Source: Escherichia coli
Lineage (GTDB): Bacteria > Pseudomonadota > Gammaproteobacteria > Enterobacterales > Enterobacteriaceae
Strand: one strand, 5' to 3'
Length of the DNA stretch: 64,000 nucleotides
NCBI RefSeq assembly: GCF_036507355.1
Contig: NZ_AP027877.1
Shown: positions 1 through 64,000 of the stretch, one piece after another
How positions within the stretch are numbered: the stretch's first letter is position 1
Layout: each line of letters begins with the position of its first letter
The notes under the pieces: generated by a model
The model's database searches: none
What the model saw: only the letters and a program-made list of their open reading frames with translations
What the model was told of the DNA's origin: nothing
Translations under genes and position numbers: made by a program

Positions 1-656
1 GCTATTTATCATTACTCGATAATACCGGTGAAATGCTGGTTGCTATAAATGACATGAATATTAGCAACGCTATTACAGCTGAATATCTCGCACAGCACCG
101 TGAATTTATTCAGAGGGCAAAGGTCATTGTCGCGGACTGTAATATCAGTGAAGAGGCACTGGCATGGATTCTGGATAATGCTGCCAACGTACCCGTATTT
201 GTCGATCCGGTTTCAGCGTGGAAATGTGTCAAAGTGCGCGACCGTCTAAATCAGATCCACACTCTGAAGCCAAACCGCCTTGAAGCGGAAACACTGAGTG
301 GGATTGCGCTGTCAGGGCGTGAAGATGTGGCAAAAGTTGCTGCCTGGTTCCATCAACATGGCCTGAACCGACTGGTATTGAGCATGGGCGGCGATGGCGT
401 TTATTACAGCGATATCAGCGGTGAAAGTGGCTGGTCTGCGCCGATCAAAACCAATGTTATTAATGTTACCGGAGCGGGCGATGCCATGATGGCGGGACTT
501 GCTTCGTGTTGGGTAGACGGAATGCCGTTTGCCGAATCTGTTCGTTTCGCACAGGGATGTTCGTCAATGGCGCTCTCCTGTGAATACACCAATAACCCCG
601 ATTTATCGATTGCCAACGTTATATCGTTAGTGGAGAACGCAGAATGTCTGAATTAA
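1..656 (+). CDS. psuK: pseudouridine kinase, PfkB family (partial; 5' end lies outside the window)
   Basis: Frame of ORF 33..656 stays open back to window position 1; ribokinase/PfkB-type C-terminal motif VTGAGDAMMAGL; 13-nt overlap with the following glycosidase gene; synteny with psuG/psuT. Confidence 0.85.
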   Translation, partial: YLSLLDNTGEMLVAINDMNISNAITAEYLAQHREFIQRAKVIVADCNISEEALAWILDNAANVPVFVDPVSAWKCVKVRDRLNQIHTLKPNRLEAETLSGIALSGREDVAKVAAWFHQHGLNRLVLSMGGDGVYYSDISGESGWSAPIKTNVINVTGAGDAMMAGLASCWVDGMPFAESVRFAQGCSSMALSCEYTNNPDLSIANVISLVENAECLN

Positions 657-1582
657 AAATTTCCCCTGAATTATTACAAATTTCCCCGGAAGTGCAGGAC
701 GCTTTAAAAAACAAAAAACCGGTTGTGGCGCTGGAATCGACCATTATTTCTCACGGGATGCCGTTCCCACAAAATGCCCAGACCGCAATTGAAGTTGAAG
801 AAACTATTCGTAAACAGGGCGCAGTACCTGCCACTATCGCCATTATTGGTGGCGTGATGAAAGTGGGTTTAAGCAAAGATGAAATTGAATTACTGGGTCG
901 TGAAGGGCATAACGTGACCAAAGTTAGTCGTCGCGATTTACCTTTTGTTGTTGCCGCCGGAAAAAATGGCGCAACCACTGTGGCTTCAACGATGATTATT
1001 GCGGCGCTTGCCGGAATTAAAGTATTTGCCACCGGGGGAATTGGTGGTGTTCATCGCGGGGCGGAACATACCTTCGATATTTCTGCCGATTTGCAAGAAC
1101 TGGCAAATACTAATGTCACCGTTGTTTGTGCCGGGGCGAAATCTATTCTCGATTTAGGATTAACCACTGAGTATTTAGAAACCTTCGGTGTGCCGTTAAT
1201 TGGCTATCAGACTAAAGCGCTGCCTGCGTTTTTCTGCCGCACCAGCCCGTTTGACGTCAGCATTCGTCTCGACAGCGCCAGCGAAATTGCCCGTGCAATG
1301 GCGGTGAAATGGCAAAGCGGGCTGAACGGTGGCCTCGTGGTAGCGAACCCGATCCCGGAACAGTTTGCTATGCCGGAACACACTATCAATGCGGCGATCG
1401 ATCAGGCGGTAGCTGAAGCTGAAGCGCAGGGTGTTATTGGTAAAGAAAGTACGCCATTCCTGCTGGCGCGCGTTGCTGAGCTGACCGGCGGTGACAGCCT
1501 GAAATTCAACATCCAGCTGGTGTTCAACAACGCCATTCTGGCGAGCGAAATTGCCAAAGAATATCAGCGTCTCGCGGGTTAA
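644..1582 (+). CDS. psuG: pseudouridine-5'-phosphate glycosidase
   Basis: 312-aa ORF, length and sequence match recalled E. coli YeiN/PsuG; overlaps kinase gene upstream (operon). Confidence 0.9.
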   Translation: MSELKISPELLQISPEVQDALKNKKPVVALESTIISHGMPFPQNAQTAIEVEETIRKQGAVPATIAIIGGVMKVGLSKDEIELLGREGHNVTKVSRRDLPFVVAAGKNGATTVASTMIIAALAGIKVFATGGIGGVHRGAEHTFDISADLQELANTNVTVVCAGAKSILDLGLTTEYLETFGVPLIGYQTKALPAFFCRTSPFDVSIRLDSASEIARAMAVKWQSGLNGGLVVANPIPEQFAMPEHTINAAIDQAVAEAEAQGVIGKESTPFLLARVAELTGGDSLKFNIQLVFNNAILASEIAKEYQRLAG

Positions 1583-1675
1583 TTTCTGACGGGCAGAAAG
1601 CCGTCGCCCGTACTGATCATACATACCGAAACCTGGCGCTGACGCCGGGTTTACTGGCATGAAGGGAAAATCATT

Positions 1676-2926
1676 ATGGATATAATGAGAAGTGTTGTGG
1701 GGATGGTGGTGTTACTGGCAATAGCATTTCTGTTGTCGGTAAATAAAAAGAGCATCAGTTTGCGCACGGTTGGAGCCGCACTGCTGCTGCAAATCGCTAT
1801 TGGTGGCATCATGCTCTATTTTCCGCCGGGAAAATGGGCAGTAGAACAGGCGGCATTAGGCGTTCATAAAGTGATGTCTTACAGTGATGCCGGTAGCGCC
1901 TTCATTTTTGGTTCGCTGGTTGGGCCGAAAATGGATGTCCTCTTTGACGGTGCGGGTTTTATCTTCGCCTTTCGCGTACTTCCGGCGATTATCTTCGTCA
2001 CTGCGCTCATTAGTCTGCTGTACTACATTGGCGTGATGGGGCTGCTGATTCGCATCCTTGGCAGCATTTTCCAGAAAGCCCTCAACATCAGCAAAATCGA
2101 ATCTTTTGTCGCAGTCACCACTATTTTCCTCGGGCAAAATGAGATCCCGGCGATCGTTAAACCGTTTATCGATCGCATGAATCGAAACGAGTTGTTTACC
2201 GCAATTTGTAGCGGGATGGCGTCCATTGCTGGTTCGATGATGATTGGTTATGCCGGAATGGGCGTACCAATTGACTACCTGTTAGCGGCATCGCTGATGG
2301 CGATCCCCGGCGGTATTTTGTTTGCACGAATTCTTAGTCCAGCAACCGAGCTTTCGCAGGTCACGTTTGAAAATCTGTCGTTCAGCGAAACGCCGCCAAA
2401 AAGCTTTATCGAAGCAGCGGCGAGCGGTGCGATGACCGGGCTGAAAATCGCCGCCGGTGTGGCGACGGTGGTCATGGCGTTTGTCGCAATTATTGCGCTG
2501 ATTAATGGCATTATTGGCGGAATTGGCGGCTGGTTTGGTTTTGCCAATGCCTCTCTGGAAAGTATTTTTGGCTATGTGCTGGCACCGCTGGCGTGGATCA
2601 TGGGTGTGGACTGGAGTGATGCCAACCTTGCGGGTAGCCTGATTGGGCAGAAACTGGCGATTAACGAATTCGTCGCTTACCTGAGTTTCTCCCCATACCT
2701 GCAAACGGGCGGCACGCTGGAAGTGAAAACCATTGCGATTATCTCCTTTGCGCTTTGTGGTTTTGCTAACTTTGGTTCTATCGGTGTTGTCGTTGGGGCA
2801 TTTTCGGCTATTTCGCCAAAACGTGCTCCGGAAATCGCCCAGCTTGGTTTACGGGCGCTGGCAGCAGCAACGCTTTCCAACCTGATGAGCGCGACCATTG
2901 CCGGGTTCTTTATTGGTTTAGCTTGA
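1676..2926 (+). CDS. psuT: nucleoside (pseudouridine) transporter, NupC/CNT family
   Basis: 416-aa polytopic membrane ORF; paralogous to nupX in this window; operon position after psuK-psuG. Confidence 0.85.
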   Translation: MDIMRSVVGMVVLLAIAFLLSVNKKSISLRTVGAALLLQIAIGGIMLYFPPGKWAVEQAALGVHKVMSYSDAGSAFIFGSLVGPKMDVLFDGAGFIFAFRVLPAIIFVTALISLLYYIGVMGLLIRILGSIFQKALNISKIESFVAVTTIFLGQNEIPAIVKPFIDRMNRNELFTAICSGMASIAGSMMIGYAGMGVPIDYLLAASLMAIPGGILFARILSPATELSQVTFENLSFSETPPKSFIEAAASGAMTGLKIAAGVATVVMAFVAIIALINGIIGGIGGWFGFANASLESIFGYVLAPLAWIMGVDWSDANLAGSLIGQKLAINEFVAYLSFSPYLQTGGTLEVKTIAIISFALCGFANFGSIGVVVGAFSAISPKRAPEIAQLGLRALAAATLSNLMSATIAGFFIGLA

Positions 2927-2993
2927 GTTTCATTGCCGGATGTACTCGCTTATTAAGCGTTGCATCCGGCAATCGCGCTATTGCAAATAATTT

Positions 2994-3653
2994 TTACTGC
3001 ATCATCCCGGAGAATTTATTCTCCGGGTCCATCTCCAGCGCCAGTCCTGACAACTGCTTTCTGTTTTTAATGAGATATCCTTTCTTGCTTTTAATTAATA
3101 AACCGTCGTGAATGAATTGCGCGAGAACATATAAAAGATGTCGATAAGAAACGCCTAAATACTCTGCCGCTTGCGTATGCTTTTCGTGATAAAGATCACC
3201 TTCTTGTGAGAGTAATATAAATGCTGCCAGGCGATTCACTAACGGAAATGATTGATTCTGAGTTAAAGAAACAATATTACGATAATTTTTATGACTTAAG
3301 GTGACGCAAAGTTTTCGTAAAAATAGGGTGTCGTTTAATAACAGCGGACGGTAATGTTTCATAGGGAGCGCAAGGCACCAACACTCTTCAATCGCCTGTA
3401 CTGCACGTGGTTCATGGTCTTTATCGATTAACTCAATCTCGCCAATAAAACAGGGGGCGGCAAAGAAATCGATCAGCGACACGCAACCATTAGCTAGCGT
3501 GGCGTAAAGCCTGGCGCGGCCTCGCGTCAGGTAAAACAGCCAGGACGGCTGTTGCCCTTCCTGCACAATGTAGTCACGCGCTAAAAAATGAAACAGCCGC
3601 GTATCGGCTGAAACATCCGTTAAAAAGCAATCCTTAAACGCGGATTCACTCAT
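2994..3653 (-). CDS. yeiL: CRP/FNR-family transcriptional regulator
   Basis: ORF 2994..3692; start moved to internal Met ([10 protein letters not shown]...) giving 219 aa as recalled for YeiL; cNMP-binding-like N-terminus and C-terminal HTH. Confidence 0.8.
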
Positions 3654-3821
3654 CAATTGCTGCTTAAGATCATTATTGTGGATTTCTTTCACGATGTTTA
3701 TCCGCTATGAGATTTCTCATATTTAGCATACGTACGCTGTTGTTAAGATTCAATCATCGGCCCGGTCGAATTTTCTTTGCTGTAGAAAAAATAACGCAAC
3801 TGGAAACAGAGGAAATAAACA

Positions 3822-4763
3822 ATGGAAAAGAGAAAAATTATTCTGGATTGTGATCCGGGTCATGATGATGCTATTGCAATGATGATGGCAGCGAAACATC
3901 CGGCAATAGATTTATTAGGCATCACTATTGTAGCGGGTAATCAGACGCTTGATAAAACATTAATTAATGGCCTGAATGTTTGCCAGAAACTGGAGATTAA
4001 TGTTCCGGTTTATGCGGGGATGCCGCAACCCATTATGCGTCAACAAATCGTTGCCGATAATATTCACGGTGAAACCGGACTGGATGGCCCGGTATTCGAG
4101 CCGCTGACCCGCCAGGCAGAAAGTACCCACGCGGTGAAATACATCATTGATACCCTGATGGCAAGCGATGGCGATATCACTCTGGTGCCGGTTGGTCCGT
4201 TGTCAAATATCGCGGTGGCAATGCGTATGCAATCCGCAATCCTGCCCAAAATCCGTGAAATTGTGCTAATGGGCGGCGCTTACGGTACAGGCAACTTCAC
4301 GCCATCTGCCGAGTTCAACATCTTTGCTGACCCGGAAGCCGCACGCGTGGTGTTCACCTCCGGCGTTCCATTAGTGATGATGGGCCTCGATCTTACCAAC
4401 CAGACCGTTTGCACCCCGGACGTAATTGTTCGGATGGAAAGGGCAGGCGGCCCTGCCGGAGAGCTATTCAGCGACATCATGAACTTCACTCTCAAAACGC
4501 AGTTCGAAAACTACGGCCTGGCTGGCGGCCCGGTGCACGACGCCACCTGCATCGGTTATCTGATTAACCCTGATGGCATTAAAACCCAGGAGATGTACGT
4601 CGAAGTGGACGTCAACAGTGGCCCTTGCTATGGGCGTACCGTCTGCGACGAGCTGGGCGTTCTTGGCAAGCCCGCTAATACCAAAGTCGGCATCACTATT
4701 GATACCGACTGGTTCTGGGGCTTAGTCGAAGAGTGCGTGCGCGGCTACATCAAAACCCATTAA
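3822..4763 (+). CDS. rihB: pyrimidine-specific ribonucleoside hydrolase
   Basis: 313-aa ORF beginning [17 protein letters not shown] (nucleoside hydrolase DxDxxxDD aspartate motif). Confidence 0.9.
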
Positions 4764-4909
4764 GTGTTGATAACAAGCCGGGTCAGTATCGCAAAATGCA
4801 GGCCCGGCTATTTCTGAGGGGCAGAAAGCCGTCGCCCAATATGACATGAAGAGATAATAACTATGGATGTCATGAGAAGTGTTCTGGGAATGGTGGTATT
4901 GCTGACGAT

Positions 4910-4918
4910 TGCGTTTTT
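4910..4918. repeat. target-site duplication (left copy) TGCGTTTTT
   Basis: Identical 9-mer directly flanks both IS1 ends (4910..4918 and 5687..5695). Confidence 0.8.
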
Positions 4919-4973
4919 GGTGATGCTGCCAACTTACTGATTTAGTGTATGATGGTGTTTTTGAGGTGCTCCA

Positions 4974-5249
4974 GTGGCTTCTGTTTCTATCAGCTGTCCC
5001 TCCTGTTCAGCTACTGACGGGGTGGTGCGTAACGGCAAAAGCACCGCCGGACATCAGCGCTATCTCTGCTCTCACTGCCGTAAAACATGGCAACTGCAGT
5101 TCACTTACACCGCTTCTCAACCCGGTACGCACCAGAAAATCATTGATATGGCCATGAATGGCGTTGGATGCCGGGCAACAGCCCGCATTATGGGCGTTGG
5201 CCTCAACACGATTTTACGTCACTTAAAAAACTCAGGCCGCAGTCGGTAA
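4974..5249 (+). CDS. insA: IS1 InsA (transposition inhibitor / N-terminal part of InsAB' transposase)
   Basis: 91-aa [26 protein letters not shown]..., recognised IS1 InsA zinc-finger/HTH protein; GTG start. Confidence 0.9.
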
Positions 5250-5671
5250 CCTCGCGCATACAGCCGGGCAGTGACGTCATCGTCTGCGCGGAAATGGACG
5301 AACAGTGGGGCTATGTCGGGGCTAAATCGCGCCAGCGCTGGCTGTTTTACGCGTATGACAGGCTCCGGAAGACGGTTGTTGCGCACGTATTCGGTGAACG
5401 CACGATGGCGACGCTGGGGCGTCTTATGAGCCTGCTGTCACCCTTTGACGTGGTGATATGGATGACGGATGGCTGGCCGCTGTATGAATCCCGCCTGAAG
5501 GGAAAGCTGCACGTAATCAGCAAGCGATATACGCAGCGAATTGAGCGGCATAACCTGAATCTGAGGCAGCACCTGGCACGGCTGGGACGGAAGTCGCTGT
5601 CGTTCTCAAAATCGGTGGAGCTGCATGACAAAGTCATCGGGCATTATCTGAACATAAAACACTATCAATAA
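5168..5671 (+). CDS. insB: IS1 InsB reading frame (transposase catalytic part, expressed by -1 frameshift from insA)
   Basis: 167-aa ORF in -1 frame overlapping the insA 3' end, typical IS1 organisation. Confidence 0.85.
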
Positions 5672-5686
5672 GTTGGAGTCATTACC

Positions 5687-5695
5687 TGCGTTTTT
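5687..5695. repeat. target-site duplication (right copy) TGCGTTTTT
   Basis: See left copy. Confidence 0.8.
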
Positions 5696-6945
5696 ACTGT
5701 CAGTAAACAAGAAGAAGATCAGCCTGCGTACCGTTGGCGCGGCGTTAGTGTTACAGGTTGTGATTGGCGGGATTATGCTTTGGTTACCGCCAGGGCGTTG
5801 GGTCGCTGAAAAAGTCGCTTTTGGCGTGCATAAAGTGATGGCGTACAGCGATGCAGGTAGCGCATTTATCTTCGGTTCGCTGGTCGGGCCGAAAATGGAC
5901 ACGCTGTTTGATGGCGCAGGATTTATCTTTGGTTTCAGGGTGTTACCGGCAATTATCTTCGTCACCGCGCTGGTGAGTATTCTCTATTACATCGGTGTGA
6001 TGGGGATCTTAATTCGCATTCTCGGCGGTATATTCCAGAAAGCATTAAATATCAGCAAGATCGAGTCATTCGTCGCGGTCACTACCATTTTCCTCGGGCA
6101 AAACGAAATTCCGGCGATCGTCAAACCCTTTATCGATCGTCTGAATCGCAATGAATTATTTACAGCGATTTGTAGTGGCATGGCCTCGATTGCTGGTTCG
6201 ACAATGATTGGTTACGCCGCACTGGGCGTGCCTGTGGAATATTTGCTGGCGGCATCGTTAATGGCGATCCCAGGCGGGATCTTGTTTGCCCGCCTGCTAA
6301 GCCCGGCTATGGAATCTTCGCAGGTTTCTTTTAATAACCTCTCTTTCACCGAAACACCGCCAAAAAGCATTATTGAAGCTGCCGCGACAGAGGCAATGAC
6401 CGGGCTGAAAATCGCCGCAGGTGTGGCGACAGTAGTGATGGCATTTGTCGCCATCATTGCGTTAATTAACGGTATTATCGGCGGCGTTGGCGGCTGGTTT
6501 GGTTTTGAACATGCCTCGCTGGAATCCATTTTAGGTTACCTGCTGGCCCCACTGGCGTGGGTGATGGGTGTTGACTGGAGTGATGCGAATCTTGCCGGGA
6601 GTTTGATTGGTCAGAAACTGGCAATAAATGAATTTGTCGCTTATCTCAATTTCTCACCCTATCTGCAAACGGCTGACAAGCTGGATGCTAAAACCGTGGC
6701 GATTATTTCCTTCGCGTTGTGCGGTTTCGCTAACTTTGGTTCTATCGGGGTGGTGGTGGGGGCGTTTTCTGCGGTTGCGCCACACCGTGCGCCGGAAATC
6801 GCCCAACTTGGTTTACGCGCGCTGGCGGCGGCGACACTTTCTAATCTGATGAGTGCCACCATTGCCGGGTTCTTTATTGGTTTAGCGTAGTGTGCGATTT
6901 ATGAGCCGGATAATATGCGGTCAAGCGTCGAATCCGGCAACATTG

Positions 6946-8034
6946 TTACACCATTGGCATTAATGAAAGCGCGTTATCGGCAGACAAGGTAGGGTTATTT
7001 AAGCTGCCGCTGGCGCGTGAAATTGCCGCGCAGGCCATCGCAAAACGGGCGCTGTCACGGAAATTGTTTCCTTCCAGAAAGCTATATACCAGGCCCGCCA
7101 TAAAACCATCGTCAGCACCAAAACTGTCTACTGTCGTATGCGCTGGTGCGGTCAGCAAAAATTGTTCTCCATCCTTTTCGCTGCAATAAACTGACTCATC
7201 GGGCAAATAAACAAACAGTTGCTGAACACCTTGCTGATGCAACGCATTCACTGCAGCATTACGGTCAGCATCGCTGGTGATCGCCTGTCCCCATAAAATT
7301 TCCAGCTCCGGTAAAGTGGGTTTCAGGGTGTGAATATGCGCCAGCCAGTGTTTGATTTTGCCCGCTTTGAATTCTGAAACGGTATCGACAAACACCGGGA
7401 TCTCATCAGCGAGGGTAAAGACCCATTCCAGCGCCTCGGCTGTCAGGTTGCAATCAGCCAGTACCACGCCCGCATGACGAAGTAAATCGCGCGACCCGTT
7501 CAGTAGTTGCGGTGTCAACTGTTCCAGCAGATGGGTATCGTTAATCGCCAGCACGGTTTGATCGTCTCGATTGGCAATTGCCAGATACGTCGATGTGCTT
7601 TGACCATGCAAACGAACGCAGCCGGAGACATTCACGCCGGCACGGCGCGTTTCTTCCAGGAGCATTTCGCCATAAAAGTCATCGCCAATCACTGAAAGCA
7701 AATGGACGTCGCGGCCTAACAGCGCCAGATTGTGGGCGATATTGCGTCCAACGCCGCCTGCCGAGCAATGAATTGTACCGGGATGAGAAGCCGATTGCGG
7801 GTAACGGATATCCGCCATCCCGCGAATATCCATATTGATTGTCCCCACCACTACGCAGTATTCCTGCTCGGTGAGAATGTAACCTTTGCCTTTAATCCGG
7901 CCTTTGCGCATTAAATCCATAATATGCGCCGCAACGCGCGAACGGCTGATTTGCAGCATGTCCGCAATTTCGTTCTGCTGAATCAGCGGGTTACGCCGTA
8001 AAATTGCAAGGATCTCCTTTTCCCGGTTATTCAT
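6946..8034 (-). CDS. yeiI: PfkB-family sugar/nucleoside kinase with N-terminal HTH domain
   Basis: 362-aa ORF; N-terminal HTH (EILAILRRNPLIQQNEIADMLQISRSRV) fused to ribokinase-like domain (GADD motif). Confidence 0.85.
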   Translation of the reverse strand: MNNREKEILAILRRNPLIQQNEIADMLQISRSRVAAHIMDLMRKGRIKGKGYILTEQEYCVVVGTINMDIRGMADIRYPQSASHPGTIHCSAGGVGRNIAHNLALLGRDVHLLSVIGDDFYGEMLLEETRRAGVNVSGCVRLHGQSTSTYLAIANRDDQTVLAINDTHLLEQLTPQLLNGSRDLLRHAGVVLADCNLTAEALEWVFTLADEIPVFVDTVSEFKAGKIKHWLAHIHTLKPTLPELEILWGQAITSDADRNAAVNALHQQGVQQLFVYLPDESVYCSEKDGEQFLLTAPAHTTVDSFGADDGFMAGLVYSFLEGNNFRDSARFAMACAAISRASGSLNNPTLSADNALSLMPMV

Positions 8035-8036
8035 CT

Positions 8037-8894
8037 TCAGGCTACCGCTTTTTCAGTTTGTTGCGCTTTCAGCCAGGCGATCTCTTCTGCCCAGATATCC
8101 GGGTTGATGGTTTCGAGGATCAGCGGAATGCCGTCGAAACGGTCGTCCTGCATGATCCAGCGGAACGCATCATGACCGATATTGCCTTCACCGAGGCTAT
8201 GATGGCGGTCAACGCGGCTGCCAAAGGTGCTTTTCGCATCGTTAAGGTGCATCCCGCGCAGATACTTAAAGCCGACAATACGGGCAAAATCAGCGAACGT
8301 TTTCTCGCATTCGGCTGGAGTACGCAAATCATACCCGGCAGCGAAAGCATGGCAGGTATCAATGCAGACGCCGACACGGGATTTATCTTCCACGCCGTCG
8401 ATAATCGCCGCGAGATGTTCGAATTTAAACCCTAAGTTACTGCCCTGACCGGCGGTGTTTTCAATCACCGCGGTCACACCTTGAGTTTTATCCAGCGCAA
8501 TGTTGATGGATTCGGCAATACGCGCAAGGCAATCCTCTTCTGAAATCTGCATCAGATGGCTGCCAGGGTGGAAGTTGAGCAAAGAAAGCCCCAGCTGTTC
8601 GCAACGCTGCATTTCATCTATAAAGGCATCGCGCGATTTTTCCAGAGCTTCAGTGACCGGATGTCCGAGGTTAATCAGATAGCTGTCGTGGGGAAGAATT
8701 TGCGCCGATGTGTAGTGATATTTTTCACAGGCGGCTTTGAATTCATCGATGGTTTGCGTCGTGAGCGGTGCGGCACGCCACTGACGTTGGTTTTTGGTGA
8801 ACAAGGCAAACGCGGTTGCGTCGATTTCGGCGGCGCGAATTGCGGCATTTGCCAGACCGCCAGCAGCACTAACGTGCGCTCCAATGTATTTCAT
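8037..8894 (-). CDS. nfo: endonuclease IV (AP endonuclease)
   Basis: 285-aa [17 protein letters not shown]...; length and sequence as recalled for Nfo. Confidence 0.95.
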
Positions 8895-8967
8895 GCGAGG
8901 ACTCCTGTTAAACCCGCTGGAGGAAAACGGTAATGATAGCGGGTTAACAGGAGCAAGATGTAGTGGT

Positions 8968-10017
8968 TTATGCGATGACGCTTTGAATCACATAGTTAAT
9001 CGCACCACCACCAACAATCAGCCAGGCAAACAGTACCAGTGCCATCAGCAGAGGTTTCGCCCCGGCTTTTTTCAGCGCGCTGACGTGAGTGGTCAGACCC
9101 AGCGCCGCCATCGCCATTGCCAGCAGGAAGGTATCCAGCGTTACCAGCATGTTCACCACGCTCTGCGGTAACAGGTGGAACGAGTTAAAGATGGCAACTA
9201 CGATGAACAAGATGGCAAACCACGGAATAGTGATTTTGCTTTTCTCGCCGCTGTTCGCCCCAGACAGCTGTTTAACACGCGCCGCCAGCAGGATGAGGAA
9301 CGGAGCCAGCATCATCACGCGCAGCATTTTGGAAATAACTGCTGCGTTTTCCGCATCCGGGCTGATGGCATGACCTGCCGCCACCACCTGCGCCACTTCG
9401 TGCACAGTAGAACCAATGTAGATACCGAAAGTTTCCGGACTAAACCATTGAGACATCAGCGGATATATCGCCGGGTAGAGGAAAATCGCGACGGTCCCGA
9501 AGATAACAACGGTTGCAACAGCCACGGTTACTTTACTGGCTTCCGCTTTCACTACCGGCTCAGTCGCCAGTACCGCGGCAGCACCACAAATACTGCTACC
9601 GGCACCGATCAACCAGCTGGTGTGCTTATCCAGACCAAACACTTTCTGCCCCAGGAAGCAAGCCAGCAGGAAGGTACTGGACAGCGTCAGCACGTCAATG
9701 ATGATCCCACTGATACCGACATCGGCAATTTGCGAGAACGTCAGACGGAAGCCATAAAGAATGATACCCAGACGTAATAAATATTGCTTGGCAAACAGCA
9801 CACCACCGTCACAGCTTTTCCAGATGTGCGGATAGATGGTGTTGCCTAAAACCATCCCCAACAAGATTGCGAGGGTGAGGGCACTAAACCCGGCACCCGC
9901 AACCGCGGGAATGGAACCACCCCACAGGGCGACCCCGGTGATAACTGCACTCAGGGCTAACCCCGGAATAAAATGCCACAGTGTACGATGTTGTTTCTGT
10001 AAGGTGATATTCGTCAT
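8968..10017 (-). CDS. yeiH: UPF0324 family inner membrane protein
   Basis: 349-aa polytopic membrane ORF; divergent from the LysR regulator yeiE. Confidence 0.85.
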
Positions 10018-10115
10018 AACCCTCTCCTTTAACCGGGCATAAGGTTACGACTAACTGGTTTAAAAATAAAATTGATTATATATTTATAATTAATCTTTAT
10101 AAGTGGTAAGCGACT

Positions 10116-10997
10116 ATGCACATCACCCTCCGGCAGTTGGAAGTTTTTGCAGAAGTATTGAAAAGTGGATCAACCACCCAGGCGTCGGTGATGCTGGCGT
10201 TGTCGCAATCAGCAGTGAGCGCAGCCTTGACCGACCTGGAAGGGCAACTTGGCGTGCAACTGTTTGATCGCGTGGGGAAAAGACTGGTTGTTAATGAACA
10301 CGGGCGGCTGCTCTATCCGCGTGCGTTGGCATTGCTTGAACAGGCGGTTGAAATCGAACAACTGTTTCGCGAAGACAACGGCGCGATTCGTATCTATGCC
10401 AGTAGTACCATCGGTAACTACATTCTGCCTGCAGTTATCGCCCGTTATCGCCATGATTATCCGCAGTTGCCGATTGAACTTAGCGTTGGGAACAGCCAGG
10501 ACGTGATGCAAGCGGTGCTGGATTTCCGCGTTGATATTGGCTTTATTGAAGGACCGTGCCACAGCACTGAAATCATTTCTGAACCGTGGCTGGAAGACGA
10601 GCTGGTGGTTTTCGCCGCGCCGACTTCGCCGTTGGCCCGTGGTCCGGTCACCTTAGAACAGCTGGCCGCTGCGCCGTGGATCCTGCGTGAACGCGGCTCC
10701 GGCACGCGGGAGATTGTCGATTATCTGTTGCTGTCACATTTACCGAAGTTTGAGATGGCGATGGAATTAGGTAACTCCGAGGCAATCAAACATGCGGTGC
10801 GTCATGGGTTGGGAATTAGTTGCCTGTCGCGACGGGTGATTGAAGACCAATTGCAGGCAGGCACATTAAGTGAAGTTGCGGTCCCTCTGCCGCGCCTGAT
10901 GCGTACGTTGTGGCGTATACATCATCGGCAAAAACACCTTTCCAACGCGCTACGGCGCTTTCTGGACTATTGCGATCCCGCGAATGTACCGTGTTAA
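10116..10997 (+). CDS. yeiE: LysR-type transcriptional regulator
   Basis: 293-aa ORF with N-terminal LysR HTH ([24 protein letters not shown]...). Confidence 0.85.
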
Positions 10998-11201
10998 GTT
11001 GCTGTACAAGAACATGCTGGTGCTGTGTCGATTTCGTGACGCAGCGCCCTCAGCATGCATTCGCCAGAAAAGAGATTGGCTGCTTTACTTATAATCCCTG
11101 GGCGATCATGAAGGTGTCTTATAACCGTGTATTTCTGCCGGAAGGATTGCCAATCGTCTGCTACAATCGCGCCTCATTTTTTAGATGGATAGCATTTTTG
11201 T

Positions 11202-12671
11202 ATGGTTTCCGAAACTAAAACCACAGAAGCGCCGGGCTTACGCCGTGAATTAAAGGCGCGTCACCTGACGATGATTGCCATTGGCGGTTCCATCGGTACA
11301 GGTCTTTTTGTTGCCTCTGGCGCAACGATTTCTCAGGCAGGTCCGGGCGGGGCATTGCTCTCGTATATGCTGATTGGCCTGATGGTTTACTTCCTGATGA
11401 CCAGTCTCGGTGAACTGGCTGCATATATGCCGGTTTCCGGTTCGTTTGCCACTTACGGTCAGAACTATGTTGAAGAGGGCTTTGGCTTCGCGCTGGGCTG
11501 GAACTACTGGTACAACTGGGCGGTGACTATTGCCGTTGACCTGGTTGCAGCTCAGCTGGTCATGAGCTGGTGGTTCCCGGATACACCGGGCTGGATCTGG
11601 AGTGCGTTGTTCCTCGGCGTTATCTTCCTGCTGAACTACATCTCTGTTCGCGGCTTTGGTGAAGCGGAATACTGGTTCTCACTGATCAAAGTCACGACAG
11701 TTATTGTCTTTATCATCGTTGGCGTGCTGATGATTATCGGTATCTTCAAAGGCGCGCAGCCTGCGGGCTGGAGCAACTGGACAATCGGCGAAGCGCCGTT
11801 TGCTGGTGGTTTTGCGGCGATGATCGGCGTAGCTATGATTGTCGGCTTCTCTTTCCAGGGAACCGAGCTGATCGGTATTGCTGCAGGCGAGTCCGAAGAT
11901 CCGGCGAAAAACATTCCACGCGCGGTACGTCAGGTGTTCTGGCGAATCCTGTTGTTCTATGTGTTCGCGATCCTGATTATCAGCCTGATTATTCCGTACA
12001 CCGATCCGAGCCTGCTGCGTAACGATGTTAAAGACATCAGCGTTAGTCCGTTCACCCTGGTGTTCCAGCACGCGGGTCTGCTCTCTGCGGCGGCGGTGAT
12101 GAACGCAGTTATTCTGACGGCGGTGCTGTCAGCGGGTAACTCCGGTATGTATGCGTCTACTCGTATGCTGTATACCCTGGCGTGTGACGGTAAAGCGCCG
12201 CGCATTTTCGCTAAACTGTCGCGTGGTGGCGTGCCGCGTAATGCGCTGTATGCGACGACGGTGATTGCCGGTCTGTGCTTCCTGACCTCCATGTTTGGCA
12301 ACCAGACGGTATACCTGTGGCTGCTGAACACCTCCGGGATGACCGGTTTTATCGCCTGGCTGGGGATTGCCATTAGCCACTATCGCTTCCGTCGCGGTTA
12401 CGTATTGCAGGGACACGACATTAACGATCTGCCGTACCGTTCAGGTTTCTTCCCACTGGGTCCGATCTTCGCATTCATTCTGTGTCTGATTATCACTTTG
12501 GGCCAGAACTACGAAGCATTCCTGAAAGATACCATTGACTGGGGCGGCGTAGCGGCAACGTATATTGGTATCCCGCTGTTCCTGATTATTTGGTTCGGCT
12601 ACAAGCTGATTAAAGGAACCCACTTCGTACGCTACAGCGAAATGAAGTTCCCGCAGAACGATAAGAAATAA
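11202..12671 (+). CDS. lysP: lysine-specific permease (APC family)
   Basis: 489-aa ORF MVSETKTTEAPGLRRELKARHLTMIAIGG...; amino-acid permease signature. Confidence 0.95.
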   Translation: MVSETKTTEAPGLRRELKARHLTMIAIGGSIGTGLFVASGATISQAGPGGALLSYMLIGLMVYFLMTSLGELAAYMPVSGSFATYGQNYVEEGFGFALGWNYWYNWAVTIAVDLVAAQLVMSWWFPDTPGWIWSALFLGVIFLLNYISVRGFGEAEYWFSLIKVTTVIVFIIVGVLMIIGIFKGAQPAGWSNWTIGEAPFAGGFAAMIGVAMIVGFSFQGTELIGIAAGESEDPAKNIPRAVRQVFWRILLFYVFAILIISLIIPYTDPSLLRNDVKDISVSPFTLVFQHAGLLSAAAVMNAVILTAVLSAGNSGMYASTRMLYTLACDGKAPRIFAKLSRGGVPRNALYATTVIAGLCFLTSMFGNQTVYLWLLNTSGMTGFIAWLGIAISHYRFRRGYVLQGHDINDLPYRSGFFPLGPIFAFILCLIITLGQNYEAFLKDTIDWGGVAATYIGIPLFLIIWFGYKLIKGTHFVRYSEMKFPQNDKK

Positions 12672-12690
12672 GTTTCTCCCTTCCTTGCTA

Positions 12691-12716
12691 AGCCCTCTCA
12701 ACCGAGAGGGCTTATT
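12691..12716 (+). terminator. hairpin terminator downstream of lysP
   Basis: Inverted repeat AGCCCTCTC-aacc-GAGAGGGCT followed by T-containing tract. Confidence 0.5.
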
Positions 12717-12768
12717 CAATTCCATTTCCCTGACAAATCATGTGGATATAAAATTTAACATTTGGATT

Positions 12769-12794
12769 GATAATTGTTATCGTTTGCATTATCG
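12769..12794. promoter_or_regulatory. Fur-box-like sequence in cirA promoter
   Basis: GATAATTGTTATCGTTTGCATTATC resembles Fur consensus GATAATGATAATCATTATC; cirA is a classical iron-repressed gene. Confidence 0.45.
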
Positions 12795-12962
12795 TTACGC
12801 CGCAATCAAAAAAGGCTGACAAATCAGAGGCTGGTCCGGTTTTCTGGGATGATCACCTGCATACAAATAAGTCCACCGCGATGCTGCCGTACGCAAGGGG
12901 ACGTGAAGAAGATGTGAGCGATAACCCATTTTATTTTCGTAGTTACCTCATGGAGATATGGA

Positions 12963-14954
12963 ATGTTTAGGTTGAACCCTTTCGTACGGGTCGGGCTGTG
13001 TTTGTCCGCTATTTCTTGTGCATGGCCTGTGTTAGCGGTCGATGATGATGGCGAAACGATGGTTGTCACTGCATCTTCCGTTGAACAAAACCTTAAAGAT
13101 GCACCCGCCAGTATCAGCGTCATTACCCAGGAAGACCTGCAGCGAAAACCGGTACAGAATCTGAAGGATGTCCTCAAAGAAGTGCCTGGCGTACAACTGA
13201 CGAACGAAGGGGATAACCGTAAGGGCGTTAGTATTCGTGGTCTTGACAGCAGCTACACCCTGATTCTCGTCGACGGTAAACGCGTTAACTCCCGCAATGC
13301 CGTCTTCCGCCACAATGATTTCGATCTGAACTGGATCCCGGTCGATTCCATCGAACGTATTGAAGTGGTCCGTGGCCCGATGTCGTCGCTGTACGGTTCC
13401 GATGCGCTCGGCGGTGTAGTGAATATCATCACCAAAAAAATCGGTCAGAAATGGTCGGGTACCGTTACCGTCGATACCACCATTCAGGAACATCGCGATC
13501 GCGGTGATACCTATAACGGTCAGTTCTTTACCAGTGGACCATTAATTGATGGTGTGCTGGGAATGAAAGCTTACGGCAGCCTGGCAAAACGTGAAAAGGA
13601 TGACCCGCAAAACTCAACGACCACCGATACCGGAGAAACGCCGCGTATTGAAGGATTCTCCAGCCGCGACGGCAATATCGAATTTGCCTGGACACCGAAT
13701 CAAAATCACGATTTTACTGCCGGATACGGTTTCGACCGTCAGGATCGTGATTCCGACTCGTTGGACAAAAACCGCCTGGAACGCCAGAACTACTCCGTCA
13801 GCCATAATGGGCGTTGGGATTACGGCACCAGCGAACTGAAATACTACGGTGAGAAAGTCGAGAACAAAAACCCTGGCAACAGCAGCCCGATAACTTCCGA
13901 AAGCAATACGGTCGACGGCAAATACACCTTGCCGCTGACGGCGATTAATCAGTTTCTCACGGTTGGCGGTGAATGGCGTCACGACAAACTTAGCGATGCG
14001 GTGAACCTGACCGGGGGAACCAGCTCCAAAACGTCTGCCAGCCAGTACGCGCTGTTTGTGGAAGATGAATGGCGGATCTTCGAGCCGCTGGCGCTGACGA
14101 CCGGCGTACGTATGGACGATCATGAAACCTACGGTGAACACTGGAGTCCGCGTGCCTACCTGGTTTATAACGCCACCGACACCGTAACGGTGAAAGGGGG
14201 CTGGGCGACGGCATTTAAAGCACCTTCTCTGTTGCAACTTAGCCCTGACTGGACGAGCAATTCCTGCCGTGGCGCATGTAAGATTGTGGGTAGCCCGGAT
14301 CTGAAACCAGAAACCAGCGAAAGTTGGGAGCTGGGGCTGTACTACATGGGTGAAGAAGGCTGGCTGGAAGGGGTTGAATCCAGCGTTACCGTTTTCCGTA
14401 ACGATGTGAAAGATCGCATCAGCATCAGCCGTACGTCTGACGTCAATGCTGCACCGGGCTACCAAAACTTTGTCGGTTTTGAGACGGGCGCTAACGGACG
14501 GCGCATACCGGTATTTAGCTACTACAACGTTAACAAAGCTCGTATTCAGGGCGTGGAAACCGAACTGAAAATTCCGTTCAACGATGAATGGAAACTGTCA
14601 CTCAACTACACCTACAACGATGGTCGTGATGTCAGCAACGGCGAAAACAAACCGCTATCCGATCTGCCGTTCCATACCGCTAACGGTACGCTGGACTGGA
14701 AACCGCTGGCGCTGGAAGACTGGTCATTCTATGTTTCTGGTCACTATACCGGGCAGAAACGAGCCGACAGCGCGACGGCTAAAACACCGGGCGGTTATAC
14801 CATCTGGAATACCGGCGCGGCCTGGCAGGTGACTAAAGACGTCAAACTGCGCGCAGGCGTGCTGAACCTTGGCGACAAGGATCTCAGTCGTGACGACTAC
14901 AGCTATAACGAAGACGGACGTCGTTACTTTATGGCAGTGGATTATCGCTTCTGA
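12963..14954 (+). CDS. cirA: TonB-dependent outer-membrane receptor for catecholate siderophores / colicin I receptor
   Basis: 663-aa ORF with signal peptide, TonB box (ETMVVTAS) and C-terminal aromatic residue (...YRF). Confidence 0.95.
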
Positions 14955-14985
14955 TGAGAAGATGCCCGGCGAACCGGGCGGACTT

Positions 14986-15855
<870 letters not shown>

Positions 15856-16079
15856 TCATCATACCGTTTATTCAATGTGCTGTGAGTAACTTTCACTTCC
15901 GTATTTGCATAACGATGTTTTAACATCTGCTGATGAAAGGCAGCGGCAATTACAATAATTATCGCTGTGAATACTGGATTATGTGCGCCGCCTCACGCAC
16001 AATAATCAGGCTGTAAATCAGCTTAATAACTTTGCCCCCACGCAGGGCGGAGGCGTCACACCTGCAGGAGAAATCATAA

Positions 16080-16748
16080 ATGCCATCACTCAGTAAAGAA
16101 GCGGCCCTGGTTCATGAAGCGTTAGTTGCGCGAGGACTGGAAACACCGCTGCGCCCGCCCGTGCATGAAATGGATAACGAAACGCGCAAAAGCCTTATTG
16201 CTGGTCATATGACCGAAATCATGCAGCTGCTGAATCTCGACCTGGCTGATGACAGTTTGATGGAAACGCCGCATCGCATCGCTAAAATGTATGTCGATGA
16301 AATTTTCTCCGGTCTGGATTACGCCAACTTCCCGAAAATCACCCTCATTGAAAACAAAATGAAGGTCGATGAAATGGTCACCGTGCGCGATATCACTCTG
16401 ACCAGTACCTGTGAACACCATTTTGTTACCATCGATGGCAAAGCGACGGTGGCTTATATCCCGAAAGATTCGGTGATCGGTCTGTCAAAAATTAACCGTA
16501 TCGTGCAGTTCTTTGCCCAGCGTCCGCAGGTGCAGGAACGTCTGACGCAGCAAATTCTTATTGCGCTACAAACGCTGCTGGGCACCAATAACGTGGCTGT
16601 CTCGATCGACGCGGTGCATTACTGCGTGAAGGCGCGTGGCATCCGCGATGCAACCAGTGCCACGACAACGACCTCTCTTGGTGGATTGTTCAAATCCAGT
16701 CAGAATACGCGCCACGAGTTTCTGCGCGCTGTGCGTCATCACAACTGA
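16080..16748 (+). CDS. folE: GTP cyclohydrolase I
   Basis: 222-aa [27 protein letters not shown]...; recalled FolE. Confidence 0.95.
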
Positions 16749-16764
16749 TTAAAAGGCAGGAACC

Positions 16765-17922
16765 ATGGAGCGCAACGTCACGCTCGATTTTGTTCGCGGC
16801 GTCGCCATTCTGGGGATCCTGCTATTAAACATCAGCGCCTTTGGGCTACCAAAGGCGGCTTATCTTAATCCCGCCTGGTACGGCGCTATTACGCCGCAGG
16901 ATGCATGGACCTGGGCATTTCTCGATCTCATCGGCCAGGTGAAATTCCTCACGCTTTTTGCGCTGCTGTTTGGTGCTGGCCTGCAAATGTTGCTGCCCCG
17001 TGGCAGACGCTGGATCCAGTCGCGGTTAACGCTGTTAGTCTTGCTGGGCTTTATTCACGGTTTATTGTTCTGGGACGGCGATATTCTGCTGGCTTACGGG
17101 CTGGTGGGCTTAATCTGCTGGCGGCTGGTGCGCGATGCGCCATCGGTAAAAAGCCTGTTTAATACCGGCGTCATGCTTTATCTGGTGGGGCTTGGCGTTT
17201 TGCTGTTATTGGGGTTGATTTCCGACAGCCAGACCAGCCGCGCCTGGACGCCGGATGCATCGGCTATTTTGTATGAAAAATACTGGAAGCTTCACGGCGG
17301 CGTTGAAGCGATCAGTAATCGTGCCGATGGTGTTGGCAACAGTTTACTGGCACTGGGCGCACAGTATGGCTGGCAACTGGCTGGGATGATGCTCATTGGT
17401 GCCGCATTGATGCGCAGTGGCTGGCTGAAAGGGCAGTTCAGCTTACGTCACTATCGTCGTACTGGTTTTGTGCTGGTGGCGATTGGGGTGATCATTAACC
17501 TTCCTGCCATCGCCCTGCAATGGCGGCTGGACTGGGCATATCGCTGGTGCGCCTTCTTACTTCAGATGCCGCGGGAACTGAGTGCGCCGTTTCAGACGAT
17601 TGGCTATGCGTCGCTGTTTTATGGCTTCTGGCCGCAATTGAGCCGCTTTAAGCTGGTGCTTGCGATCGCCTGCGTCGGACGGATGGCGCTGACCAACTAT
17701 CTATTGCAAACGCTGATTTGTACCACGCTTTTTTACCACCTCGGTTTGTTTATGCATTTTGACCGCCTGGAGCTGCTGGCGTTTGTTATTCCGGTATGGC
17801 TGGCGAATATCCTCTTCTCTGTTATCTGGCTGCGTTACTTCCGCCAGGGGCCGGTGGAATGGCTCTGGCGTCAGTTAACTTTGCGTGCTGCCGGACCGGC
17901 AATATCTAAAACATCAAGATAA
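16765..17922 (+). CDS. yeiB: DUF418-family inner membrane protein
   Basis: 385-aa polytopic membrane ORF immediately downstream of folE. Confidence 0.85.
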   Translation: MERNVTLDFVRGVAILGILLLNISAFGLPKAAYLNPAWYGAITPQDAWTWAFLDLIGQVKFLTLFALLFGAGLQMLLPRGRRWIQSRLTLLVLLGFIHGLLFWDGDILLAYGLVGLICWRLVRDAPSVKSLFNTGVMLYLVGLGVLLLLGLISDSQTSRAWTPDASAILYEKYWKLHGGVEAISNRADGVGNSLLALGAQYGWQLAGMMLIGAALMRSGWLKGQFSLRHYRRTGFVLVAIGVIINLPAIALQWRLDWAYRWCAFLLQMPRELSAPFQTIGYASLFYGFWPQLSRFKLVLAIACVGRMALTNYLLQTLICTTLFYHLGLFMHFDRLELLAFVIPVWLANILFSVIWLRYFRQGPVEWLWRQLTLRAAGPAISKTSR

Positions 17923-17952
17923 CGATCTGGATCACATTCGTTAACAAAACGG

Positions 17953-17988
17953 CTGTAACCGTTTCCATTGCTGTGACTCGATTCACGA
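17953..17988. promoter_or_regulatory. galS promoter region: GalR/GalS operator-like site plus CRP-like site
   Basis: CTGTAACCGTTTCCAT resembles gal operator GTGTAAACGATTCCAC; adjacent TGTGA-N6-TCACG resembles CRP consensus. Coordinates approximate. Confidence 0.4.
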
Positions 17989-18063
17989 AGTCCTGTATTC
18001 AGTGCTGACAAAATAGCCGCCAGCAAGCAGTCATTTACTGCAATCTCATAACAGGTAGTGAAT

Positions 18064-19104
18064 ATGATCACCATTCGTGATGTAGCGCGTCAGGCTGGCG
18101 TCTCTGTGGCAACGGTTTCCCGGGTGCTCAATAACAGCACGCTGGTCAGTGCCGATACGCGTGAAGCAGTAATGAAAGCCGTGAGTGAGCTGGATTATCG
18201 GCCAAACGCCAATGCCCAGGCGCTGGCAACTCAGGTTAGCGACACCATTGGCGTGGTGGTGATGGACGTTTCTGATGCGTTTTTCGGCGCGCTGGTAAAA
18301 GCGGTGGATCTGGTCGCTCAGCAGCATCAGAAATACGTGCTAATCGGCAATAGCTATCATGAAGCGGAAAAAGAGCGTCACGCCATTGAGGTGTTAATTC
18401 GCCAGCGTTGTAATGCGTTGATTGTTCACTCAAAAGCATTGAGTGACGATGAACTGGCGCAATTTATGGATAACATTCCCGGTATGGTGTTAATCAACCG
18501 CGTTGTGCCGGGGTACGCCCATCGTTGCGTTTGCCTGGATAATCTCAGCGGTGCCCGAATGGCGACGCGCATGTTGCTGAATAACGGTCATCAACGTATT
18601 GGTTATCTTTCTTCCAGCCACGGCATTGAAGATGACGCCATGCGTAAAGCAGGCTGGATGAGTGCGTTGAAAGAGCAGGATATTATTCCGCCGGAAAGCT
18701 GGATTGGCACTGGTACGCCGGACATGCCGGGCGGTGAGGCGGCGATGGTTGAACTGCTGGGGCGCAATCTACAACTTACCGCTGTATTTGCTTATAACGA
18801 CAATATGGCTGCTGGCGCACTGACAGCATTAAAAGATAATGGCATTGCGATTCCGTTACATCTCTCAATCATCGGTTTCGATGATATTCCCATCGCCCGT
18901 TACACCGACCCGCAATTAACGACCGTGCGTTATCCCATTGCTTCAATGGCGAAATTAGCCACCGAACTGGCCTTGCAGGGGGCAGCAGGCAATATTGATC
19001 CTCGTGCCAGCCACTGTTTTATGCCGACGTTAGTGCGTCGCCATTCTGTCGCAACACGCCAGAATGCGGCGGCGATCACTAACTCAACAAATCAGGCGAT
19101 GTAA
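18064..19104 (+). CDS. galS: galactose/methyl-galactoside operon repressor (LacI/GalR family)
   Basis: ORF 18058..19104; start placed at [23 protein letters not shown] (LacI-type HTH), 346 aa. Confidence 0.9.
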
Positions 19105-19132
19105 CCGCTTTCAATCTGTGAGTGATTTCACA
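19099..19132. promoter_or_regulatory. mgl promoter control region: gal operator-like site and near-consensus CRP site
   Basis: TGTGAGTGATTTCACA (TGTGA-N6-TCACA, perfect CRP core) preceded by ATGTAACCGCTTTCAA operator-like sequence; ~250 nt upstream of mglB. Confidence 0.5.
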
Positions 19133-19384
19133 GTATCTTAACAATGTGATAGCTATGATTGCACCGTTTTAACGTTGTAACCCGTATGTAACAGTGAATA
19201 ATCACTTTCACCGAGGTAATAGCGTCATAACAACAATTAAAGCCGTTTTCTGGAGCGTTACCGGGCATGGAAGAACGAATTTTTAAAAAGTGAGCTTCGG
19301 CGTTCAGTAACACTTCATTAACTCTACTGCCCCGCCGAGCATTTATCTCAAGCACTACCCTGCATAAGAAAAACCGGAGATACC

Positions 19385-20383
19385 ATGAATAAGAAGGTGT
19401 TAACCCTGTCTGCTGTGATGGCCAGCATGTTATTCGGTGCCGCTGCACACGCTGCTGATACTCGCATTGGTGTAACAATCTATAAGTACGACGATAACTT
19501 TATGTCTGTAGTGCGCAAGGCAATTGAGCAAGATGCGAAAGCCGCGCCAGATGTTCAGCTGCTGATGAATGATTCTCAGAATGACCAGTCCAAGCAGAAC
19601 GATCAGATCGACGTATTGCTGGCGAAAGGGGTGAAGGCACTGGCAATCAACCTGGTTGACCCGGCAGCTGCGGGTACGGTGATTGAGAAAGCGCGTGGGC
19701 AAAACGTGCCAGTGGTTTTCTTCAACAAAGAACCGTCTCGTAAGGCGCTGGATAGCTACGACAAAGCCTACTACGTTGGCACTGACTCCAAAGAGTCCGG
19801 CATTATTCAAGGCGATTTGATTGCTAAACACTGGGCGGCGAATCAGGGTTGGGATCTGAATAAAGACGGTCAGATTCAATTCGTACTGCTGAAAGGTGAA
19901 CCGGGCCATCCGGATGCAGAAGCACGTACCACTTACGTGATTAAAGAGCTGAACGACAAAGGCATTAAAACTGAACAGTTACAGTTAGATACCGCTATGT
20001 GGGATACCGCTCAGGCGAAAGATAAGATGGACGCCTGGCTGTCTGGCCCGAACGCCAACAAAATCGAAGTGGTTATCGCCAACAACGATGCGATGGCAAT
20101 GGGCGCGGTTGAAGCGCTGAAAGCACACAACAAGTCCAGCATTCCGGTGTTTGGCGTCGATGCGCTGCCAGAAGCGCTGGCGCTGGTGAAATCCGGTGCA
20201 CTGGCGGGCACCGTACTGAACGATGCTAACAACCAGGCGAAAGCGACCTTTGATCTGGCGAAAAACCTGGCCGATGGCAAAGGTGCGGCTGATGGCACCA
20301 ACTGGAAAATCGACAACAAAGTGGTCCGCGTACCTTATGTTGGCGTAGATAAAGACAACCTGGCTGAATTCAGCAAGAAATAA
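19385..20383 (+). CDS. mglB: periplasmic D-galactose/D-glucose-binding protein
   Basis: 332-aa ORF with signal peptide [23 protein letters not shown]. Confidence 0.95.
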
Positions 20384-20443
20384 GACTGATTGGGCGCAGT
20401 CTATTACTGCGCCCTTATTGTATGGCCAACAAGGTAAAATTAT

Positions 20444-21964
20444 ATGGTCAGCTCAACGACTCCGTCTTCCGGGGAATACTTGTTGGAAATGAGCGGTATC
20501 AACAAGTCTTTTCCTGGTGTTAAGGCACTGGATAACGTTAATTTAAAAGTCCGGTCACATTCTATCCATGCATTAATGGGGGAAAACGGTGCAGGAAAAT
20601 CAACATTATTAAAATGCCTGTTTGGTATTTATCAAAAAGACTCCGGCACCATTTTATTCCAGGGTAAAGAGATCGATTTCCATTCTGCAAAAGAAGCCCT
20701 GGAAAATGGTATTTCGATGGTACACCAGGAGTTAAACCTGGTATTACAACGTTCGGTGATGGATAACATGTGGCTGGGGCGATATCCCACCAAAGGCATG
20801 TTTGTCGATCAGGACAAAATGTACCGCGAAACCAAAGCGATTTTTGATGAACTGGATATTGATATCGATCCGCGTGCGCGCGTCGGCACATTATCTGTTT
20901 CGCAAATGCAGATGATCGAAATCGCCAAAGCGTTTTCCTATAACGCGAAAATTGTGATTATGGATGAACCGACTTCTTCGTTAACCGAAAAAGAGGTCAA
21001 TCATCTGTTCACTATTATTCGTAAATTAAAAGAGCGCGGCTGCGGTATTGTTTATATCTCGCATAAAATGGAAGAAATCTTCCAGTTATGTGATGAAGTT
21101 ACCGTATTGCGCGACGGTCAGTGGATCGCCACCGAACCGCTGGCAGGGCTGACGATGGACAAGATTATCGCCATGATGGTTGGGCGTTCTCTTAACCAGC
21201 GTTTTCCTGACAAAGAAAACAAGCCGGGCGAAGTCATCCTCGAGGTGCGTAACCTGACGTCACTGCGCCAGCCGTCGATTCGCGATGTCTCGTTTGATCT
21301 GCATAAAGGGGAGATCCTCGGTATTGCCGGTCTGGTGGGGGCGAAACGTACCGATATTGTTGAGACGTTATTTGGTATTCGCGAGAAATCGGCTGGCACC
21401 ATTACGTTGCACGGCAAAAAGATCAATAACCATAATGCCAATGAAGCCATAAACCACGGATTTGCACTGGTAACTGAGGAGCGCCGCTCAACGGGAATTT
21501 ATGCCTATCTGGATATTGGTTTTAACTCGTTAATTTCCAATATTCGCAACTACAAAAATAAAGTTGGTTTACTGGATAACTCGCGGATGAAAAGCGATAC
21601 CCAGTGGGTGATTGATTCGATGCGGGTAAAAACACCGGGGCATCGGGCGCAAATTGGTTCGCTCTCAGGTGGTAATCAGCAAAAGGTGATTATTGGGCGC
21701 TGGCTACTAACGCAACCGGAAATATTAATGCTCGATGAACCGACGCGCGGTATTGATGTCGGGGCGAAGTTTGAGATCTATCAGTTAATTGCCGAACTGG
21801 CGAAGAAAGGCAAAGGGATTATTATTATCTCCTCTGAAATGCCTGAGTTGTTAGGGATAACAGACCGTATTCTGGTCATGAGCAATGGTCTCGTTTCCGG
21901 AATTGTCGACACAAAAACAACAACGCAAAACGAAATTCTGCGTCTTGCGTCTTTGCACCTTTAA
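20444..21964 (+). CDS. mglA: galactose/methyl-galactoside ABC transporter ATP-binding protein (duplicated ABC domain)
   Basis: 506-aa ORF with Walker [10 protein letters not shown] and a second ABC domain. Confidence 0.95.
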
Positions 21965-21979
21965 GATTAGGGGCTTCCC

Positions 21980-22990
21980 ATGAGTGCGTTAAATAAGAAA
22001 AGTTTTCTTACTTACCTGAAAGAGGGCGGTATTTACGTCGTTCTTTTAGTTTTGCTGGCGATTATTATTTTCCAGGACCCAACATTTTTAAGTCTGTTGA
22101 ACTTAAGTAATATTCTCACCCAGTCATCGGTGCGTATTATTATCGCGCTCGGCGTGGCAGGGTTAATTGTCACCCAGGGGACCGACCTTTCTGCAGGTCG
22201 CCAGGTGGGGCTGGCGGCAGTAGTAGCGGCGACGTTATTGCAGTCCATGGATAACGCCAACAAAGTGTTCCCGGAAATGGCGACGATGCCGATTGCGCTG
22301 GTTATTCTGATTGTCTGTGCCATTGGTGCGGTGATCGGTTTGATCAACGGTCTGATTATCGCTTATCTCAACGTTACGCCGTTCATTACCACGCTCGGCA
22401 CGATGATCATCGTCTATGGCATCAACTCGCTCTATTACGACTTTGTCGGGGCGTCGCCAATTTCTGGTTTTGACAGTGGCTTCTCTACCTTTGCTCAGGG
22501 CTTTGTCGCGCTGGGGAGTTTCCGTCTCTCTTACATCACCTTCTACGCGTTGATTGCGGTGGCGTTCGTCTGGGTGTTGTGGAACAAAACCCGCTTCGGT
22601 AAGAACATTTTTGCCATTGGCGGTAACCCGGAAGCGGCAAAAGTATCTGGTGTCAACGTCGGCCTGAACCTGCTGATGATCTACGCGTTGTCTGGTGTGT
22701 TCTATGCCTTCGGCGGGATGTTAGAAGCCGGACGTATCGGCTCTGCCACCAACAACCTCGGCTTTATGTATGAACTGGATGCTATCGCGGCGTGCGTGGT
22801 AGGCGGTGTATCGTTCAGCGGCGGTGTGGGGACGGTGATTGGCGTGGTGACCGGGGTAATTATTTTTACCGTCATCAACTATGGCCTGACGTACATCGGC
22901 GTAAACCCATACTGGCAGTACATCATCAAAGGGGCGATTATTATCTTCGCCGTGGCACTGGATTCACTGAAGTACGCGCGTAAGAAGTGA
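21980..22990 (+). CDS. mglC: galactose/methyl-galactoside ABC transporter permease
   Basis: 336-aa polytopic membrane ORF downstream of mglA. Confidence 0.95.
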   Translation: MSALNKKSFLTYLKEGGIYVVLLVLLAIIIFQDPTFLSLLNLSNILTQSSVRIIIALGVAGLIVTQGTDLSAGRQVGLAAVVAATLLQSMDNANKVFPEMATMPIALVILIVCAIGAVIGLINGLIIAYLNVTPFITTLGTMIIVYGINSLYYDFVGASPISGFDSGFSTFAQGFVALGSFRLSYITFYALIAVAFVWVLWNKTRFGKNIFAIGGNPEAAKVSGVNVGLNLLMIYALSGVFYAFGGMLEAGRIGSATNNLGFMYELDAIAACVVGGVSFSGGVGTVIGVVTGVIIFTVINYGLTYIGVNPYWQYIIKGAIIIFAVALDSLKYARKK

Positions 22991-23047
22991 TATGATTGTG
23001 GTCCGCATTCGGTCATAAACGCACATAACATCATGATCTGTGTGGTT

Positions 23048-23232
23048 TTGTAGGCCGGATAAGGCGTTCACGCCGCATCCGGCGACAGGAGCCAAATGCC
23101 GGATGCAACGCTGGCGCGTTTTATCCGGCCTACAATGAGCTCAACATACTGATTTGTATGGTTTTGTAGGCCGAATAAGGCGTTCAAGCCGCATCCGGCG
23201 ACAGGAACCAAATGCCGGATGCGTCTCTGGTT
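23048..23232. repeat. cluster of REP (repetitive extragenic palindromic) units / BIME
   Basis: Four units of GCCGGATAAGGCGTTCACGCCGCATCCGGC-type palindromes in alternating orientation between the convergent mglC and preA. Confidence 0.8.
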
Positions 23233-24468
23233 TTACAACGTTACCGGGTGTTCTTTCTCGCCTTTCTTAAACTTCACTTCCCCGAGCTCAATACAACCCA
23301 CCGGGCAGACGTGACCACAAAGCAGGCAACCAACACATTTCTCGGTATTACAATACGGTGTACGGGTTTTCTCGCTCCATTCCATCGCCTGGTGACCGCC
23401 GTCGTAACAGGAAATATAACAGCGTCCACAGCCAACACATTTATCAAGATTGATACGGGGATAGACAATATAACTGCGGTCTAAATCTTCCGCCGGGACA
23501 ATATTGTTATTCGCCAGACCTACCATCTCCTGCAACGAATCAAATCCCTGATCGGCGAGATAATGCGACAACCCGCTCGCCATATCTTCCACTATCCGAT
23601 AGCCGTACTGCATAATGCCGGTGGTGACCTGTAACGTTGCTGCGCCGAGCAATAAAAACTCCGCCGCATCCTCCCAGGTTTCAATGCCGCCGATACCGCT
23701 GATTGGGAAATCGCGCAGTTCTGGATGGGTGCGCATTTGCTGAATGAAGCGCAGGGCGATCGGTTTTACCGCTTTACCGGAATATCCGGAAATACTCGAT
23801 TTTCCGTTAACGATCGGCATACCGATTTTCTGATTAAGATCGATATTGGTGATGGATTTAACGGTGTTAATCGCCGCAATGCCATCTGCGCCGCCGCGCT
23901 TCGCCGCCAGCGCCACTTCGCACATATCACCGATATTCGGCGTCATCTTCGCCAGCATTGGCAGCGTGGAACCCCGTTTCACTGCCCGACAATATTTTTC
24001 TACTAGCTCCGGGCTTTGCCCGACATCGCTACCCATCGCATGAGAAGTCATTTGCGGACAGGAGAAGTTACACTCGATCATATCCGCGCCAGCTTCTTGC
24101 ACCAGGCGCGCCAGCTCCTCCCATTGCTGCTCATTTTCCCCCATGATCGAAGCGATCAATACTTTGTCCGGGTAATCTTCCTTCAGCCGACGCAGGGCGG
24201 CCAGATTCTCTTCCAACGGATGTTCAGCAATCTGCTCCATATTTTTGAAGCCGATAAAACCGGTATCTTCTTTCACCAGATGATCAAAACGCGGCGAGAC
24301 TTCGTTGGCGATAAAAAAGCCGATCGTTTTAAACACCACACCGCCCCAACCTGTGTCGTAGGCTTTGGCACACATCTCATAGCAGTTGCCTACCGGCGAA
24401 GAAGAGAGGCAGAATGGGTTGGGAAACTTCACGCCGCAAAAAGTAATCGAAAGATCTTTCGTTAACAT
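23233..24468 (-). CDS. preA: NAD-dependent dihydropyrimidine dehydrogenase subunit PreA (4Fe-4S, FMN)
   Basis: ORF 23233..24474 trimmed to [10 protein letters not shown]... (411 aa); C-terminal double ferredoxin CxxCxxCxxxCP motifs. Confidence 0.9.
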
Positions 24469-25700
24469 GAGCAAGCTCCCTCTAAATAGTAATGAATCGC
24501 CTCGGCGGCTTCTTTCCCGGTTTTCACGGCATAGACCACGGTTTTGTCACCCTCAACAATATCGCCAGCAGCAAAGACTTGCGGATCGCGGGTCTGATAA
24601 TTTTGTGTTTTGATGGTGTTACGCTGCGGCTCTAACTCCGCAAAGGCATCCAGTCTGGCATGCTGACCGACGGCGAGAATAATTTTATCTGCCACCATCG
24701 TCAGTTCGCCCGATAACCGTACATGCTTAAACGTGACTTTATTGCCTTCCACGGCTACTGGCGTGAATCCATCGATGATCGAAACGCCCAGCTCCCGGGC
24801 GCTGGCAAACTCTTTTTCGCTTGCCGGAAACTCATCTAACTCTTCACGCGCTACGCAAGTTACCGCCTGACAGCCGAGAACTTTCAGCGTGCTGGCTACG
24901 TCCATCGCGACATCACCGCCGCCGATAATTAATGCGCTTTGTGGAATGCTGATATCGCCTTGCACCTGTCGTGCACGTTGCAGGAAGTCCACGGCAATCT
25001 CAACGTCGCTATGCTCAAACAGCGGTAGCCCGGAACCGCTTGATAACCCCACGGTGACCAGTACCGCGCGGTTTTCCGCTTTCAGTTGCTCCAGGGTTAG
25101 TGTTTTACCGACTTCGTTGTTGCACTTAATGGTCACGCCCATTTTTTCAATACGGGCGATCTCTGCATCCAGTACTGATTGCGGTAACCGGAATTGCGGA
25201 ATGCCGTTACGCAACCAGCCACCGGGTTGTGCTTCTTTCTCATAGATCGTGACGTCATAACCCTGGTTTGTCAGTGTCACACTGGCCTGCAATCCGGCAG
25301 GACCTGCGCCAATAATCGCGACTTTGCCGAGCGTTTTAGTACCGGGCTGATAAATTTCCATCCCGGTTTGTTGTTCAAAATCAGTAACAAAACGCTGTAA
25401 GCGGCCGATATCAATGGGAGCATCAACACCGGCACGGGTACAACCGCTTTGGCATAATTTCTCCGTCGGGCACACTCTGGCACAAACGGCACCGAGGGCA
25501 TTATTTTCGCGAATTGTCTCGGCAGCGCCTTTAAAATTACGAAAGTAGATTGAGCGAATAAATTTCCCCGGATCGGTCTGTGCCGGGCAAGCCTGACTAC
25601 AGGGAGCGTCGTGACATAATAAACAGCGAGAGGCTTCTTTAATCGCCAGTAACGGCGTAAAAGCCGGAGTGAGTTCATCCAGATAATTTTGTTGCGGCAT
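24462..25700 (-). CDS. preT: NAD-dependent dihydropyrimidine dehydrogenase subunit PreT
   Basis: ORF 24462..25754 trimmed to [10 protein letters not shown]... (412 aa); FAD/NAD dinucleotide-binding GAGPAG motif; overlaps preA start. Confidence 0.9.
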
Positions 25701-25743
25701 GTGATCTTCCTTAATGCTATGAGTAATTAAGGCGAACGCTAAT

Positions 25744-25869
25744 ATACTCGTCATACTTCAAGTTGCATGTGCTGCGTCTGCGTTCGCTCACCCCAGTCAC
25801 TTACTTATGTAAGCTCCTGGGGACTCACTCACTTGTCGCCTTCCTGCAACTCGAATTATTTAGAGTATA
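25744..25869. repeat. ERIC / IRU intergenic repeat element (~126 bp)
   Basis: Contains the ERIC core in reverse orientation (CGCTCACCCCAGTCACTTACTTATGTAAGCTCCTGGGGA) flanked by TATACTCG...GAGTATA terminal inverted repeats. Confidence 0.8.
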
Positions 25870-26017
25870 AATATTGCGTGCTGATATTAAGGCTATGCGC
25901 GTGGGGAAATTTAAACTGTGAAAGGATTCACAAATAGCTGCGGTTCAGAATGTTATATCCGCAGCTTATTGAGTGAAGTAATAATTATTCTCAATAATTA
26001 ACAGAAAAGAGAAAATA

Positions 26018-28013
<1,996 letters not shown>

Positions 28014-28142
28014 GGCGTTGCCTCATAATCATGTAATGGGATAACAGTTTACGAACCCGTTATGGCTTTATATGTGATCTGAATCTCATTAATTATGCAA
28101 CGCGTGAAACTTACATCAAAAATGCGCGACGCATCGCAAATT

Positions 28143-29269
<1,127 letters not shown>

Positions 29270-29363
29270 TTAATTCGTAAAACGTGCTACCGATCACATT
29301 AAGAATTCTCAGCATAGTTGAATTTTAGGGAGGTAACCTCGGGCGAGCGCCCCGTTCAGCACA

Positions 29364-30272
29364 CTAATTCTGCTGTAAAAAGTGCAGAAACTGACTTAAA
29401 GCATAAGAAGGCGTTTCGTTATTGCGCCAGAACACACCGACGCTACCTTTCTGTTCTATCTTTGGCAGGTTGAGTATCACCAGTTGTCCCTGGCTGGCAT
29501 AACGTTGCGCCAGGCGTAATGACAAAATAGAGATCATATCGCTGCTTTGTAACAGGTTGGTACTGACGTTCATCGACGCCGACTCAATCGTGTTTTCTGG
29601 CAGCATTACGCCGTGGTCTACCAGCGCATTATCAATACTAATGCGAATGGGGGTACCCGTCGGCCAGACGATCCAGCGCCAGTTGGCAAGATCATTCCAG
29701 CTGAGGGTGGCGTATTTCGCCAGTGGGTGCTCAGGGCGGGCGACAAAGCATACTGGCTCGGTGTACAGCACCTGATAATTCAGTGGCAGCTGCAATGCGC
29801 GACCGCCAATTCGCCCAACGACCACATCGACAGAACCTGCCAATAGATCTTGCAGCAATGGGGTCATCACCTTCTCTTCGATATTCAGGTGTAGAGTTGG
29901 CATCTTCGTAAGCAAATGCAAAATCGCCTGGGATACGCAGTCAGTGGCGACGGGAGAACAGCCAATTTTCAGACTGCCGACCAGTCCACCTTGTTTAAAA
30001 CGGGCCAGTTCATGTTGCGATCGCTCCATGTCATTGATTAACCGTTGGGCATGTTGCAATAACAATTTGCCGCCTTCAGTCGGACGTAATCCTTTGCTGT
30101 GCCGCTCAAAAAGTGTGATTCCAATCTCATCTTCGAGTTGTGACAACCATTTCGAAAGCGCAGGTTGGGTGATATTCATCATTCGTGCGACATGGGTTAG
30201 ATTGCCCTGTTCACCCAGCGCCACCAGCATTTCAAGGTGATGTAGTTTTAATTTTTGCGCCCAGTTCGCCAT
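29364..30272 (-). CDS. mhbR: LysR-type transcriptional regulator of the gentisate cluster
   Basis: ORF 29364..30320 trimmed to MANWAQKLKLHHLEMLVALGEQGNLTHVARMMNITQPALS (LysR HTH); divergent from the catabolic operon. Symbol by analogy to the Klebsiella mhbRTDHIM cluster. Confidence 0.75.
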   Translation of the reverse strand: MANWAQKLKLHHLEMLVALGEQGNLTHVARMMNITQPALSKWLSQLEDEIGITLFERHSKGLRPTEGGKLLLQHAQRLINDMERSQHELARFKQGGLVGSLKIGCSPVATDCVSQAILHLLTKMPTLHLNIEEKVMTPLLQDLLAGSVDVVVGRIGGRALQLPLNYQVLYTEPVCFVARPEHPLAKYATLSWNDLANWRWIVWPTGTPIRISIDNALVDHGVMLPENTIESASMNVSTNLLQSSDMISILSLRLAQRYASQGQLVILNLPKIEQKGSVGVFWRNNETPSYALSQFLHFLQQN

Positions 30273-30398
30273 TTGCCATAACCTCCAGGTTATCTCTCTG
30301 CCCGAAATGCCATTGTACATCTCATCTCTTTAATCACAATATCGCAACATATACAAAACAAAAGAAACATCTACCTTACCTGCACTGAGGCATTTACT

Positions 30399-31757
30399 AT
30401 GACTCAACGACGTGATTTACAAGCACTTATCGATGCTGCTCCGGTCGGCAAGATGCAGTGGCGCGTTATCATCTGCTGTTTTCTGGTGGTAATGCTCGAT
30501 GGTTTTGACACCGCGGCTATCGGATTTATCGCCCCTGATATTCGCACTCACTGGCAACTCACCGCAGGCGATCTCGCCCCGCTTTTTGGCGCGGGTCTGC
30601 TAGGATTAACCGCAGGCGCACTGCTTTGTGGCCCGTTGTCCGATCGCTTTGGTCGCAAGCGGGTGATTGAGCTGTGCGTCTTTTTGTTTGGCGCGTTAAG
30701 CCTCGCCTCGGCTTTCTCACCGGATCTGCAAACGCTGGTCTTCCTGCGCTTTCTCACCGGCCTGGGTCTGGGCGGCGCGATGCCGAACACCATCACCATG
30801 ACCTCGGAGTATCTGCCTGCCCGCCGCCGCGGCGCGCTGGTGACGCTGATGTTTTGCGGCTTTACGCTGGGTTCGGCGTTTGGCGGGATTGTCAGTGCGC
30901 AGCTGGTGCCGGTGATTGGCTGGCACGGCATTCTGGTGTTGGGGGGCGTGTTACCGCTGATGCTGTTTGTCGCACTGCTGGTAGTTCTGCCGGAATCGCC
31001 ACGCTGGCAGGTGCGCCGCCAGCTACCGCAGGCGGTGATTGCGAAAACCGTCAGCGCCATCACCCGCGAGCGTTATGTCGATACCCACTTTTATCTCATT
31101 GAATCAGCCTCCGTTACAAAAGGCAGCATTCGTCAACTGTTTATGGGACGTCAGTTACCCATCACGTTGATGCTGTGGGTAGTGTTCTTTATGAGCCTGC
31201 TGATTATTTACCTGCTCTCAAGCTGGATGCCGACGCTACTGAACCATCGCGGCATCGACCTGCAACACGCGTCCTGGGTCACCGCCGCGTTCCAGATTGG
31301 TGGTACGTTAGGCGCGCTGGCGCTGGGTGTGCTGATGGATAAGTTCAATCCTTTCCGCGTGCTGGCGCTGAGCTATGCCATAGGCGCTATATGCATCGTG
31401 ATGATTGGCTTAAGCCAGGATGGATTATGGTTGATGGCGCTGGCGATTTTCGGCACTGGCATTGGCATTAGCGGATCGCAGGTGGGGCTGAATGCGCTGA
31501 CCGCAACACTTTATCCAACACAAAGTCGCGCCACGGGCGTGAGCTGGTCAAATGCTATCGGCCGCTGCGGCGCGATTGTTGGTTCGCTGTCTGGCGGCGT
31601 GATGATGGCGATGAATTTCTCTTTCGACACCCTGTTTTTCATTATCGCTGTGCCTGCGGCGATCAGTGCGGTGATGTTAACCCTGCTGATTACCGTGGTT
31701 CGCCAGTCGACCTCTGTCCCTGACTCACTGCCTCGCGCAGGCGTTGTGAACGAATAA
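30399..31757 (+). CDS. mhbT: MFS transporter (aromatic acid/H+ symporter family), probable 3-hydroxybenzoate/gentisate uptake
   Basis: 452-aa 12-TM ORF; first gene of the operon. Confidence 0.75.
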
Positions 31758-31768
31758 GGAGCATCCCA

Positions 31769-32797
31769 ATGACTGATAACAATCAAAATAGCCGCGAGCA
31801 ATTTTATCAGCATATTTCCGGGCAAAACCTGACCCCGCTGTGGGAGTCACTGCACCATCTGGTGCCGAAAACGCCCAACGCTAACTGTGCGCCAGCGTAC
31901 TGGAATTATCAGGAGATCCGCCCGCTGCTACTGGAGAGCGGCGGCCTGATTGGTGCGAAAGAGGCCGTGCGCCGCGTGCTGGTGCTGGAAAACCCGGCGC
32001 TGCGCGGGCAGTCTTCCATTACCGCGACTTTATATGCCGGTTTGCAACTGATCATGCCGGGCGAAGTGGCACCGAGTCATCGTCATAATCAGTCGGCGCT
32101 GCGTTTTATTGTTGAAGGCAAAGGGGCATTTACCGCCGTTGATGGCGAACGCACGCCAATGAATGAAGGCGATTTTATCCTGACCCCGCAGTGGCGCTGG
32201 CACGATCACGGTAACCCTGGCGACGAACCGGTTATCTGGCTCGATGGGCTGGATCTGCCATTAGTGAATATTCTGGGCTGCGGTTTTGCCGAAGATTATC
32301 CGGAAGAGCAACAACCGGTAACGCGTAAAGAGGGAGATTATCTGCCGCGTTACGCTGCCAATATGTTGCCGCTGCGGCATCAGACGGGGAACTCCTCGCC
32401 GATCTTTAACTATCGTTATGACCGCAGCCGCGAAGTGCTGCACGATTTAACCCGACTGGGCGATGCCGACGAGTGGGATGGCTACAAAATGCGCTACGTC
32501 AACCCGGTCACCGGCGGCTATCCGATGCCGTCGATGGGCGCTTTCCTGCAACTGCTGCCGAAAGGGTTTGCCTCACGCGTTGCGCGTACCACTGACAGCA
32601 CCATCTACCATGTGGTGGAAGGTAGCGGGCAGGTCATCATCGGCAATGAAACCTTCAGCTTTAGTGCAAAAGATATCTTCGTGGTGCCGACCTGGCATGG
32701 CGTGTCGTTCCAGACCACGCAAGATTCCGTTTTATTTAGTTTTTCGGACAGACCGGTACAAGAAGCCCTGGGGCTGTTCCGCGAAGCGCGTTATTAA
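31769..32797 (+). CDS. mhbD: gentisate 1,2-dioxygenase (bicupin)
   Basis: 342-aa ORF with cupin His motifs ([17 protein letters not shown]); typical gentisate dioxygenase length. Confidence 0.8.
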
Positions 32798-32811
32798 TTT
32801 AGGAGAGAAAA

Positions 32812-33513
32812 ATGACTCAATACGTATTCGAACCGCAAGCGCCCGTTACCGTACCGGTTGTTGGCAGTGATGAACAATTCCCCGTGCGCCGCGTTTACTG
32901 CGTCGGACGTAACTATGCCGCTCACGCCCGCGAAATGGGCTTTGATCCGGATCGTGAACCGCCATTCTTCTTCTGCAAACCGGCGGATGCCGTTGTTCCG
33001 GTTGCCGCTGGTGAAACGCTGGCGCTGCCGTATCCGGCACAGACCGATAACTACCATTACGAAATTGAACTGGTGGTGGCGATTGGTAAAAAAGGCAGCG
33101 ATATCCCGCTGGAACACGCCCATGAATATGTCTGGGGTTATGCCACGGGTCTTGATATGACTCGGCGTGACCGTCAAATGGAAATGCGCCAGATGGGCCG
33201 CCCGTGGGAAATCGGTAAAGCGTTTGATCTCTCAGCGCCCATCGCGCCGCTGCACAAAGCCCGCGATATCGGCGGTATTGATAATGCGCCAATCTGGTTA
33301 CAGGTTAACGGCGAAGATCATCAGCGCAGCGATATTCGCCATCTCATCTGGTCGGTGAATGAAACCATCAGCTATCTGTCAGGCTTCTTTGAGCTGCAAC
33401 CGGGCGATCTGATCTTCACCGGTACGCCGGAAGGGGTTGGCCCGGTAGTGAAAGGTGATGTGATCACAGGCAACGTCGAGGGCTTAACGCCTATCGCGGT
33501 GAAGATTGTCTGA
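32812..33513 (+). CDS. mhbH: fumarylpyruvate hydrolase (FAH family)
   Basis: 233-aa ORF with FAH-fold signatures ([14 protein letters not shown]; [10 protein letters not shown]). Confidence 0.75.
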
Positions 33514-33518
33514 GGTGC

Positions 33519-34166
33519 ATGATGAAGCTGTACAGTTTTTTTAATAGTTCAGCGTCGTACCGGGTACGCATTGCGCTGGCGCTGAAAGGCATTAATTACC
33601 AGACCGAAGGGGTGAATATCCGTATTGGTCAGCAAAATGAACTGGCCTATCGGCGGATGAATCCGGTCGGGCTGGTGCCGACGCTGCTGACTGACGAGGG
33701 CGAATCACTCGGACAATCGCTGGCGATTATTGACTGGCTGGAGAGGCACTACCCGCAAGTTCCGCTGGTGCCGCAGGAAGAGCCGGCCCGCAACAAGGTG
33801 CTGGAAATTGTCTATGCCATCGCTTGTGATATTCATCCATTGAATAACTTGCGCGTGCTGCGCTACCTGACCGAAGAACTGAACGTCAGTGAAGAAGAAA
33901 AAAAACGTTGGTATGCGCACTGGATCCAGCAAGGGTTAAGCGCGGTGGAACAACTGTTGCGCCAGAACCAGTCGGGGCAATTTTGTGTGGGCGAGACGCC
34001 GACGCTGGCAGATTGCTGCCTTGTCCCGCAGTGGGCGAACGCGCTACGCATGAACTGCGATTTGAGCGGGTATCCACGCTGCAAAGCGGTGTACGACGCC
34101 TGCACACAGCTGCCAGCGTTCATTGCCGCAGCGCCAGAAAATCAACAAGATAAAATTTCAGCCTGA
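33519..34166 (+). CDS. mhbI: maleylpyruvate isomerase (glutathione S-transferase zeta-like)
   Basis: 215-aa ORF with GST N-terminal fold (MKLYSFFNSSASYRVRIAL). Confidence 0.75.
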   Translation: MMKLYSFFNSSASYRVRIALALKGINYQTEGVNIRIGQQNELAYRRMNPVGLVPTLLTDEGESLGQSLAIIDWLERHYPQVPLVPQEEPARNKVLEIVYAIACDIHPLNNLRVLRYLTEELNVSEEEKKRWYAHWIQQGLSAVEQLLRQNQSGQFCVGETPTLADCCLVPQWANALRMNCDLSGYPRCKAVYDACTQLPAFIAAAPENQQDKISA

Positions 34167-34180
34167 CCAGGAGAACTATA

Positions 34181-35374
34181 ATGACGAAAGTGACACGCGC
34201 AGTAATTGTGGGAGGCGGGATCGGCGGTGCGGCAACTGCGCTGTCACTGGCCCGCCTGGGGATCAAAGTGGTGCTGCTGGAAAAGGCGCATGAGATCGGT
34301 GAGATTGGCGCGGGCATCCAGTTGGGGCCAAATGCGTTTTCGGCGCTGGACAGCCTCGGCGTCGGCGAAGTTGCCCGCCAGCGCGCGGTGTTTACCGATC
34401 ACATTACCATGATGGATGCGGTGAACGCCGAAGAAGTGGTGTGCATTGAAACCGGGCAGGCTTTTCGTGACCATTTCGGCGGCCCTTACGCGGTGATCCA
34501 CCGGGTTGATATTCACGCCTCGGTGTGGGAAGCGGTACTGACGCATCCGGACGTGGAATATCACACCTCCACCAACGTCGTGGATATTCGCGAGACGGAA
34601 GACGATGTCACCGTGTTTGACGATCGCGGCAATAGCTGGACCGGCGATATTCTGATTGGCTGTGACGGCGTGAAGTCAGTGGTGCGCCAGAGCTTATTGG
34701 GCGATGCGCCGCGTGTCACCGGACATGTTGTCTACCGTGCGGTTATCGATCGTGCCGATATGCCGGAAGATTTGCGCATTAACGCACCGGTACTGTGGGC
34801 GGGGCCGCATTGTCACTTGGTGCATTACCCTTTGCGCGGCGGCAAGCAGTATAACCTGGTGGTAACATTCCACAGCCGCCAGCAGGAAGAGTGGGGCGTG
34901 AAGGATGGTAGTAAAGAGGAAGTGCTCTCTTACTTTGAAGGGATTCACCCCCGTCCGCGCCAGATGTTGGATAAACCGACTTCATGGCGACGCTGGTCAA
35001 CCGCTGACCGTGAACCGGTGGCGAAGTGGGGAACGAAGCGCATAACGCTTGTGGGCGATTCGGCCCATCCGGTGGCGCAATATATGGCGCAGGGAGCCTG
35101 TATGGCGCTGGAAGATGCAGTAACGCTGGGTAAGGCGCTGGCGCAGTGTGAGGGTGATGCGGCGCAAGCCTTTGCGCTGTATGAGTCGGTACGAATTCCG
35201 CGCACCGCGCGCATCGTCTGGTCGACCCGTGAAATGGGGCGGGTTTACCACGCCGCAGGGGTAGAACGCCAGGTACGTAATCTGCTGTGGAAAGGGAAAT
35301 CGCAGGCAGAATTTTATCGCGGCATGGAGTGGTTGTACGGCTGGAAAGAAGATAACTGTTTGCAACCACGCTAA
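34181..35374 (+). CDS. mhbM: 3-hydroxybenzoate 6-hydroxylase (FAD-dependent monooxygenase)
   Basis: 397-aa ORF with N-terminal FAD-binding GxGxxG (VIVGGGIGGAATAL) and flavin monooxygenase core. Confidence 0.8.
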   Translation: MTKVTRAVIVGGGIGGAATALSLARLGIKVVLLEKAHEIGEIGAGIQLGPNAFSALDSLGVGEVARQRAVFTDHITMMDAVNAEEVVCIETGQAFRDHFGGPYAVIHRVDIHASVWEAVLTHPDVEYHTSTNVVDIRETEDDVTVFDDRGNSWTGDILIGCDGVKSVVRQSLLGDAPRVTGHVVYRAVIDRADMPEDLRINAPVLWAGPHCHLVHYPLRGGKQYNLVVTFHSRQQEEWGVKDGSKEEVLSYFEGIHPRPRQMLDKPTSWRRWSTADREPVAKWGTKRITLVGDSAHPVAQYMAQGACMALEDAVTLGKALAQCEGDAAQAFALYESVRIPRTARIVWSTREMGRVYHAAGVERQVRNLLWKGKSQAEFYRGMEWLYGWKEDNCLQPR

Positions 35375-35394
35375 GCACTTCTTCACCCAATCAG

Positions 35395-35450
35395 GCGCAC
35401 GGGCGGTCCCCTCGCCCCTTCGGGAGAGGGTTAGGGTGAGGGTAAAAATC
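35395..35450. repeat. GC-rich imperfect palindromic element at the gentisate-cluster/dusC junction
   Basis: GGCGCACGGGCGGTCCCCTCGCCCCTTCGGGAGAGGGTTAGGGTGAGGGT: CCCTCGCCCC/GGGAGAGGG imperfect inverted repeat. Confidence 0.4.
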
Positions 35451-35533
35451 TTGCCCGAATTAATCAGTAAGTCAGTTTGTCTGCAAACACAGGAGGCGCT
35501 AACATAGCGCCTCATTTTTTTGCGGGTGATGAT

Positions 35534-36484
35534 ATGCGTGTGTTACTGGCTCCGATGGAGGGAGTGCTTGACTCTCTGGTGCGTGAATTGCTGACCGAAG
35601 TTAACGACTACGATCTGTGCATCACCGAGTTCGTCCGCGTGGTGGATCAACTGCTGCCGGTGAAAGTCTTTCATCGCATTTGCCCTGAGCTACAAAACGC
35701 CAGCCGGACACCATCCGGTACGCTGGTGCGCGTGCAGTTGTTGGGTCAGTTCCCACAATGGCTGGCAGAGAACGCCGCCCGTGCGGTGGAATTAGGTTCC
35801 TGGGGCGTGGATCTCAATTGCGGCTGCCCGTCGAAAACGGTTAACGGTAGCGGTGGTGGGGCGACGTTACTCAAAGATCCTGAACTCATCTACCAGGGTG
35901 CAAAAGCGATGCGTGAAGCTGTACCGGCGCATTTGCCCGTCAGCGTGAAAGTGCGTCTGGGCTGGGACAGCGGTGAGAAGAAATTTGAAATCGCCGATGC
36001 GGTTCAACAGGCTGGTGCTACGGAGCTGGTGGTGCATGGACGGACAAAAGAGCAGGGTTACCGCGCGGAGCATATTGACTGGCAGGCGATTGGCGAGATT
36101 CGCCAGCGGCTGAATATTCCGGTGATTGCCAACGGCGAAATCTGGGACTGGCAGAGCGCGCAACAATGCATGGCGATCAGCGGCTGCGACTCAGTGATGA
36201 TTGGTCGCGGGGCGCTCAATATTCCCAACCTGAGCCGGGTAGTAAAATATAACGAACCGCGAATGCCGTGGCCGGAGGTGGTTGCTTTGCTGCAAAAATA
36301 TACCCGTCTGGAAAAGCAGGGCGATACCGGGTTATATCACGTAGCGCGGATTAAACAGTGGTTGAGTTATTTGCGTAAAGAATACGATGAAGCAACAGAA
36401 TTATTTCAGCATGTTCGTGTGTTGAATAATTCCCCTGATATTGCAAGGGCTATTCAGGCAATTGATATCGGTAAGCTGCGATAA
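35534..36484 (+). CDS. dusC: tRNA-dihydrouridine(16) synthase
   Basis: ORF 35477..36484 trimmed to [21 protein letters not shown]... (~316 aa); Dus-family TIM barrel. Confidence 0.9.
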
Positions 36485-36871
36485 TAGTGGAATCGCAGTT
36501 TATCAGAGACAATGAATCGCTTATTCAGCTTCATCATCTTGTTGCGCTCCTTTCATGAGCTAAGCCACATATTGCCACTGGCGCAAGGAGCGCGCAGGGG
36601 GAGGACAATCGCCTCCTCCCCCTGCACCCCCGGGCTCTGGCGAACAAAATCGCCGCTGCGCGGTACCTTCAGCTTATCCCCTTCGGCTACCGGGTCGGGC
36701 GCGAGGAAACGTCCTTGTAAGACGCGCCCTCAGCCCACATCCATGTGGGCTGCCCCGGCCTTCGGGGAACGCTTCAGCGATTTTGACGCCACCAACACCG
36801 GAGCTGTTTGCAAATCAAGTACACAAAATATCTAGTTCCTGACCTGACAACTTATATGTCATATCTGATTT

Positions 36872-36955
36872 TTAAAATATCATCTTAAATACGCCAGTCA
36901 CCACCAGTAGCCCAATCAGGAAAATAATCAATACAGCCCAGAGTATAATTTTCAT
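36872..36955 (-). CDS. yohP: small single-TM membrane protein (27 aa)
   Basis: Read from sequence: MKIILWAVLIIFLIGLLVVTGVFKMIF with RBS-like AAGGAACGCC upstream; below the 60-aa track cutoff; matches recalled YohP. Confidence 0.8.
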   Translation of the reverse strand: MKIILWAVLIIFLIGLLVVTGVFKMIF

Positions 36956-37178
36956 TGGCGTTCCTTTATTTGTGAGTGCTGAATAAGTATAGGAAAAAAC
37001 GAAGCCCTTTGCCGTTATCCATAAACGATTAAGATAAATCGGAAGATATCATTCACTTAGTGTATATTTTTCTGGATATGTCGTTTTATTGCTACTGATG
37101 TATTGCCACGCGAAACTAAAAAATATATCGCAACACACGGTAATCTCCGCGCACCTTTTCTTACCTGATTATTCCCCC

Positions 37179-38615
37179 ATGAATCGTGATTCCTTTTATC
37201 CAGCCATCGCCTGTTTTCCGCTGTTACTGATGCTGGCCGGGTGTGCGCCTATGCATGAAACCCGCCAGGCGTTAAGCCAGCAAACGCCCGCTGCACAAGT
37301 TGACACCGCATTACCCACGGCGCTGAAAAATGGTTGGCCAGACAGCCAATGGTGGCTGGAGTATCACGATAATCAACTCACTTCCTTAATTAACAATGCA
37401 CTACAGAACGCACCGGATATGCAGGTGGCTGAACAGCGCATTCAGTTAGCTGAAGCCCAGGCGAAGGCAGTTGCTACTCAGGATGGTCCGCAGATCGACT
37501 TTTCTGCGGATATGGAGCGGCAAAAAATGTCGGCAGAAGGGCTAATGGGGCCGTTTGCTCTGAACGATCCGGCCGCAGGTACGACCGGTCCGTGGTACAC
37601 CAACGGAACTTTTGGCTTAACGGCGGGCTGGCATCTCGATATCTGGGGAAAGAATCGGGCGGAGGTTACTGCCCGCCTGGGTACGGTTAAAGCACGGGCG
37701 GCGGAACGCGAGCAAACCCGCCAATTGCTGGCTGGCAGCGTAGCCCGCCTGTACTGGGAGTGGCAAACCCAGGCGGCGTTAAACACGGTCTTGCAGCAAA
37801 TCGAAAAAGAGCAGAACACCATTATCGCGACCGATCGCCAGCTATATCAGAACGGGATTACTTCTTCAGTTGAAGGTGTGGAAACCGATATTAATGCCAG
37901 CAAAACCCGGCAGCAGCTCAACGATGTCGCGGGGAAAATGAAAATTATTGAGGCACGGTTAAGCGCACTTACAAATCACCAGACAAAGTCATTGAAGCTT
38001 AAACCGGTCGCGTTGCCGAAAGTGGCAAGCCAGCTTCCTGATGAACTGGGGTACTCCTTACTGGCCCGGCGGGCAGATTTGCAGGCGGCGCACTGGTACG
38101 TTGAGTCATCGCTAAGCACCATTGATGCGGCAAAAGCGGCATTTTATCCTGACATCAACCTGATGGCCTTCCTGCAACAGGATGCGTTGCACTTAAGCGA
38201 TCTGTTCCGTCATTCCGCGCAGCAAATGGGCGTTACGGCAGGCCTGACGCTACCCATTTTCGATAGTGGTCGTCTTAACGCCAATCTCGATATCGCAAAA
38301 GCTGAAAGCAACTTGTCTATCGCCAGCTACAACAAAGCGGTGGTTGAAGCGGTGAATGACGTGGCGCGGACAGCCAGTCAGGTTCAGACACTTGCGGAGA
38401 AAAACCAGCATCAGGCGCAAATTGAGCGCGATGCCTTGCGTGTGGTAGGTCTTGCGCAGGCGCGCTTTAACGCGGGCATCATTGCTGGTTCCCGCGTCAG
38501 CGAAGCCAGAATCCCCGCGTTGCGTGAGCGGGCCAATGGCCTGTTATTGCAAGGGCAGTGGCTGGATGCCTCCATTCAACTCACTGGTGCGTTGGGCGGG
38601 GGTTACAAACGCTGA
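37179..38615 (+). CDS. mdtQ: outer-membrane efflux lipoprotein (OMF/NodT family), apparently intact
   Basis: ORF 37089..38615 trimmed to MNRDSFYPAIACFPLLLMLAGC (lipoprotein signal, LAGC lipobox), 478 aa, uninterrupted. Confidence 0.8.
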   Translation: MNRDSFYPAIACFPLLLMLAGCAPMHETRQALSQQTPAAQVDTALPTALKNGWPDSQWWLEYHDNQLTSLINNALQNAPDMQVAEQRIQLAEAQAKAVATQDGPQIDFSADMERQKMSAEGLMGPFALNDPAAGTTGPWYTNGTFGLTAGWHLDIWGKNRAEVTARLGTVKARAAEREQTRQLLAGSVARLYWEWQTQAALNTVLQQIEKEQNTIIATDRQLYQNGITSSVEGVETDINASKTRQQLNDVAGKMKIIEARLSALTNHQTKSLKLKPVALPKVASQLPDELGYSLLARRADLQAAHWYVESSLSTIDAAKAAFYPDINLMAFLQQDALHLSDLFRHSAQQMGVTAGLTLPIFDSGRLNANLDIAKAESNLSIASYNKAVVEAVNDVARTASQVQTLAEKNQHQAQIERDALRVVGLAQARFNAGIIAGSRVSEARIPALRERANGLLLQGQWLDASIQLTGALGGGYKR

Positions 38616-38667
38616 TGATATGCGCCTTCTATACTTAACGTTTATTCAGCGTTAAGTGGAGAACTCG

Positions 38668-39429
38668 ATGGCACAGGTTGCGATAATTACCGCCTCCGAT
38701 TCGGGGATCGGCAAAGAGTGCGCATTATTACTGGCGCAGCAGGGGTTTGATATTGGCATTACCTGGCACTCTGATGAAGAAGGGGCAAAAGACACCGCGC
38801 GTGAGGTGGTTAGCCACGGCGTACGTGCGGAGATCGTGCAACTGGATCTCGGCAATCTGCCAGAAGGTGCGCAGGCGCTGGAGAAACTCATTCAACGGCT
38901 GGGGCGTATTGATGTGCTGGTGAATAATGCGGGCGCAATGACCAAAGCGCCGTTTCTTGATATGGCTTTCGATGAGTGGCGCAAGATTTTTACCGTTGAT
39001 GTCGATGGTGCATTTTTATGTTCGCAAATTGCTGCCCGCCAGATGGTGAAACAAGGGCAGGGTGGTCGCATCATCAACATTACGTCGGTACATGAACATA
39101 CGCCGCTGCCGGATGCCAGCGCCTACACAGCCGCTAAACATGCGCTCGGCGGGTTAACCAAAGCAATGGCGCTGGAGTTGGTCAGGCATAAGATTTTGGT
39201 GAACGCAGTCGCACCTGGGGCGATCGCTACGCCAATGAACGGCATGGATGATAGCGACGTGAAGCCCGACGCGGAGCCTTCGATTCCTCTGCGGCGTTTT
39301 GGCGCAACGCATGAGATTGCCAGCCTGGTGGCGTGGCTTTGTTCGGAGGGTGCAAATTACACCACCGGGCAGTCGTTGATAGTGGATGGCGGCTTTATGT
39401 TGGCGAATCCGCAGTTCAACCCAGAATAG
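38668..39429 (+). CDS. yohF: short-chain dehydrogenase/reductase (SDR)
   Basis: ORF trimmed to MAQVAIITASDSGIGKECA (Rossmann TGxxxGxG-like), 253 aa; catalytic YxxxK (YTAAK). Confidence 0.85.
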   Translation: MAQVAIITASDSGIGKECALLLAQQGFDIGITWHSDEEGAKDTAREVVSHGVRAEIVQLDLGNLPEGAQALEKLIQRLGRIDVLVNNAGAMTKAPFLDMAFDEWRKIFTVDVDGAFLCSQIAARQMVKQGQGGRIINITSVHEHTPLPDASAYTAAKHALGGLTKAMALELVRHKILVNAVAPGAIATPMNGMDDSDVKPDAEPSIPLRRFGATHEIASLVAWLCSEGANYTTGQSLIVDGGFMLANPQFNPE

Positions 39430-39460
39430 CGCAGTGAGGTGCGTAGTTATTTCAATGGGT

Positions 39461-39540
39461 TAGGCCAGATAAGACACGCCAGCGTCGCATCAGGCATGGA
39501 ACACCCGGCGCCGGATGTGGCGTGAATGCTTATCTGTGGC
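39461..39540. repeat. REP elements (pair)
   Basis: TAGGCCAGATAAGACACGCCAGCGTCGCATCAGGC and inverted partner CGGCGCCGGATGTGGCGTGAATGCTTATCTG between the convergent yohF and yohD. Confidence 0.65.
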
Positions 39541-39547
39541 AACTGCT

Positions 39548-40126
39548 TTACGCCTGATTATCCGGCTTTTTCTTCCCGCGTCGTTTCAGCCACCAGCGCA
39601 CGCCTACCACCAGAACCACGACCAGAATCAACCAGACCCAGTGCTTCAAATGCTGGTCGAGATTGTGCAACCACGGCGCAATCACCTGACCACCAGCGTA
39701 ACCGATAGTGGTAAAAATCAACGCCCAGGCAAATGCGCCGAGAATATTCAGCGGCAGAAAGATTTTCGGCGGCAGCTGGCTGGCACCAATCAGCGTCGGG
39801 CCAATCACCCGAAAGCCATACATAAAACGCGTACCAATGACAAACAGATACGGATGGCGTTGGATCAGTTTCTGCGCCCGCTCAATTTTATCCTGATGTT
39901 TCGAGAAACGGCGTAACAGCTTGCCGCCAAACCGCCGCCCGCACAGATAAAGCACCTGGTCGCCAATCATGCCGCCAAGCGCTACAGAAAGTACCACCAG
40001 CGGGAACTTTAATAGCCCCTGATGTGCCGCAACGCCTCCCAGCAAAGTCACGGTTTCACCTTCCGCCAGGCTACCGATCACCAGCGCGGCATAACCATAT
40101 TGTGAGATGAGTGTATTGAGATCCAT
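39548..40126 (-). CDS. yohD: DedA-family inner membrane protein
   Basis: ORF 39548..40162 trimmed to MDLNTLISQYGYAALVIGSLAEGE (192 aa); DedA signature. Confidence 0.85.
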   Translation of the reverse strand: MDLNTLISQYGYAALVIGSLAEGETVTLLGGVAAHQGLLKFPLVVLSVALGGMIGDQVLYLCGRRFGGKLLRRFSKHQDKIERAQKLIQRHPYLFVIGTRFMYGFRVIGPTLIGASQLPPKIFLPLNILGAFAWALIFTTIGYAGGQVIAPWLHNLDQHLKHWVWLILVVVLVVGVRWWLKRRGKKKPDNQA

Positions 40127-40295
40127 AGGCCAGTCTGTCTCCCTTTGGTTGCCTGTAAGCATACACCCTGTAAATCATTCACGCTGAAAAAGGACATACA
40201 TAAGACGGTGCAAATCACATGAGCGAACAAAAAATAATCACAAGCTGACTTATACTTGAACTGTCAGGTTCATGAACTCACAACAAGGGGGCGGT

Positions 40296-40883
40296 ATGAG
40301 CCATGTCTGGGGACTGTTTTCCCATCCCGATCGTGAAATGCAGGTGATTAATCGCGAAAACGAAACGATTTCTCACCATTACACCCACCACGTTTTGCTG
40401 ATGGCGGCGATTCCGGTGATTTGCGCCTTCATTGGCACTACACAGATTGGCTGGAATTTTGGCGATGGCACTATCCTGAAGTTATCCTGGTTTACCGGAC
40501 TGGCGCTGGCTGTCCTGTTTTATGGCGTTATGCTCGCTGGGGTCGCGGTGATGGGGCGGGTCATCTGGTGGATGGCGCGTAATTATCCGCAGCGTCCGTC
40601 ACTTGCGCACTGCATGGTCTTCGCGGGCTACGTTGCAACTCCGCTGTTTTTAAGCGGTCTGGTGGCGCTTTATCCGCTGGTCTGGTTGTGTGCGCTGGTC
40701 GGCACGGTGGCGCTGTTTTACACCGGCTACCTGCTTTATCTCGGTATTCCGAGCTTCCTGAATATCAACAAAGAGGAAGGCCTTAGCTTCTCCAGTTCGA
40801 CGCTGGCGATTGGCGTGCTGGTACTGGAAGTGCTGCTCGCCCTAACCGTTATACTATGGGGCTACGGTTATCGTTTGTTCTAG
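40296..40883 (+). CDS. yohC: Yip1-family inner membrane protein
   Basis: ORF 40272..40883 trimmed to MSHVWGLFSHPDRE... (195 aa). Confidence 0.85.
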   Translation: MSHVWGLFSHPDREMQVINRENETISHHYTHHVLLMAAIPVICAFIGTTQIGWNFGDGTILKLSWFTGLALAVLFYGVMLAGVAVMGRVIWWMARNYPQRPSLAHCMVFAGYVATPLFLSGLVALYPLVWLCALVGTVALFYTGYLLYLGIPSFLNINKEEGLSFSSSTLAIGVLVLEVLLALTVILWGYGYRLF

Positions 40884-40899
40884 AAAGTTCTTTGACGTT

Positions 40900-40927
40900 G
40901 CATTGCTGGCGTAAATGTCAGCAATGC
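40900..40927 (+). terminator. hairpin downstream of yohC
   Basis: GCATTGCTG-N10-CAGCAATGC 9-bp stem. Confidence 0.4.
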
Positions 40928-41056
40928 AGCATTTCCTCACGATTCTCCTTTGACGATCGCACTTTTTGCTCGTTATGATGGCGTCGCTAGCCTCAGTAAA
41001 TCCTTACTCCGGCGGTGCGCAACCCGTGCGCGTGAACCACTATCTGAATGCTCATC

Positions 41057-41989
41057 ATGCCGAAATTTCGAGTTTCTTTATTTAGCCTGGCCCTGATGCT
41101 GGCTGTGCCTTTGGCACCGCAGGCCGTTGCGAAAACGGCAGCCGCTACCACCGCTTCACAACCGGAAATTGCCTCCGGTAGCGCGATGATTGTTGATCTG
41201 AATACCAACAAAGTGATCTATTCGAACCACCCGGATCTGGTGCGTCCGATTGCGTCTATCAGCAAATTAATGACCGCGATGGTTGTGCTGGATGCACGAC
41301 TGCCGCTGGATGAAAAACTAAAAGTGGATATCAGCCAGACGCCGGAGATGAAAGGGGTCTATTCGCGCGTACGACTGAACAGCGAAATCAGCCGTAAAGA
41401 TATGCTGTTGCTGGCGTTGATGTCTTCAGAAAACCGCGCGGCGGCAAGCCTTGCGCACCATTATCCCGGTGGTTACAAAGCCTTTATTAAGGCGATGAAT
41501 GCGAAAGCGAAATCGCTCGGAATGAACAACACGCGCTTTGTTGAACCGACCGGATTGTCGGTGCATAACGTTTCAACCGCCCGTGACTTAACCAAACTGC
41601 TCATTGCCAGCAAACAATATCCGTTGATCGGGCAGTTAAGTACTACCCGGGAAGATATGGCAACCTTCTCTAACCCGACGTATACGCTGCCGTTCCGCAA
41701 TACTAATCATCTGGTGTATCGCGATAACTGGAATATTCAGTTAACCAAAACCGGCTTTACCAATGCGGCGGGCCATTGTCTGGTGATGCGTACGGTTATC
41801 AATAATAAACCGGTGGCGCTGGTAGTGATGGATGCGTTTGGCAAATATACCCATTTTGCCGATGCCAGCCGCCTGCGTACCTGGATTGAAACCGGTAAAG
41901 TGATGCCTGTTCCGGCAGCAGCGTTGAGCTATAAAAAACAAAAAGCCGCCCAAATGGCGGCGGCGGGGCAGACGGCACAGAACGATTAA
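41057..41989 (+). CDS. pbpG: D-alanyl-D-alanine endopeptidase (PBP7)
   Basis: ORF trimmed to [25 protein letters not shown] signal peptide (310 aa); SxxK (SISK), SEN and KTG motifs. Confidence 0.9.
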
Positions 41990-42027
41990 GTGAATTACGG
42001 ATGGCGATACTCTGCCATCCGTCATTT

Positions 42028-43743
42028 TTACTCCACTTCCTGCCAGTTTTTCCGCTTACTGGTTTTACCGATCCCCGGATTCATACTGTTGGTCGGATCG
42101 TTCTCGCGATAAAACTTCTGCAACGTCTCCGGTGCTTTATACAAATGACCGACGTTATGTTCGGCAGGATATTGCGCGCCACGCTGCTGCAGCAGTTCCA
42201 GCATCTGTTCTTTCAACGCATGCACATCCACGCCTTTTTTAACGATGTAATCCTGATGGAAGACATAGCACATAAAATGGCCGTAATAGAGCTTGTGCAC
42301 CAGCTGGCTGTCGATCTCCGGCGGTAAATGCTCATACCACTCGGTGTCGTTACGCCGCAGAGCGATATCCAGCGCCAGAATGTCTTCGACTTCATCGGAA
42401 TGCACCGCCTGATAACGAATTGCTGCGCCCGCAGCGGCGAAACGGTGTAAAAACGCTTTGCTGCCTTCCTCCGGCGTACAGACAAAGAAATCGCCTTCGG
42501 CCTGTTTGAAATAATCCACCAGCCACGATTTGGCTTCGCCCACGCCATCGCCCGCCATTTTTAACAGCAGATGATGCTCGTATTTATCGCGCCAGTTTTT
42601 CATGCGCGGCGGTAAATGGCTGGGGAACAGGTGACCGAATTTTTGCATCGCACGGTCAGTAAAATGCGGACGGAAGAATTTCACTTTCTCCAGCATCGCA
42701 TCGGTGCGTCCCTTGAGATTAAAGAAGAACGGCATCTTGTCGGTGCCTAACTTATCAATCATCAGGAAGGTGTCTTTGCCGTATTTTTCCGCAATATCGT
42801 AGATATCCCGGTGCATATATTCCCCGGCAACCGGCAGATTTTCGAAGTTAGCCAGAATATGACGGCGGATTTCGGTCAGCACTTCCGGCTGGTTGGTGCC
42901 GATATAAAACACCTGCTGATTTTTTTCCGCTTCGAAGGTATCAAGACGTACTGCAAAGACGGCCAGCTTCCCGGCGCAACCAGAAGATTCAAATAACCGA
43001 TCCGGATCGGCGTTATAACGTGCGGGCGTGTCGGCTTCAATATCACGAACGCGGTGGACATAGTCATAATCGTGGGCGTGACGACCATCGTGACGCACAT
43101 CGTCATCTTTGATGCGATCGTCATCCAGCTTGCTAAGGATCTGCTCCGGCGTTTCGCCCAGATCAATCCCGAGATGGTTCACCAGCGTCAGCTTGCCATC
43201 TTCATTTATACGCGCGAATAACGACATTTCGGTATACGCCGGGCCACGTTGCACCAGCGAGCCGCCGGAGTTGTTACAAATACCGCCGATGACCGATGCG
43301 CCAATGCACGATGAACCAATCACCGAGTGCGGTTCGCGTCCCAGCGGTTTGAGGGCTTTTTCCAGCGAATAAAGCGTGGTGCCCGGATAGGCCAGCACCT
43401 GTTCGCCCTTGCCGAGAACGTGCAGCTTGTCGAGACGCAGGGTGCTGATGATCACGATATCGCGATCATAGTCGTTACCGTTTGGCGTCGATCCTTCGGT
43501 CAGGCCTGTATTGGCAGCCTGCATCAGAATAATTTTGTCGGCGGTGACGCAGGCTTTCAGCACCCGCCACAATTCCAGTAGTGAGCCAGGGAAAACGACA
43601 GCCAGCGCGTCGCCCTGACCAGAACGGAAGCCCTTGCGATAGCGGGCCGTTTTTGCGGGATCGGTGAGCAGGTGTGAATGACCGACCAGACGGGCAAGTT
43701 CATTCAAAAAGGCTTTATTATCAGTTGTTGTCATGGAAGACAT
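42028..43743 (-). CDS. dld: FAD-dependent D-lactate dehydrogenase (membrane-associated)
   Basis: ORF 42028..43776 trimmed to MSSMTTTDNKAFLNELARLVG... (571 aa). Confidence 0.95.
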   Translation of the reverse strand: MSSMTTTDNKAFLNELARLVGHSHLLTDPAKTARYRKGFRSGQGDALAVVFPGSLLELWRVLKACVTADKIILMQAANTGLTEGSTPNGNDYDRDIVIISTLRLDKLHVLGKGEQVLAYPGTTLYSLEKALKPLGREPHSVIGSSCIGASVIGGICNNSGGSLVQRGPAYTEMSLFARINEDGKLTLVNHLGIDLGETPEQILSKLDDDRIKDDDVRHDGRHAHDYDYVHRVRDIEADTPARYNADPDRLFESSGCAGKLAVFAVRLDTFEAEKNQQVFYIGTNQPEVLTEIRRHILANFENLPVAGEYMHRDIYDIAEKYGKDTFLMIDKLGTDKMPFFFNLKGRTDAMLEKVKFFRPHFTDRAMQKFGHLFPSHLPPRMKNWRDKYEHHLLLKMAGDGVGEAKSWLVDYFKQAEGDFFVCTPEEGSKAFLHRFAAAGAAIRYQAVHSDEVEDILALDIALRRNDTEWYEHLPPEIDSQLVHKLYYGHFMCYVFHQDYIVKKGVDVHALKEQMLELLQQRGAQYPAEHNVGHLYKAPETLQKFYRENDPTNSMNPGIGKTSKRKNWQEVE

Positions 43744-43938
43744 TTTCCACTCCTTGTGGTGGCGAAAAAATATCACAAACTAGAATAGCGCCTTGTATGA
43801 CAATTCAGCGAGTGAATATTTTGAAAATTCAGACAATAAACTGAGCATTCTTTTTCTCTCTCCATCATGCTTATGGCAAACTACGGTTTTTGCACCATTT
43901 TCGCTGCCACGTCGGGCAACAAAGGAAGAAAAATCCAT

Positions 43939-46236
43939 ATGAAATGGCTATGTTCAGTAGGAATCGCGGTGAGTCTGGCCCTGCAGCCAGCACTGGCGGA
44001 TGATTTATTCGGTAACCATCCATTAACGCCTGAAGCGCGGGATGCGTTCGTCACCGAACTGCTTAAGAAAATGACAGTTGATGAGAAAATTGGTCAGCTG
44101 CGCTTAATCAGCGTCGGCCCGGATAACCCGAAAGAGGCGATCCGCGAGATGATCAAAGACGGTCAGGTTGGGGCGATTTTCAACACCGTAACCCGTCAGG
44201 ATATCCGCGCCATGCAAGATCAGGTGATGGAATTAAGCCGCCTGAAAATTCCTCTTTTCTTTGCTTACGACGTGCTGCACGGTCAGCGCACGGTGTTCCC
44301 GATTAGCCTCGGTCTGGCCTCGTCTTTTAACCTCGATGCAGTGAAAACGGTCGGACGTGTCTCTGCTTATGAAGCGGCAGATGATGGCCTGAATATGACC
44401 TGGGCACCGATGGTCGATGTCTCGCGCGATCCGCGCTGGGGACGTGCTTCCGAAGGTTTTGGCGAAGATACGTATCTCACCTCAATAATGGGTAAAACCA
44501 TGGTGGAAGCGATGCAGGGAAAAAGCCCGGCAGATCGCTACTCGGTGATGACCAGCGTCAAACACTTTGCCGCATACGGTGCGGTAGAAGGCGGTAAAGA
44601 GTACAACACCGTCGATATGAGTCCGCAGCGCCTGTTTAATGATTATATGCCGCCGTACAAAGCGGGGCTGGACGCAGGCAGCGGCGCGGTGATGGTGGCG
44701 CTGAACTCGCTGAACGGCACGCCAGCCACCTCCGATTCCTGGCTGCTGAAAGATGTTCTGCGCGATCAGTGGGGTTTTAAAGGCATCACCGTTTCCGATC
44801 ACGGTGCAATCAAAGAACTGATTAAACATGGCACGGCGGCAGACCCGGAAGATGCGGTGCGCGTGGCGCTGAAATCCGGAATCAACATGAGCATGAGCGA
44901 CGAGTACTACTCGAAGTATCTGCCTGGGTTGATCAAATCCGGCAAAGTGACGATGGCAGAGCTGGACGATGCTGCCCGCCATGTACTGAACGTTAAATAT
45001 GATATGGGGTTGTTTAACGACCCATACAGCCATTTGGGGCCGAAAGAGTCTGACCCGGTGGATACCAATGCCGAAAGCCGCCTGCACCGTAAAGAAGCGC
45101 GTGAAGTGGCGCGCGAAAGCCTGGTGTTGCTGAAAAACCGTCTCGAAACGTTACCGCTGAAAAAATCCGCAACCATTGCGGTGGTTGGCCCGCTGGCAGA
45201 CAGCAAGCGTGACGTGATGGGAAGCTGGTCGGCGGCAGGTGTTGCCGATCAATCCGTGACCGTGCTGACCGGGATTAAAAATGCCGTCGGTGAAAACGGT
45301 AAAGTGCTGTATGCCAAAGGGGCGAACGTTACCAGTGACAAAGGCATTATCGATTTCCTGAATCAGTATGAAGAAGCGGTCAAAGTCGATCCGCGTTCGC
45401 CGCAAGAGATGATTGATGAAGCGGTGCAGACGGCGAAACAATCTGATGTGGTGGTGGCTGTAGTCGGTGAAGCACAGGGGATGGCGCACGAGGCCTCCAG
45501 CCGTACCGATATTACTATTCCGCAAAGTCAACGTGACTTGATTGCGGCGCTGAAAGCCACCGGTAAACCGCTGGTGCTGGTGCTGATGAACGGGCGTCCG
45601 CTGGCGCTGGTGAAAGAAGATCAGCAGGCTGATGCGATTCTGGAAACCTGGTTTGCGGGGACTGAAGGCGGTAATGCAATTGCCGATGTATTGTTTGGCG
45701 ATTACAACCCGTCCGGCAAGCTGCCGATGTCCTTCCCGCGTTCTGTCGGGCAGATCCCGGTGTACTACAGCCATCTGAACACCGGTCGTCCGTATAATGC
45801 CGACAAGCCGAACAAATACACTTCGCGTTATTTTGATGAAGCTAACGGGGCGCTTTATCCGTTCGGCTATGGTCTGAGCTATACCACTTTCACCGTCTCT
45901 GATGTGAAACTTTCTGCGCCGACCATGAAGCGTGACGGCAAAGTGACGGCCAGCGTGCAGGTGACGAACACCGGTAAACGCGAAGGGGCCACGGTAGTGC
46001 AGATGTACTTGCAGGATGTGACGGCTTCCATGAGCCGTCCAGTGAAGCAGCTGAAAGGCTTTGAGAAAATCACCCTGAAGCCGGGCGAAACTCAGACCGT
46101 CAGCTTCCCGATTGATATCGAGGCGCTGAAGTTCTGGAATCAACAGATGAAATATGACGCCGAGCCTGGCAAGTTCAATGTCTTTATCGGCACTGATTCC
46201 GCACGCGTTAAGAAAGGCGAGTTTGAGTTGCTGTAA
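43939..46236 (+). CDS. bglX: periplasmic beta-glucosidase (GH3)
   Basis: ORF 43867..46236 trimmed to MKWLCSVGIAVSLALQPALA signal peptide (765 aa); GH3 domains. Confidence 0.9.
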   Translation: MKWLCSVGIAVSLALQPALADDLFGNHPLTPEARDAFVTELLKKMTVDEKIGQLRLISVGPDNPKEAIREMIKDGQVGAIFNTVTRQDIRAMQDQVMELSRLKIPLFFAYDVLHGQRTVFPISLGLASSFNLDAVKTVGRVSAYEAADDGLNMTWAPMVDVSRDPRWGRASEGFGEDTYLTSIMGKTMVEAMQGKSPADRYSVMTSVKHFAAYGAVEGGKEYNTVDMSPQRLFNDYMPPYKAGLDAGSGAVMVALNSLNGTPATSDSWLLKDVLRDQWGFKGITVSDHGAIKELIKHGTAADPEDAVRVALKSGINMSMSDEYYSKYLPGLIKSGKVTMAELDDAARHVLNVKYDMGLFNDPYSHLGPKESDPVDTNAESRLHRKEAREVARESLVLLKNRLETLPLKKSATIAVVGPLADSKRDVMGSWSAAGVADQSVTVLTGIKNAVGENGKVLYAKGANVTSDKGIIDFLNQYEEAVKVDPRSPQEMIDEAVQTAKQSDVVVAVVGEAQGMAHEASSRTDITIPQSQRDLIAALKATGKPLVLVLMNGRPLALVKEDQQADAILETWFAGTEGGNAIADVLFGDYNPSGKLPMSFPRSVGQIPVYYSHLNTGRPYNADKPNKYTSRYFDEANGALYPFGYGLSYTTFTVSDVKLSAPTMKRDGKVTASVQVTNTGKREGATVVQMYLQDVTASMSRPVKQLKGFEKITLKPGETQTVSFPIDIEALKFWNQQMKYDAEPGKFNVFIGTDSARVKKGEFELL

Positions 46237-46246
46237 TGCTTTAGTA

Positions 46247-46270
46247 AGGGCGCGACGTTTGCGCCCTTTG
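46247..46270 (+). terminator. rho-independent terminator downstream of bglX
   Basis: GGGCGCGACGTTTGCGCCC hairpin followed by TTTG. Confidence 0.5.
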
Positions 46271-46310
46271 CCTGATGTTCATATCTTAATTTGCTGAATT
46301 TTCGCCCTTT

Positions 46311-46360
46311 GTAGGCCGGATAAGGCGCTTGCGCCGCATCCGGCAGGAAACGCCGGACCG
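46311..46360. repeat. REP element
   Basis: TGTAGGCCGGATAAGGCGCTTGCGCCGCATCCGGCAGG. Confidence 0.7.
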
Positions 46361-46487
46361 AATATGCCTCTTAAGTATTTATCTGATTCTGCAACTGAAT
46401 CCGTCCGCTCAGGCTAATCCCGCCATTATCAACTATGCTTTTCTCTTAATTCGCTGAAAACAACAGTAAAAGAATGAGGAAAGCATC

Positions 46488-47405
46488 ATGCCACTCTCAA
46501 AGGTCTGGGCAGGTTCACTGGTTTTGTTGGCAGCCGTGAGCCTGCCGCTGCACGCGGCTTCCCCCGTTAAAGTCGGTTCAAAAATCGATACCGAAGGCGC
46601 GCTGCTCGGCAATATCATTTTGCAAGTACTGGAAAGCCACGGCGTACCGACGGTCAATAAAGTGCAACTCGGAACGACTCCTGTGGTGCGCGGGGCGATT
46701 ACTTCCGGTGAACTGGATATCTATCCGGAATATACCGGCAATGGCGCGTTTTTCTTTAAAGATGAAAACGATGCAGCGTGGAAAAACGCGCAGCAAGGTT
46801 ACGAGAAAGTCAAAAAACTCGATGCAGAGCAAAACAAGTTAATCTGGCTGACGCCCGCACCTGCAAATAACACCTGGACCATCGCCGTGCGTCAGGATGT
46901 GGCAGAGAAAAACAAACTCACTTCGCTTGCTGACCTGAGTCGTTATCTGAAAGAGGGCGGCACCTTCAAACTGGCAGCCTCGGCAGAGTTTATCGAACGC
47001 GCCGATGCGTTACCCGCGTTTGAAAAAGCCTACGACTTTAAACTCGATCAGGATCAGTTACTGTCACTGGCTGGCGGCGACACGGCGGTAACGATTAAAG
47101 CCGCTGCCCAGCAAACTTCTGGCGTTAATGCCGCAATGGCTTACGGCACTGACGGTCCGGTCGCGGCGCTGGGGCTGCAAACCTTAAGCGATCCGCAAGG
47201 CGTGCAACCTATCTACGCGCCTGCACCAGTGGTGCGTGAGTCGGTGTTGAAAGAGTATCCGCAAATGGCACAGTGGCTACAGCCAGTCTTCGCCAGCCTC
47301 GATGCAAAAACATTGCAGCAACTGAATGCCAGCATTGCAGTGGAAGGACTGGATGCCAAAAAAGTGGCTGCCGACTACCTGAAACAAAAAGGGTGGACGA
47401 AGTAA
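46488..47405 (+). CDS. osmF: periplasmic glycine betaine-binding protein of the YehZYXW ABC transporter
   Basis: 305-aa ORF with signal peptide; first gene of a four-gene ABC transporter operon. Confidence 0.9.
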   Translation: MPLSKVWAGSLVLLAAVSLPLHAASPVKVGSKIDTEGALLGNIILQVLESHGVPTVNKVQLGTTPVVRGAITSGELDIYPEYTGNGAFFFKDENDAAWKNAQQGYEKVKKLDAEQNKLIWLTPAPANNTWTIAVRQDVAEKNKLTSLADLSRYLKEGGTFKLAASAEFIERADALPAFEKAYDFKLDQDQLLSLAGGDTAVTIKAAAQQTSGVNAAMAYGTDGPVAALGLQTLSDPQGVQPIYAPAPVVRESVLKEYPQMAQWLQPVFASLDAKTLQQLNASIAVEGLDAKKVAADYLKQKGWTK

Positions 47406-47411
47406 TTTCCC

Positions 47412-48569
47412 GTGACTTATCTACGTATTAATCCTGTTCTGGCGCTGCTGCTGTTGCTGACGGCAATCGCAGCAGCGCTGCCGTTTATCAGCTACGCGCC
47501 TAATCGTTTAGTCTCGGGTGAAGGGCGACATCTCTGGCAGCTGTGGCCGCAAACGATTTGGATGCTGGTGGGCGTTGGTTGCGCCTGGCTGACAGCCTGT
47601 TTTATTCCCGCTAAAAAAGGCAGCATTTTTGCACTCATTCTGGCGCAATTCGTCTTCGTATTGCTGGTGTGGGGAGCAGGAAAGGCGGCGACCCAACTGG
47701 CGCAAAATGGCAGTGCGCTGGCGCGTACCAGCCTCGGCAGTGGTTTCTGGCTGGCCGCGGCGCTGGCATTGCTGGCCTGTAGTGATGCCATCCGCCGAAT
47801 CTCCACGCATCCGCTGTGGCGCTGGTTGTTGCATATGCAGATTGCCATTATACCGCTGTGGTTGCTGTACTCCGGCACGCTTAACGATCTCTCACTAATG
47901 AAAGAATACGCCAACCGTCAGGATGTGTTTGACGACGCACTGGCACAACATCTGACGTTGCTGTTTGGTGCGGTGCTGCCTGCGTTAGTGATTGGTGTGC
48001 CGTTGGGCATCTGGTGCTACTTTTCCACCGCGCGGCAGGGGGCGATTTTTTCTCTGCTCAATGTCATTCAGACCGTGCCTTCGGTGGCGCTCTTTGGCCT
48101 GCTGATTGCGCCGCTTGCCGGACTGGTTACGGCCTTTCCGTGGCTGGGGAAGTTCGGCATAGCAGGAACCGGAATGACACCCGCACTGATTGCGCTGGTG
48201 CTCTATGCCTTGCTGCCGCTGGTGCGCGGCGTGGTAGTAGGCTTGAACCAGATCCCGCGCGATGTGCTGGAGAGCGCCAGAGCGATGGGGATGAGCGGGG
48301 CGCAGCGATTCCTGCATGTTCAGTTACCGCTGGCGTTACCGGTATTTCTGCGCAGCCTGCGGGTGGTGATGGTGCAAACTGTAGGCATGGCGGTGATTGC
48401 GGCGTTAATCGGCGCAGGCGGTTTTGGTGCGCTGGTTTTCCAGGGGCTGCTAAGCAGCGCCATTGATTTAGTGTTGCTGGGGGTGATCCCGGTAATTGTT
48501 CTGGCGGTGCTGATCGATGCGCTGTTCGATTTACTTATCGCACTGCTGAAGGTGAAACGTAATGATTGA
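47412..48569 (+). CDS. yehY: ABC transporter permease
   Basis: 385-aa membrane ORF; GTG start; overlaps yehX. Confidence 0.9.
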
Positions 48570-49488
48570 ATTTAGCCATGTCAGCAAACTGTTCGGCGCA
48601 CAAAAAGCCGTTAACGATCTCAATCTCAATTTTCAGGAAGGGAGTTTTTCGGTGCTGATTGGCACATCTGGCTCCGGTAAATCCACCACCCTGAAAATGA
48701 TTAACCGCCTGGTGGAGCATGACAGCGGAGAGATCCGCTTTGCCGGAGAAGAAATTCGCTCGCTGCCAGTACTGGAGTTGCGCCGCCGGATGGGCTATGC
48801 CATTCAATCTATTGGCCTGTTCCCCCACTGGAGCGTGGCGCAAAATATCGCTACCGTGCCGCAATTACAAAAATGGTCGCGGGCGCGGATTGACGATCGT
48901 ATCGACGAATTAATGGCGCTACTGGGGCTGGAGGCGAATTTGCGTGAGCGTTATCCGCATCAGCTTTCCGGCGGTCAGCAGCAACGTGTGGGAGTGGCAC
49001 GCGCACTGGCTGCCGATCCGCAAGTCTTACTGATGGATGAACCCTTTGGCGCGCTGGACCCGGTAACGCGTGGCGCGTTGCAACAAGAGATGACGCGCAT
49101 TCACCGTTTGCTGGGGCGTACCATTGTGCTGGTCACTCATGATATTGATGAGGCGCTACGGCTGGCAGAACATCTGGTATTGATGGATCACGGTGAAGTG
49201 GTGCAGCAGGGGAATCCGCTGACGATGCTGACTCGTCCGGCGAATGATTTTGTCCGCCAGTTTTTTGGACGTAGTGAACTGGGTGTGCGCCTGCTTTCGT
49301 TACGTAGTGTGGCGGATTACGTGCGTCGCGAAGAACGGGCAGAAGGTGAGGCACTGGCAGAAGAGATGACGCTGCGCGATGCGCTCTCCCTGTTTGTCGC
49401 GCGGGGATGCGAGGTGCTGCCGGTGGTGAACACGCAGGGCCAGCCTAGCGGCACGCTGCATTTTCAGGATCTGCTGGTGGAGGCGTAA
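48562..49488 (+). CDS. yehX: ABC transporter ATP-binding protein with C-terminal CBS-like domain
   Basis: 308-aa ORF, Walker [13 protein letters not shown] signature LSGGQQQRV. Confidence 0.9.
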
Positions 49489-49492
49489 GCGT

Positions 49493-50224
49493 ATGAAGAT
49501 GTTGCGCGATCCGCTGTTCTGGCTCATTGCTCTTTTTGTGGCGCTGATTTTCTGGCTACCTTACAGCCAGCCGCTTTTTGCTGCCTTGTTCCCACAACTG
49601 CCACGACCCGTTTATCAGCAAGAAAGTTTTGCCGCTCTGGCACTGGCTCATTTCTGGCTGGTGGGAATTTCGAGTTTGTTTGCGGTGATCATTGGTACTG
49701 GTGCCGGAATTGCAGTCACTCGCCCGTGGGGCGCGGAATTTCGCCCACTGGTGGAAACTATTGCTGCCGTTGGACAGACTTTTCCGCCCGTCGCGGTGCT
49801 GGCGATCGCCGTTCCGGTGATCGGGTTTGGTCTGCAACCAGCGATTATCGCCTTGATCCTTTACGGTGTGCTGCCCGTCCTGCAGGCGACACTTGCCGGG
49901 CTGGGAGCGATTGATGCCAGCGTGACAGAAGTTGCGAAAGGTATGGGAATGAGTCGAGGTCAGCGACTGCGTAAGGTCGAGCTACCGCTGGCGGCTCCGG
50001 TGATTCTGGCGGGCGTGCGAACTTCGGTGATTATCAACATTGGTACGGCGACGATCGCCTCAACGGTAGGGGCCAGCACGCTGGGTACGCCCATCATCAT
50101 CGGGCTTAGCGGATTTAATACCGCGTATGTGATCCAGGGGGCGTTACTGGTGGCACTGGCGGCGATCATCGCAGACCGCCTGTTTGAAAGGCTGGTGCAG
50201 GCGCTTAGCCAGCACGCAAAATAA
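49493..50224 (+). CDS. yehW: ABC transporter permease
   Basis: 243-aa membrane ORF. Confidence 0.9.
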
Positions 50225-50312
50225 AGGTATAACCTGCGAGCATGACGCCACCAATTCCGCCTAACGCCATAAACAGGAACAGGGCGATGACCCCAATTTT
50301 AGCTATGCGCAT
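50205..50312 (-). CDS. yohO: small membrane protein (35 aa)
   Basis: Read from sequence: [35 protein letters not shown]; below track cutoff; 3' end overlaps the yehW 3' end by ~20 nt (convergent). Confidence 0.75.
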
Positions 50313-50371
50313 AATGCACTCCTTATGTTAACGAAAGGATTGTACAGTAAAGCGCATTTGTTAACGAATCA

Positions 50372-51103
50372 TTAAATGTCGAGTGGGAAAATATCATGGC
50401 CTTGTTCTTGCCAACTGGTGAGTTGCTGCTGTTGGGCGGAGGTTCGATTTTCACCGCACCACACCAGCAATGTACGGCCTTCGAATAGTTCAGGGCGTAG
50501 TTGATTGAGCGAATGGGCGAGGACATCAATGCGCCATCCTTGTTGACTGGCAATCCAGCCCTCCAGCCACAGACGGATGGTATCCTGAATATTCCAGCCA
50601 ACCACCAGCGCATCTTTACCCTGTTTTTTACGTGCCGAAGCCAGACAAATGGCGATGTAGTTGATCAGTACGCCGTCGAGGATCGCCAGCAGCGCCTGGA
50701 GAGTCGGTTGTTGGCACTGAAGCCGTCGGCGCAGAGGAATAAACAGATGTGTGGTGAGCGTCTGGGCGGGGTAATCCTGACCGCGCTCTTTGATCCACGT
50801 TCGCAGGCTATGCAGATTGCCGCTTTGCAGGTAGGTCAGTAATGTTTCTTGCTGATCGCGCCAGCCGTTCTGCACATCAACATTTTCATTACTGAGCAGC
50901 ATTTTAACTTTGCTGACCTGCACGCCGTTGTCGATCCAGCGTTTGATCTCGCGGATACGGTCAATATCGGCATCGTTGAACAGCCGATGACCGCCGTCTG
51001 TCCGTTGCGATTTCAGCAATCCGTAACGCCTCTGCCACGCGCGTAACGTGACAGGGTTAATATCACAAAGCAACGCCACTTCACCAATTGTGTAAAGCGC
51101 CAT
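50372..51103 (-). CDS. mlrA: MerR-family transcriptional regulator (curli/csgD activator)
   Basis: 243-aa ORF with N-terminal MerR HTH (MALYTIGEVALLCDINPVTLRAWQRRYGLL). Confidence 0.9.
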   Translation of the reverse strand: MALYTIGEVALLCDINPVTLRAWQRRYGLLKSQRTDGGHRLFNDADIDRIREIKRWIDNGVQVSKVKMLLSNENVDVQNGWRDQQETLLTYLQSGNLHSLRTWIKERGQDYPAQTLTTHLFIPLRRRLQCQQPTLQALLAILDGVLINYIAICLASARKKQGKDALVVGWNIQDTIRLWLEGWIASQQGWRIDVLAHSLNQLRPELFEGRTLLVWCGENRTSAQQQQLTSWQEQGHDIFPLDI

Positions 51104-51324
51104 CGTCTCACCCTTGCTCGCGAGGTCCCAGTTTAACTTTAGACGCAGTTTTGCGAACCAGGTAGTTTTGCCCGTTTTTTGTGCATTTATAGGGTGATTT
51201 TATTTTTGCCAGGCGATTTTGAGTGATCGTACTCACGAATTCTCATTTTTCTGCAAGAGTTCAAAGAAAGTTAAACGCAGGCAATGTATGTTACGCGTTT
51301 TAAAGGGAAGTGTGGTTTGCGGGT

Positions 51325-53010
51325 ATGTACGATTTTAATCTGGTGTTGCTGCTGCTTCAGCAGATGTGCGTTTTTTTAGTCATTGCGTGGTTAATGAGTA
51401 AAACGCCATTATTCATACCGTTAATGCAGGTCACGGTTCGTCTGCCGCATAAATTTCTCTGCTACATCGTCTTTTCCATCTTCTGCATCATGGGCACCTG
51501 GTTTGGGTTGCACATTGACGATTCTATTGCCAATACCCGTGCGATAGGCGCGGTAATGGGCGGCTTACTCGGCGGTCCGGTCGTCGGTGGGCTGGTTGGC
51601 CTAACCGGCGGGTTACATCGATATTCGATGGGGGGCATGACCGCGCTAAGTTGCATGATCTCGACCATCGTTGAAGGATTGCTCGGCGGCCTGGTACACA
51701 GCATCCTGATCCGTCGCGGGCGCACTGATAAAGTCTTTAACCCCATTACCGCCGGTGCCGTCACGTTCGTCGCTGAAATGGTGCAAATGTTGATCATCCT
51801 GGCGATCGCCCGACCTTATGAAGATGCGGTGCGTCTGGTGAGTAATATTGCTGCGCCAATGATGGTCACCAATACCGTCGGCGCGGCGCTGTTTATGCGT
51901 ATATTGCTCGATAAACGCGCGATGTTTGAAAAATACACTTCAGCTTTTTCTGCCACTGCGCTGAAAGTGGCGGCCTCGACGGAAGGCATTTTGCGCCAGG
52001 GGTTTAACGAAGTGAACAGCATGAAAGTGGCACAGGTGCTGTATCAGGAGCTGGATATTGGTGCAGTCGCGATTACCGATCGAGAGAAATTGCTGGCCTT
52101 TACCGGAATTGGTGACGACCACCATTTACCCGGCAAACCGATTTCTTCGACTTACACCTTAAAAGCGATTGAAACCGGTGAAGTGGTCTACGCTGATGGC
52201 AACGAAGTACCTTATCGTTGCTCTTTGCATCCGCAATGCAAATTGGGGTCGACGCTGGTAATTCCGTTGCGTGGTGAAAATCAGCGGGTGATGGGCACCA
52301 TCAAATTGTATGAAGCCAAAAACCGTTTATTCAGTTCAATCAACCGCACGTTGGGTGAGGGGATTGCGCAATTGCTTTCGGCGCAGATCCTTGCCGGGCA
52401 ATATGAGCGGCAAAAAGCGATGCTCACCCAGTCAGAGATCAAACTGCTTCACGCCCAGGTGAATCCCCATTTTTTGTTTAATGCGCTTAACACCATTAAA
52501 GCGGTGATCCGCCGCGACAGCGAACAGGCCAGCCAGCTGGTGCAGTATCTTTCCACTTTTTTCCGCAAAAACTTAAAGCGGCCTTCGGAGTTTGTTACTC
52601 TCGCCGACGAAATTGAACATGTGAACGCTTATCTGCAAATTGAAAAGGCGCGCTTCCAGTCGCGGTTGCAGGTCAACATTGCTATTCCGCAAGAATTATC
52701 CCAGCAGCAATTGCCCGCGTTTACCCTGCAACCGATAGTGGAAAACGCCATTAAACATGGGACATCACAACTGCTGGATACAGGGCGAGTGGCAATCAGC
52801 GCCCGACGTGAGGGGCAACATTTAATGCTGGAGATCGAAGACAATGCCGGTTTGTATCAACCGGTAACCAATGCCAGTGGGCTGGGGATGAATCTGGTGG
52901 ATAAGCGTTTACGTGAACGGTTTGGCGATGACTATGGGATAAGCGTCGCCTGTGAGCCTGATAGTTACACCCGAATAACGTTACGACTACCATGGAGGGA
53001 CGAGGCATGA
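51325..53010 (+). CDS. btsS: LytS-type sensor histidine kinase (pyruvate-responsive)
   Basis: ORF 51310..53010 trimmed to [11 protein letters not shown]... (561 aa); 5TM-LytS N-terminus, GAF and His-kinase domains. Confidence 0.85.
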
Positions 53011-53726
53011 TTAAAGTCTTAATTGTCGATGATGAACCGTTAGCACGGGAGAACCTGCGCGTATTTTTGCAGGAGCAGAGCGATATTGAAATCGTTGGAG
53101 AGTGTTCAAACGCCGTGGAAGGGATCGGCGCGGTGCATAAACTGCGCCCGGATGTGCTGTTTCTCGATATCCAGATGCCGCGCATCAGTGGTCTGGAAAT
53201 GGTGGGGATGCTTGACCCGGAACATCGCCCGTATATCGTTTTTCTCACCGCGTTTGACGAATACGCTATTAAAGCCTTTGAAGAACATGCCTTTGATTAT
53301 CTGCTGAAGCCAATTGATGAAGCGCGACTGGAGAAAACGCTGGCGCGATTGCGTCAGGAGCGCAGCAAGCAGGATGTTTCGTTGTTACCGGAAAATCAAC
53401 AGGCGCTGAAATTTATCCCTTGTACGGGGCATAGTCGGATTTATTTGCTGCAAATGAAAGATGTGGCATTTGTCAGCAGTCGGATGAGCGGTGTCTACGT
53501 TACCAGCCACGAAGGGAAAGAGGGCTTTACCGAATTGACATTACGTACCCTGGAAAGTCGTACACCACTACTGCGCTGCCATCGTCAGTATCTGGTTAAC
53601 CTCGCGCATTTACAGGAGATTCGTCTGGAAGATAACGGCCAGGCCGAGTTGATTTTGCGTAATGGCTTAACCGTGCCGGTCAGCCGCCGTTATCTGAAAA
53701 GCTTAAAAGAGGCGATTGGCCTGTAA
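53007..53726 (+). CDS. btsR: LytTR-family response regulator
   Basis: ORF 52992..53726 trimmed to [16 protein letters not shown] (239 aa); ATGA overlap with btsS stop. Confidence 0.85.
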
Positions 53727-53772
53727 AAGACTGCTAAAATGGCTTTTTGCCTCATCAACACCTGAAGGCCTC

Positions 53773-54243
53773 ATGCTAAGTAACGATATTCTGCGCAGCG
53801 TGCGCTACATTTTGAAAGCCAATAATAATGACCTGGTGCGTATTCTGGCGCTGGGTAATGTCGAAGCCACCGCGGAACAGATCGCCGTCTGGCTACGTAA
53901 AGAAGACGAAGAGGGTTTTCAACGTTGTCCGGACATTGTTTTGTCGTCATTCCTCAATGGCCTGATTTATGAAAAACGCGGCAAGGATGAGTCTGCTCCG
54001 GCACTGGAGCCGGAACGTCGCATTAATAACAACATCGTGCTGAAAAAATTACGCATCGCGTTTTCGCTGAAAACCGATGACATTCTGGCAATCCTCACCG
54101 AACAGCAGTTCCGCGTTTCGATGCCGGAAATTACAGCGATGATGCGTGCACCGGATCATAAAAACTTCCGCGAATGCGGCGATCAATTTTTACGTTATTT
54201 TCTGCGTGGACTGGCAGCGCGCCAGCATGTGAAGAAAAGCTAA
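53773..54243 (+). CDS. yehS: DUF1456-family protein
   Basis: ORF 53716..54243 trimmed to MLSNDILRSVRYILK... (156 aa). Confidence 0.8.
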   Translation: MLSNDILRSVRYILKANNNDLVRILALGNVEATAEQIAVWLRKEDEEGFQRCPDIVLSSFLNGLIYEKRGKDESAPALEPERRINNNIVLKKLRIAFSLKTDDILAILTEQQFRVSMPEITAMMRAPDHKNFRECGDQFLRYFLRGLAARQHVKKS

Positions 54244-54251
54244 GACGGGTA

Positions 54252-54278
54252 TGGCGGCCATGCGAAACATGGCCGCCG
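54252..54278. terminator. bidirectional hairpin between the convergent yehS and yehR
   Basis: TGGCGGCCATG-cgaaa-CATGGCCGCCA 11-bp perfect stem. Confidence 0.5.
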
Positions 54279-54283
54279 ACAGA

Positions 54284-54745
54284 TTATTTCACTTCTTTAA
54301 AACCAGCGGCTTTCATCACCAGTTCCATTTGCGCCATAGTGATACCTTTTTTTGCATCTTCAGCAGAAACGTTGATTCCTGAAATACCCTGCAGGGCTTT
54401 AAAATCCACTTTTTCCATATCGATAGTCACGTTTTCCTGCGCGTAGGTATCGGTATAGGTTAATTTTTCTTCAACACCCGGGATGTTTTTGTATTTGGCG
54501 CTTAACGGCTCAAGTGTCTTGGCAGCATCTTCTTTGGTGGTTGCACCAATGGAGGCAAATTGAATTTTGGTTTCAGAAGATTGCTTAAGCACCTTGTCAC
54601 CTTTGTAGACATAGGTAATGGCAATTTCAGTGCCGTTCAGATTGGCGCTGAATTTCTTCGATTCTTCTTTGTCACCGCAGCCAGCAAGAGAGAAAACCAG
54701 AACAGATGCAACAACAAGGGAAAACAGCTTATTGAAAGCCTTCAT
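54284..54745 (-). CDS. yehR: lipoprotein (DUF1307)
   Basis: ORF trimmed to MKAFNKLFSLVVASVLVFSLAGC (lipobox LAGC), 153 aa. Confidence 0.8.
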   Translation of the reverse strand: MKAFNKLFSLVVASVLVFSLAGCGDKEESKKFSANLNGTEIAITYVYKGDKVLKQSSETKIQFASIGATTKEDAAKTLEPLSAKYKNIPGVEEKLTYTDTYAQENVTIDMEKVDFKALQGISGINVSAEDAKKGITMAQMELVMKAAGFKEVK

Positions 54746-54869
54746 GTAAAACTCCATTTTATTTAATCAAGGAACTGGTGACTCTCACCAGGGGCTATAT
54801 AGGATATGCCTAATACCGTGGCGTGAGCAGTCCGGAACTGGAGTAGAACTCTTAGTAAAAAGCACTATT

Positions 54870-56870
54870 TCATCCTTGTTGCTGAAGCATGGGGAATAAT
54901 TGTTCGCAAAGCAAAACACCGTTATTCATTGCTTCTACCCGTGCCCCGCTTTCTGTATTACGAAATTGTCCCAACACATGTGCCAGCCGATAAAAACCCA
55001 CCGCGGTGAGGTCATTCGCCAGCAATTCTGCCTGACTAATAGCGCTCTGTTCCTGATAGCGCCAGCCGTTATGGAGCAGCTGAATAAGTAACGCCTGGCA
55101 GCGTATCAGCAACTGATGAGCAGTAGACTGCACAGGCAAAACGCTGGCAGAAGGTAGCGGTGCCACAGGCGTAGTTTCTGCGTCCAGCGCCCAGGCACGA
55201 GTCTTTGTCATCATTACCTGTGGTTCCAGTGTCAATTGCCCATCAACAAAACTGACAAAGCCAGAAACCAGACACACGGGGTCGTCTGTTTGTTGCAAAA
55301 GCGCCGCCATGCGTTCAACGGCATAAGGCGCGCTGGCTGAGGCTGGCAGTGATAACGTCAGCAGATTATCTTCACCTTCGCCGCTGATTACCTGCGCATC
55401 CAGCGTCTGGCGGCTGCTATCCCAACCGAGCGAAATACACTCAGCGACCGGCAGAATAAATAAGTTATCGACCTGATTAAGAGGCCGTATGCAGGCGGGG
55501 GGACGCTGGCGTAAATATTCCCGCAAAGCCACAATGCCCGGCTGGCGTAACGGCGCGCTCAACATTCGCCAGGCATCAGGCGACAGCGGCACAACGCTGC
55601 TTAAGCGGTTGCGGGTAGCTAACAGCAGCTCGCCATCGGCACTGCGTTTTGCTGCTTGTGAAACAATTTGCCCACCCGCCAGTGCGCCAGCCTGAAAACT
55701 AAACAGCCGACGCGTAGCTGCCGGTGAGTTTTCCTGTTCACTTCGCGGCCAACTGCGCGAAAGGTGCAAAATACTGCCGGTGTCGGGATCGGTAAACCAG
55801 ATGCGTAAACCATAATGCTCAATATCCTGCCAGCAACGCATACCTAAAGACACCAGCCGCAGATGATCAAGCTTTGCTTCTCCGGCAATGCCAGAGCCAA
55901 CGACCGTGCGCCACGGCACAGGAGGAACTTCACCAACACTGTCGCGCCGGGCCATCTCTTGTGCGCAATTTAATCGACTGTTTAATGCCGCAAGCTGACG
56001 TAAGCATTCTCCGGCATGATAGTGGCTGGCGCGAGTGTGGAAGGCATCAACGCTTGCCCGTAGCTGTCGTAGTGATTCACTCACCCATCGCCAGTTGCAG
56101 CGTTCCGCTGCTTGCTGCGCGCGGCTGAAAGCGGCCTCGTAGTGAATAAGCGGCTGGCTGATGCCGCCAAACCATAATGCCTGGCTTAATTGCTGAACAT
56201 ATTGACGACACGTTTGGCCTTCTTCGCTGGCAAACGGGTCGTCAGATGATGTGACGTGTTCGCTGCGCATCTGCCAGATTAAATGAGTAAATTCCGCTTG
56301 CTGAGTTTTGGCCTCGACGAAGGCCTGCACAGCCAGTACGACATGTTCGCAAAGTGTGCCTTCAATACAATCACAACGGGCGAAACGAATGCTGCTACGG
56401 GAATAAAAACGCACATCGCTCATCGGTAAGCGGGCAGAGGGAATTTCGCCCGGCGTACAGAACAACTCAATGGTGATGCCTTTAGCGACCAGCGCCTGCG
56501 CGCGTTTGCGGGTGGCATCGGGCAGGGTAGCCAGTTCTTCCAGCCAGATTGCCGGATCCCACTCTTCTTCTTTTTCTGTGGGCTGGACGGTGGCACAAAG
56601 TCGTTGATAACTTAACACCAGCATCACGCGATGACGGCACATGCCGCTGGCCCCGCAGCTGCACTGAGCCTCTTTCAGTGCCTGGCCGTTCGCCAGCTGG
56701 GTACGGACACCGTCACTGAAGGTGGCGATTAAAGCGCCGTTCTCATGGCTGATCTCCGGGACGTTGCCATTTTCCAGTTCCTTAAGACTGCGCTTAACAA
56801 AACCGGCATTGCTTAACGCTGTCAGGGCCTGCGGTGTCAGTTCTAATAATTCCGGACGTAGTGAATTCAT
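54870..56870 (-). CDS. yehQ: SWIM zinc-finger domain protein, last gene of the yehLMPQ operon
   Basis: ORF 54870..56894; start placed at Met9 where ATG overlaps the yehP stop (ATGA); two CxC-Xn-CxH motifs (CSCGASGMCRH; CDCIEGTLCEH). Start uncertain. Confidence 0.75.
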   Translation of the reverse strand: MNSLRPELLELTPQALTALSNAGFVKRSLKELENGNVPEISHENGALIATFSDGVRTQLANGQALKEAQCSCGASGMCRHRVMLVLSYQRLCATVQPTEKEEEWDPAIWLEELATLPDATRKRAQALVAKGITIELFCTPGEIPSARLPMSDVRFYSRSSIRFARCDCIEGTLCEHVVLAVQAFVEAKTQQAEFTHLIWQMRSEHVTSSDDPFASEEGQTCRQYVQQLSQALWFGGISQPLIHYEAAFSRAQQAAERCNWRWVSESLRQLRASVDAFHTRASHYHAGECLRQLAALNSRLNCAQEMARRDSVGEVPPVPWRTVVGSGIAGEAKLDHLRLVSLGMRCWQDIEHYGLRIWFTDPDTGSILHLSRSWPRSEQENSPAATRRLFSFQAGALAGGQIVSQAAKRSADGELLLATRNRLSSVVPLSPDAWRMLSAPLRQPGIVALREYLRQRPPACIRPLNQVDNLFILPVAECISLGWDSSRQTLDAQVISGEGEDNLLTLSLPASASAPYAVERMAALLQQTDDPVCLVSGFVSFVDGQLTLEPQVMMTKTRAWALDAETTPVAPLPSASVLPVQSTAHQLLIRCQALLIQLLHNGWRYQEQSAISQAELLANDLTAVGFYRLAHVLGQFRNTESGARVEAMNNGVLLCEQLFPMLQQQG

Positions 56871-58003
56871 GACTGAAGATTCTCCGCAAGCCATGATGCC
56901 AGCTCGCCCGGTGTCATGGCGGCTATTTGTGCGCCGACATTTACCAGCGCCTGGGCCGTATCGTGGTCATAGCAAGGTGTTGCGGTGCTATCGAGCGCCG
57001 CCAGTCCCAGCACTTTGATGCCGCTCTGGACACACTTTTTCACCTGATGCGTCAGTAATGATGATGAACCCCCTTCGTAAAAATCGCTCACGAGGATAAT
57101 GACGCTTTTCGCTGGTTGTTCAATAAGTTGCCGACCATACTCCACGGCACTGGCGATATTGGTTCCGCCGCCTAATTGCACTTTCATTAATAACTCTACC
57201 GAATCGGCAACGTCTGCCGTGAGATCAACCACACTGGTGTCAAAAGCGACCAGATGGGTACGAATGCCGGGTAACTGCCATAAACAGGCCGCCATCACCG
57301 CAGAGTGGATCACCGAATCGACCATCGAGCCGCTTTGATCAACCAGTAAGACCAGTTGCCATTGTTCGCTTTGGCGTTTAATGCGGCTGTTAAAGCGGGG
57401 GGATTCGATATACAACTTGCCGTGTTGTGGGTGCCAGTGTTGCAGGTTGGCGCGCAGAGTACTTTTGAAATCAAAGTTTCGCGCCAGTGGAATAAATGAG
57501 CGGCGACGGCGATCGCGGACACCAGAAAAAGCCTGACGAACTTCCTTTGCCAGTCGAGCCATAATTTCTTCAACAACCTGGCGCACTATCCGGCGGGCGG
57601 CAGCCAGTACTTCGGGATTCATCAGATGTTTGGTGTGCAAAACGGCGCGTAGCAGGCTTTCAGACGGTTGCATACGTTCCAGCACGTCGAGATTCGTCAC
57701 CACATCTTCAATGCCATAGCGCAGTACGGCATCGCTTTCCAGCCGCTCAATCACCTGTTGCGGAAACAGCGTGTGAATACTGTTGATCCACTCAGGGGTG
57801 GTGAGATTTGAGCCACCTAATCCACCAGAGCGTTCACCACGCTGGAGCCGTTCAGGATCGCGCCCATACAGCCACTCCAGCGCGTGGTCTATCTGCCGGG
57901 CGTTGTCATCCAGCCCACAAAGCGTCGTTTCTGCCGCTTCGCCAAGAATTAATCGCCAGCGTTGTAGCTCACGGGTGGTCAGAAGATCGTTCAGTTCAGA
58001 CAT
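56867..58003 (-). CDS. yehP: von Willebrand factor A (VWA) domain protein
   Basis: ORF 56867..58231 trimmed to MSELNDLLTTRELQ... (378 aa); MIDAS motif DQSGSM in a hydrophobic beta-strand context (LVLLVDQSGSMVDS); start overlaps yehM 3' end by 8 nt. Confidence 0.8.
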   Translation of the reverse strand: MSELNDLLTTRELQRWRLILGEAAETTLCGLDDNARQIDHALEWLYGRDPERLQRGERSGGLGGSNLTTPEWINSIHTLFPQQVIERLESDAVLRYGIEDVVTNLDVLERMQPSESLLRAVLHTKHLMNPEVLAAARRIVRQVVEEIMARLAKEVRQAFSGVRDRRRRSFIPLARNFDFKSTLRANLQHWHPQHGKLYIESPRFNSRIKRQSEQWQLVLLVDQSGSMVDSVIHSAVMAACLWQLPGIRTHLVAFDTSVVDLTADVADSVELLMKVQLGGGTNIASAVEYGRQLIEQPAKSVIILVSDFYEGGSSSLLTHQVKKCVQSGIKVLGLAALDSTATPCYDHDTAQALVNVGAQIAAMTPGELASWLAENLQS

Positions 58004-60275
58004 GGAAAACTCCCCAGTTTTGCAGCGATGCCAGTGCCTGCTGTTCGAGTTGTTGATGATGTGCAATGGCTTGTGGTGGGCAATGCAACGGCATTTGCAG
58101 CGCCGAAACGGGAAGTTGCGCCAGTTGATAATGTTCAAGCACCTGATGCGCCAGCGTCCCGCGTTCTCGTGGTGGTAGCCAGGCCATCGCCGCGCGTAAA
58201 TCGGGCAGGGCATTGATAAAATCGGCATCACTTAGTTGATTTAAATGACTGCTGAAACCGGCGATAAATGCCGGCTGACAGGCCAGTTGATGGCGGGCCA
58301 GCGCCAGCAAACCGTGCAGCGCTTCGCTGGATTGTGCCGGGGATAACTGCGCCAGCATCGTCAGCGCCGCTTCGGCACTAGCGTTGGGATGTTCCAGACG
58401 CATCAGTGCGCCAAGAGCCGCGCCGCGATCCAGCGCCGGGGCATGATTCGCATGACTGCGGCGCTCCAGTAAGGCTACCGCCGCAGAAAGCGAAACGCCG
58501 GATAAATTAACGCCGCTATGTAGATCGCGCAGAATATGGCAAAGCGCTTGCCAGCTATGCAGGTGAGCGTGAAACTCCTTTTCATCCGGTCTGCCGTTAG
58601 ATTCACACAGCCACAGCGTGCGATCGATAGCCGCGCATAACGTCGTCTGTAATATCTGCGCGCCTTGCATACCGCTGATTTCATCCAGCCGCCATAAGGC
58701 ATATAGCACTTCCAGCGCCTGGCCCATTTCGGCAAATTGATTTTCCTGGGCTATTAATAATGTGAGTTGTTCCAGTAATTGTTGACTGAAGGACGCCAGA
58801 CCCGCTAACGCTGCCTGGCTAAGACATGTGGTGATACTGCCGATTCCACCCGCGTCCAGCATATCGGCTTCTAATTTATGGCGTGCGGCTTCCTGGAGTG
58901 TGGCACCAAAGCAGGCGGCCTCAATCAATGCCGCATGCTGGCTAAGCGGGCGGGTTAATTTCCAGCGTTCTTCACCATTGCCTGCAAGTGTCAGTGTACT
59001 TCCCTGCTGGCGTACAATCCCTGGGATCTCCAGTATTGCCAGCCGATGTAACACCTGACTTTGCGCTAGTCCATTGGGGTTAAAGCGATTTAAGGTAAGC
59101 TCCGCCGGAAGAGAGATTGTGGTACGTTCCAGTTCGCAGGTGACATCTTTTGGCAGAGGCGGTTGTGGCGTGGAGGGGGCAAGTTTACCGAATCCGTCAC
59201 CCGCTAATGTGTCTATCAACGTTAGCAGAATCGGATCGGTGTCGGGATGAATAACTCCGCGATAACTCCACGGCAACGGCGCATTCAGGGCTTCTTTAAT
59301 CAGCGAGCCTGCTATGGCATCCAGCCAGTCAGTGCGTAACGGTAGTTTATGTCCGCGCAACTGTGCCAGCGCCATCGCATGCAGATGAGCGGCAGCCATA
59401 TCCGCGGTCGAAGCAGGCAAGTGGTGTTGGCGCAAACGGGTAAGAACCGTTTTTAGCAGTTGTTCTCCCGCCTGCTGTAAGCCCCACTGCCAGCACCAGC
59501 TTTGCCAGACCGGGGCAGGCATTCCGGAAAGGTATCCTGCCAGCACATCAAGGCGCTTTTCACTGTAGGGTGTGAGATAACAACCTGTAACGGCATCTGC
59601 CAGCGACGGCAATTCTGGCGTGTTAATTTCCTGCGGACATTCGCGCCACATTTTTGCCAGTGCCGGAGCGTGCCAGCCACCGCAGACAACTAACACGTCG
59701 CCATTATTTTGCTGCATCGCCCATCCAATCCAGCGGGCCATAAAGGCTTCGCGCTGACGATTGAGTGCATCTCCGGGGGAGTCGCCCCGCAGTTGGGCAA
59801 AATAGTGCGCCAGCGCAGAGGGTAATGCAGTTTGCTGGCTTTCATCTTCGAACAAGTGATCCCACAGGGTATCGCTGTTATCCATGCGGGTGGCACGCAG
59901 CAGTAAGGCCTGGCTTTCATCTTGCGTATCAGGCGAATCGTCCTCTTCTTCACTCTGTGCCCAGCAAGGCAAATCGATGAAGTAAGTTTGTGCCTGAATA
60001 CGACGTGCGGCTTGTAGCGCCTGCCACTCCGGCGAAAATTCAGCAAATGGCGTCCAGGCACCGCGCCCGGGGGCCGTACCGTCCTGATACTGGCAATAAC
60101 TGTAAATAGCTACCGGAAGCTGGTGGGCTAAAAACAGTTCGTCTACCAGGTCATTAAAATCAGCCGGGCCTTCAATCAACACGTATCGTGGCCGCTGGCT
60201 TTCGATTAACGATTTCACCAGCCGGGCGCAGGCCGGGCTATGATGCCGGATGCCGACAATTAACGGCTCGCTCAT
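57996..60275 (-). CDS. yehM: large protein of unknown function (DUF5682-like)
   Basis: ORF 57996..60449 trimmed to MSEPLIVGIRHHSPACARLV... (759 aa); no catalytic motif recognised by eye. Confidence 0.8.
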   Translation of the reverse strand: MSEPLIVGIRHHSPACARLVKSLIESQRPRYVLIEGPADFNDLVDELFLAHQLPVAIYSYCQYQDGTAPGRGAWTPFAEFSPEWQALQAARRIQAQTYFIDLPCWAQSEEEDDSPDTQDESQALLLRATRMDNSDTLWDHLFEDESQQTALPSALAHYFAQLRGDSPGDALNRQREAFMARWIGWAMQQNNGDVLVVCGGWHAPALAKMWRECPQEINTPELPSLADAVTGCYLTPYSEKRLDVLAGYLSGMPAPVWQSWCWQWGLQQAGEQLLKTVLTRLRQHHLPASTADMAAAHLHAMALAQLRGHKLPLRTDWLDAIAGSLIKEALNAPLPWSYRGVIHPDTDPILLTLIDTLAGDGFGKLAPSTPQPPLPKDVTCELERTTISLPAELTLNRFNPNGLAQSQVLHRLAILEIPGIVRQQGSTLTLAGNGEERWKLTRPLSQHAALIEAACFGATLQEAARHKLEADMLDAGGIGSITTCLSQAALAGLASFSQQLLEQLTLLIAQENQFAEMGQALEVLYALWRLDEISGMQGAQILQTTLCAAIDRTLWLCESNGRPDEKEFHAHLHSWQALCHILRDLHSGVNLSGVSLSAAVALLERRSHANHAPALDRGAALGALMRLEHPNASAEAALTMLAQLSPAQSSEALHGLLALARHQLACQPAFIAGFSSHLNQLSDADFINALPDLRAAMAWLPPRERGTLAHQVLEHYQLAQLPVSALQMPLHCPPQAIAHHQQLEQQALASLQNWGVFHV

Positions 60276-60285
60276 GCATCTTTCC

Positions 60286-61374
60286 TCACGGCAGGCGGTG
60301 ACGGGCTTGATAATAAGCCTGCCAGTGAGCTTCTTTATGTGTGGCGACACGCTGTTCGAAGTAACGGCGCAGACGAGCGCGATCTTCTTCGTTATCTTTG
60401 ACGATGGTTCCGGCAATACAGTCCACCAGGTCGGCAGGCTCCCCCGCACGATTCGCTAAAAACCAGGCGCGGACGCCCACAGCGTGAGCCACATTCACGG
60501 CTTCAGCGGTGGACATAATTGCCGTCAGTGTATCCATTGACGTTTTCTTTTCGCCGTTGGCACGCAGATCGCGGAAGGTGCGGACCAGTAACTCCAGTAC
60601 CGCGTCAGGCACTTTATGCGGAATACCGCTATGGGCCAGCAAACGCGCCGAAGCACTGGCGACAAGCTCCAGCTCCTGGGCGAAATCCATAATCGGAAAG
60701 ACAGTTTCAAAATCGAAGCGACGCTTTAGCGCAGCACTCATTTCATTGACGCCGCGATCGCGGGTATTGTCAGTGGCAATAATATTAAAGCCTTCTCGCG
60801 CATAGAGCTGACTGGCTTCACCAGTGAGTTCCGGCACCGTCATCACCCTGTCAGAAAGCATACCTAACAGACAGTCTTGCACTTCCAGCGGTGTACGCGT
60901 TATCTCTTCAAAACGGACGATTTTGCCGTCGCGCATTCCCTGGTAAAGCGGGGCTGGGACCAGCGCTTCCGTTGATGGACCATGATTGATAAGCAGGGCG
61001 TAGTTCCAGCCGTACTTGATTTGATCTTCGGTAGTAGATGCGCCGTCCTGGATGGTTAACCCGGCATCGCCGCTAATAGCGGTTGCCAGTAATTCAGACA
61101 GGAGAGATTTTGCGGTGCCAGATTCCCCCACCAACATCAAACCGCGTCCGGTGGCAAGAGTGACTAACATACGTTCGACAGCGGAGGGACTAATCACCAC
61201 TTTACGGCTAATATTTTGCGCGCTATCGCCAAGGATAAAAGCACGGGCCGCAGGCAAACTTAACTGCCAACCGGGCGGGCAAGGTGCGTTATCATTTTGT
61301 TTTAATTTTGCCAGTTCATCGGCGTATAACACAGCAGCAGGCGGACGCTGCAGATGATTATTCTGCGGTGACAT
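60286..61374 (-). CDS. yehL: MoxR-like AAA+ ATPase
   Basis: ORF 60286..61440 trimmed to MSPQNNHLQRPPAAVLYADE... (362 aa); Walker A GESGTAKS at nt 61105..61128; AAA+ core. Confidence 0.85.
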   Translation of the reverse strand: MSPQNNHLQRPPAAVLYADELAKLKQNDNAPCPPGWQLSLPAARAFILGDSAQNISRKVVISPSAVERMLVTLATGRGLMLVGESGTAKSLLSELLATAISGDAGLTIQDGASTTEDQIKYGWNYALLINHGPSTEALVPAPLYQGMRDGKIVRFEEITRTPLEVQDCLLGMLSDRVMTVPELTGEASQLYAREGFNIIATDNTRDRGVNEMSAALKRRFDFETVFPIMDFAQELELVASASARLLAHSGIPHKVPDAVLELLVRTFRDLRANGEKKTSMDTLTAIMSTAEAVNVAHAVGVRAWFLANRAGEPADLVDCIAGTIVKDNEEDRARLRRYFEQRVATHKEAHWQAYYQARHRLP

Positions 61375-61484
61375 ATATTCATCCCTGAAATGTATTAATG
61401 AAATAAACGATATTTTACGTGCAATAAATGTTTGGCGCATTAGTTGTTTGAGCGAAAAATATCTGGAAAGCAGATCACAGTAAA

Positions 61485-61568
61485 TAAAAAAACCTGCTGG
61501 TGAGGCAGGTTCTTTTATTTACTATTTTCAGGCCTAACACCACAGCCTGTGCAACATCGTGTTCCAAC
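61485..61568 (-). ncRNA. orzO: candidate OrzO-like antitoxin sRNA of the zor/orz type I TA locus
   Basis: Minus-strand sigma70 promoter (-35 TTGCAA 61603..61598, 17-nt spacer, -10 TATAAT 61580..61575) precedes a region whose transcript would be complementary to the zorO 5' UTR (direct DNA repeat 61549..61573 vs 61715..61739), ending at a minus-strand hairpin plus U-tract (stem 61492..61510, A-run 61485..61491 on plus strand). Boundaries approximate. Confidence 0.45.
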
Positions 61569-61574
61569 GAACGA

Positions 61575-61625
61575 ATTATAACCACGGCTGGACCCCGTTG
61601 CAATTAAGATAATGAGATTTATAAT
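61575..61625. promoter_or_regulatory. back-to-back divergent promoters for zorO (+) and orzO (-) sharing one palindromic -35 hexamer
   Basis: Plus strand: TTGCAA (61598..61603), 16-nt spacer, TATAAT (61620..61625). Minus strand: the same self-complementary TTGCAA, 17-nt spacer, TATAAT (61580..61575). Predicted zorO TSS gives a ~174-nt 5' UTR. Confidence 0.45.
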
Positions 61626-61806
61626 CCAGACCGTTGGGACGTTGCGCCGGATCGGACCAATTTTAAGTCCTGGCTACCGGACGGGTGGTGCTGCAGGTGG
61701 TGCCCTGATCCGGAGTGCAACATCGTGGTCCAACATACGTAAACCAGTATCGACAGGCAGTGTAAGGGTAAGGTGCTGGTGTTGCGCTCCTTAATAAGGA
61801 GAGCGG

Positions 61807-61896
61807 ATGGACACGCTGACACAAAAGTTAACCGTGCTCATTGCTGTACTGGAGCTATTAGTAGCTCTGTTACGGTTGATTGATTTGTTGAAGTAA
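61807..61896 (+). CDS. zorO: type I toxin ZorO (29-aa hydrophobic membrane peptide)
   Basis: Read from sequence: AAGGAG RBS then ATG...MDTLTQKLTVLIAVLELLVALLRLIDLLK; matches recalled ZorO of enterohaemorrhagic E. coli; below track cutoff. Confidence 0.8.
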   Translation: MDTLTQKLTVLIAVLELLVALLRLIDLLK

Positions 61897-61919
61897 CGGG
61901 CAAATTGAAACGCATCTAA

Positions 61920-61942
61920 GGGGGAAAACCGCTTCCCCCTTT
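61920..61942 (+). terminator. rho-independent terminator of zorO
   Basis: GGGGGAA-aaccgc-TTCCCCC hairpin followed by TTT. Confidence 0.5.
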
Positions 61943-61950
61943 AATAAAGC

Positions 61951-62005
61951 TATACTCGTCATATTTCAAGTTGCATGTGCTGCGACTTGAATTATCTAGA
62001 GTATA
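61951..62005. repeat. short ERIC-like element (terminal arms only)
   Basis: TATACTCGTCATATTTCAAGTTGCATGTGCTGCG...GAATTATCTAGAGTATA matches the outer arms of the full ERIC at 25744..25869 but lacks the central core. Confidence 0.5.
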
Positions 62006-62323
62006 TTATTCTATTTCTTGGTTGAATATATTCTGTAGTTCACGATTAAAAATTGCTATTACAGTTTCAGGTGATTCACCTCGTAATTTCCGCTCATCAA
62101 TACACTCATCTCTTATATAAATCAACGCATCATTTATTAGCGGGTCAGCATCTTCTCGATCACGTTGATGAAATGTTGGATGTAGCCGGAATCGCTCCAG
62201 TCGATAGACGGAACCTGTAAATAATTCAGAGCATTTATGGATCTCAAGTCTGAAGGAAAACGGATCTTCAGGTACAGGGACCTCATAATCGTAAATAGCA
62301 ACTAGCTCTTTTTGCACGATCAT
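62006..62323 (-). CDS. yehK: small protein of unknown function
   Basis: 105-aa ORF MIVQKELVAIYDYEVPVPEDPFSF...; sits between yehI and the zorO insertion. Confidence 0.8.
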   Translation of the reverse strand: MIVQKELVAIYDYEVPVPEDPFSFRLEIHKCSELFTGSVYRLERFRLHPTFHQRDREDADPLINDALIYIRDECIDERKLRGESPETVIAIFNRELQNIFNQEIE

Positions 62324-62383
62324 CGCTTTCCCCGCTGGTAAGTCGTGTAGATAACGGGCAGTCGCATCACTGCCCGCTGTGTT

Positions 62384-64000
62384 TTAATGGAAAATGACGT
62401 CAGGTGCGCTTAACGCCTCACTCAAATCAAACACATCAAGTTCGGCAAAAGTGACGGATTTATTGTCACGGTACACTCGAAGAGAACGGAAGCTCATTAA
62501 CGCTTTGCTATCAACATTGTAGTGGTTAAAACCGGGTGAAAACTTAAGGACCAGCCGGTACTCGCCCAGGTCATAGACAAATGCGTCCTCATAGCCTGAC
62601 TCCCAGCCTTTGTATCGCATTCCCATAAGTTGCCCAACGGTAGCGGATTTACCTTCCCAGCGAGTCAGGCTGTTACTGGTTGACTCGTCAGGTGTGAGCA
62701 GCACCGTGCGGCGCGACAACTGGCGAAAAGGCGGCATAATTTCGTAATCGGCAAAAAGCTGTGCAAATTCACTGCGCATTTCTGCTGTCATTTCTAACGG
62801 GTGGGCAATGCCAATCAGAGCGTCCGCAGGCAGGTCAATTGGCTCATCTTGCGCATTGCAGAACTCCCCCTCTGCGGCCACACGAAAGGCGTTGAGTAAA
62901 CAACGCGGTTCATTTGCCGGATAAACCCCCCATATTAATCGCTGGGTAACCAGACGGGTAAAGGGATGATTAACAAACAGAGAATGAAAATCTGCCAGCG
63001 ACCAGCGTCGGGTGGTACGTAGGGCAGCTTCAAGACGCGGGAGCAGGTTTTTGCTCACCTGAGTAGCATCTTTTTTTAGCCCTTTTAGTCGGGCCAGTGC
63101 CTCGGGCGCTTTCAGTTGATCGTCATCGGCGCGCAACCGGGGAACGCTTTTCTGGTGAACGTTTTGCTGATCAAAGATAACCGGGTTGAGGTTTTCATCG
63201 AAGCGAACGGTAAACTGCCGGGGACCAAAATCAAAACTCAACGCCTGCGGATCATCAAGGCCCAGGGTTGGGACTAATCTGTCCGCTAGCTCTTCCTGGC
63301 TTAGCCCGCGATTTTCTGCGACCACCTGAAGAAATTCCGCCGCGTTATCACGTAAGGGGCGGGATTTAGCCCGTTGCGATATATGATGCAGCTGTATCAG
63401 CGCCATATCATTATTCATCAGGGTAAGGATGTTCAGGCCGCTGACAGCACGGGCAGATTTGCCTTCTTGTGGCCAGGCGAGGATCTGTGTCGTCAGATCC
63501 CGTGCCGTGCTTTCGTCACCAAAGAGACTTAACGCCAGAAATGCCCAGTTGTCTTTTGCGGGGGCACCAGCTTGTTGCCACGCAGTGAAGAGATCCCAGG
63601 CAAAAGCTGCCAGCGTTTGTGGCTGGCAGAACGTTTTCAGTTGTTCCAGCCCGCTATAAAAACGTCCCCCCTGGGTAAAGCGCAGCATTTCGCCGATAAT
63701 TTCCAGAGCGTCATCGGTAACAGTTTGATTATTAGTGATAAGGCGCGGCCTGGACCACATTTGCGGATGCCAGAAATCAGGGGCTTTTGGAATGCGTGCC
63801 GGGTAAATCTCTATTGGACTCTGTTTAAGTAATTGTTCCAGGGCAGGCCATAGATCTGTACGCTGCCAACGATTGGCTACAGTTTGTAGCAATTCGCCAT
63901 GCCCATGTTCGTAAAGTAAACGCAGGGCAAGTAATGCATCTTCGCTTTTATCGCTAGATTTGGTGAAGACAAGAGGGATAAGTGCAGTAGCCGTATGTTC
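62384..64000 (-). CDS. yehI: DUF4132-family large protein (partial; N-terminal part lies beyond the window end)
   Basis: Track ORF 62384..63892 (502 aa) is an internal-Met artefact; the frame remains open to the window end. Confidence 0.8.
   Translation of the reverse strand, partial: EHTATALIPLVFTKSSDKSEDALLALRLLYEHGHGELLQTVANRWQRTDLWPALEQLLKQSPIEIYPARIPKAPDFWHPQMWSRPRLITNNQTVTDDALEIIGEMLRFTQGGRFYSGLEQLKTFCQPQTLAAFAWDLFTAWQQAGAPAKDNWAFLALSLFGDESTARDLTTQILAWPQEGKSARAVSGLNILTLMNNDMALIQLHHISQRAKSRPLRDNAAEFLQVVAENRGLSQEELADRLVPTLGLDDPQALSFDFGPRQFTVRFDENLNPVIFDQQNVHQKSVPRLRADDDQLKAPEALARLKGLKKDATQVSKNLLPRLEAALRTTRRWSLADFHSLFVNHPFTRLVTQRLIWGVYPANEPRCLLNAFRVAAEGEFCNAQDEPIDLPADALIGIAHPLEMTAEMRSEFAQLFADYEIMPPFRQLSRRTVLLTPDESTSNSLTRWEGKSATVGQLMGMRYKGWESGYEDAFVYDLGEYRLVLKFSPGFNHYNVDSKALMSFRSLRVYRDNKSVTFAELDVFDLSEALSAPDVIFH

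Follow-up and report, generated by a model that had tools for sequence, protein, structure and literature searches.

The hairpin-dense block downstream of dusC in Escherichia coli as an orientation allele of the TRIP1c/RRS-dusC repeat

The spacer between dusC and yohP in the Escherichia coli DNA analysed here (64,000 nt of contig NZ_AP027877.1, assembly GCF_036507355.1, hereafter the window) contains a GC-rich block dense in inverted repeats, which raises the question of whether this is a known element and how it would act. The two genes are convergent and the spacer is 388 bp long, within the gene order cdd, yohK, yohJ, dusC, yohP, mdtQ, yohF; the start of dusC was placed at 35534 from the 951-nt dusC in the RefSeq annotation of an identical spacer. 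An earlier note, made from the sequence alone, had delimited the block at 36590-36800 and considered that it could be a structured sRNA, a degenerate repeat family or a remnant of a mobile element.

Identity of the block and distribution of its copies

Two published names apply to this locus. TRIP1 is the name given by Rudd (1999), and five loci, a to e, are distinguished by Li et al. (2024, PMC10888264), while RRS ("replication risk sequence") is the name for the dusC and lysO copies (Pham, Cox, Goodman; PMC10287960, PMC10592627), which in K-12 are ~222-bp, GC-rich repeats lying ~650 kb either side of dif (Pham et al., PMC10287960, PMC10592627). The K-12 dusC-yohP spacer holds the same element as the window, at the TRIP1c position between dusC (yohI) and yohP/mdtQ (yohG). 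In K-12 the lysO and dusC copies share a block of 220 bp in which 218 of 220 positions are identical, and window positions 36576-36795, which nearly coincide with the interval delimited by the earlier note, are identical to each K-12 copy at 203/220 positions (92.3%); the whole unit is ~12% diverged from the K-12 copy. Judged by this sequence comparison, the block is almost certainly TRIP1c, that is RRS-dusC, an element already described. The joint claim, that the block is TRIP1c/RRS-dusC and also acts at the DNA level through its structure, is given a probability of about 0.8.

Matches to a 386-bp spacer query were found in 5425 of 5426 complete E. coli genomes, at a median of three places per genome and at up to 8–9, so that the nucleotide search proposed in the earlier note did recover related copies. 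The full window-type spacer is present in only 1999 of these genomes; the rest match over the internal ~300 bp at ~91%, and the other locus of this match is the aqpZ-lysO spacer. A third copy, internally deleted, lies between putP and efeU, and further copies are found beside sstT (the TRIP1d locus) and copA (the TRIP1e locus). The copies at aqpZ-lysO, putP-efeU, sstT and copA thus sit at published loci (Li et al., PMC10888264), and the copies are fixed at the same loci across the 5426 genomes. The earlier note had named a conserved annotated repeat across strains as part of what would count against its reading: conserved it is, but in the RefSeq records inspected no feature is annotated in the spacer that holds it. 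Its suggestion of a degenerate repeat family was likewise half right, as this is a copy of the TRIP1/RRS repeat family, but a highly conserved one whose stems are kept by compensation (see below).

An exact 20-mer scan of species-representative genomes gave matches in Escherichia, Kluyvera, two MAGs and one Streptomyces (the last probably by chance), and since it missed the Klebsiella and Citrobacter homologues found by blastn, the scan does not define the taxonomic range. Those homologues came from a plasmid collection, where blastn detected matches in K. pneumoniae, K. aerogenes and K. variicola, along with one Citrobacter record, that cover exactly the 222-bp core at 81–85%; one K. pneumoniae record has 13 such places. 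Many of the matching records in that collection are 0.7–5 Mb in size and typed as non-mobilizable, and look chromosomal. The Klebsiella loci that were fetched differ from the E. coli loci, one K. pneumoniae locus contains two tandem copies, and in this genus the element behaves as a dispersed repeat family, more than a pair. A scan of viral contigs for a phage-borne copy returned a single match, which proved to be host DNA that holds aqpZ and the element and is broken up by a transposase-like ORF. In a search for the lineage of the window, no genome matched it above 99.3%.

Table 1. Features of the dusC-yohP region of the window (positions in the 64,000-nt stretch).
Feature	Position	Strand	Basis and remarks
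dusC, tRNA dihydrouridine(16) synthase	35534..36484	+	ORF and RefSeq annotation of identical spacer; upstream flank
Segment inverted relative to dusC and yohP, compared with K-12	36502..36825		~324 bp; local alignment to the reverse complement of the K-12 spacer
TRIP1c/RRS-dusC repeat unit	36534..36809		Aligns across all loci and genera (17–19 copies; Escherichia, Kluyvera, Klebsiella)
Left hairpin, GCGCTCCTT ... AAGGAGCGC	36544-36552 / 36585-36593		9 nt, 100% complementary, 32 nt apart; helix 12
Counterpart of the published ~222-bp RRS	36576..36795		K-12 lysO/dusC near-perfect repeat block maps here
12-bp perfect hairpin, GCAGGGGGAGGA / TCCTCCCCCTGC	36594-36605 / 36614-36625		100% complementary, 8-nt loop; overlaps G4 motif
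G-quadruplex-type (G4) motif, GGGGGTGCAGGGGGAGGAGG	36612..36631	-	Only match in the window; 2 substitutions from K-12 motif GGGGGTGCAGGGGGCGGCGG
Long-range pair	36645-36660 / 36770-36785		16 nt, 81%; encloses the central hairpins
TwoAYGGAY-like module	36647..36786	-	Rfam RF01731, 25.9 bits against a gathering score of 43
Hairpin 2, GGGCGCG ... CGCGCCC	36697..36729		Minus-strand loop region ACAAGGACGU; read from sequence; helices 8 and 9, with compensated pairs
Hairpin 1, CAGCCCACAT cc ATGTGGGCTG	36731-36740 / 36743-36752		10 nt, 100% complementary; minus-strand loop AUGGAU
CCCCG gcctt CGGGG inverted repeat	36753-36767		Read from sequence
yohP, 27-aa small membrane protein	36873..36956	-	RefSeq annotation of identical spacer and tblastn; downstream flank

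Orientation alleles and the replication strand

The segment that is inverted with respect to K-12 spans nearly the entire dusC-yohP spacer, and blastn aligns it to the K-12 spacer at 88% identity on the minus strand. The window copy is an orientation allele of the same element and does not form a separate family. When the 64 kb are divided into 15 overlapping 8-kb bins, 13 have positive GC skew on the + strand, and the cumulative skew rises, so the fork would move in the + direction with the minus strand as leading-strand template; synteny agrees, dusC being co-directional with the fork. The minus (G4) strand of the window allele is accordingly predicted to be the leading-strand template, and the + (RRS-C) strand the lagging-strand template. 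In K-12, the strand carrying GGGGGTGCAGGGGGCGGCGG is the lagging-strand template at both loci (Pham et al., PMC10287960, PMC10592627), and this 'native' orientation, with the G4 strand as lagging-strand template, is not that of the window copy. The use of local GC skew (3–14-kb flanks) to orient the Kluyvera and Klebsiella copies was unreliable, as it contradicts synteny for two loci (L011 and L016), and was abandoned.

Flank-inclusive queries (at least 80% coverage, 5426 complete E. coli genomes) identified the K-12 type at dusC in 3311 genomes (61%) and the flipped, window type in 1999 (37%), and at lysO the K-12 type in 4029 and the flipped type in 982 (18%). These orientation counts independently reproduce those of Li et al. 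(PMC10888264), who list TRIP1c as 'reverse' in 2789 cases and forward in 2952. All four combinations of dusC and lysO orientation occur: K-12 has the K-12 type at both loci, O157:H7 (with only two copies in its genome) and E. coli E69 are flipped at both, strain 120899 is flipped at lysO while K-12 type at dusC, and E. whittamii and Escherichia sp. E1V33 are flipped at dusC while K-12 type at lysO. By arithmetic (1999 - 982), a flipped dusC copy occurs without a flipped lysO copy in at least 1017 genomes. The orientation alleles differ by ~12% and in their flanks, including the 3' end of dusC, and at lysO the entire spacer downstream of aqpZ differs between alleles. Because the window-type allele is common to E. 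whittamii and Escherichia sp. E1V33, which are other Escherichia species, the orientation alleles are old haplotypes and not the products of a fast switch. At the inversion junctions, similarity in the two directions was only weak and ambiguous, and neither inverted repeats nor target duplications stood out clearly.

The cited RRS papers make no mention of natural orientation variants, hairpins, O157 or Rfam, and the cited RRS and TRIP1 papers never relate the 'reverse' state of TRIP1c to the replication strand.

The fold, its conservation and its resemblance to TwoAYGGAY

The several strong inverted repeats described in the earlier note are all four present (Table 1), and only the spacing of the last was misjudged, its perfectly complementary 9-nt arms being 32 nt apart and not ~37 nt. 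Folding of both strands, also proposed there, was carried out on 36530-36810 as single-stranded DNA and gave -74.6 kcal/mol for the + strand (z = -6.76) and -79.6 kcal/mol for the minus strand (z = -7.07). None of 200 shuffles reached the native fold energy on either strand, and the block is therefore structured far beyond chance. A G4-type motif is predicted on the minus strand only, where the best 25-nt G4Hunter score is 1.92, compared with 1.24 on the plus strand. The two substitutions that separate the motif from its K-12 counterpart are both C-to-A, and the G4Hunter score of the motif is 2.4 in the window and 2.3 in K-12. Both differences from K-12 within the hairpin at 36594..36625 are compensated on the opposite arm, giving GGAGGA/TCCTCC in the window and GGCGGC/GCCGCC in K-12, a compensated double change. 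Hairpin 1 (36731..36752) is invariant in all Escherichia and Kluyvera copies and has one compensated stem pair in Klebsiella.

To examine covariation, 19 Escherichia, Kluyvera and Klebsiella copies were aligned on the G4 strand, with 74 predicted pairs. Standard pairs fill 98.9% of the cells, and 16 of the 74 pairs show changes on both sides, against 9.6 ± 1.6 in shuffles (0/500 reaching 16); when the structure was slid by 1–3 columns, only 0–3 doubly changed pairs remained. A 17-copy alignment without Klebsiella gave 10 doubly changed pairs against 4.6 ± 1.2. Compensated pairs are found in the closing stem (helices 2–4), and the helix of the G4 hairpin has four of them across genera. These patterns point to strong purifying and compensatory selection on the fold. 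The K. aerogenes copy has broken G5 runs (GGGAGTACAGAGGG) and a G4Hunter score of 1.25, down from 2.3, yet the opposite arm of its hairpin compensates with CCCTCTG, which keeps the stability at -19 kcal/mol. Since a pure G4 requirement needs no covarying C-rich arm, we infer that pairing is probably under selection, either alongside G4 potential or in its place.

Covariation is blind to the difference between RNA and single-stranded DNA. In all 15 copies compared, the fold of the G4 strand is 3.7–6.6 kcal/mol more stable than that of its complement, and this margin is the same in both orientations, so that a shift of fold stability toward the lagging-side strand in flipped alleles was not found among these copies. 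The asymmetry of wobble pairs (G.U versus A.C) leans to the G4 strand without being significant (6 versus 2 pairs, p = 0.14); in the larger alignment, one-sided changes leave G.U on the G4 strand at 9 pairs versus 3.

The covariance-model search advocated in the earlier note produced no Rfam family at gathering threshold on the block, and the miRNA and snoRNA matches are chance hits on GC-rich hairpins. The best match is TwoAYGGAY, for which the window copy lies below the gathering threshold, as do the K-12 copies (30.9 and 30.6 bits); Klebsiella copies give no match at E <= 1. Among the copies tested, only the Kluyvera sichuanensis homologue passes the RF01731 threshold, scoring 44.6 bits over the full model (P1, both hairpins, AG and CG junctions; E = 6e-6). 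The shared architecture is a closing stem, two adjacent hairpins with A-Y/R-GGA-Y loops, an AG linker and a CG after the second hairpin. In the window copy the P1 stem closing the two hairpins has its arms at 36645-36660 and 36770-36785, and the minus-strand loops are AUGGAU, which fits AYGGAY, and AAGGAC, which does not. The second loop is AGGGAU in K-12 and AUGGAC, AAGGAC or AGGGAC in Klebsiella, its position 2 often being a purine. As Klebsiella copies miss E <= 1 and loop 2 often has this purine, the core is called only TwoAYGGAY-like, a name that denotes resemblance. The RRS also has the G4 hairpin and the left hairpin, which are absent from the Rfam model. TwoAYGGAY was proposed as an RNA of unknown function (PMC2864571), whereas the RRS of K-12 has a demonstrated DNA-level effect.

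At the Kluyvera loci a second TwoAYGGAY unit, distinct from the first, lies on the opposite strand at a distance of ~100 bp (49.2, 47.4 and 40 bits). A covariance model built from the two-hairpin core of the RRS only (R1) scores 104 bits on the window at 36685-36760(-), and its best matches outside the RRS copies are these second Kluyvera units (21–23.5 bits, E ~0.02–0.07). Both TwoAYGGAY and the RRS are multi-copy in some genomes, Psychromonas having many TwoAYGGAY copies: in the part of the motif alignment examined, these carry loops ACAUGGAUGU and ACAGGGACGU (Weinberg et al. 2010, PMC2864571). As far as that part extends, the Psychromonas loops follow the same loop grammar as the window element, and it includes none of the checked enterobacterial accessions. 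Of 12 papers found to mention TwoAYGGAY, none deals with RRS or TRIP1.

Mode of action and alternative readings

For the K-12 element, polymerase blockage, gap formation, orientation dependence and conditional essentiality have all been shown by others. In vitro the G4 of the RRS stops Pol I, II and IV, and in vivo it lowers synthesis by Pol III, while an engineered inverted RRS gave no detectable RecA/SSB peak in vivo (Pham et al., PMC10287960, PMC10592627). Experiments on M13 and rolling-circle templates demonstrated effects directly at the DNA level, deletion of both copies from K-12 is impossible without a compensating 200-kb amplification, and deletion or inversion of both alters supercoiling genome-wide (RRS papers). 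In a 2026 single-molecule study, G4 on the lagging-strand template produced a gap of ~650 nt at nearly every replisome passage (Kusi-Appauh et al., PMC13308219), and with G4 on the leading template RRS-C still produced lagging-strand gaps, of ~325 nt in ~66% of passages (PMC13308219). The best explanation for the window element follows this mechanism. On unwinding by the replisome, the exposed lagging-strand template would fold into a very stable multi-hairpin structure, to which one strand of the element would add G-quadruplex potential; the lagging-strand polymerase would be blocked at the fold and restart downstream, leaving a transient post-replication single-stranded gap that would bind SSB and RecA. 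The RRS authors propose that the gap would release topological stress where the Ter macrodomain ends, a 'relief valve' that is their hypothesis.

For the window copy, which may be regarded as a natural 'inverted RRS', behaviour like that of the engineered inverted RRS would be expected. With its G4 strand on the leading template, it should form fewer and smaller gaps than the K-12 copy, and it might make few or none, because the engineered inverted RRS gave no RecA/SSB peak. Whether the window allele forms gaps in vivo at all is, by our analysis, an even bet. The commonness of flipped alleles (37% at dusC, and both copies in O157:H7) counts against explaining the element through gaps. Conservation of the A-N-GGA-Y loops hints at a role more specific than that of a generic roadblock, and a tentative, rather improbable reading is that selection keeps not a G4 roadblock but a specific multi-hairpin fold, with these loops and with a core of the orphan TwoAYGGAY class.

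Such a fold could also operate as RNA, with the minus strand as a structured RNA of the TwoAYGGAY class whose loops bind protein or RNA, and which would lie in the 3' UTR of yohP in the window orientation or of dusC in that of K-12. The minus-strand Rfam match of 25.9 bits, the Kluyvera homologue above the gathering score over the full model, the covarying stems with loops that stay A-N-GGA-Y, the better folding of the sense strand in every one of the 15 copies and the lean of one-sided changes to G.U on that strand all agree with this, and a non-coding RNA was also proposed by Li et al. (PMC10888264). However, the covariation fits single-stranded DNA equally, the wobble asymmetry is not significant, the E. 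coli and Klebsiella copies are under the Rfam threshold, and the M13 and rolling-circle experiments directly show effects of the DNA itself. The transcriptional context is also inconsistent, the sense strand being antisense to both flanking genes at K-12 lysO, and a scan of 36300-37150 on both strands detected no terminator-like site and no promoter-like site inside the element. The positive evidence for an RNA-level function is structural, and such a function is doubtful; so is the structured sRNA of the earlier note, since its sole RNA-family link is the sub-threshold TwoAYGGAY match and published work places the function at the DNA level. Unlikely, too, is a MITE-like or REP-like dispersed repeat, selfish or relic and without host function, whose orientations would arise from independent insertion or replacement. 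It would account for the variable copy number (median 3 and up to 8–9 in E. coli, 13 in one K. pneumoniae record), the occurrence of either orientation at the same loci, the internally deleted copy at putP-efeU, the tandem pair in K. pneumoniae, and the large inversions mediated by TRIP1 copies (Li et al., PMC10888264), but not for loci fixed across 5426 genomes, a fold under apparent purifying and compensatory selection, or the amplification needed for a K-12 double deletion. No associated transposase was seen, nor convincing terminal inverted repeats at the unit ends or target-site duplications, and these absences, together with the fixed loci, also speak against the mobile-element remnant suggested in the earlier note.

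Quite unlikely is a duplex protein-binding platform or domain-boundary site that marks the Ter macrodomain border through the palindrome CCCACAT-CC-ATGTGGG and its partner. In its favour, hairpin 1 shows no variation among the Escherichia and Kluyvera copies, unlike other stems, and the two copies are symmetric around dif, near the macrodomain borders; yet in Klebsiella the palindrome has a compensated A-T to G-C pair with the loop kept, the signature of a folded hairpin, there is no known binding protein, and the experimental effect of orientation is unpredicted by a symmetric duplex site. The occurrence of the same ~324-bp segment in both orientations at one locus resembles an invertible phase-variable switch that flips within a strain, and its size is similar to that of fimS (~314 bp). 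Against this stand the ~12% divergence between the orientation alleles, which extends to the flanks including the dusC 3' end and led to rejection of the switch, the window-type allele in E. whittamii and Escherichia sp. E1V33, and the lack of clear flanking inverted repeats or an adjacent recombinase gene, and a switch is very improbable. The ATG-initiated ORF of 107 aa at 36512..36835, noticed earlier and read there as non-coding, does exist and spans the block, but it has no NCBIfam match, is unannotated in the RefSeq records inspected and has the composition of translated GC-rich DNA. No frame is consistently open across copies, which vary in their longest open frame and are separated by 1-nt indels, and the segment is inverted in 61% of genomes. 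The non-coding reading was thus borne out, and a protein-coding gene was rejected as having next to no probability.

The preferred reading, a DNA-level element of the RRS type, can be set beside other bacterial systems. The window copy is like RRS-dusC of K-12 in its dusC-yohP locus, its 92.3% identity over 220 bp, its hairpin set, the retained G4-type motif and membership of a small family, and differs from it in its reversed orientation with respect to the fork and the flanking genes. The RRS authors know of one other bacterial sequence that triggers a programmed gap via a G-quadruplex during replication, the pilE-associated G4 of Neisseria gonorrhoeae; it serves pilin antigenic variation, is a short G4 and not a 220–300-bp multi-hairpin repeat, and is unrelated in sequence according to those papers. 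REP/BIME elements (naRNA4) are, like the element, GC-rich, palindromic, intergenic, dispersed and linked to gyrase and chromosome topology, but are much shorter, far more numerous and without similarity to it in sequence or model; Rfam naRNA4 matches the window at 23053-23130 and not in the block.

Three points go beyond the papers cited here, namely the strand meaning of the flip, the selection on the hairpins and the resemblance to TwoAYGGAY, and these are leads, not demonstrated functions. For annotation, labelling the spacer as TRIP1c/RRS-dusC is advised in place of a blank or an ORF call. Natural strains already supply the 'inverted RRS' genotypes that were engineered in K-12, and the maintenance of the G4 hairpin despite broken G-runs, together with the TwoAYGGAY resemblance, provides testable alternatives to a G4-centred model. 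If selection does keep a fold with a TwoAYGGAY core, as in the tentative reading above, RRS/TRIP1 would be the branch of TwoAYGGAY in enterobacteria, the many TwoAYGGAY 'RNAs' known from gut Clostridiales and from other gamma-proteobacteria might be single-stranded DNA elements that program gaps or recruit a loop-binding factor, and the 'native orientation' of K-12 would be one among several viable states.

The 3' end of dusC and its upstream neighborhood

The 3' end of dusC is unlike between the two orientation alleles of the repeat element, reading ...GGTAAGCTGCGATAA in the window (36470-36484) and ...GAGAAACTCTAA in the yohP/dusC spacer locus of K-12, and therefore the boundary of the orientation allele extends into the final dusC codons. 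The C-terminus of the dusC protein is thereby altered. Directly upstream of dusC lies a cluster for gentisate/3-hydroxybenzoate degradation, with genes for gentisate 1,2-dioxygenase, fumarylpyruvate hydrolase, maleylpyruvate isomerase and 3-hydroxybenzoate 6-monooxygenase; in K-12 and strain E308, yohJ and yohK are found at the same position. The arrangement of this cluster with dusC is present in 498 of the 5426 complete E. coli genomes (10-kb query, coverage of 80% or more), O55:H7 and O157:H7 included, and the genome search returned no match to the window above 99.3%. A scan of the window against Rfam at gathering scores gave the RNA motifs listed in the table.

Features in the window and at other loci of the element
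Feature	Sequence	Coordinates	Strand	Basis
Gentisate/3-hydroxybenzoate cluster	window	~31000-35400		
naRNA4, REP-derived	window	23053-23130	+	Rfam, 85.8 bits, above gathering score
Peptidase-S11 RNA motif	window	40972-41052	+	Rfam, 72.8 bits, above gathering score
OrzO-P antitoxin RNA (zor-orz type I toxin-antitoxin locus)	window	61486-61561	-	Rfam, 99.9 bits
Second TwoAYGGAY unit	L021, Kluyvera	4104-4167	+	49.2 bits
Second TwoAYGGAY unit	L023, Kluyvera	153-216	-	47.4 bits
Second TwoAYGGAY unit	L018, Kluyvera	5492-5556	-	40 bits
Element copy	L007, MAG contig (2.8 kb)	17-93	-	
Element copy	L007, MAG contig (2.8 kb)	467-542	+	
Tandem element copy	L025, K. pneumoniae	1170-1244	same strand	
Tandem element copy	L025, K. 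pneumoniae	1607-1681	same strand	
Element, lysO locus	L024, IMG/VR contig	~795-1000		
407-aa ORF	L024, IMG/VR contig	1006-2229		

Paired and multiple copies

At three Kluyvera loci, each copy of the element is accompanied by a second TwoAYGGAY unit about 100 bp distant, which is distinct in sequence from the element and has its own long closing stem. Since this second unit lies on the opposite strand, the Kluyvera repeat is a back-to-back pair with one sense unit per strand. In K. pneumoniae, two tandem copies 437 bp apart are located 3' of pcaC, and the 5.37-Mb source record matches the element at 13 places, a copy number far above that of E. coli. A MAG contig adjoining copA, the TRIP1e locus, also carries two copies, inverted and separated by about 400 bp; these could be a genuine head-to-head pair or have arisen by misassembly at a repeat.

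Interruption of the element and reported mutations in K-12

The sequence of an IMG/VR 'viral' contig is in fact host DNA, in which aqpZ precedes the lysO-locus copy of the element; this copy is broken off exactly within the G4 hairpin by an ORF that appears to resemble an IS4-family DDE transposase. The GC-rich hairpin of the element may be an insertion target.

An evolve-and-resequence study reported intermediate-frequency 'mutations' in the ybjE(lysO)/aqpZ and yohP/dusC spacers of K-12, at coordinates 915,226 and 2,229,177, respectively (PMC11510482). These are the two K-12 spacers that contain copies of the element, and the reported changes likely reflect reads mapped to the wrong copy, or gene conversion from one copy to the other, and not adaptive mutation.

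Follow-up and report, generated by a model that had tools for sequence, protein, structure and literature searches.

A 27-residue frame between dusC and mdtQ of Escherichia coli corresponds to the small membrane protein gene yohP

YohP and comparable small proteins

YohP of Escherichia coli is an integral protein of the inner membrane, as judged from fractionation and carbonate resistance, and adopts mainly the N-out/C-in orientation (PMC7549839); its discovery was reported in Hemm 2008 and Hemm 2010, cited here through the reference list of PMC7549839. The protein forms SDS-resistant dimers that need Gly15 (PMC7549839) and that, according to published data, are lost upon the K24E substitution. 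After its translation it is recognised by SRP/FtsY and then inserted through SecYEG or YidC, and yohP mRNA is found at the membrane independently of translation (PMC7549839). [quoted passage not shown] YohP already serves as a model for SRP-dependent post-translational insertion and for the mRNA targeting of very small membrane proteins.

As for the physiological role, production of YohP leads to sub-lethal depolarisation, the phage-shock response and an increase in cardiolipin, as well as to (p)ppGpp accumulation, a decrease in global protein synthesis, nucleoid condensation and “metabolic silencing” (PMC12719787, PMC12542507), and the protein has been proposed as a stationary-phase “metabolic silencing” factor. 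The data on depolarisation and silencing were mostly obtained by expressing YohP from a plasmid prematurely, during exponential phase, which the authors themselves state as a limitation; the native stationary-phase level of YohP equals the plasmid level (PMC12719787). Deletion of yohP makes cells more sensitive to ciprofloxacin and oxidative stress, and the deletion phenotypes are only mild (PMC12719787).

Several other small proteins resemble YohP. YncL, YkgR and YohO share with it a length of less than 50 aa, one transmembrane helix flanked by basic residues, and induction by stress. Like YohP, YncL causes depolarisation and nucleoid condensation (PMC12542507), and YkgR also contacts SRP (PMC7549839). 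However, these three proteins show no sequence homology to YohP and belong to separate families with separate curated models. TisB and ZorO are likewise small hydrophobic inner-membrane peptides that lower the membrane potential. Each of these two is paired with a dedicated antitoxin sRNA, is encoded by an mRNA with a long regulatory 5′ UTR, and is growth-arresting or lethal on expression, whereas for YohP no antitoxin was detected, the leader is apparently short, the effect is sub-lethal and the native level is high.

The yohP locus and its conservation

The window analysed here, a stretch of 64,000 nucleotides of the E. coli contig NZ_AP027877.1, contains a frame at 36872..36955 on the minus strand with the product MKIILWAVLIIFLIGLLVVTGVFKMIF. 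Direct reading of the sequence places the ATG start codon at 36955..36953 and the TAA stop codon, which follows 27 codons, at 36874..36872. A Shine-Dalgarno sequence, AAGGA, was read directly at 36962..36966 (minus strand), and the ATG lies 6 nt further on. The gene is convergent with dusC (35534..36484, plus strand) and divergent from mdtQ (37179..38615, plus strand), from which it is separated by 223 bp. The ORF listing thus returned exactly the 27-aa minus-strand frame proposed by the first-pass annotation, and its placing of the frame upstream of mdtQ behind a plausible ribosome-binding site proved correct. The order dusC, yohP, mdtQ is the same in K-12; in the window mdtQ is intact and encodes 478 aa, whereas in K-12 it is a pseudogene. 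The neighbourhood also differs beyond dusC, where the window contains a gentisate-pathway (gentisate-degradation) cluster and K-12 contains yohJK.

Since 17 ORFs of at least 20 aa were found in the 900 bp around yohP, and 741 ORFs of 20–60 aa in the whole window, a short ORF by itself is no evidence of a gene. Among these 741 ORFs, the yohP frame has the highest hydrophobicity. Its best 19-residue Kyte-Doolittle window, IILWAVLIIFLIGLLVVTG, scores 2.96, and the GRAVY value of the peptide is 2.47; over 30 shuffled windows the highest value was 2.68, below that of this frame. The peptide contains a single hydrophobic transmembrane segment, in agreement with the topology suggested earlier for this frame, and the segment is flanked by Lys2 and Lys24, as described for YohP (PMC7549839, PMC12542507). 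The ORF consists of 40% T compared with 24% across the window, which fits the uracil bias tied in the literature to membrane targeting of mRNA.

The name YohP, given from the letters alone, was confirmed by curated protein models. The peptide matched the NCBIfam equivalog model NF011345 “small membrane protein YohP” over residues 1–27 of 27 with 67.3 bits (cutoff 58), and the Pfam family PF25659 YohP with 50.6 bits (cutoff 27). An exact-sequence look-up of the peptide gave the names “protein YohP” and “Uncharacterized membrane protein YohP”. Several E. coli O157:H7 chromosomes match the 701 bases of the window at 36600..37300 with 100% identity, and their RefSeq records annotate exactly this ORF as yohP, “small membrane protein YohP”. 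The equivalent gene of K-12 MG1655 is b4679; its ORF is identical to that of the window in nucleotide and amino acid sequence, and the ~230 nt 5′ of its ATG, including the Shine-Dalgarno sequence and the element CCTATACT discussed below, are the same but for one base. A 104-nt query comprising the ORF and the Shine-Dalgarno sequence was found at ≥95% identity in 5421 of 5426 complete E. coli genomes and at 5423 places in all, indicating that yohP is essentially single-copy.

We therefore assign the frame at 36872..36955, with a probability of about 93%, to yohP, which is conserved in enterobacteria and encodes a single-pass inner-membrane protein of 27 residues. Every testable defining feature of YohP was found, and the gene is YohP itself, not a relative. 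No evidence speaks against this identity; such weaknesses as there are lie on the side of mechanism.

Conservation outside E. coli was assessed with a degenerate back-translation of codons 1–12, for which a single genome of each species was scanned; this returned 26 loci. In total, 28 loci from Escherichia, Citrobacter, Atlantibacter, Cedecea, Buttiauxella and Enterobacter-like strains were compared. The search pattern fixed most of codons 1–12, so that the sample comprises close orthologues only, and codons 13–27 constitute the unbiased evidence. The Salmonella yohP gene gave no match to this pattern and consequently differs somewhere in codons 1–12.

All 28 loci have 27 codons and a fixed stop position, while the stop codon itself varies among TAA, TGA and TAG. 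Within codons 13–27, there are 4, 1 and 13 variable sites at codon positions 1, 2 and 3, respectively, and the pooled pS and pN values are 0.64 and 0.04, giving a ratio of 0.06. The 84-nt flanks of the gene show 20–36% identity when compared ungapped, i.e., a nearly random level. Only three residues vary across the loci (V8I, L13I, and M25A); K2, G15, G21 and K24 are invariant in all 28, as is the whole sequence IGLLVVTGV (residues 14–22, with Gly15 and Gly21), the codons of which were unconstrained by the search pattern. The third-position bias, the low pN/pS ratio, the fixed length and the random-level flanks indicate that the frame is protein-coding and under strong purifying selection, and that a translated constrained peptide rather than an RNA element is conserved here.

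The mdtQ–yohP–dusC synteny has been stated previously (PMC12719787). In our sample, dusC is convergent with yohP in Escherichia, Citrobacter and Atlantibacter, and lies close to its 3′ end in the latter two genera; a homologue of mdtQ was found 5′ of yohP in Escherichia and in several Buttiauxella loci.

As regards annotation, the first-pass claim that the gene had been missed holds for the first-stage ORF list with its cutoff of 60 aa and does not hold for public annotation, since RefSeq contains yohP. Two further genes of the window fall under the same cutoff. One is yohO (35 aa, 50205..50312, minus strand), which matched NF010225 with 80.1 bits; the other is zorO, the exact 29-aa ZorO type I toxin peptide being encoded at 61807..61896 (plus strand). 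A cutoff of 60 aa therefore hides genuine, studied genes, namely yohP, yohO and zorO in one window. The first of these was recovered correctly from a reading of the raw sequence.

Expression signals and function

A candidate −10 element of yohP, CCTATACT, is located at 36986..36993 (minus strand); it comprises TATACT at 36991..36986 and a C at −13 and is of the sigma-S type, the features of which are described in PMC5437024. The element is invariant in all 28 loci of the six genera, at a distance of 30–39 nt 5′ of the ATG, while the remaining upstream sequence is unalignable and no conserved −35 element accompanies it. A GGA, GAG or AGG motif is also retained 5–14 nt 5′ of the ATG in 27 of the 28 loci, in diverged surroundings. 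A scan with the sigma-70 consensus revealed no promoter on the yohP strand. Judging from the position of the −10 element, transcription probably starts near 36979, which would give a 5′ UTR of ~24 nt. A scan for intrinsic terminators detected none after yohP in the window or in K-12.

The predicted sigma-S-type motif fits the published sigma-S dependence of the Salmonella gene. In Salmonella Typhimurium, the “coding sRNA” STnc1330 is the yohP mRNA, containing the orthologous small ORF, and 3xFlag-YohP reaches a high level in stationary phase but can hardly be detected when rpoS is mutated (PMC5437024); this RpoS and stationary-phase dependence matches the invariant −10 element found here. In K-12, yohP-SPA at the native chromosomal promoter is increased in stationary phase, in minimal medium and under oxygen limitation, and the previously reported induction by SDS/EDTA and H2O2 was not seen again (PMC12719787). 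These two tagging studies, of yohP-SPA in K-12 (PMC12719787) and of 3xFlag-YohP in Salmonella (PMC5437024), already supply the epitope-tagging evidence of translation that had been suggested as a check on the frame.

Because the coding sequence and ~230 nt upstream match K-12, with a single differing base far upstream, the O157-type allele of the window probably behaves as the K-12 allele. If so, the gene would be transcribed mainly in stationary phase or under nutrient limitation, with RpoS dependence as in Salmonella. The peptide would be bound by SRP/FtsY after translation and inserted via SecYEG or YidC, mainly in the N-out/C-in orientation; by an alternative route, it would be translated from mRNA already located at the membrane. 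YohP would then dimerise and, at a high level, cause a sub-lethal fall in membrane potential followed by the phage-shock response, (p)ppGpp accumulation and nucleoid condensation.

The sub-lethal depolarisation could also be read in another way, with YohP being the toxin of an unrecognised type I toxin–antitoxin pair and an antisense or divergent small RNA restraining it; we consider this highly improbable. YohP is indeed small and hydrophobic, its overproduction lowers the membrane potential and condenses the nucleoid, and its effects have been compared by the authors with those of TisB and antimicrobial peptides (PMC12719787, PMC12542507). The genuine zorO in the same window indicates that genes of this kind occur in the region. 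Moreover, a sigma-70-like site, ATGTCA-16-TATCAT, with 9 of 12 matches, lies antisense to the 3′ end of yohP at 36856..36883 (plus strand), and its K-12 counterpart, ATGACA-16-TATCAT, has 10 of 12 matches. However, such a site is at chance level (one found versus 1.4–1.8 expected in shuffles), and its −10 hexamer is not conserved in other genera, where codons 25–27 use other synonymous codons. On either strand of 36300..37400, no Rfam family was detected except for a weak match in the downstream repeat. The fold of 36790..36980 (minus strand) has an energy of −38.9 kcal/mol and a z-score of 0.33, which was at least equalled by 121 of 200 shuffles, so that this mRNA region shows no unusual degree of structure, and the predicted yohP leader of ~24 nt contrasts with type I toxin mRNAs, whose leaders are long and structured, as in the 174-nt 5′ UTR of zorO (PMC5397157). 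A toxin is also difficult to reconcile with a sub-lethal effect and a native stationary-phase level equal to that reached from a plasmid (PMC12719787), and with a gene that occurs once, in a syntenic position, in nearly every E. coli genome.

Slightly less probable still is an interpretation in which YohP chiefly serves a specific larger membrane protein, as its accessory subunit or modulator, MdtQ or its pump being a candidate, and depolarisation is a side effect of over-expression. Precedents exist in AcrZ–AcrB and MgtS–MgtA, and many characterised small membrane proteins act in this way (PMC12719787). The divergent position of yohP 223 bp from an intact mdtQ would suit such a role, as would the predominance of induced expression among the functional data and the finding that YohP hinders oligomerisation of magainin-2 in the membrane (PMC12542507). 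On the other hand, no partner protein is reported in PMC7549839, PMC10066597, PMC12719787, PMC12542507 or PMC5437024. MdtQ is an outer-membrane protein, whereas YohP resides in the inner membrane. In K-12, mdtQ is a pseudogene, yet yohP is fully conserved and expressed there, and the flanking sequence retrieved for yohP of Citrobacter, Atlantibacter and Cedecea revealed no homologue of mdtQ. A functional coupling of yohP and mdtQ was rejected on account of the K-12 pseudogene and the absence of a homologue from the fetched flanks of several genera.

Finally, a non-coding small RNA or a chance untranslated frame, although short ORFs are abundant by chance (741 of 20–60 aa in the window) and STnc1330 was first catalogued as a non-coding sRNA (PMC5437024), is extremely improbable in view of the third-position bias, the pN/pS of 0.06 in the unbiased codons, the fixed 27 codons, the interchangeable stop codons, the conserved Shine-Dalgarno sequence, and the tagged protein obtained from the native chromosomal locus in E. 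coli (PMC12719787) and Salmonella (PMC5437024). A dual role of the yohP transcript as mRNA and regulatory RNA has no support. The assignment of the frame to yohP, encoding the described inner-membrane protein, is retained.

The dispersed repeat downstream of yohP

In Escherichia, the gap between yohP and dusC is ~375–390 bp long and is mostly filled by a structured dispersed repeat of ~275 bp, which in the window occupies ~36525..36800 (minus strand), its sense strand being the same as that of yohP. The repeat is present in 2–8 copies per E. coli genome, and other copies are found between aqpZ and lysO, putP and efeU, and copA and ybaP. At the yohP locus, the repeat is inverted in K-12 relative to the window and its short flanks differ too; because of this opposite orientation and the different flanks, the two sequences part 5 nt past the yohP stop codon. 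The same polymorphism of two orientations was observed at aqpZ–lysO.

The arrangement of the window occurs in ~2000 complete genomes: the 701-nt query is covered to at least 80% in 2002 of them, and 1999 carry a copy of the repeat at ≥95% identity. Most of the remaining genomes are presumably K-12-like. In the K-12-like records that were checked (e.g., g94 and TUM1509), it was the aqpZ–lysO copy, and not the one adjacent to yohP, that matched the repeat best. Other genera have a different organisation of this region. In Buttiauxella, Cedecea and their relatives, yohP is succeeded within ~10 nt by a canonical terminator consisting of GGGTGCCAC...GTGGCACCC and then a T-run, and in Citrobacter and Atlantibacter the dusC stop codon is just 27–45 nt from that of yohP.

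The repeat folds far better than its shuffled versions; the z-scores of the two strands are −4.8 and −5.9. The consensus structure contains 79 pairs, four of which show compensatory changes, and several C–G to U–G changes keep the pairing only on the minus strand.

A comparison with Rfam revealed a full-length match to the TwoAYGGAY model (RF01731) on the minus strand at 36647..36786. Its score of 25.9 bits (E = 0.056 in a 331-nt search) is below the gathering score of 43, and membership of the repeat in this family was rejected on this ground. According to the supplement of Weinberg 2010, the TwoAYGGAY motif consists of a pair of neighbouring hairpins, both with AYGGAY in the terminal loop, and of the enclosing stem P1; its members are multi-copy in the gammaproteobacterium NC_008709. 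In the repeat, hairpin 1 (CCCAC-AUGGAU-GUGGG) fits this motif, whereas hairpin 2 carries ACAAGGAC in the window and ACAGGGAU in other copies, neither of which corresponds to AYGGAY. An enclosing stem around the hairpins is predicted, with part support from compensatory changes.

Binding of CsrA has been proposed for TwoAYGGAY itself (PMC4333381). The SELEX consensus of CsrA is RUACARGGAUGU, and binding is best when GGA lies in a hairpin loop (PMC4347634). Both hairpins of the repeat are similar to this consensus and to high-affinity CsrA sites. Hairpin 1, CCACAUGGAUGU, shares 9 of its 12 positions, with ACA as well as GGA retained; for hairpin 2, the agreement is 10 of 12 in the window (UUACAAGGACGU) and 11 of 12 in other copies (UUACAGGGAUGU).

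Other identities of the repeat were considered. BoxC/TMECO was rejected, as the repeat does not contain the consensus CCCTCNCCC...GGGNGAGGG; the old “RSA” repeat, of 150 bp and with six copies in K-12, was also considered. Two ORFs, one of 107 aa at 36512..36835 (plus strand) and one of 27 aa at 36454..36537 (minus strand), overlap the repeat or its end; RefSeq annotates neither of them, they are unconserved between copies, and both were treated as spurious.

Since no terminator intervenes, the repeat may form the 3′ region of yohP. It is conceivable, though unlikely, that in Escherichia the structured repeat has replaced the yohP terminator of other genera, and that read-through would generate 3′ UTRs specific to the strain type, perhaps with CsrA-dependent control of stability or translation in one type only.

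YohP was already known, and the biology of the protein itself gains nothing new from this locus. The repeat found in opposite orientation at the same locus among strains is the only material perhaps worth a separate follow-up. If the above scenario were true, K-12-like strains and strains of the window type would provide a sigma-S-dependent depolarising peptide with different 3′ UTRs.

A structured dispersed repeat between yohP and dusC

The gap between yohP (36872..36955, minus strand) and dusC (35534..36484, plus strand) contains a structured dispersed repeat of ~275 bp, located at about 36525..36800 of the window with its sense on the minus strand. E. coli genomes carry 2-8 copies of this repeat, and further copies were found at aqpZ-lysO, putP-efeU and copA-ybaP. 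The consensus fold comprises 79 pairs, 4 of which show compensatory changes. According to the Rfam comparison, the TwoAYGGAY family matches the repeat over its full length with a score below the threshold (25.9 bits vs. 43). In addition, two hairpins of the repeat resemble the CsrA SELEX consensus RUACARGGAUGU. BoxC/TMECO was considered as the identity of the repeat and was rejected; the old 'RSA' repeat is a further candidate.

The orientation of the repeat at the yohP-dusC locus is opposite in some other E. coli strains, as seen when 36485..36871 of the window is compared with positions 5067-5438 of L028, the corresponding locus of K-12. The arrangement of the window is common to ~2000 complete genomes, a count made for this arrangement only. 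Both orientations also occur at a second, independent locus, aqpZ-lysO (compare the aqpZ-lysO loci L029 and L031). Where oppositely oriented repeats occupy one locus, their short flanks are non-homologous between strains. The two-orientation pattern looks like the result of cassette replacement or re-insertion, rather than of clean inversion.

Two open reading frames overlap the repeat, neither of which is annotated in RefSeq. A 107-aa ORF is located completely over the repeat (36512..36835, plus strand), and a 27-aa ORF (36454..36537, minus strand) starts at the conserved AAAGGAGCGCAAC end of the repeat, at which a hairpin occludes an SD-like sequence. The short ORFs that begin at the AAAGGAGCGCAAC end of the repeat are entirely different from copy to copy; judging from this comparison of the copies, both repeat-overlapping ORFs are likely to be spurious.

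The 3' end of yohP

No intrinsic terminator is detectable after yohP in Escherichia, either in the window (36790..36871) or in K-12. In Buttiauxella and Cedecea, a canonical terminator, GGGTGCCAC...GTGGCACCC-T-run, is located within ~10 nt past yohP. In Citrobacter and Atlantibacter, the distance from yohP to the dusC stop codon is only 27-45 nt.

A sigma-70-like site, ATGTCA-16-TATCAT (9/12 matches), lies on the plus strand at 36856..36883, antisense to the 3' end of yohP, and its K-12 counterpart is ATGACA-16-TATCAT (10/12). Sites of this kind are no more numerous at yohP than in shuffled sequence, and other genera have not kept the -10 hexamer, indicating that the antisense site has probably arisen by chance.

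Neighboring genes and comparison with other strains

On the other side of yohP, the window carries an intact mdtQ gene (37179..38615, plus strand) that encodes a 478-aa outer-membrane lipoprotein with a lipobox-like N-terminus (…LLMLAGC), whereas mdtQ of K-12 MG1655 is annotated as a pseudogene. A gentisate-pathway cluster is located directly upstream of dusC on the plus strand (32812..33513, 33522..34166 and 34181..35374, extending up to about 35374). Its products are gentisate 1,2-dioxygenase, a fumarylacetoacetate-hydrolase family protein, maleylacetoacetate isomerase and 3-hydroxybenzoate 6-monooxygenase. In K-12, yohJ-yohK adjoin dusC in place of this cluster, which is thus a strain-variable island.

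The surroundings of yohP in the window show 100% identity to O157:H7 records. For the yehK/zorO region (61650..62050), by contrast, complete E. coli genomes match at 99.0% at best, O55:H7 among them. In the O157:H7 record NZ_AP018488.1, a prophage that is not collinear with the window lies beside mlrA. The strain from which the window comes is hence not simply one of the O157:H7 genomes listed.

Small-protein genes below the ORF cutoff

A 29-aa ORF near yehK (61807..61896, plus strand) encodes MDTLTQKLTVLIAVLELLVALLRLIDLLK, a peptide identical to the ZorO type I toxin published for E. coli O157:H7 (z3289). No entry for this ORF was found among the RefSeq features of the matching region. A second gene, yohO (50205..50312, minus strand, 35 aa), is a known small membrane protein gene; its product matches NCBIfam NF010225 with 80.1 bits (cutoff 57). 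Both zorO and yohO encode products shorter than the 60-aa cutoff and were hence hidden from the first-stage ORF list.

Follow-up and report, generated by a model that had tools for sequence, protein, structure and literature searches.

An apparently ordinary, intact allele of the Escherichia coli core gene mdtQ (yohG), a gene frameshifted in K-12

In the 64,000-nucleotide stretch of E. coli DNA analyzed here (the window), the locus at 37179..38615 on the + strand is almost certainly an ordinary intact allele of the core gene mdtQ (formerly yohG), which encodes an outer-membrane factor of the NodT subfamily, a lipoprotein relative of TolC, OprM, VceC, and CusC. No evidence contradicting this identification was found. 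The intact state is the norm in E. coli, and K-12 is the exception. The gene, its intact state in strains other than K-12, and its status as a pseudogene in K-12 are already known from public annotation and from a review published in 2025, which describes mdtQ as conserved in the core genome although it is annotated as a pseudogene (PMC11762307).

The mdtQ reading frame and its family

In the ORF listing, the gene lies in a single open frame (37089..38615, + strand) that amounts to 508 aa when counted from an upstream TTG. Counted from the ATG at 37179, the coding sequence comprises 1437 nt, corresponding to 478 codons and a TGA stop. The longer form, with its TTG start at 37089, is used by some GenBank records of mdtQ, and was rejected here as its extension of 30 residues precedes the signal peptide and would bury it. 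The ATG start of the 478-aa form is the correct one, because the NCBIfam model for MdtQ aligns over residues 1-478 of 478 and because the E. albertii orthologue begins at the same Met. Neither an internal stop nor a frameshift was present between 37179 and 38615, as judged from the ORF listing, the translation, and the alignment. The initial annotation had described an uninterrupted ORF of 478 aa at 37179-38615, and its coordinates, length, and description are correct; the overlooked frameshift that it had named as a possible objection was found neither in the frame nor in the alignment.

The first 22 residues of the translation form a lipoprotein signal peptide (37179..37244, + strand) that was read directly from the N-terminal sequence MNRDSFYPAIACFPLLLMLAGC and ends in the lipobox L-A-G-C, with the Cys as residue 22. 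The residues following Cys22 are Ala-Pro, and Asp is absent at position +2. All four lipobox residues (L19, A20, G21, and C22) are invariant across the 12 Escherichia alleles aligned. By the established rules for the lipobox and for position +2, we infer that the mature protein starts with Cys22 in lipidated form, and that the Lol system sorts it to the outer membrane.

Assignment to the family is based on several profile models. The NCBIfam equivalog model for MdtQ (NF008524) scored 1025.7 bits against a cut-off of 650 and aligned along the full length (1-478 of 478), and the model of the NodT subfamily (TIGR01845) scored 274.4 bits against a cut-off of 210.05 over residues 16-475. The lipobox Cys that characterizes NodT-subfamily lipoproteins is present in the translated sequence, as LAGC at residues 19-22. 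The Pfam domain OEP (PF02321; E=4.1e-30) was detected in two stretches, in agreement with the two tandem repeats of that family. The paralogue models all remained below their own cut-offs, with 356.8 bits for MdtP, 96 for the CusC type, and 52 for TolC, and the same was the case for AdeK. Among proteins of solved structure, VceC (1yc9) is homologous to MdtQ over residues 51-477 with E=1.2e-39, and OprM, SilC, CmeC, CusC, OprN, and MtrE are homologous over the same residues with E=1e-19 to 1e-23; OprJ is also among these homologues. The signal peptide with its LAGC motif, the full-length match to NF008524, and the two OEP repeats bear out the earlier description of the product as an outer-membrane efflux lipoprotein.

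The exact 478-aa protein is already present in NCBI as WP_338388257.1, where it is named MdtQ. Around mdtQ, the window is 99.99% identical over 21.4 kb to a contig of the E. coli assembly GCA_044688185.1. The best match among complete genomes is only 99.2-99.3% identical, and an origin from Shigella or from a divergent Escherichia lineage was therefore considered; it was rejected, as both the exact protein and the 21.4 kb of flanking DNA (at 99.99%) match an E. coli GenBank assembly. The protein differs from the other alleles compared by 2-6 amino acids, and the E. albertii MdtQ is 94% identical, with the lipobox and most other residues invariant out to that species.

The K-12 lesion and the frequency of intact alleles

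Alignment of the window with K-12 and with E2865 located the site of the K-12 deletion to an A5 homopolymer run in codons 48-50 (CTG AAA AAT; 37322..37326, + strand), which is intact here. One A missing from the run CTGAAAAATGG, at window position 37326, is the sole indel between the window and K-12 mdtQ, the run being A5 here and A4 in K-12. This 1-bp deletion, at codons 49-50, shifts the K-12 frame and leads to a stop at about codon 70, while the remainder of the gene is open in another frame that has no signal peptide. No full-length lipoprotein can therefore be made from the K-12 copy. In MG1655 (NC_000913.3), the orthologous locus mdtQ/b2139 (2227323-2228758, 1436 bp), which was previously split into yohG and yohH, is annotated as 'pseudogene', and PGAP labels the mdtQ of a K-12 O16:H48 genome 'frameshifted'. 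That the K-12 reference carries a pseudogene had been suggested in the initial annotation, which proposed an alignment to K-12 mdtQ for finding the lesion and conceded that an intact K-12 gene would undo its reading. The suggestion is confirmed by the annotation of NC_000913.3 and by the deletion, the alignment places the lesion at 37326 (A5 to A4), and the K-12 copy is frameshifted rather than intact.

Apart from the deletion, the two copies differ by 14 substitutions over 1437 nt, 12 synonymous and two nonsynonymous. Given so few changes, the K-12 lesion is recent, and the copy has not decayed further. The two amino acid differences between the window and K-12 are N267H, a common polymorphism among MdtQ alleles, and A398T, which among the 12 aligned alleles is private to the window and affects a variable position of the alignment with VceC.

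The mdtQ locus is present at a coverage of at least 80% in 5407 of the 5426 complete E. coli genomes (99.6%). A 61-nt probe of the intact sequence, centered on the A5 run, had an exact match in 4587 of the 5426 (84.5%), a value that is a lower bound for the exact frame at the site of the K-12 lesion, as only exact matches were counted. The corresponding 60-nt (A4) version of K-12 matched exactly in 355 of these genomes (6.5%). Sixty of the 355 A4-allele genomes, all exact matches, were sampled evenly, and this sample contained MG1655, BW25113, DH1, DH5alpha, C600, J53, MC4100, JM109, TG1, and similar laboratory derivatives of K-12, together with EcN_Sk (NZ_CP172017.1), the single outlier in genome size (5.06 Mb). 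The latter has the K-12 deletion, and 1986 nt of its DNA at this locus match K-12 with 100% identity. EcN_Sk was for that reason rejected as a natural isolate with an independent lesion of the K-12 type, and the identity suggests that its mdtQ locus is sequence derived from K-12. Since the sampled carriers are either K-12 derivatives or have a locus identical to that of K-12, the A4 deletion looks specific to the K-12 laboratory lineage.

These counts also bear on whether the apparent intactness of the gene could be an artifact of reading or assembly, for instance, a homopolymer miscall that masks a real frameshift. The one point in support of such an artifact is that the K-12 lesion sits in a homopolymer, and assemblies can go wrong at such sites. 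However, the identical A5 61-mer occurs in 4587 independent complete genomes, the identical 478-aa protein has been called on ~10 independent contigs (NCBI and Logan assemblies), and the length of the gene equals that in every intact allele examined. An artifact is thus effectively refuted, and we consider its probability to be negligible.

The gene is accordingly read here as genuinely intact, and the contrast with K-12 drawn in the initial annotation holds insofar as the gene is intact in the window and broken in K-12. The implied peculiarity of the present strain is misleading, however, as the intact state is common. Among 39 full-length mdtQ matches sampled evenly from complete genomes, 35 were without any change in length. 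Other inactivated copies were nevertheless observed. VTB96775v (NZ_CP178634.1) has a lesion of its own, the loss of 1 bp from a CCC run at the equivalent of window position 37672, the mdtQ of OkiPb01710 (NZ_AP042666.1) is interrupted by IS421, and Salmonella Typhi and Paratyphi A have independent truncations. Because it has been inactivated independently in K-12, VTB96775v, OkiPb01710, and the two Salmonella serovars, mdtQ is dispensable.

Gene neighborhood, expression signals, and selection

The order of genes around mdtQ is cdd-yohK-yohJ-(island)-dusC-yohP-mdtQ-yohF-yohD-yohC-pbpG. The gene thus occupies the position of MdtQ orthologues, between yohP/dusC and yohF, and the same order is found in K-12, E2865, 33F4, and GCA_044688185.1. 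Downstream, yohF (38668..39429, + strand), identified from the annotation of orthologous loci as encoding an SDR oxidoreductase, starts 52 nt past the mdtQ stop. A terminator scan returned no terminator-like site on the + strand between 38615 and 38668. As the two genes are on the same strand, 52 nt apart, and have no such site between them, mdtQ and yohF may be co-transcribed.

The review describes mdtQ as encoded independently of any pump (PMC11762307). No gene for an adaptor or a pump was found within ~10 kb on either side of mdtQ, or anywhere else in the 64-kb window as annotated by synteny. MhbT was considered as a partner pump within the window and was rejected, being an MFS transporter of the adjacent 3-hydroxybenzoate catabolic cluster and not a tripartite pump.

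The cluster to which mhbT belongs is a 3-hydroxybenzoate/gentisate catabolic island at window positions 29364-35374, located between yohJ and dusC and missing from K-12. It encodes a LysR regulator, MhbT, gentisate 1,2-dioxygenase, a FAH-family hydrolase, maleylacetoacetate isomerase, and 3-hydroxybenzoate 6-monooxygenase. The segment 27000-50000 of the window is covered to at least 80% in only 498 of the 5426 complete genomes.

Three further features were observed elsewhere in the window. A 768-bp copy of IS1, with the terminal sequence GGTGATGCTGCCAACTTACTGAT and the A6C slippery site of insA/insB, is located at 4919-5686 and has a 9-bp target duplication, TGCGTTTTT, on its two sides (4910-4918 and 5687-5695). 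Comparison with strain 33F4 places this insertion within the 5' part of nupX (yeiJ), the gene of a nucleoside transporter, and nupX is therefore probably disrupted here. In the yeiS-preT intergenic region, a segment of ~120 bp (~25746-25867) is missing from 33F4, and it carries the motif ...CACCCCAGTCACTTACTTATGTAAGCTCCTGGGGA..., which we take to be the core of an ERIC/IRU repeat. Finally, the yehK-yehL intergenic region (~61455-61948) is not colinear with 33F4 and forms a gap between two BLAST blocks, and the adjoining yehI/yehK block is only 96.2% identical to that strain. Sequence comparison indicates that this region is locally divergent or rearranged relative to 33F4.

The promoter of mdtQ is presumed to lie in the yohP-mdtQ intergenic region (36957..37178, + strand). 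A promoter scan found no consensus sigma-70 promoter in this spacer, where the number of sites was no higher than in shuffled sequences, and no Shine-Dalgarno motif is visible in TTACCTGATTATTCCCCC, which precedes the ATG. According to the review, the promoter lacks experimental confirmation, and the function of MdtQ 'has not been elucidated' (PMC11762307). Taken together with the repeated independent inactivations and with the orphan position of the gene, away from any partner, these observations lend some support to a rival reading in which the ORF is intact yet effectively cryptic, that is, poorly transcribed or translated under normal conditions and without any contribution to efflux, its intactness reflecting either a short time since selection was relaxed or rare, condition-specific use.

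We regard a cryptic gene as rather unlikely. Pairwise dN/dS among four mdtQ alleles is 0.04-0.11, a range that fits continuing purifying selection on the gene. The near-universal presence of the locus among complete genomes, with the exact frame at the lesion site in at least the fraction given above, argues in the same direction, as does the invariance of the lipobox and of most residues out to E. albertii. In addition, mdtQ null mutants are, in the review's account of Sulavik 2001 (PMC90435), reported to be more susceptible to puromycin, acriflavine, and tetraphenylarsonium (PMC11762307). If the mutants in that account were made in K-12, the gene would already have been frameshifted in them, and the phenotype would need another cause, such as polarity on yohF.

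Proposed function and relation to known outer-membrane factors

Rather than being cryptic, mdtQ has plausibly been retained here as the gene of a functional outer-membrane factor, as suggested by its full-length membership of the family, the intact lipobox, and the low dN/dS. Beyond these sequence features, the mechanism outlined here is modeled on the family. The MdtQ precursor would be exported by the Sec pathway, lipidated at Cys22 by Lgt, and cleaved by LspA (signal peptidase II). As the residue at +2 is Ala and not Asp, the Lol system would then carry the lipoprotein to the outer membrane. There, it would assemble as a trimer that combines a beta-barrel pore with a long alpha-helical tunnel in the periplasm. 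By docking to the periplasmic adaptor of an inner-membrane transporter, whose gene would lie elsewhere in the genome, the tunnel would provide the exit duct for efflux. Expression of MdtQ, formation of the trimeric channel, and the existence of a partner pump and of substrates are likewise what we infer from its relatives.

A more specific proposal is that the intact MdtQ of wild strains works as an alternative exit duct, allowing TolC-independent efflux together with an adaptor and a pump encoded elsewhere, and that it has been missed systematically in work on K-12. We put this forward tentatively, as an idea that is more probably wrong than right. K-12 is a natural mdtQ null, and studies in this strain would consequently miss any contribution of MdtQ. 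Nearly all mechanistic work on efflux in E. coli has used K-12, which is atypical at mdtQ, and efflux phenotypes measured in K-12 are uninformative on MdtQ. If true, a TolC-independent MdtQ duct would be a property of a species-wide gene and not of this window.

Among known systems, VceC from Vibrio cholerae (PDB 1yc9), the outer-membrane factor in a tripartite system for drug efflux, is the closest solved structure and a full-length homologue of MdtQ. The sequence similarity is distant, however, and mdtQ is an orphan gene, whereas vceC is encoded together with its partners vceAB in the vceCAB operon. Within E. coli, MdtP (YjcP) and CusC are the other NodT-type outer-membrane factors and belong, with TolC, to the same superfamily as MdtQ, to which all three are paralogues rather than orthologues. 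Unlike MdtQ, TolC is not a lipoprotein. The genes mdtP and cusC, unlike mdtQ, share their operons with genes for adaptors and pumps (PMC11762307). The MdtQ proteins of E2865 (WP_001078114.1) and O157:H7 (UniProt Q8X659) are products of the same gene at the same locus, with 478 aa, 99% protein identity to MdtQ of the window, and the same lipobox.

Follow-up and report, generated by a model that had tools for sequence, protein, structure and literature searches.

The small membrane protein gene yohO shares its last codons with the convergent permease gene yehW: transcript overlap and conservation in the Enterobacteriaceae

When the annotated ends of two convergent genes share coding sequence, it has to be asked whether the smaller of the two is a gene at all, where its transcript stops, and whether the overlap regulates either partner or is merely tolerated. 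These questions are raised by yohO and yehW in a 64,000-nucleotide stretch of Escherichia coli DNA (contig NZ_AP027877.1, assembly GCF_036507355.1), referred to here as the window. An earlier note on this DNA had described a hydrophobic 35-amino acid ORF on the minus strand, identified as YohO, that ends about 20 nt inside the last codons of yehW, and had spoken of an "osmoprotectant ABC operon". The ORF list and the sequence give an overlap of exactly 20 nt, and both the identification and the hydrophobic character are upheld by the profile match and hydropathy values given below. The operon does encode an ABC transporter, but the "osmoprotectant" label overstates existing knowledge. The features discussed are collected in Table 1.

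Table 1. Features of the yohO-yehW locus, in window coordinates.
Feature	Position	Strand	Basis and remarks
osmF	46488-47405	+	ORF layout; name from K-12 annotation
yehY	47412-48569	+	ORF layout; name from K-12 annotation
yehX	48562-49488	+	ORF layout; name from K-12 annotation
yehW	49493-50224	+	Permease subunit, 243 aa; BPD_transp_1 match; last gene of osmF-yehY-yehX-yehW
Rho termination region, peak	49974 (K-12 2215995 +)	-	Antisense to yehW; PMC7815308, supplementary file 2
Primary yohO mRNA 3' end	50156 (K-12 2215813 +)	-	Term-seq; PMC7815308, supplementary file 1
7-bp hairpin GGCGGUC-UGCGAU-GAUCGCC	50161-50180	-	-12.5 kcal/mol; yohO 3' UTR; no U tract
Stretch common to the yohO and yehW coding sequences	50205-50224	both	20 nt; read from sequence
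yohO	50205-50312	-	35-aa ORF with ATG start; one predicted transmembrane helix; NCBIfam equivalog
yohO Shine-Dalgarno AAGGAG	50319-50324	-	6 nt before ATG; conserved
Second conserved GTTAACA	50326-50332	-	At predicted yohO transcript start
Inferred yohO -10 element	50339-50344	-	TACAAT here, TATAAT in most genera; spacer alignment
Conserved TTAACA	50359-50364	-	14 nt upstream of -10 element; spacer alignment
mlrA	50372-51103	-	Upstream of yohO, same strand; spacer 59 nt
btsS, btsR	from 51310	+	ORF layout; names from K-12 annotation

The shared stretch contains both stop codons, the final five sense codons of each gene and two nucleotides of the next codon; it encodes the end of YohO (ILRAG and stop) on the minus strand and that of YehW (SQHAK and stop) on the plus strand. 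The K-12 annotation has the same geometry, with yohO at 2215657-2215764 on the plus strand and yehW at 2215745-2216476 on the minus strand. Over the 1611 nt compared, the window differs from K-12 at 20 positions, none of which lies within 49968-50378, so experimental coordinates from K-12 transfer exactly across that interval. Of 5426 complete E. coli genomes, 5425 contain a match of 95-99% identity to a 1.8-kb query around the locus, with at least 80% of the query present in 5402 of them, and the RefSeq labels under the match are yohO, yehW and mlrA among the matches listed.

Several lines of evidence bear on whether yohO is translated. The protein matches NCBIfam NF010225, "protein YohO", with E = 8.8e-23 and 80.1 bits (cutoff 57), and its residues 1-35 align to model positions 1-35. 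It is identical to K-12 YohO and, with no difference from the family, is the type member of YohO/UPF0387 (NF010225, PF27791); a Pfam profile search gave no match for the window protein, and the orthologues carry the precomputed label PF27791, UPF0387_membrane. Orthologues are 35, 36 or 37 amino acids long and share the core motif MA(L/I)GGIGGVML(A/V/M)GY. Among 77 distinct orthologous sequences, codons 2-28 have 16, 10 and 25 variable sites at codon positions 1, 2 and 3, respectively, and the mean pN/pS is 0.30 in the yohO frame versus 0.45-2.5 in the five other frames; judged by these substitution patterns, purifying selection acts on the yohO frame. Mean Kyte-Doolittle hydropathy over 19 residues reaches 2.41 at most and GRAVY is 1.58, values consistent with a single transmembrane helix. 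A ribosome-binding site of the form (A/C/T)(A/G)GGAG is kept ahead of yohO in nearly all loci. YohO has also been detected by top-down mass spectrometry (PMC12529367), and a preprint (10.1101/2020.05.05.079178) reports Ribo-seq coverage of yohO, with Hemm 2008 as its source for a small protein bound to the membrane. Taken together, the NCBIfam match, the pN/pS values, the Shine-Dalgarno sequence, the hydropathy and the published mass spectrometry and Ribo-seq data establish yohO as a real protein-coding gene and not a chance ORF. That the gene might be an annotation artefact is very unlikely and was rejected in view of the profile match, purifying selection and detection by mass spectrometry.

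The spread of the arrangement was assessed with MlrA as the query and one genome per species, which gave 80 loci; the genera include Escherichia, Citrobacter, Salmonella, Enterobacter, Leclercia, Lelliottia, Kosakonia, Phytobacter, Buttiauxella, Cedecea, Atlantibacter and Franconibacter, among others, and 82 loci were scored after K-12 and the window had been added. The order mlrA, yohO, convergent yehW is found in all 80. The two coding sequences overlap in 81 of the 82, by 20 nt in 38 loci, 23 nt in four and 26 nt in 39. In the lone locus that could not be scored, from Leclercia adecarboxylata NCTC13032 (L031:3898-4620), yehW is disrupted, and one Citrobacter amalonaticus assembly (L009:3793-3900) has a frameshifted yohO without an ATG; these lesions may be assembly errors or true pseudogenes. 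Within the 20-nt class there are about six forms of the YohO tail and about 13 of the YehW tail, and the latter appears to take up most of the sequence change. The constant phase of the overlap (20, 23 or 26 nt) was considered as evidence of selection and rejected as such, since it follows automatically from two intact ORFs.

Outside the mlrA-bearing loci, yohO has other upstream neighbours: btsS, encoded on the opposite strand, in Klebsiella; either metG or a gene for an HTH regulator in Mangrovibacter; and a gene for a TonB-dependent receptor in Shimwellia blattae. In all three genera yohO overlaps yehW by 26 or 20 nt. Because the overlap persists where mlrA is not upstream, the conserved unit, as far as comparative genomics can tell, is yohO-yehW and not mlrA-yohO, and the arrangement is old and stable across the Enterobacteriaceae. 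Searched exhaustively, a set of 1.84 billion representative proteins contained 17 matches to YohO, all at least 60% identical and mostly sequencing-error variants. The family is limited to Enterobacteriaceae-type genomes and is always found beside the yehW operon, and yohO is single-copy and syntenic in all genomes examined. A search with YehW for outgroups that lack yohO gave identities of at least 78% among the matches listed.

The sequence between mlrA and yohO carries a second conserved feature. In an alignment of 67 distinct mlrA-yohO spacers, the pattern T-A-x-A-A-T of the proposed -10 element is present at 90% or more. The TTAACA upstream of it is too near for a standard -35 element and may bind a regulator or belong to a promoter of unusual form. 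The TTAACA cores are kept across genera, including those without mlrA, and the whole module of -10 element, TTAACA, GTTAACA and AAGGAG also stands upstream of yohO in Klebsiella, Shimwellia and Mangrovibacter. Since the -10 box is kept in the 67 spacers and travels with yohO past different upstream genes, a promoter belonging to yohO itself is probable, with transcription predicted to start near 50332 and a 5' UTR of about 20 nt. A consensus promoter scan did not call this promoter, the -35 region of which is poor, and gave a single match at chance level on the plus strand. The spacer contains no terminator-like structure, so transcripts of mlrA likely read through into yohO as well. The two TTAACA cores of the window lie in a 10-nt direct repeat, TTCGTTAACA, at 50325-50334 and 50357-50366 on the minus strand; the copies are 32 nt apart and flank the -10 element, and the pair may be a putative operator for a regulator. 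Klebsiella, without mlrA, still has AATTAATGTTTCATTAACA (L088:2890-3000), which in other genera runs across the stop codon of mlrA and the sequence ahead of the yohO promoter; either mlrA was deleted there or the AT-rich stretch is part of the yohO promoter.

A terminator scan with folding of the mlrA-yohO and yohO-yehW junctions on both strands found no intrinsic terminator. The sole candidate of the scan is a weak 6-bp hairpin with three GC pairs within yohO on the minus strand, and nothing was found on the plus strand past yehW. Folds around the overlap have z = -1.08 and -2.23 on the two strands relative to shuffles and are not convincingly more stable. Tail-to-tail genes with almost no intergenic space, as here, are the setting of bidirectional intrinsic terminators, but such a terminator is ruled out at this locus, where neither strand has a GC-rich hairpin with A/U tracts.

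Published mapping places a defined end on the yohO mRNA. The Term-seq 3' end at 50156 is listed as a primary end of yohO that is antisense to yehW (PMC7815308); it lies 49 nt beyond the yohO stop codon and 69 nt within the yehW coding sequence. The sequence column of that data set covers -50 to +10 about each 3' end, which was confirmed on two neighbouring terminator rows. Supplementary file 1, which compiles three growth conditions, names yohO three times and contains no 3' end for yehW mRNA in E. coli. Further along the same strand there is a bicyclomycin-sensitive Rho region (Rho score 5.64, p = 9e-16; PMC7815308), and these values refer to its peak, 182 nt downstream of the yohO 3' end, and not to the 3' end itself. 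The RNA past the yohO stop codon has more C than G, with C/G of 1.4-2.7.

The mapped end falls 5 nt after the 7-bp hairpin and leaves the tail GCCAG. This hairpin is 25-44 nt past the yohO stop codon, within the yehW codons for AAIIADR. Most of 80 distinct sequences retain equivalent pairing, with a mean of 5.6 of 7 pairs versus 4.7 of 7 in a codon-resampled null, a contrast that relatedness among the sequences inflates. The stability of the hairpin does not exceed that of shuffled sequence (z = -0.21), and its pairing is largely forced by the conserved amino acids of YehW. According to Dar and Sorek 2018 (PMC6061677), Rho-dependent transcripts end just past stable stem-loops that lack a U-rich tail, and the yohO 3' end fits this rule. 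The yohO end resembles such ends in the short distance from a GC-rich hairpin, the missing U tract and the bicyclomycin-sensitive region downstream, and differs in that the hairpin and the Rho-loading region lie inside a convergent coding sequence.

The earlier note had further suggested convergent overlapping transcription of the two genes, and this is borne out by the Term-seq end 69 nt inside yehW, by a published list of excludons and by transcript segments from Klebsiella. Two full-length mRNAs of these genes are bound to be complementary over the 20 nt common to their coding sequences, which makes non-overlapping transcripts impossible. Given the mapped end at 50156, full-length yohO mRNA is in every case complementary to no fewer than the final 69 nt of yehW coding sequence. 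ExcludonFinder places yohO-yehW among 165 convergent excludons present in at least 50% of 58 MG1655 RNA-seq samples (PMC12288877). Its criterion is overlap of coverage only, for which any pair of genes with overlapping coding sequences qualifies automatically.

In Klebsiella pneumoniae MGH 78578, Figure 1C of a transcriptome study (PMC3536570) displays an 800-nt transcript antisense to yehW at 2810932-2811731 on the plus strand, which covers 92.4% of yehW. A putative 37-amino acid ORF at 2810962-2811075 begins 30 nt past the start of this segment and matches Kvar_1501, a 37-amino acid hypothetical protein of Klebsiella variicola, while the sense yehWXYZ segment (2810882-2814821) spans the whole antisense segment (PMC3536570). 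The ORF and Kvar_1501 are taken here to be YohO, and the "antisense RNA" is most simply the yohO mRNA with long read-through, since the Klebsiella yohO locus retrieved in this study agrees with the ORF in length and position and with the 26-nt overlap that these imply. Transcript overlap of yohO and yehW is thus established by published data. The antisense interference between operon and small protein that the note saw as a possible consequence is a reasonable but tentative suggestion.

The reading that best accounts for these results, with a probability of roughly 0.75, is that yohO is a genuine, autonomously transcribed and efficiently translated gene that lies tail to tail with yehW and is ended by Rho inside it, so that the overlap is obligatory. 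Transcription of yohO would start from the predicted promoter in the 59-nt spacer, with a contribution from mlrA read-through. With neither an intrinsic terminator nor space for one between the genes, polymerase leaving yohO continues antisense into the end of yehW, and Rho stops it within a few hundred nucleotides. The stable yohO mRNA ends at 50156; exonucleases would trim the RNA back to the hairpin, a protective structure that doubles as YehW coding sequence. From the other side, the terminator-less, sigma-S-dependent osmF-yehYXW transcript must reach at least the yehW stop codon inside yohO, and it probably crosses yohO and its promoter, as the Klebsiella data suggest at the resolution of microarrays. 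Any effect of this sense/antisense overlap on either gene is estimated to be modest and dependent on growth conditions.

The expression programmes of the neighbours are relevant here. In a 2023 time-course study, osmF, yehW and mlrA are dependent on RpoS (sigma-S) (PMC10654073). Stationary-phase transcription converges on yohO from both sides. By contrast, the cultures in which the yohO 3' end was found include exponential-phase LB and minimal medium (PMC7815308).

If the overlap is more than tolerated, the pair could be a true excludon, a selected device in which yohO transcription or mlrA read-through lowers the output of YehW or of osmF-yehYXW and induction of the operon silences yohO, whether because the polymerases collide, the yohO promoter is occluded or RNase III cuts the paired RNAs. 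Like the convergent excludons of ExcludonFinder (Sanmartin et al., NAR 2025), yohO and yehW are neighbours on opposite strands, tail to tail, and their transcripts overlap in vivo, as the shared coding sequence and the published data show; the pair is on the published E. coli list and overlapping RNAs have been seen in two species. The overlap has also persisted in 81 of 82 scored loci and in three more genera, even though a single stop codon placed earlier in the variable YehW tail would suffice to abolish it, and the Klebsiella yehW sense segment passes the yohO start, which makes promoter occlusion geometrically possible. The depth of this conservation could mean that the overlap is functional rather than merely tolerated.

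Against this, excludons have been described as overlaps of untranslated regions, whereas here the coding sequences themselves overlap and the transcript overlap is unavoidable, so that a listing by coverage was automatic. The hallmark of an excludon is mutually exclusive expression with RNase III processing, but yohO-yehW is classed by transcript overlap only. Capture of double-stranded RNA with p19 failed to validate convergent pairs generally (PMC12288877), Rho shortens antisense transcription in E. coli, and the constant relative frame is a logical result of two intact ORFs. A true excludon is therefore possible but must be regarded as tentative. A larger version of the idea is doubtful: a module selected across the family, in which the overlap links YohO inversely to the betaine transporter, transcription of yohO shortens or destabilises the final cistron of the operon, sigma-S induction occludes the yohO promoter, and YohO may act on the transporter or on a related membrane state. 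If true, it would be a conserved excludon built from overlapping coding sequences rather than from untranslated regions.

Small membrane proteins that modulate transporters include KdpF with KdpABC, AcrZ with AcrB and MgtS with MgtA. YohO resembles these in size class, in its single predicted transmembrane helix and in tight linkage to a transporter operon, which suggests that it might serve the YehZYXW ABC transporter as an accessory subunit or modulate it, with the overlap mainly serving to keep the genes co-inherited. The narrow family, always beside the yehW operon in the representative search, fits this suggestion, as does the way yohO stays with yehW regardless of whether mlrA, btsS, metG or a gene for an HTH regulator or TonB-dependent receptor is upstream. 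Linkage by itself is weak evidence, however, since genes that overlap do not readily come apart. Unlike KdpF, AcrZ and MgtS, YohO is encoded convergently and not within the operon, an orientation unusual for subunits of one complex, and the expression programmes look different, with the yohO 3' end present in exponential LB and minimal medium versus a sigma-S-dependent operon.

One lineage is also known to keep yohO after loss of the transporter. In the genome representing Escherichia sp. MOD1-EC7003 (L002:3883-4266), approximately the first 30 osmF codons are fused to the last 30 yehW codons by a deletion that takes most of osmF, all of yehY and yehX, and 213 yehW codons, with bglX next in order as in E. 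coli. The deletion leaves yohO intact, encoding a protein identical to that of the window, together with about 70 nt downstream including the hairpin. As a single genome it counts weakly against strict dependence of YohO on the transporter. On balance, a role for YohO as a transporter partner is considered quite unlikely.

A type I toxin-antitoxin-like system, in which a toxic peptide is restrained by an overlapping antisense RNA, is extremely improbable and was rejected: YohO is a small hydrophobic peptide with a single helix and an antisense transcript does cross the 3' end of its gene, but the partner is the mRNA of a conserved permease and not a dedicated small RNA, a search of Rfam at the locus found no known RNA and only a meaningless weak match, yohO is single-copy and syntenic with a strong ribosome-binding site, the protein is detected in normal cultures, and a first-round screen recorded growth of the ASKA yohO clone under IPTG induction (PMC10299036).

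As a discovery the locus is of small importance: databases or papers already contain the yohO gene, its overlap with yehW, the mapped 3' end of its mRNA and the classification of the pair as an excludon. New are the depth to which the overlap is conserved, the linkage of yohO to yehW rather than to mlrA, the yohO promoter module kept across genera, the reading of the Klebsiella antisense RNA as yohO mRNA, and the deletion lineage. The pair is a clean, conserved test case for whether convergent overlapping transcripts regulate or are merely tolerated, as it combines an unavoidable overlap, a strongly expressed small protein and a sigma-S-controlled transporter operon as the partner. By the comparative results, the function of YohO should be sought with yehW and not with the curli regulator mlrA.

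A few further observations concern the neighbourhood. In a genomic SELEX study of minor sigma factors, a peak of intensity 4.0 lies inside yehW, between yohO and yehX, at old K-12 coordinate 2214150, which is roughly position 49750 of the window (PMC5493296). In Shigella flexneri, an RNA-seq study of anaerobiosis and FNR gives yohO a log2 fold change of -2.96 in its table of chromosomal genes (PMC4229854); from the layout of the other table in that paper, this is taken to be the anaerobic versus the aerobic wild type. The yeh operon genes are not mentioned in its main text. Within mlrA, a terminator-like hairpin with a U-rich tail begins at codon 2 (51099-51077, minus strand), and Term-seq reports an ORF-internal 3' end at K-12 2214904 (+), or window position 51065, 38 nt into mlrA (PMC7815308). 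Translating ribosomes would melt this hairpin, which could therefore be a translation-coupled premature terminator for the curli regulator gene.

Follow-up and report, generated by a model that had tools for sequence, protein, structure and literature searches.

Results

The yehLMPQ operon and the yehQ gene

The window analysed here, i.e. the entire 64-kb stretch of Escherichia coli DNA under study, carries on its minus strand the genes yehL, yehM, yehP and yehQ, with yehQ as the final gene of the row and with yehK and the 3' part of yehI located upstream (Table 1). The four genes are tightly packed: yehL and yehM are separated by a gap of 10 nt, yehM and yehP overlap by 8 nt, and yehP and yehQ overlap by 4 nt. 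A preliminary description of this DNA had placed YehQ in an ATPase/VWA operon, which is borne out by the Pfam matches of YehL and YehP given in Table 1. The product of yehL, named 'putative AAA(+) MoxR family ATPase YehL' in K-12, additionally gives weak NCBIfam matches to GvpN and MadB. Four PHROGs families (phrog_29006, 31592, 30700 and 33984) match YehQ, YehP and YehM from end to end (window 54870-60275); we do not take this as evidence of a phage origin, the families probably containing chromosomal genes that were included in a prophage prediction.

Table 1. Features of the yeh region in the window (all on the minus strand)
Feature	Coordinates	Strand	Residues	Basis and details
yehQ CDS	54870..56870	-	666 aa + stop	ORF list; RefSeq annotation of a 98.5%-identical locus
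SWIM module 1	56586..56759	-	38-95	Pfam SWIM; DSSP of models; ligand conservation
Motif 1, CSCGASGMCRH	56631..56663	-	70-80	Ligands C70, C72, C78, H80
SWIM module 2	56295..56480	-	131-192	Pfam SWIM; hhalign to module 1; DSSP of models
Motif 2, CDCIEGTLCEH	56343..56375	-	166-176	Ligands C166, C168, C174, H176
Helical bundle	55935..56237	-	~212-312	Holds invariant G236 and R299
Beta-barrel 1, OB-like	55581..55898	-	~325-430	Mildly basic, family mean charge +3.2
Beta-barrel 2, OB-like	55185..55466	-	~469-562	Acidic, -7 in YehQ
C-terminal helical bundle	54873..55133	-	~580-666	AlphaFold model
yehP, VWA (CoxE-like)	56867..58003	-		Pfam VWA_CoxE, E 4.5e-71
yehM, DUF5682 protein	57996..60275	-		RefSeq annotation; PF18934 on homologous neighbours
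yehL, MoxR-type AAA+ ATPase (AAA_5)	60286..61374	-		Pfam AAA_5, E 1e-31
yehI 3' part, DUF4132	62384..64000	-		Stop-free translation, runs off the window end; annotation

The longest ORF for yehQ would start at 56894 and encode 674 aa, but this start was rejected in favour of the RefSeq-type ATG at 56870, because the N-termini of homologues do not support it, and because the RefSeq start and the ATGA junction, in which this ATG overlaps the yehP stop codon, both favour 56870. Read from there, the protein has the 666 residues that the preliminary description had assigned to it. A 2,025-bp yehQ query matched 5,361 of 5,426 complete E. coli genomes, with a best identity of 98.5%. The YehQ of K-12 MG1655 (L011:11101-12945) has 614 aa and ends 52 residues before the protein encoded in the window; these last 52 residues (window 54870-55025) are missing, and part of the C-terminal helical bundle is therefore lost in K-12. 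Many clusters of E. coli and Shigella YehQ proteins have lengths of 500-630 aa, which suggests recurrent truncation of the gene.

When 1.84 billion cluster representatives were searched exhaustively, 865 proteins were found at E <= 0.001, many of them full length and sharing 24-47% identity, and the named members of the family come from Escherichia, Klebsiella, Erwinia, Pseudomonas, Iodobacter and Streptomyces. It should be noted that the presence of SWIM fingers in YehQ is recorded in databases and is not new: RefSeq names the product 'SWIM zinc finger family protein', and the name used in K-12 MG1655, 'SWIM zinc finger domains-containing protein YehQ', has 'domains' in the plural. Since the product name already records SWIM, the observation that YehQ contains such motifs is correct but adds little as stated.

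YehQ contains two conserved SWIM modules

Translation of the minus strand gives both of the SWIM-pattern peptides that had been located at the positions listed in Table 1. Both conform to C-x-C-x(n)-C-x-H with n = 5, which falls just under the spacing of 6-16 that is usual for SWIM (PMC5727457). When the sequence of YehQ was shuffled 200,000 times, the proportion of shuffles with two loose motifs was 1.75e-4, and a pair with n = 5 was never obtained. Loose CxC...CxH matches are rare in the window as a whole, with just 5 in the six frames of the entire 64 kb; those other than the YehQ motifs lie solely at 39018-39098 and 45797-45820, on the minus strand.

The preliminary description had named a search with the SWIM profile as a way to check its assignment, and the outcome was borderline: Pfam SWIM (PF04434) matched module 1 at aa 56-88 (19.1 bits, E 9.7e-4) and module 2 at aa 160-183 (11.6 bits, E 0.21), both of which are weak scores. 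The conservation of the motifs was assessed in an alignment of 117 full-length representatives of the YehQ family sharing <50% identity. PF04434 matched 77 of these relatives at E <= 0.1 and 9 at E <= 0.001, and SWIM was the sole family matched consistently across the set; in precomputed Pfam data, PF04434 is present on most, but not all, close homologues of YehQ.

All four ligands of motif 1 are present in every one of the 117 relatives. Those of motif 2 are complete in 106, whereas 11 relatives keep none or one of them, and intermediate cases with two or three are absent; taken singly, each ligand of motif 2 is kept in 106-109 relatives. Such an all-or-none loss is what a single site built from the four residues would be expected to show. 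The 11 relatives without motif 2 ligands, one of which is from Streptomyces, retain the helix that follows (VLAVWAFR). The spacing is conserved as well, n being 5 in 109 of 117 relatives for motif 1 and in 104 of 106 for motif 2. Conservation does not extend to the remaining 12 cysteines of YehQ: none is among the positions kept in at least 90% of the relatives, and at the seven that were tabulated mostly other residues are found.

When the profiles of modules 1 and 2 were compared with hhalign, they aligned over 48 columns with a probability of 92% (E 6.7e-7), and we therefore conclude that the pair arose by internal duplication, and that the weaker of the two fingers, module 2, is genuine and is a duplicate of module 1. 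This conclusion is accompanied by structural predictions of high confidence. AlphaFold2 modelled the whole of YehQ with a pLDDT of 93.8 and a pTM of 0.92, and a separate run on aa 1-212 gave a pLDDT of 94.4. In these two independent runs, a small beta-sheet of three to four short strands leads into a long helix in both modules. According to DSSP, module 1 has strands at aa 39-43, 46-50 and 56-59, a short bridge at 69-70 and a helix at 79-93, and module 2 has strands at aa 133-137, 145-147, 152-155 and 164-166 and then a helix at 175-190. In both, the CxC is located at the end of the sheet and the CxH at the start of the helix, and the predicted fold is similar to that of solved SWIM domains. 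We therefore consider it very likely that the two motifs are real tandem SWIM metal sites of the Cys3His type, and each module would hold one zinc.

Apart from this, a protein of 857 aa in the family (P0148) shows three weak SWIM matches, at aa 63-86, 188-210 and 287-309; on these matches, it has at least one extra SWIM module ahead of the usual pair.

The remaining domains of YehQ

The models predict that YehQ is a five-part scaffold, in which an N-terminal SWIM-SWIM head of ~200 residues precedes a first helical bundle, two OB-like barrels and, at the C-terminus, a second helical bundle (Table 1). The best structural matches of the beta-rich middle are the tandem OB DNA binders RPA70, Teb1, HIN-200 and POT1, although the assignment of OB folds to particular residues of YehQ rests on secondary structure. 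The similarity to RPA70 DBD-A/B, Teb1, HIN-200 and POT1 is also distant, with identities of 5-14% and a Foldseek E of only ~2e-3, and the second barrel is predicted to be acidic, unlike those of tandem OB-fold DNA binders; nucleic-acid binding by the barrels is unproven. The two barrels (window 55185-55898) are apparently absent from the annotation.

Ahead of the first module, aa 1-37 (56760-56870) form a stretch for which R5, D/E7, L8, L11, N21, G23, K26, R27, G35 and P38 are conserved at >=90%, so that the conservation of this N-terminal helix motif equals that of the zinc ligands. In the PDB, nothing meaningful was found by sequence, whether the query was YehQ itself, the full-family profile or the N-terminal profile, and NCBIfam gave no family for YehQ.

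The gene neighbourhood is conserved across phyla

The genetic context was sampled in the loci of nine distant YehQ relatives (27-39% identity), eight of which were reliable. In all eight of the reliable loci, the neighbours include an AAA_5 ATPase (contig permitting), a DUF5682 protein and a VWA_CoxE protein next to the SWIM protein, so that the pairing of a MoxR-class AAA+ ATPase with a VWA protein is kept throughout, and in seven of the eight a DUF4132 protein lies beside the cluster. The DUF4132 protein is fused to WGR in three distant loci (L010, L013 and L014), and carries ankyrin repeats in one set of loci. Thus, DUF4132 (with or without WGR), the MoxR ATPase, DUF5682, VWA and the SWIM protein constitute one conserved five-component module, and this set of five genes is conserved from Proteobacteria to Streptomyces.

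Two further features of these loci concern the coupling between the components. One metagenomic lineage encodes DUF5682 and VWA as a fusion protein of 1,107-1,148 aa (L002:6678-10001, L003:5666-8989 and L004:5474-8920), which argues that YehM and YehP work together, and the 4-nt overlap between the VWA and SWIM genes recurs in five of the distant loci. An apparent fusion of VWA_CoxE with two SWIM modules (P0172, L015:10001-12337) was discounted as evidence of coupling, because its contig is full of broken genes, including a split DUF5682 gene and a lone WGR fragment; it is probably a frameshift or an assembly artefact.

WGR is a recurring nucleic-acid-related domain in the neighbourhoods of yehQ genes; in one locus, a gene upstream of the ATPase (L002:1-1401) gives NAD-ligase adenylation, OB and WGR matches. 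A client enzyme was not evident in the sampled neighbourhoods, and a metalloenzyme gene conserved beside the cluster was not found in any of the nine sampled loci. By neighbourhood, the DUF4132/WGR proteins are candidate clients.

Discussion

YehQ shares with the SWIM family (PF04434), whose members include ZSWIM8, Shu2/SWS1, MuDR-type transposases and MEKK1, the signature, the topology, the structural match and the conservation of the ligands. It differs from the SWIM proteins described so far in several aspects: its modules form a tandem pair spaced 96 residues apart with n = 5, they head what is predicted to be a bacterial OB-barrel scaffold instead of a transposase, an SNF2 helicase, a kinase or a ubiquitin-ligase receptor, the second copy has lost its ligand set in ~9% of the family representatives, and the gene belongs to a MoxR-VWA operon.

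Known MoxR AAA+/VWA remodelling systems include CbbQ-CbbO, NorQ-NorD, CoxD-CoxE, RavA-ViaA and GvpN. The pairs CbbQ/O, NorQ/D and CoxD/E drive ATP-dependent remodelling, and CoxD/E and NorQ/D act in the maturation of metal centres. The yeh operon resembles these systems in that it co-encodes, in tightly coupled form, an AAA_5 MoxR-type ATPase and a CoxE-type VWA protein, and it differs from them by having three more large conserved proteins, namely the DUF5682 protein, the SWIM/OB scaffold and the DUF4132 protein with or without WGR. Being a multi-component system of an NTPase and a vWA protein with extra adaptors, it is also similar to the vWA-MoxR-VMAP ternary conflict systems (PMC10910872), and YehL has a faint match to bpMoxR (E 0.041). 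However, the yeh locus is core in E. coli, whereas defence islands are patchy, and the defence models of PADLOC-DB v2 gave no matches for YehL, YehM, YehP or YehQ; together, this argues against a typical mobile defence island. In the literature searched, we found no functional study of yehLMPQ, of DUF5682, of DUF4132 or of the conserved gene set, and DUF5682 was not mentioned in any of the papers listed. The only expression data found for the region are that yehL and yehM are upregulated in hns/stpA mutants (PMC3686432), and that the promoter of molR, which neighbours the yeh operon and is a pseudogene in K-12, is activated by BglJ-RcsB (PMC3950696).

How should the two motifs be interpreted? 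They are short, their Pfam scores are weak and their spacing is slightly atypical, as would be the case for Cys/His patterns that arose by chance and have no function. The probability of such an origin is nevertheless close to nil, and we regard it as refuted by the shuffles, none of which reproduced the pair, by ligands that are invariant or nearly so in 117 divergent relatives while the other cysteines of YehQ show no such conservation, by the all-or-none loss of motif 2 and by the match of the fold to solved SWIM proteins. If the sites are real, they might serve to bind DNA or RNA directly, in which case YehQ would be the subunit through which the ATPase/VWA machine recognises a nucleic-acid target. 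This is in line with the passage of PMC5727457 citing Makarova 2002, according to which SWIM was predicted from the outset to bind DNA or proteins, with the frequent presence of WGR on the partner proteins of the system and of a ligase-like WGR protein upstream in one locus, and with the resemblance of the OB-like barrels to the RPA, HIN and POT1 DNA binders. These hints, however, stem from other domains and proteins and not from the SWIM modules, whose net charges in the family are -0.6 and +0.5 (that of the whole of YehQ is -9), and motif 2 is dispensable in 11 of 117 lineages. Moreover, the SWIM domain of Shu2 is a zinc-dependent protein-protein interface with Shu1 (PMC5727457). Because the modules are near-neutral, because of this precedent, and because motif 2 can vanish while its helix stays, we prefer docking onto a protein over nucleic-acid binding, which we hold to be unlikely; the idea of a 'target-recognition subunit' in the preliminary description is unproven.

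A further alternative, by analogy with CoxD/CoxE, NorQ/NorD and CbbQ/CbbO, is that the Cys3His residues form metal-handling or redox-sensing sites of a chaperone that inserts cofactors. The end-to-end match of YehP to the CoxE-type VWA family, the position of YehL in the AAA_5 group with weak GvpN-type matches, and the historical name of the adjoining gene, molR ('molybdate metabolism regulator'), are all compatible with such a function. Against it, the fold and the signature are those of SWIM, a domain that in the solved structure of Shu2 contains a zinc ion (PMC5727457), the sampled loci lack a conserved metalloenzyme gene, and the fact that some lineages have lost motif 2 is easier to reconcile with a structural site than with one for catalysis or transfer. 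We consider this alternative improbable.

Our preferred interpretation is that YehQ is a scaffold subunit of a remodelling complex of the MoxR-VWA type, and that the SWIM pair serves as its docking head, stabilised by zinc. In this model, production of YehQ would be coupled to that of YehP, the VWA protein, each SWIM module would bind one structural zinc, and the zinc sites would hold the small beta-sheet/helix modules rigid, enabling the head to dock with one of the other proteins in the complex. As an ATPase-VWA pair, YehL and YehP may, by analogy with the known pairs, supply the ATP-driven remodelling force, and contacts with a ligand would be made more probably by the OB-like barrels and the WGR/DUF4132 partner than by the SWIM head. 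Taken as a whole, with the identity of the metal sites included, we find this interpretation reasonably probable; for the docking role by itself, the balance is about even.

In summary, the present analysis adds to the existing annotation that motif 2 is a confirmed duplicate, that its ligands evolve as a unit, that YehQ has two predicted OB-like barrels, and that the surrounding genes form a module that is found across phyla. It also defines mutants and co-purification partners for the study of an operon made up of y-genes. While the SWIM finding itself is of low interest, the five-gene system around yehQ is of moderate interest. A broader and doubtful possibility is that YehQ is the sensor/scaffold of an undescribed five-component machine, consisting of WGR/DUF4132, the MoxR ATPase, DUF5682, VWA and the protein with two SWIM modules and two OB barrels, which would be distributed from Enterobacteria to Streptomyces, would sense nucleic-acid structure via WGR and the OB barrels, and would remodel or signal in response. 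If true, this five-component machine would be a system of a new type, acting in DNA/RNA surveillance, in repair or in conflict.

Follow-up and report, generated by a model that had tools for sequence, protein, structure and literature searches.

YehM of Escherichia coli, a candidate cytoplasmic TIKI-like hydrolase and scaffold subunit of the ATP-driven YehL/YehP cassette

Of the two MoxR ATPases encoded by Escherichia coli, RavA has been under study for two decades, whereas no function is known for the YehL system. Most TraB and TIKI proteins are stand-alone proteins located in membranes or outside the cell, and the superfamily members studied so far comprise Wnt proteases, pheromone regulators, antibiotic esterases and toxins. 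The fold of the TIKI superfamily is alpha+beta, with a central parallel beta-sheet and flanking helices, and its His-Glu pair is formed by the His of a first GxxH motif, located after strand 1, and a Glu that ends strand 2 (PMC6254334). One of the seven MoxR subfamilies, YehL, has the E. coli protein as its type member (PMC3893208). As in the pairs RavA-ViaA, CbbQ-CbbO, NorQ-NorD and CoxD-CoxE, yehL adjoins a VWA gene, with yehM between them, and the product of this gene, YehP, is a VWA_CoxE protein with a MIDAS site. The Yeh cassette differs from these pairs in that it adds three fixed partners (YehM, a SWIM protein and a DUF4132 protein) and lacks a linked known client enzyme. A MoxR ATPase, a CoxE-like vWA protein and an obligatory third component are also shared by the vWA-MoxR-VMAP and iSTAND systems (PMC7159879). 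Yeh, TraB and Tiki go unmentioned in that study (Kaur et al. 2020), and our literature search found no link between MoxR and TraB or Tiki and no mention of DUF5682, the family of YehM; yehM itself was found only in gene lists, an H-NS regulon study and a Shigella deletion table.

Within the window, i.e. the whole stretch of 64,000 nucleotides analysed here, yehM occupies positions 57996..60275 on the minus strand and encodes 759 amino acids plus a stop codon. The preliminary description had given this reading frame with exact ends and had placed it between the ATPase and VWA genes, both of which we confirmed. The ATG lies at 60275, preceded by GAGGAAAG, 10 nt after the TGA of the upstream yehL (60288-60286), while the TGA stop of yehM (57998-57996) lies beyond the yehP ATG at 58003, so that both genes overlap by 8 nt (ATGTCTGA). 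This overlap, previously taken to imply stoichiometric co-expression, argues for translational coupling and not for a specific stoichiometry. The mechanical reading frame extends 5' to a GTG at 60449 and would yield 817 amino acids; we rejected this form, as it overlaps yehL by 164 nt and homologues begin at the ATG. Indeed, homologue alignments begin at residues 1-6 of the 759-aa form, which favours this start, and RefSeq annotates the identical 2280-nt gene as yehM, with a product named DUF5682 family protein. The earlier ranking of YehM as the operon's largest product holds within yehLMPQ, whose other proteins have 362, 378 and 666 amino acids, but not if the upstream YehI with its 1210 amino acids is counted.

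YehM matches DUF5682 (PF18934) over residues 20-715 with a score of 336.5 bits (cut-off 26; E 4.6e-100), and no family was matched in the NCBIfam and PADLOC scans. With 2282 cluster representatives of homologues at E<=1e-3 and yehM present in 5332 of 5426 complete E. coli genomes, this is a real gene, far beyond chance. Two homologues bear the UniRef label '4-aminobutyrate aminotransferase', which is supported by no domain and was discarded. We likewise rejected a membrane-bound or secreted YehM, since the protein contains no hydrophobic segment.

Directly upstream of the yehM homologue in 76/76 loci lies yehL (60286..61374, minus strand), a MoxR-type AAA+ ATPase gene (AAA_5 PF07728, E 7e-32) whose product is 60-75% identical across phyla. 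In 77/78 loci the yehM homologue adjoins yehP (56867..58003, minus strand; VWA_CoxE PF05762, E 3e-71), so the MoxR-type AAA+ gene is accompanied by a MIDAS-bearing VWA gene: the DxSxS motif is present in YehP of this strain (D222-Q-S-G-S) and retained in 75 of 77 aligned family homologues. The downstream yehQ (54870..56870, minus strand) overlaps yehP by the ATGA at 56870-56867, encodes two SWIM zinc-finger motifs (pLDDT of the YehQ model 90) and is found at this place in 70/73 loci. A fifth conserved member is the DUF4132 gene, located upstream on the same strand in 66/73 loci and also in Bacillus mycoides; here it is yehI, the 3' part of which lies at 62384..64000 (minus strand) and which extends beyond the window. 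In three loci (P0172, P0231 and P0261), separate yehM and yehP genes are replaced by a DUF5682-VWA fusion. These natural fusions, together with the near-universal adjacency, support a physical link between YehM and YehP.

Does YehM contain an active site? The preliminary description recognised no catalytic or binding motif. Here, we found four motifs in the predicted alpha/beta domain of residues 1-245 (59541..60275, minus strand), namely G-x-R-H-H-S-P (8-14), L-I-E-G-P (33-37), R-E-x-x-M (175-179) and G-G-x-H (199-202), and, judged from the sequence, this series reproduces the GxxH...E...R...GxxH arrangement of TraB/TIKI proteins. In the first GxxH, the His (G8-I-R-H11; H11 codon 60243..60245, minus strand) lies just after strand 1 and is invariant in 232/232 homologues as well as in alignments A1, A2 and A4. 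Its candidate partner in a His-Glu pair, E35 (codon 60171..60173, minus strand; 236/236), ends strand 2 within L-I-E-G-P, so that by sequence position and secondary structure both residues are at the expected strand ends. The basic R175 (codon 59751..59753, minus strand; R-E-A-F-M; 246/246) is located in the helix before the second GxxH strand, and H202 (codon 59670..59672, minus strand; 252/252) is the His of the second motif, G199-G-W-H202. The spacing of R175 and H202 is 27 residues, compared with 29 residues from R4001 to H4030 in RRSP (PMC6254334). From their positions and the secondary structure, H11, E35, R175 and H202 may share one pocket. Further invariant residues are R10, H12, S13, H51, E83 and D101. 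In the predicted model, residues 1-245 show the alpha+beta fold of the TIKI/TraB/ChaN/erythromycin-esterase superfamily, and the sub-threshold ChaN and TraB Pfam matches of YehM homologues span exactly the R175-H202 segment.

The similarity to TIKI proteins is nevertheless limited to the level of superfamily and fold, and no sequence method reached significance. YehM has no significant sequence match to the TraB/PrgY/GumN and TIKI family (PF01963; YbaP, human TIKI1/2, TRABD), and differs from its members by its cytoplasmic location, a helical extension of 500 residues, the six additional invariant residues and its position in a MoxR-VWA cassette. The isolated N-terminal domain of this strain matched none of the TraB, ChaN and erythromycin-esterase Pfam models at E<=10, and matches of homologues to these models were all sub-threshold (best E 2e-4, 16-17 bits versus cut-offs of ~27). 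The family that recurred among them is the haem-binding ChaN (PF04187, Tiki superfamily), all of whose YehM-family matches fell below the Pfam cut-off; ChaN is a lipoprotein and not known as a hydrolase. In hhalign comparisons of the YehM profile with YbaP, a TraB protein of E. coli, and with a profile built from 105 of its homologues, the probability stayed below 1%, partly because the YbaP set is of low diversity (at least 59% identity), and the pairing of YehM VVCGGWH with YbaP VVAVGALH was not significant. Searches of PDB sequences with YehM (phmmer), the full-length profile A1 and the N-terminal profile A4 returned noise (OppA, ATP synthase b, designed TIM barrels) and no TIKI protein, and a Foldseek comparison of YehM with the PDB gave nothing at E<0.02, its best match (E 0.023) and all others being to alpha-solenoids. 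The erythromycin esterases (EreC, Bcr135/136) and RRSP carry a 2His/2Glu motif with a Glu two residues before the first His, whereas YehM has Ile or Val at this position (V in 86% of the family); YehM thus lacks the E-x-H signature and is closer to the GxxH form of TraB/TIKI, and substrates and domain contexts are unrelated. Clear homology to a characterised housekeeping enzyme, which had been raised earlier as a challenge to a role of YehM as scaffold or effector, was not found, since the similarity does not go beyond superfamily and fold and the cassette, scattered among bacteria, is not a housekeeping one.

The remainder of YehM is helical. Residues 246-444 (58944..59540, minus strand) combine helices with a small beta unit and contain the invariant residues R282, R307, R314, G359 and G363. 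Residues 445-759 (57999..58943, minus strand) are predicted to form an all-helical alpha-solenoid similar to HEAT/ARM scaffolds and probably act as a protein-binding scaffold. The earlier suggestion of a scaffold or an effector is therefore partly supported, with an enzyme-like N-terminal domain and a scaffold-like solenoid, and both may apply.

What was observed comprises the gene with its overlaps, its family, the resemblance in fold of a confident model, the invariance of the motifs, the gene order and the fusions; on this basis we propose, with moderate confidence, that YehM is a cytoplasmic TIKI-like hydrolase and scaffold subunit of an ATP-driven YehL/YehP cassette. The protein would be soluble, reside in the cytoplasm and comprise two functional modules. 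The first, residues 1-245, would be a divergent TIKI/TraB/ChaN/erythromycin-esterase fold that keeps H11, E35, H202 and R175, and because these correspond to the His-Glu pair, second His and Arg of active superfamily members, we infer that YehM may hydrolyse peptide or possibly ester bonds. The second module, residues 246-759 with the alpha-solenoid at its end, could serve as the docking surface for partners. YehM would then be one subunit of a fixed cassette with YehL, YehP, YehQ and usually the DUF4132 protein YehI, in which the MIDAS site of YehP, by analogy with other MoxR-VWA pairs, might bind the target or YehM itself. We speculate that the YehL ring spends ATP on remodelling this putative complex, either feeding a protein substrate to the YehM site or opening the site. 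A more specific version of this proposal, which we hold to be unlikely, is that DUF4132-YehL-YehM-YehP-YehQ constitute a hitherto unrecognised ATP-gated proteolytic switch, in which YehM, as a latent TIKI-type protease, would be licensed by the MoxR ring and the VWA adaptor to cut a specific cytoplasmic target upon a signal sensed by the SWIM and DUF4132 proteins.

Could the TIKI-like domain only bind? YehM might be a non-catalytic adaptor that, together with YehP, connects the ATPase ring to a client encoded elsewhere, both proteins playing the part of the large N-terminal regions of CbbO, NorD or ViaA. This would be consistent with the fusions, in which a large N-terminal region is followed by a C-terminal VWA domain, with the helical scaffold that makes up two thirds of YehM, and with the MoxR systems characterised to date, which are chaperones or maturases (PMC3893208). 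Non-catalytic TIKI-fold proteins are also known, e.g. PMT, but the non-enzymatic PMT has lost the catalytic motif, unlike YehM (PMC6254334), and a mere binding role can hardly explain why more than 230 homologues spanning several phyla all keep the His, Glu, Arg and His of active TIKI enzymes; we consider an adaptor rather improbable. Slightly less probable is a chelatase- or maturase-type machine for a cofactor or metal, as in CobN-CobS-CobT, BchH-I-D, CoxD-CoxE or NorQ-NorD, in which YehM would hold a metal or tetrapyrrole with its His/Glu/Asp-rich site as ligands, as ChaN does with haem. YehP belongs to VWA_CoxE and weakly matches a putative cobaltochelatase model, YehL is of the AAA_5 type, as is presumably CobS, the ATPase of aerobic cobaltochelatase, the Pfam family that recurs below threshold is the haem-binding ChaN, and the invariant R10, H11, H12, H51, E83 and D101 could serve as metal ligands. 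Known MoxR-VWA systems do insert metals (PMC7159879). However, no CobN/BchH or Mg-chelatase match was obtained in the Pfam or NCBIfam scans, no conserved client metalloenzyme gene lies beside the cassette, and SWIM and DUF4132 partners have no precedent among chelatases.

A role in conflict or defence would be compatible with the hydrolase explanation at the biochemical level. Here, the cassette would be an NTP-dependent vWA-MoxR system in which the SWIM and DUF4132 proteins would be the sensors and YehM an effector protease or a processing enzyme; conflict systems that consist of vWA, MoxR and a third component have indeed been described (PMC7159879). The cassette is self-contained and scattered among bacteria, its neighbourhoods vary, a type I toxin-antitoxin locus is adjacent, and yehL and yehM are upregulated in E. 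coli hns/stpA mutants (H-NS regulon study). Against this, YehL, YehM, YehP and YehQ match 0 families of PADLOC-DB 2.0 at E<=0.1, YehM has no match at E<=0.1 to the Pfam families of VMAP and the ternary systems, and the match of YehL to bpMoxR is marginal (E 0.022). In contrast to the vWA-MoxR-VMAP systems, the Yeh cassette is strongly conserved and lacks variable effector domains; the conservation of YehL across phyla is unlike that of fast-evolving immune genes, the cassette sits at a constant chromosomal position in 98% of E. coli genomes, and it occurs in only 38 of 72,556 plasmid records, with one partial match in phages. We therefore regard a defence system as very unlikely.

If YehM is a hydrolase, the TIKI/TraB superfamily would gain a branch that is cytoplasmic and coupled to an ATPase. 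The proteolytic switch, if it exists, would make YehM the first TIKI protease superfamily member that is cytoplasmic and under AAA+ control, and it would account for the one E. coli MoxR subfamily still uncharacterised. The largest yehLMPQ protein carries only a DUF annotation, and its predicted fold together with four invariant candidate catalytic residues offers a direct experimental entry; an answer would apply widely because the cassette is strictly conserved across Gram-negative and Gram-positive phyla. In E. coli K-12 the cassette is damaged, with yehH as a pseudogene and an amber stop in yehQ, and the cassette of this strain, which a type I toxin-antitoxin locus adjoins, carries substitutions at invariant positions; six apparently private substitutions are spread over its yehL, yehM and yehP. 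The damage in K-12 and the alterations in this strain may be the reason why genetic screens have been silent on the cassette.

The yehM reading frame lies on the minus strand, with its stop ending at 57996 and, at 58003, the ATG of yehP, which overlaps it by 8 nt in the sequence ATGTCTGA; the preliminary description had placed both the ORF and this overlap correctly. The longest mechanical ORF runs from a GTG at 60449 and would encode 817 aa. We place the biological start at the ATG of 60275, which gives a protein of 759 aa, because homologue alignments begin at residues 1-6 of this shorter product and the RefSeq annotation covers the same 2280 nt. This ATG is preceded by GAGGAAAG and stands 10 nt downstream of the yehL stop (60288-60286); yehP and yehQ overlap by ATGA (56870-56867). 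The gene shares 99.8% identity with that of E. coli A30, and the protein 97% with that of K-12. The gene was found in 5332 of 5426 complete E. coli genomes, and all but 3 of 5339 matches were chromosomal.

A Pfam scan of YehM returned DUF5682 only (E 4.6e-100), with no match in NCBIfam, PADLOC or PDB sequences. Our literature search found no mention of DUF5682, and yehM itself appeared only in gene lists, one Shigella deletion table and one hns/stpA study, in which yehL and yehM were up in the mutants. An exhaustive HMMER search recovered 2282 cluster representatives at E<=1e-3. Two full-length homologues (P0027 and P0046) carry the UniRef name "4-aminobutyrate aminotransferase". Neither has an aminotransferase domain on record, so the name looks like a propagated misannotation.

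In the first alignment, of 92 full-length homologues with 28-64% identity, the invariant polar residues were concentrated in aa 1-205 (R10, H11, E35, H51, E83, D101, R175, H202). Extended to 232-256 sequences, R10, H11, E35, H51, E83, D101, R175, G199, H202 and R314 were still 100% conserved, and a Bacillus mycoides homologue of 26% identity keeps all of IRHHSPAC, LIEGP, SPE, FIDLP, RE..MA and GGFH. Judged by eye, this motif set follows the TraB/TIKI pattern GxxH...E...R...GxxH; its counterparts in YbaP, the E. coli TraB protein, are GSIH, VEAD and VGALH. In individual Pfam scans of 56 homologues, no family besides DUF5682 recurred except PF04187 (ChaN, "Tiki superfamily"; 12 homologues, best E 2e-4), and PF01963 (TraB) matched one (E 0.0047). 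These sub-threshold matches cover residues ~150-228 and the last 40-110 profile positions, i.e. the R...GxxH segment. An AlphaFold2 model computed from the 92-sequence alignment without templates (pLDDT 94.0, pTM 0.91) predicts an alpha/beta region at aa 1-245 with the motif residues at strand ends or just past them, a helical region with a small beta unit at aa 246-444, and a helical region throughout aa 445-759.

The neighbours of yehM encode an AAA_5 protein (YehL), type member of the MoxR ATPase subfamily that bears its name (PMC3893208), a VWA_CoxE protein with the MIDAS sequence DQSGS (YehP) and a protein with two SWIM motifs (YehQ). Upstream of yehL follow YehK and then the DUF4132 proteins YehI and YehH. 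A survey of one genome per species gave at least 562 loci, 80 of which were kept for neighbourhood counts; they span Enterobacterales, Burkholderiales, Xanthomonadales, Myxococcota and Actinomycetota. YehL was immediately upstream in all 76 loci with room for it, YehP was downstream in 77/78 and YehQ in 70/73, and a DUF4132 gene stood upstream on the same strand in 66/73. A Bacillus mycoides megaplasmid carries all five genes in identical order, with overlaps. Measured against the E. coli proteins, the median identity was 64.5% for YehL, 60% for YehP, 39% for YehM and 32% for YehQ. Three cluster representatives of the YehM family are DUF5682-VWA_CoxE fusions. In one such locus (L083, 7001-10540) a natural 1179-aa YehM-YehP fusion is flanked by the AAA_5 gene and the SWIM gene; the locus lacks a VWA gene of its own, and no DUF4132 gene stands upstream. 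This replacement of the VWA gene argues for a complex of YehM and YehP. None of the proteins has a hydrophobic segment. On plasmids the family is rare: it occurs in 38 of 72,556 records, most of which are megaplasmids or chromosomes labelled wrongly. In phages it is almost absent.

We propose that YehM serves a MoxR-VWA machine as the subunit that is both hydrolase and scaffold. Its N-terminal TIKI-type site would act as a hydrolase, most likely on a peptide bond, its predicted solenoid would dock partners, and YehP would bind via its MIDAS site; ATP-driven remodelling by a YehL ring would deliver a substrate or open the YehM site. The main argument for putative catalysis is that residues of catalytic type are invariant across phyla. 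We regard it as rather unlikely that YehM is a non-catalytic adaptor. It is improbable that the cassette is a chelatase-like cofactor machine in which YehM holds the ligand. The chance that the cassette is a conflict system seems smaller still, and such a role would be compatible with a hydrolase-plus-scaffold YehM. The yehM gene, the DUF5682 family and YehL as a named MoxR subfamily are already known. In the literature we found neither a description of the five-gene cassette, nor a link of MoxR systems to TIKI-type domains, nor an assignment of DUF5682 to the TIKI/TraB superfamily, a fold link that a Pfam clan or structure-based InterPro annotation may already record.

For an accessory gene, yehL (60286-61374) is unusually conserved: when the E. 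coli protein is compared with those of Actinomycetota or Myxococcota (loci L002-L081), identity has a median of 64.5% and a minimum of 59%. The YehL family has the Walker A sequence GEPGTAKS and the Walker B sequence VRFEE. The residue before the Walker A Lys is usually Gly in AAA+ proteins and is Ala here.

Compared with A30 and K-12, the window strain has six private amino-acid changes: P85S (61120-61122), G110D (61045-61047) and A202D (60769-60771) in YehL, R43L (60147-60149) in YehM, and P268S (57200-57202) and R347H (56963-56965) in YehP. P85S turns the Walker A sequence into GESGTAKS. All six fall at positions invariant or nearly so among about 75-79 homologues from several phyla, which has a chance of ~7e-4 under uniform placement. 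Searches for exact 81-nt matches found the P85S and A202D alleles in none of about 3,700-4,000 E. coli genomes, and the R43L allele in no more than 1 of 5,084. The changes may reflect a cassette decaying in this strain, or erroneous calls. In K-12 MG1655, yehQ (L085 11101-12945) ends at a GAG-to-TAG amber codon after 614 aa, versus 666-667 in the window and A30, and yehH (L085 1-2270) is an annotated pseudogene; the cassette is therefore damaged in the standard laboratory strain.

The yehK-yehL spacer of the window (61375-62005) holds a zorO-orzO type I toxin-antitoxin locus, with one OrzO-P antitoxin sRNA (61486-61561, minus strand; Rfam RF02083, 99.9 bits), a ZorO-like ORF (61807-61896, plus strand) encoding a hydrophobic 29-aa peptide, MDTLTQKLTVLIAVLELLVALLRLIDLLK, and a back-to-back pair of promoter-like sites at 61575-61625. 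Copy number varies: A30, the closest genome, has two zor-orz copies 608 bp apart, which makes its spacer (L001 6663-7901) 608 bp longer, and the K-12 spacer (L085 6291-6596) measures only 306 bp and thus has no room for the locus. The adjacent yehK (62006-62323, minus strand, 105 aa) encodes a protein with no Pfam family; of the 80 related loci, that of A30 alone showed a homologue. In the window, yehK and the toxin-antitoxin unit stand between the DUF4132 gene and yehL, which in other taxa lie ~40-600 bp apart.
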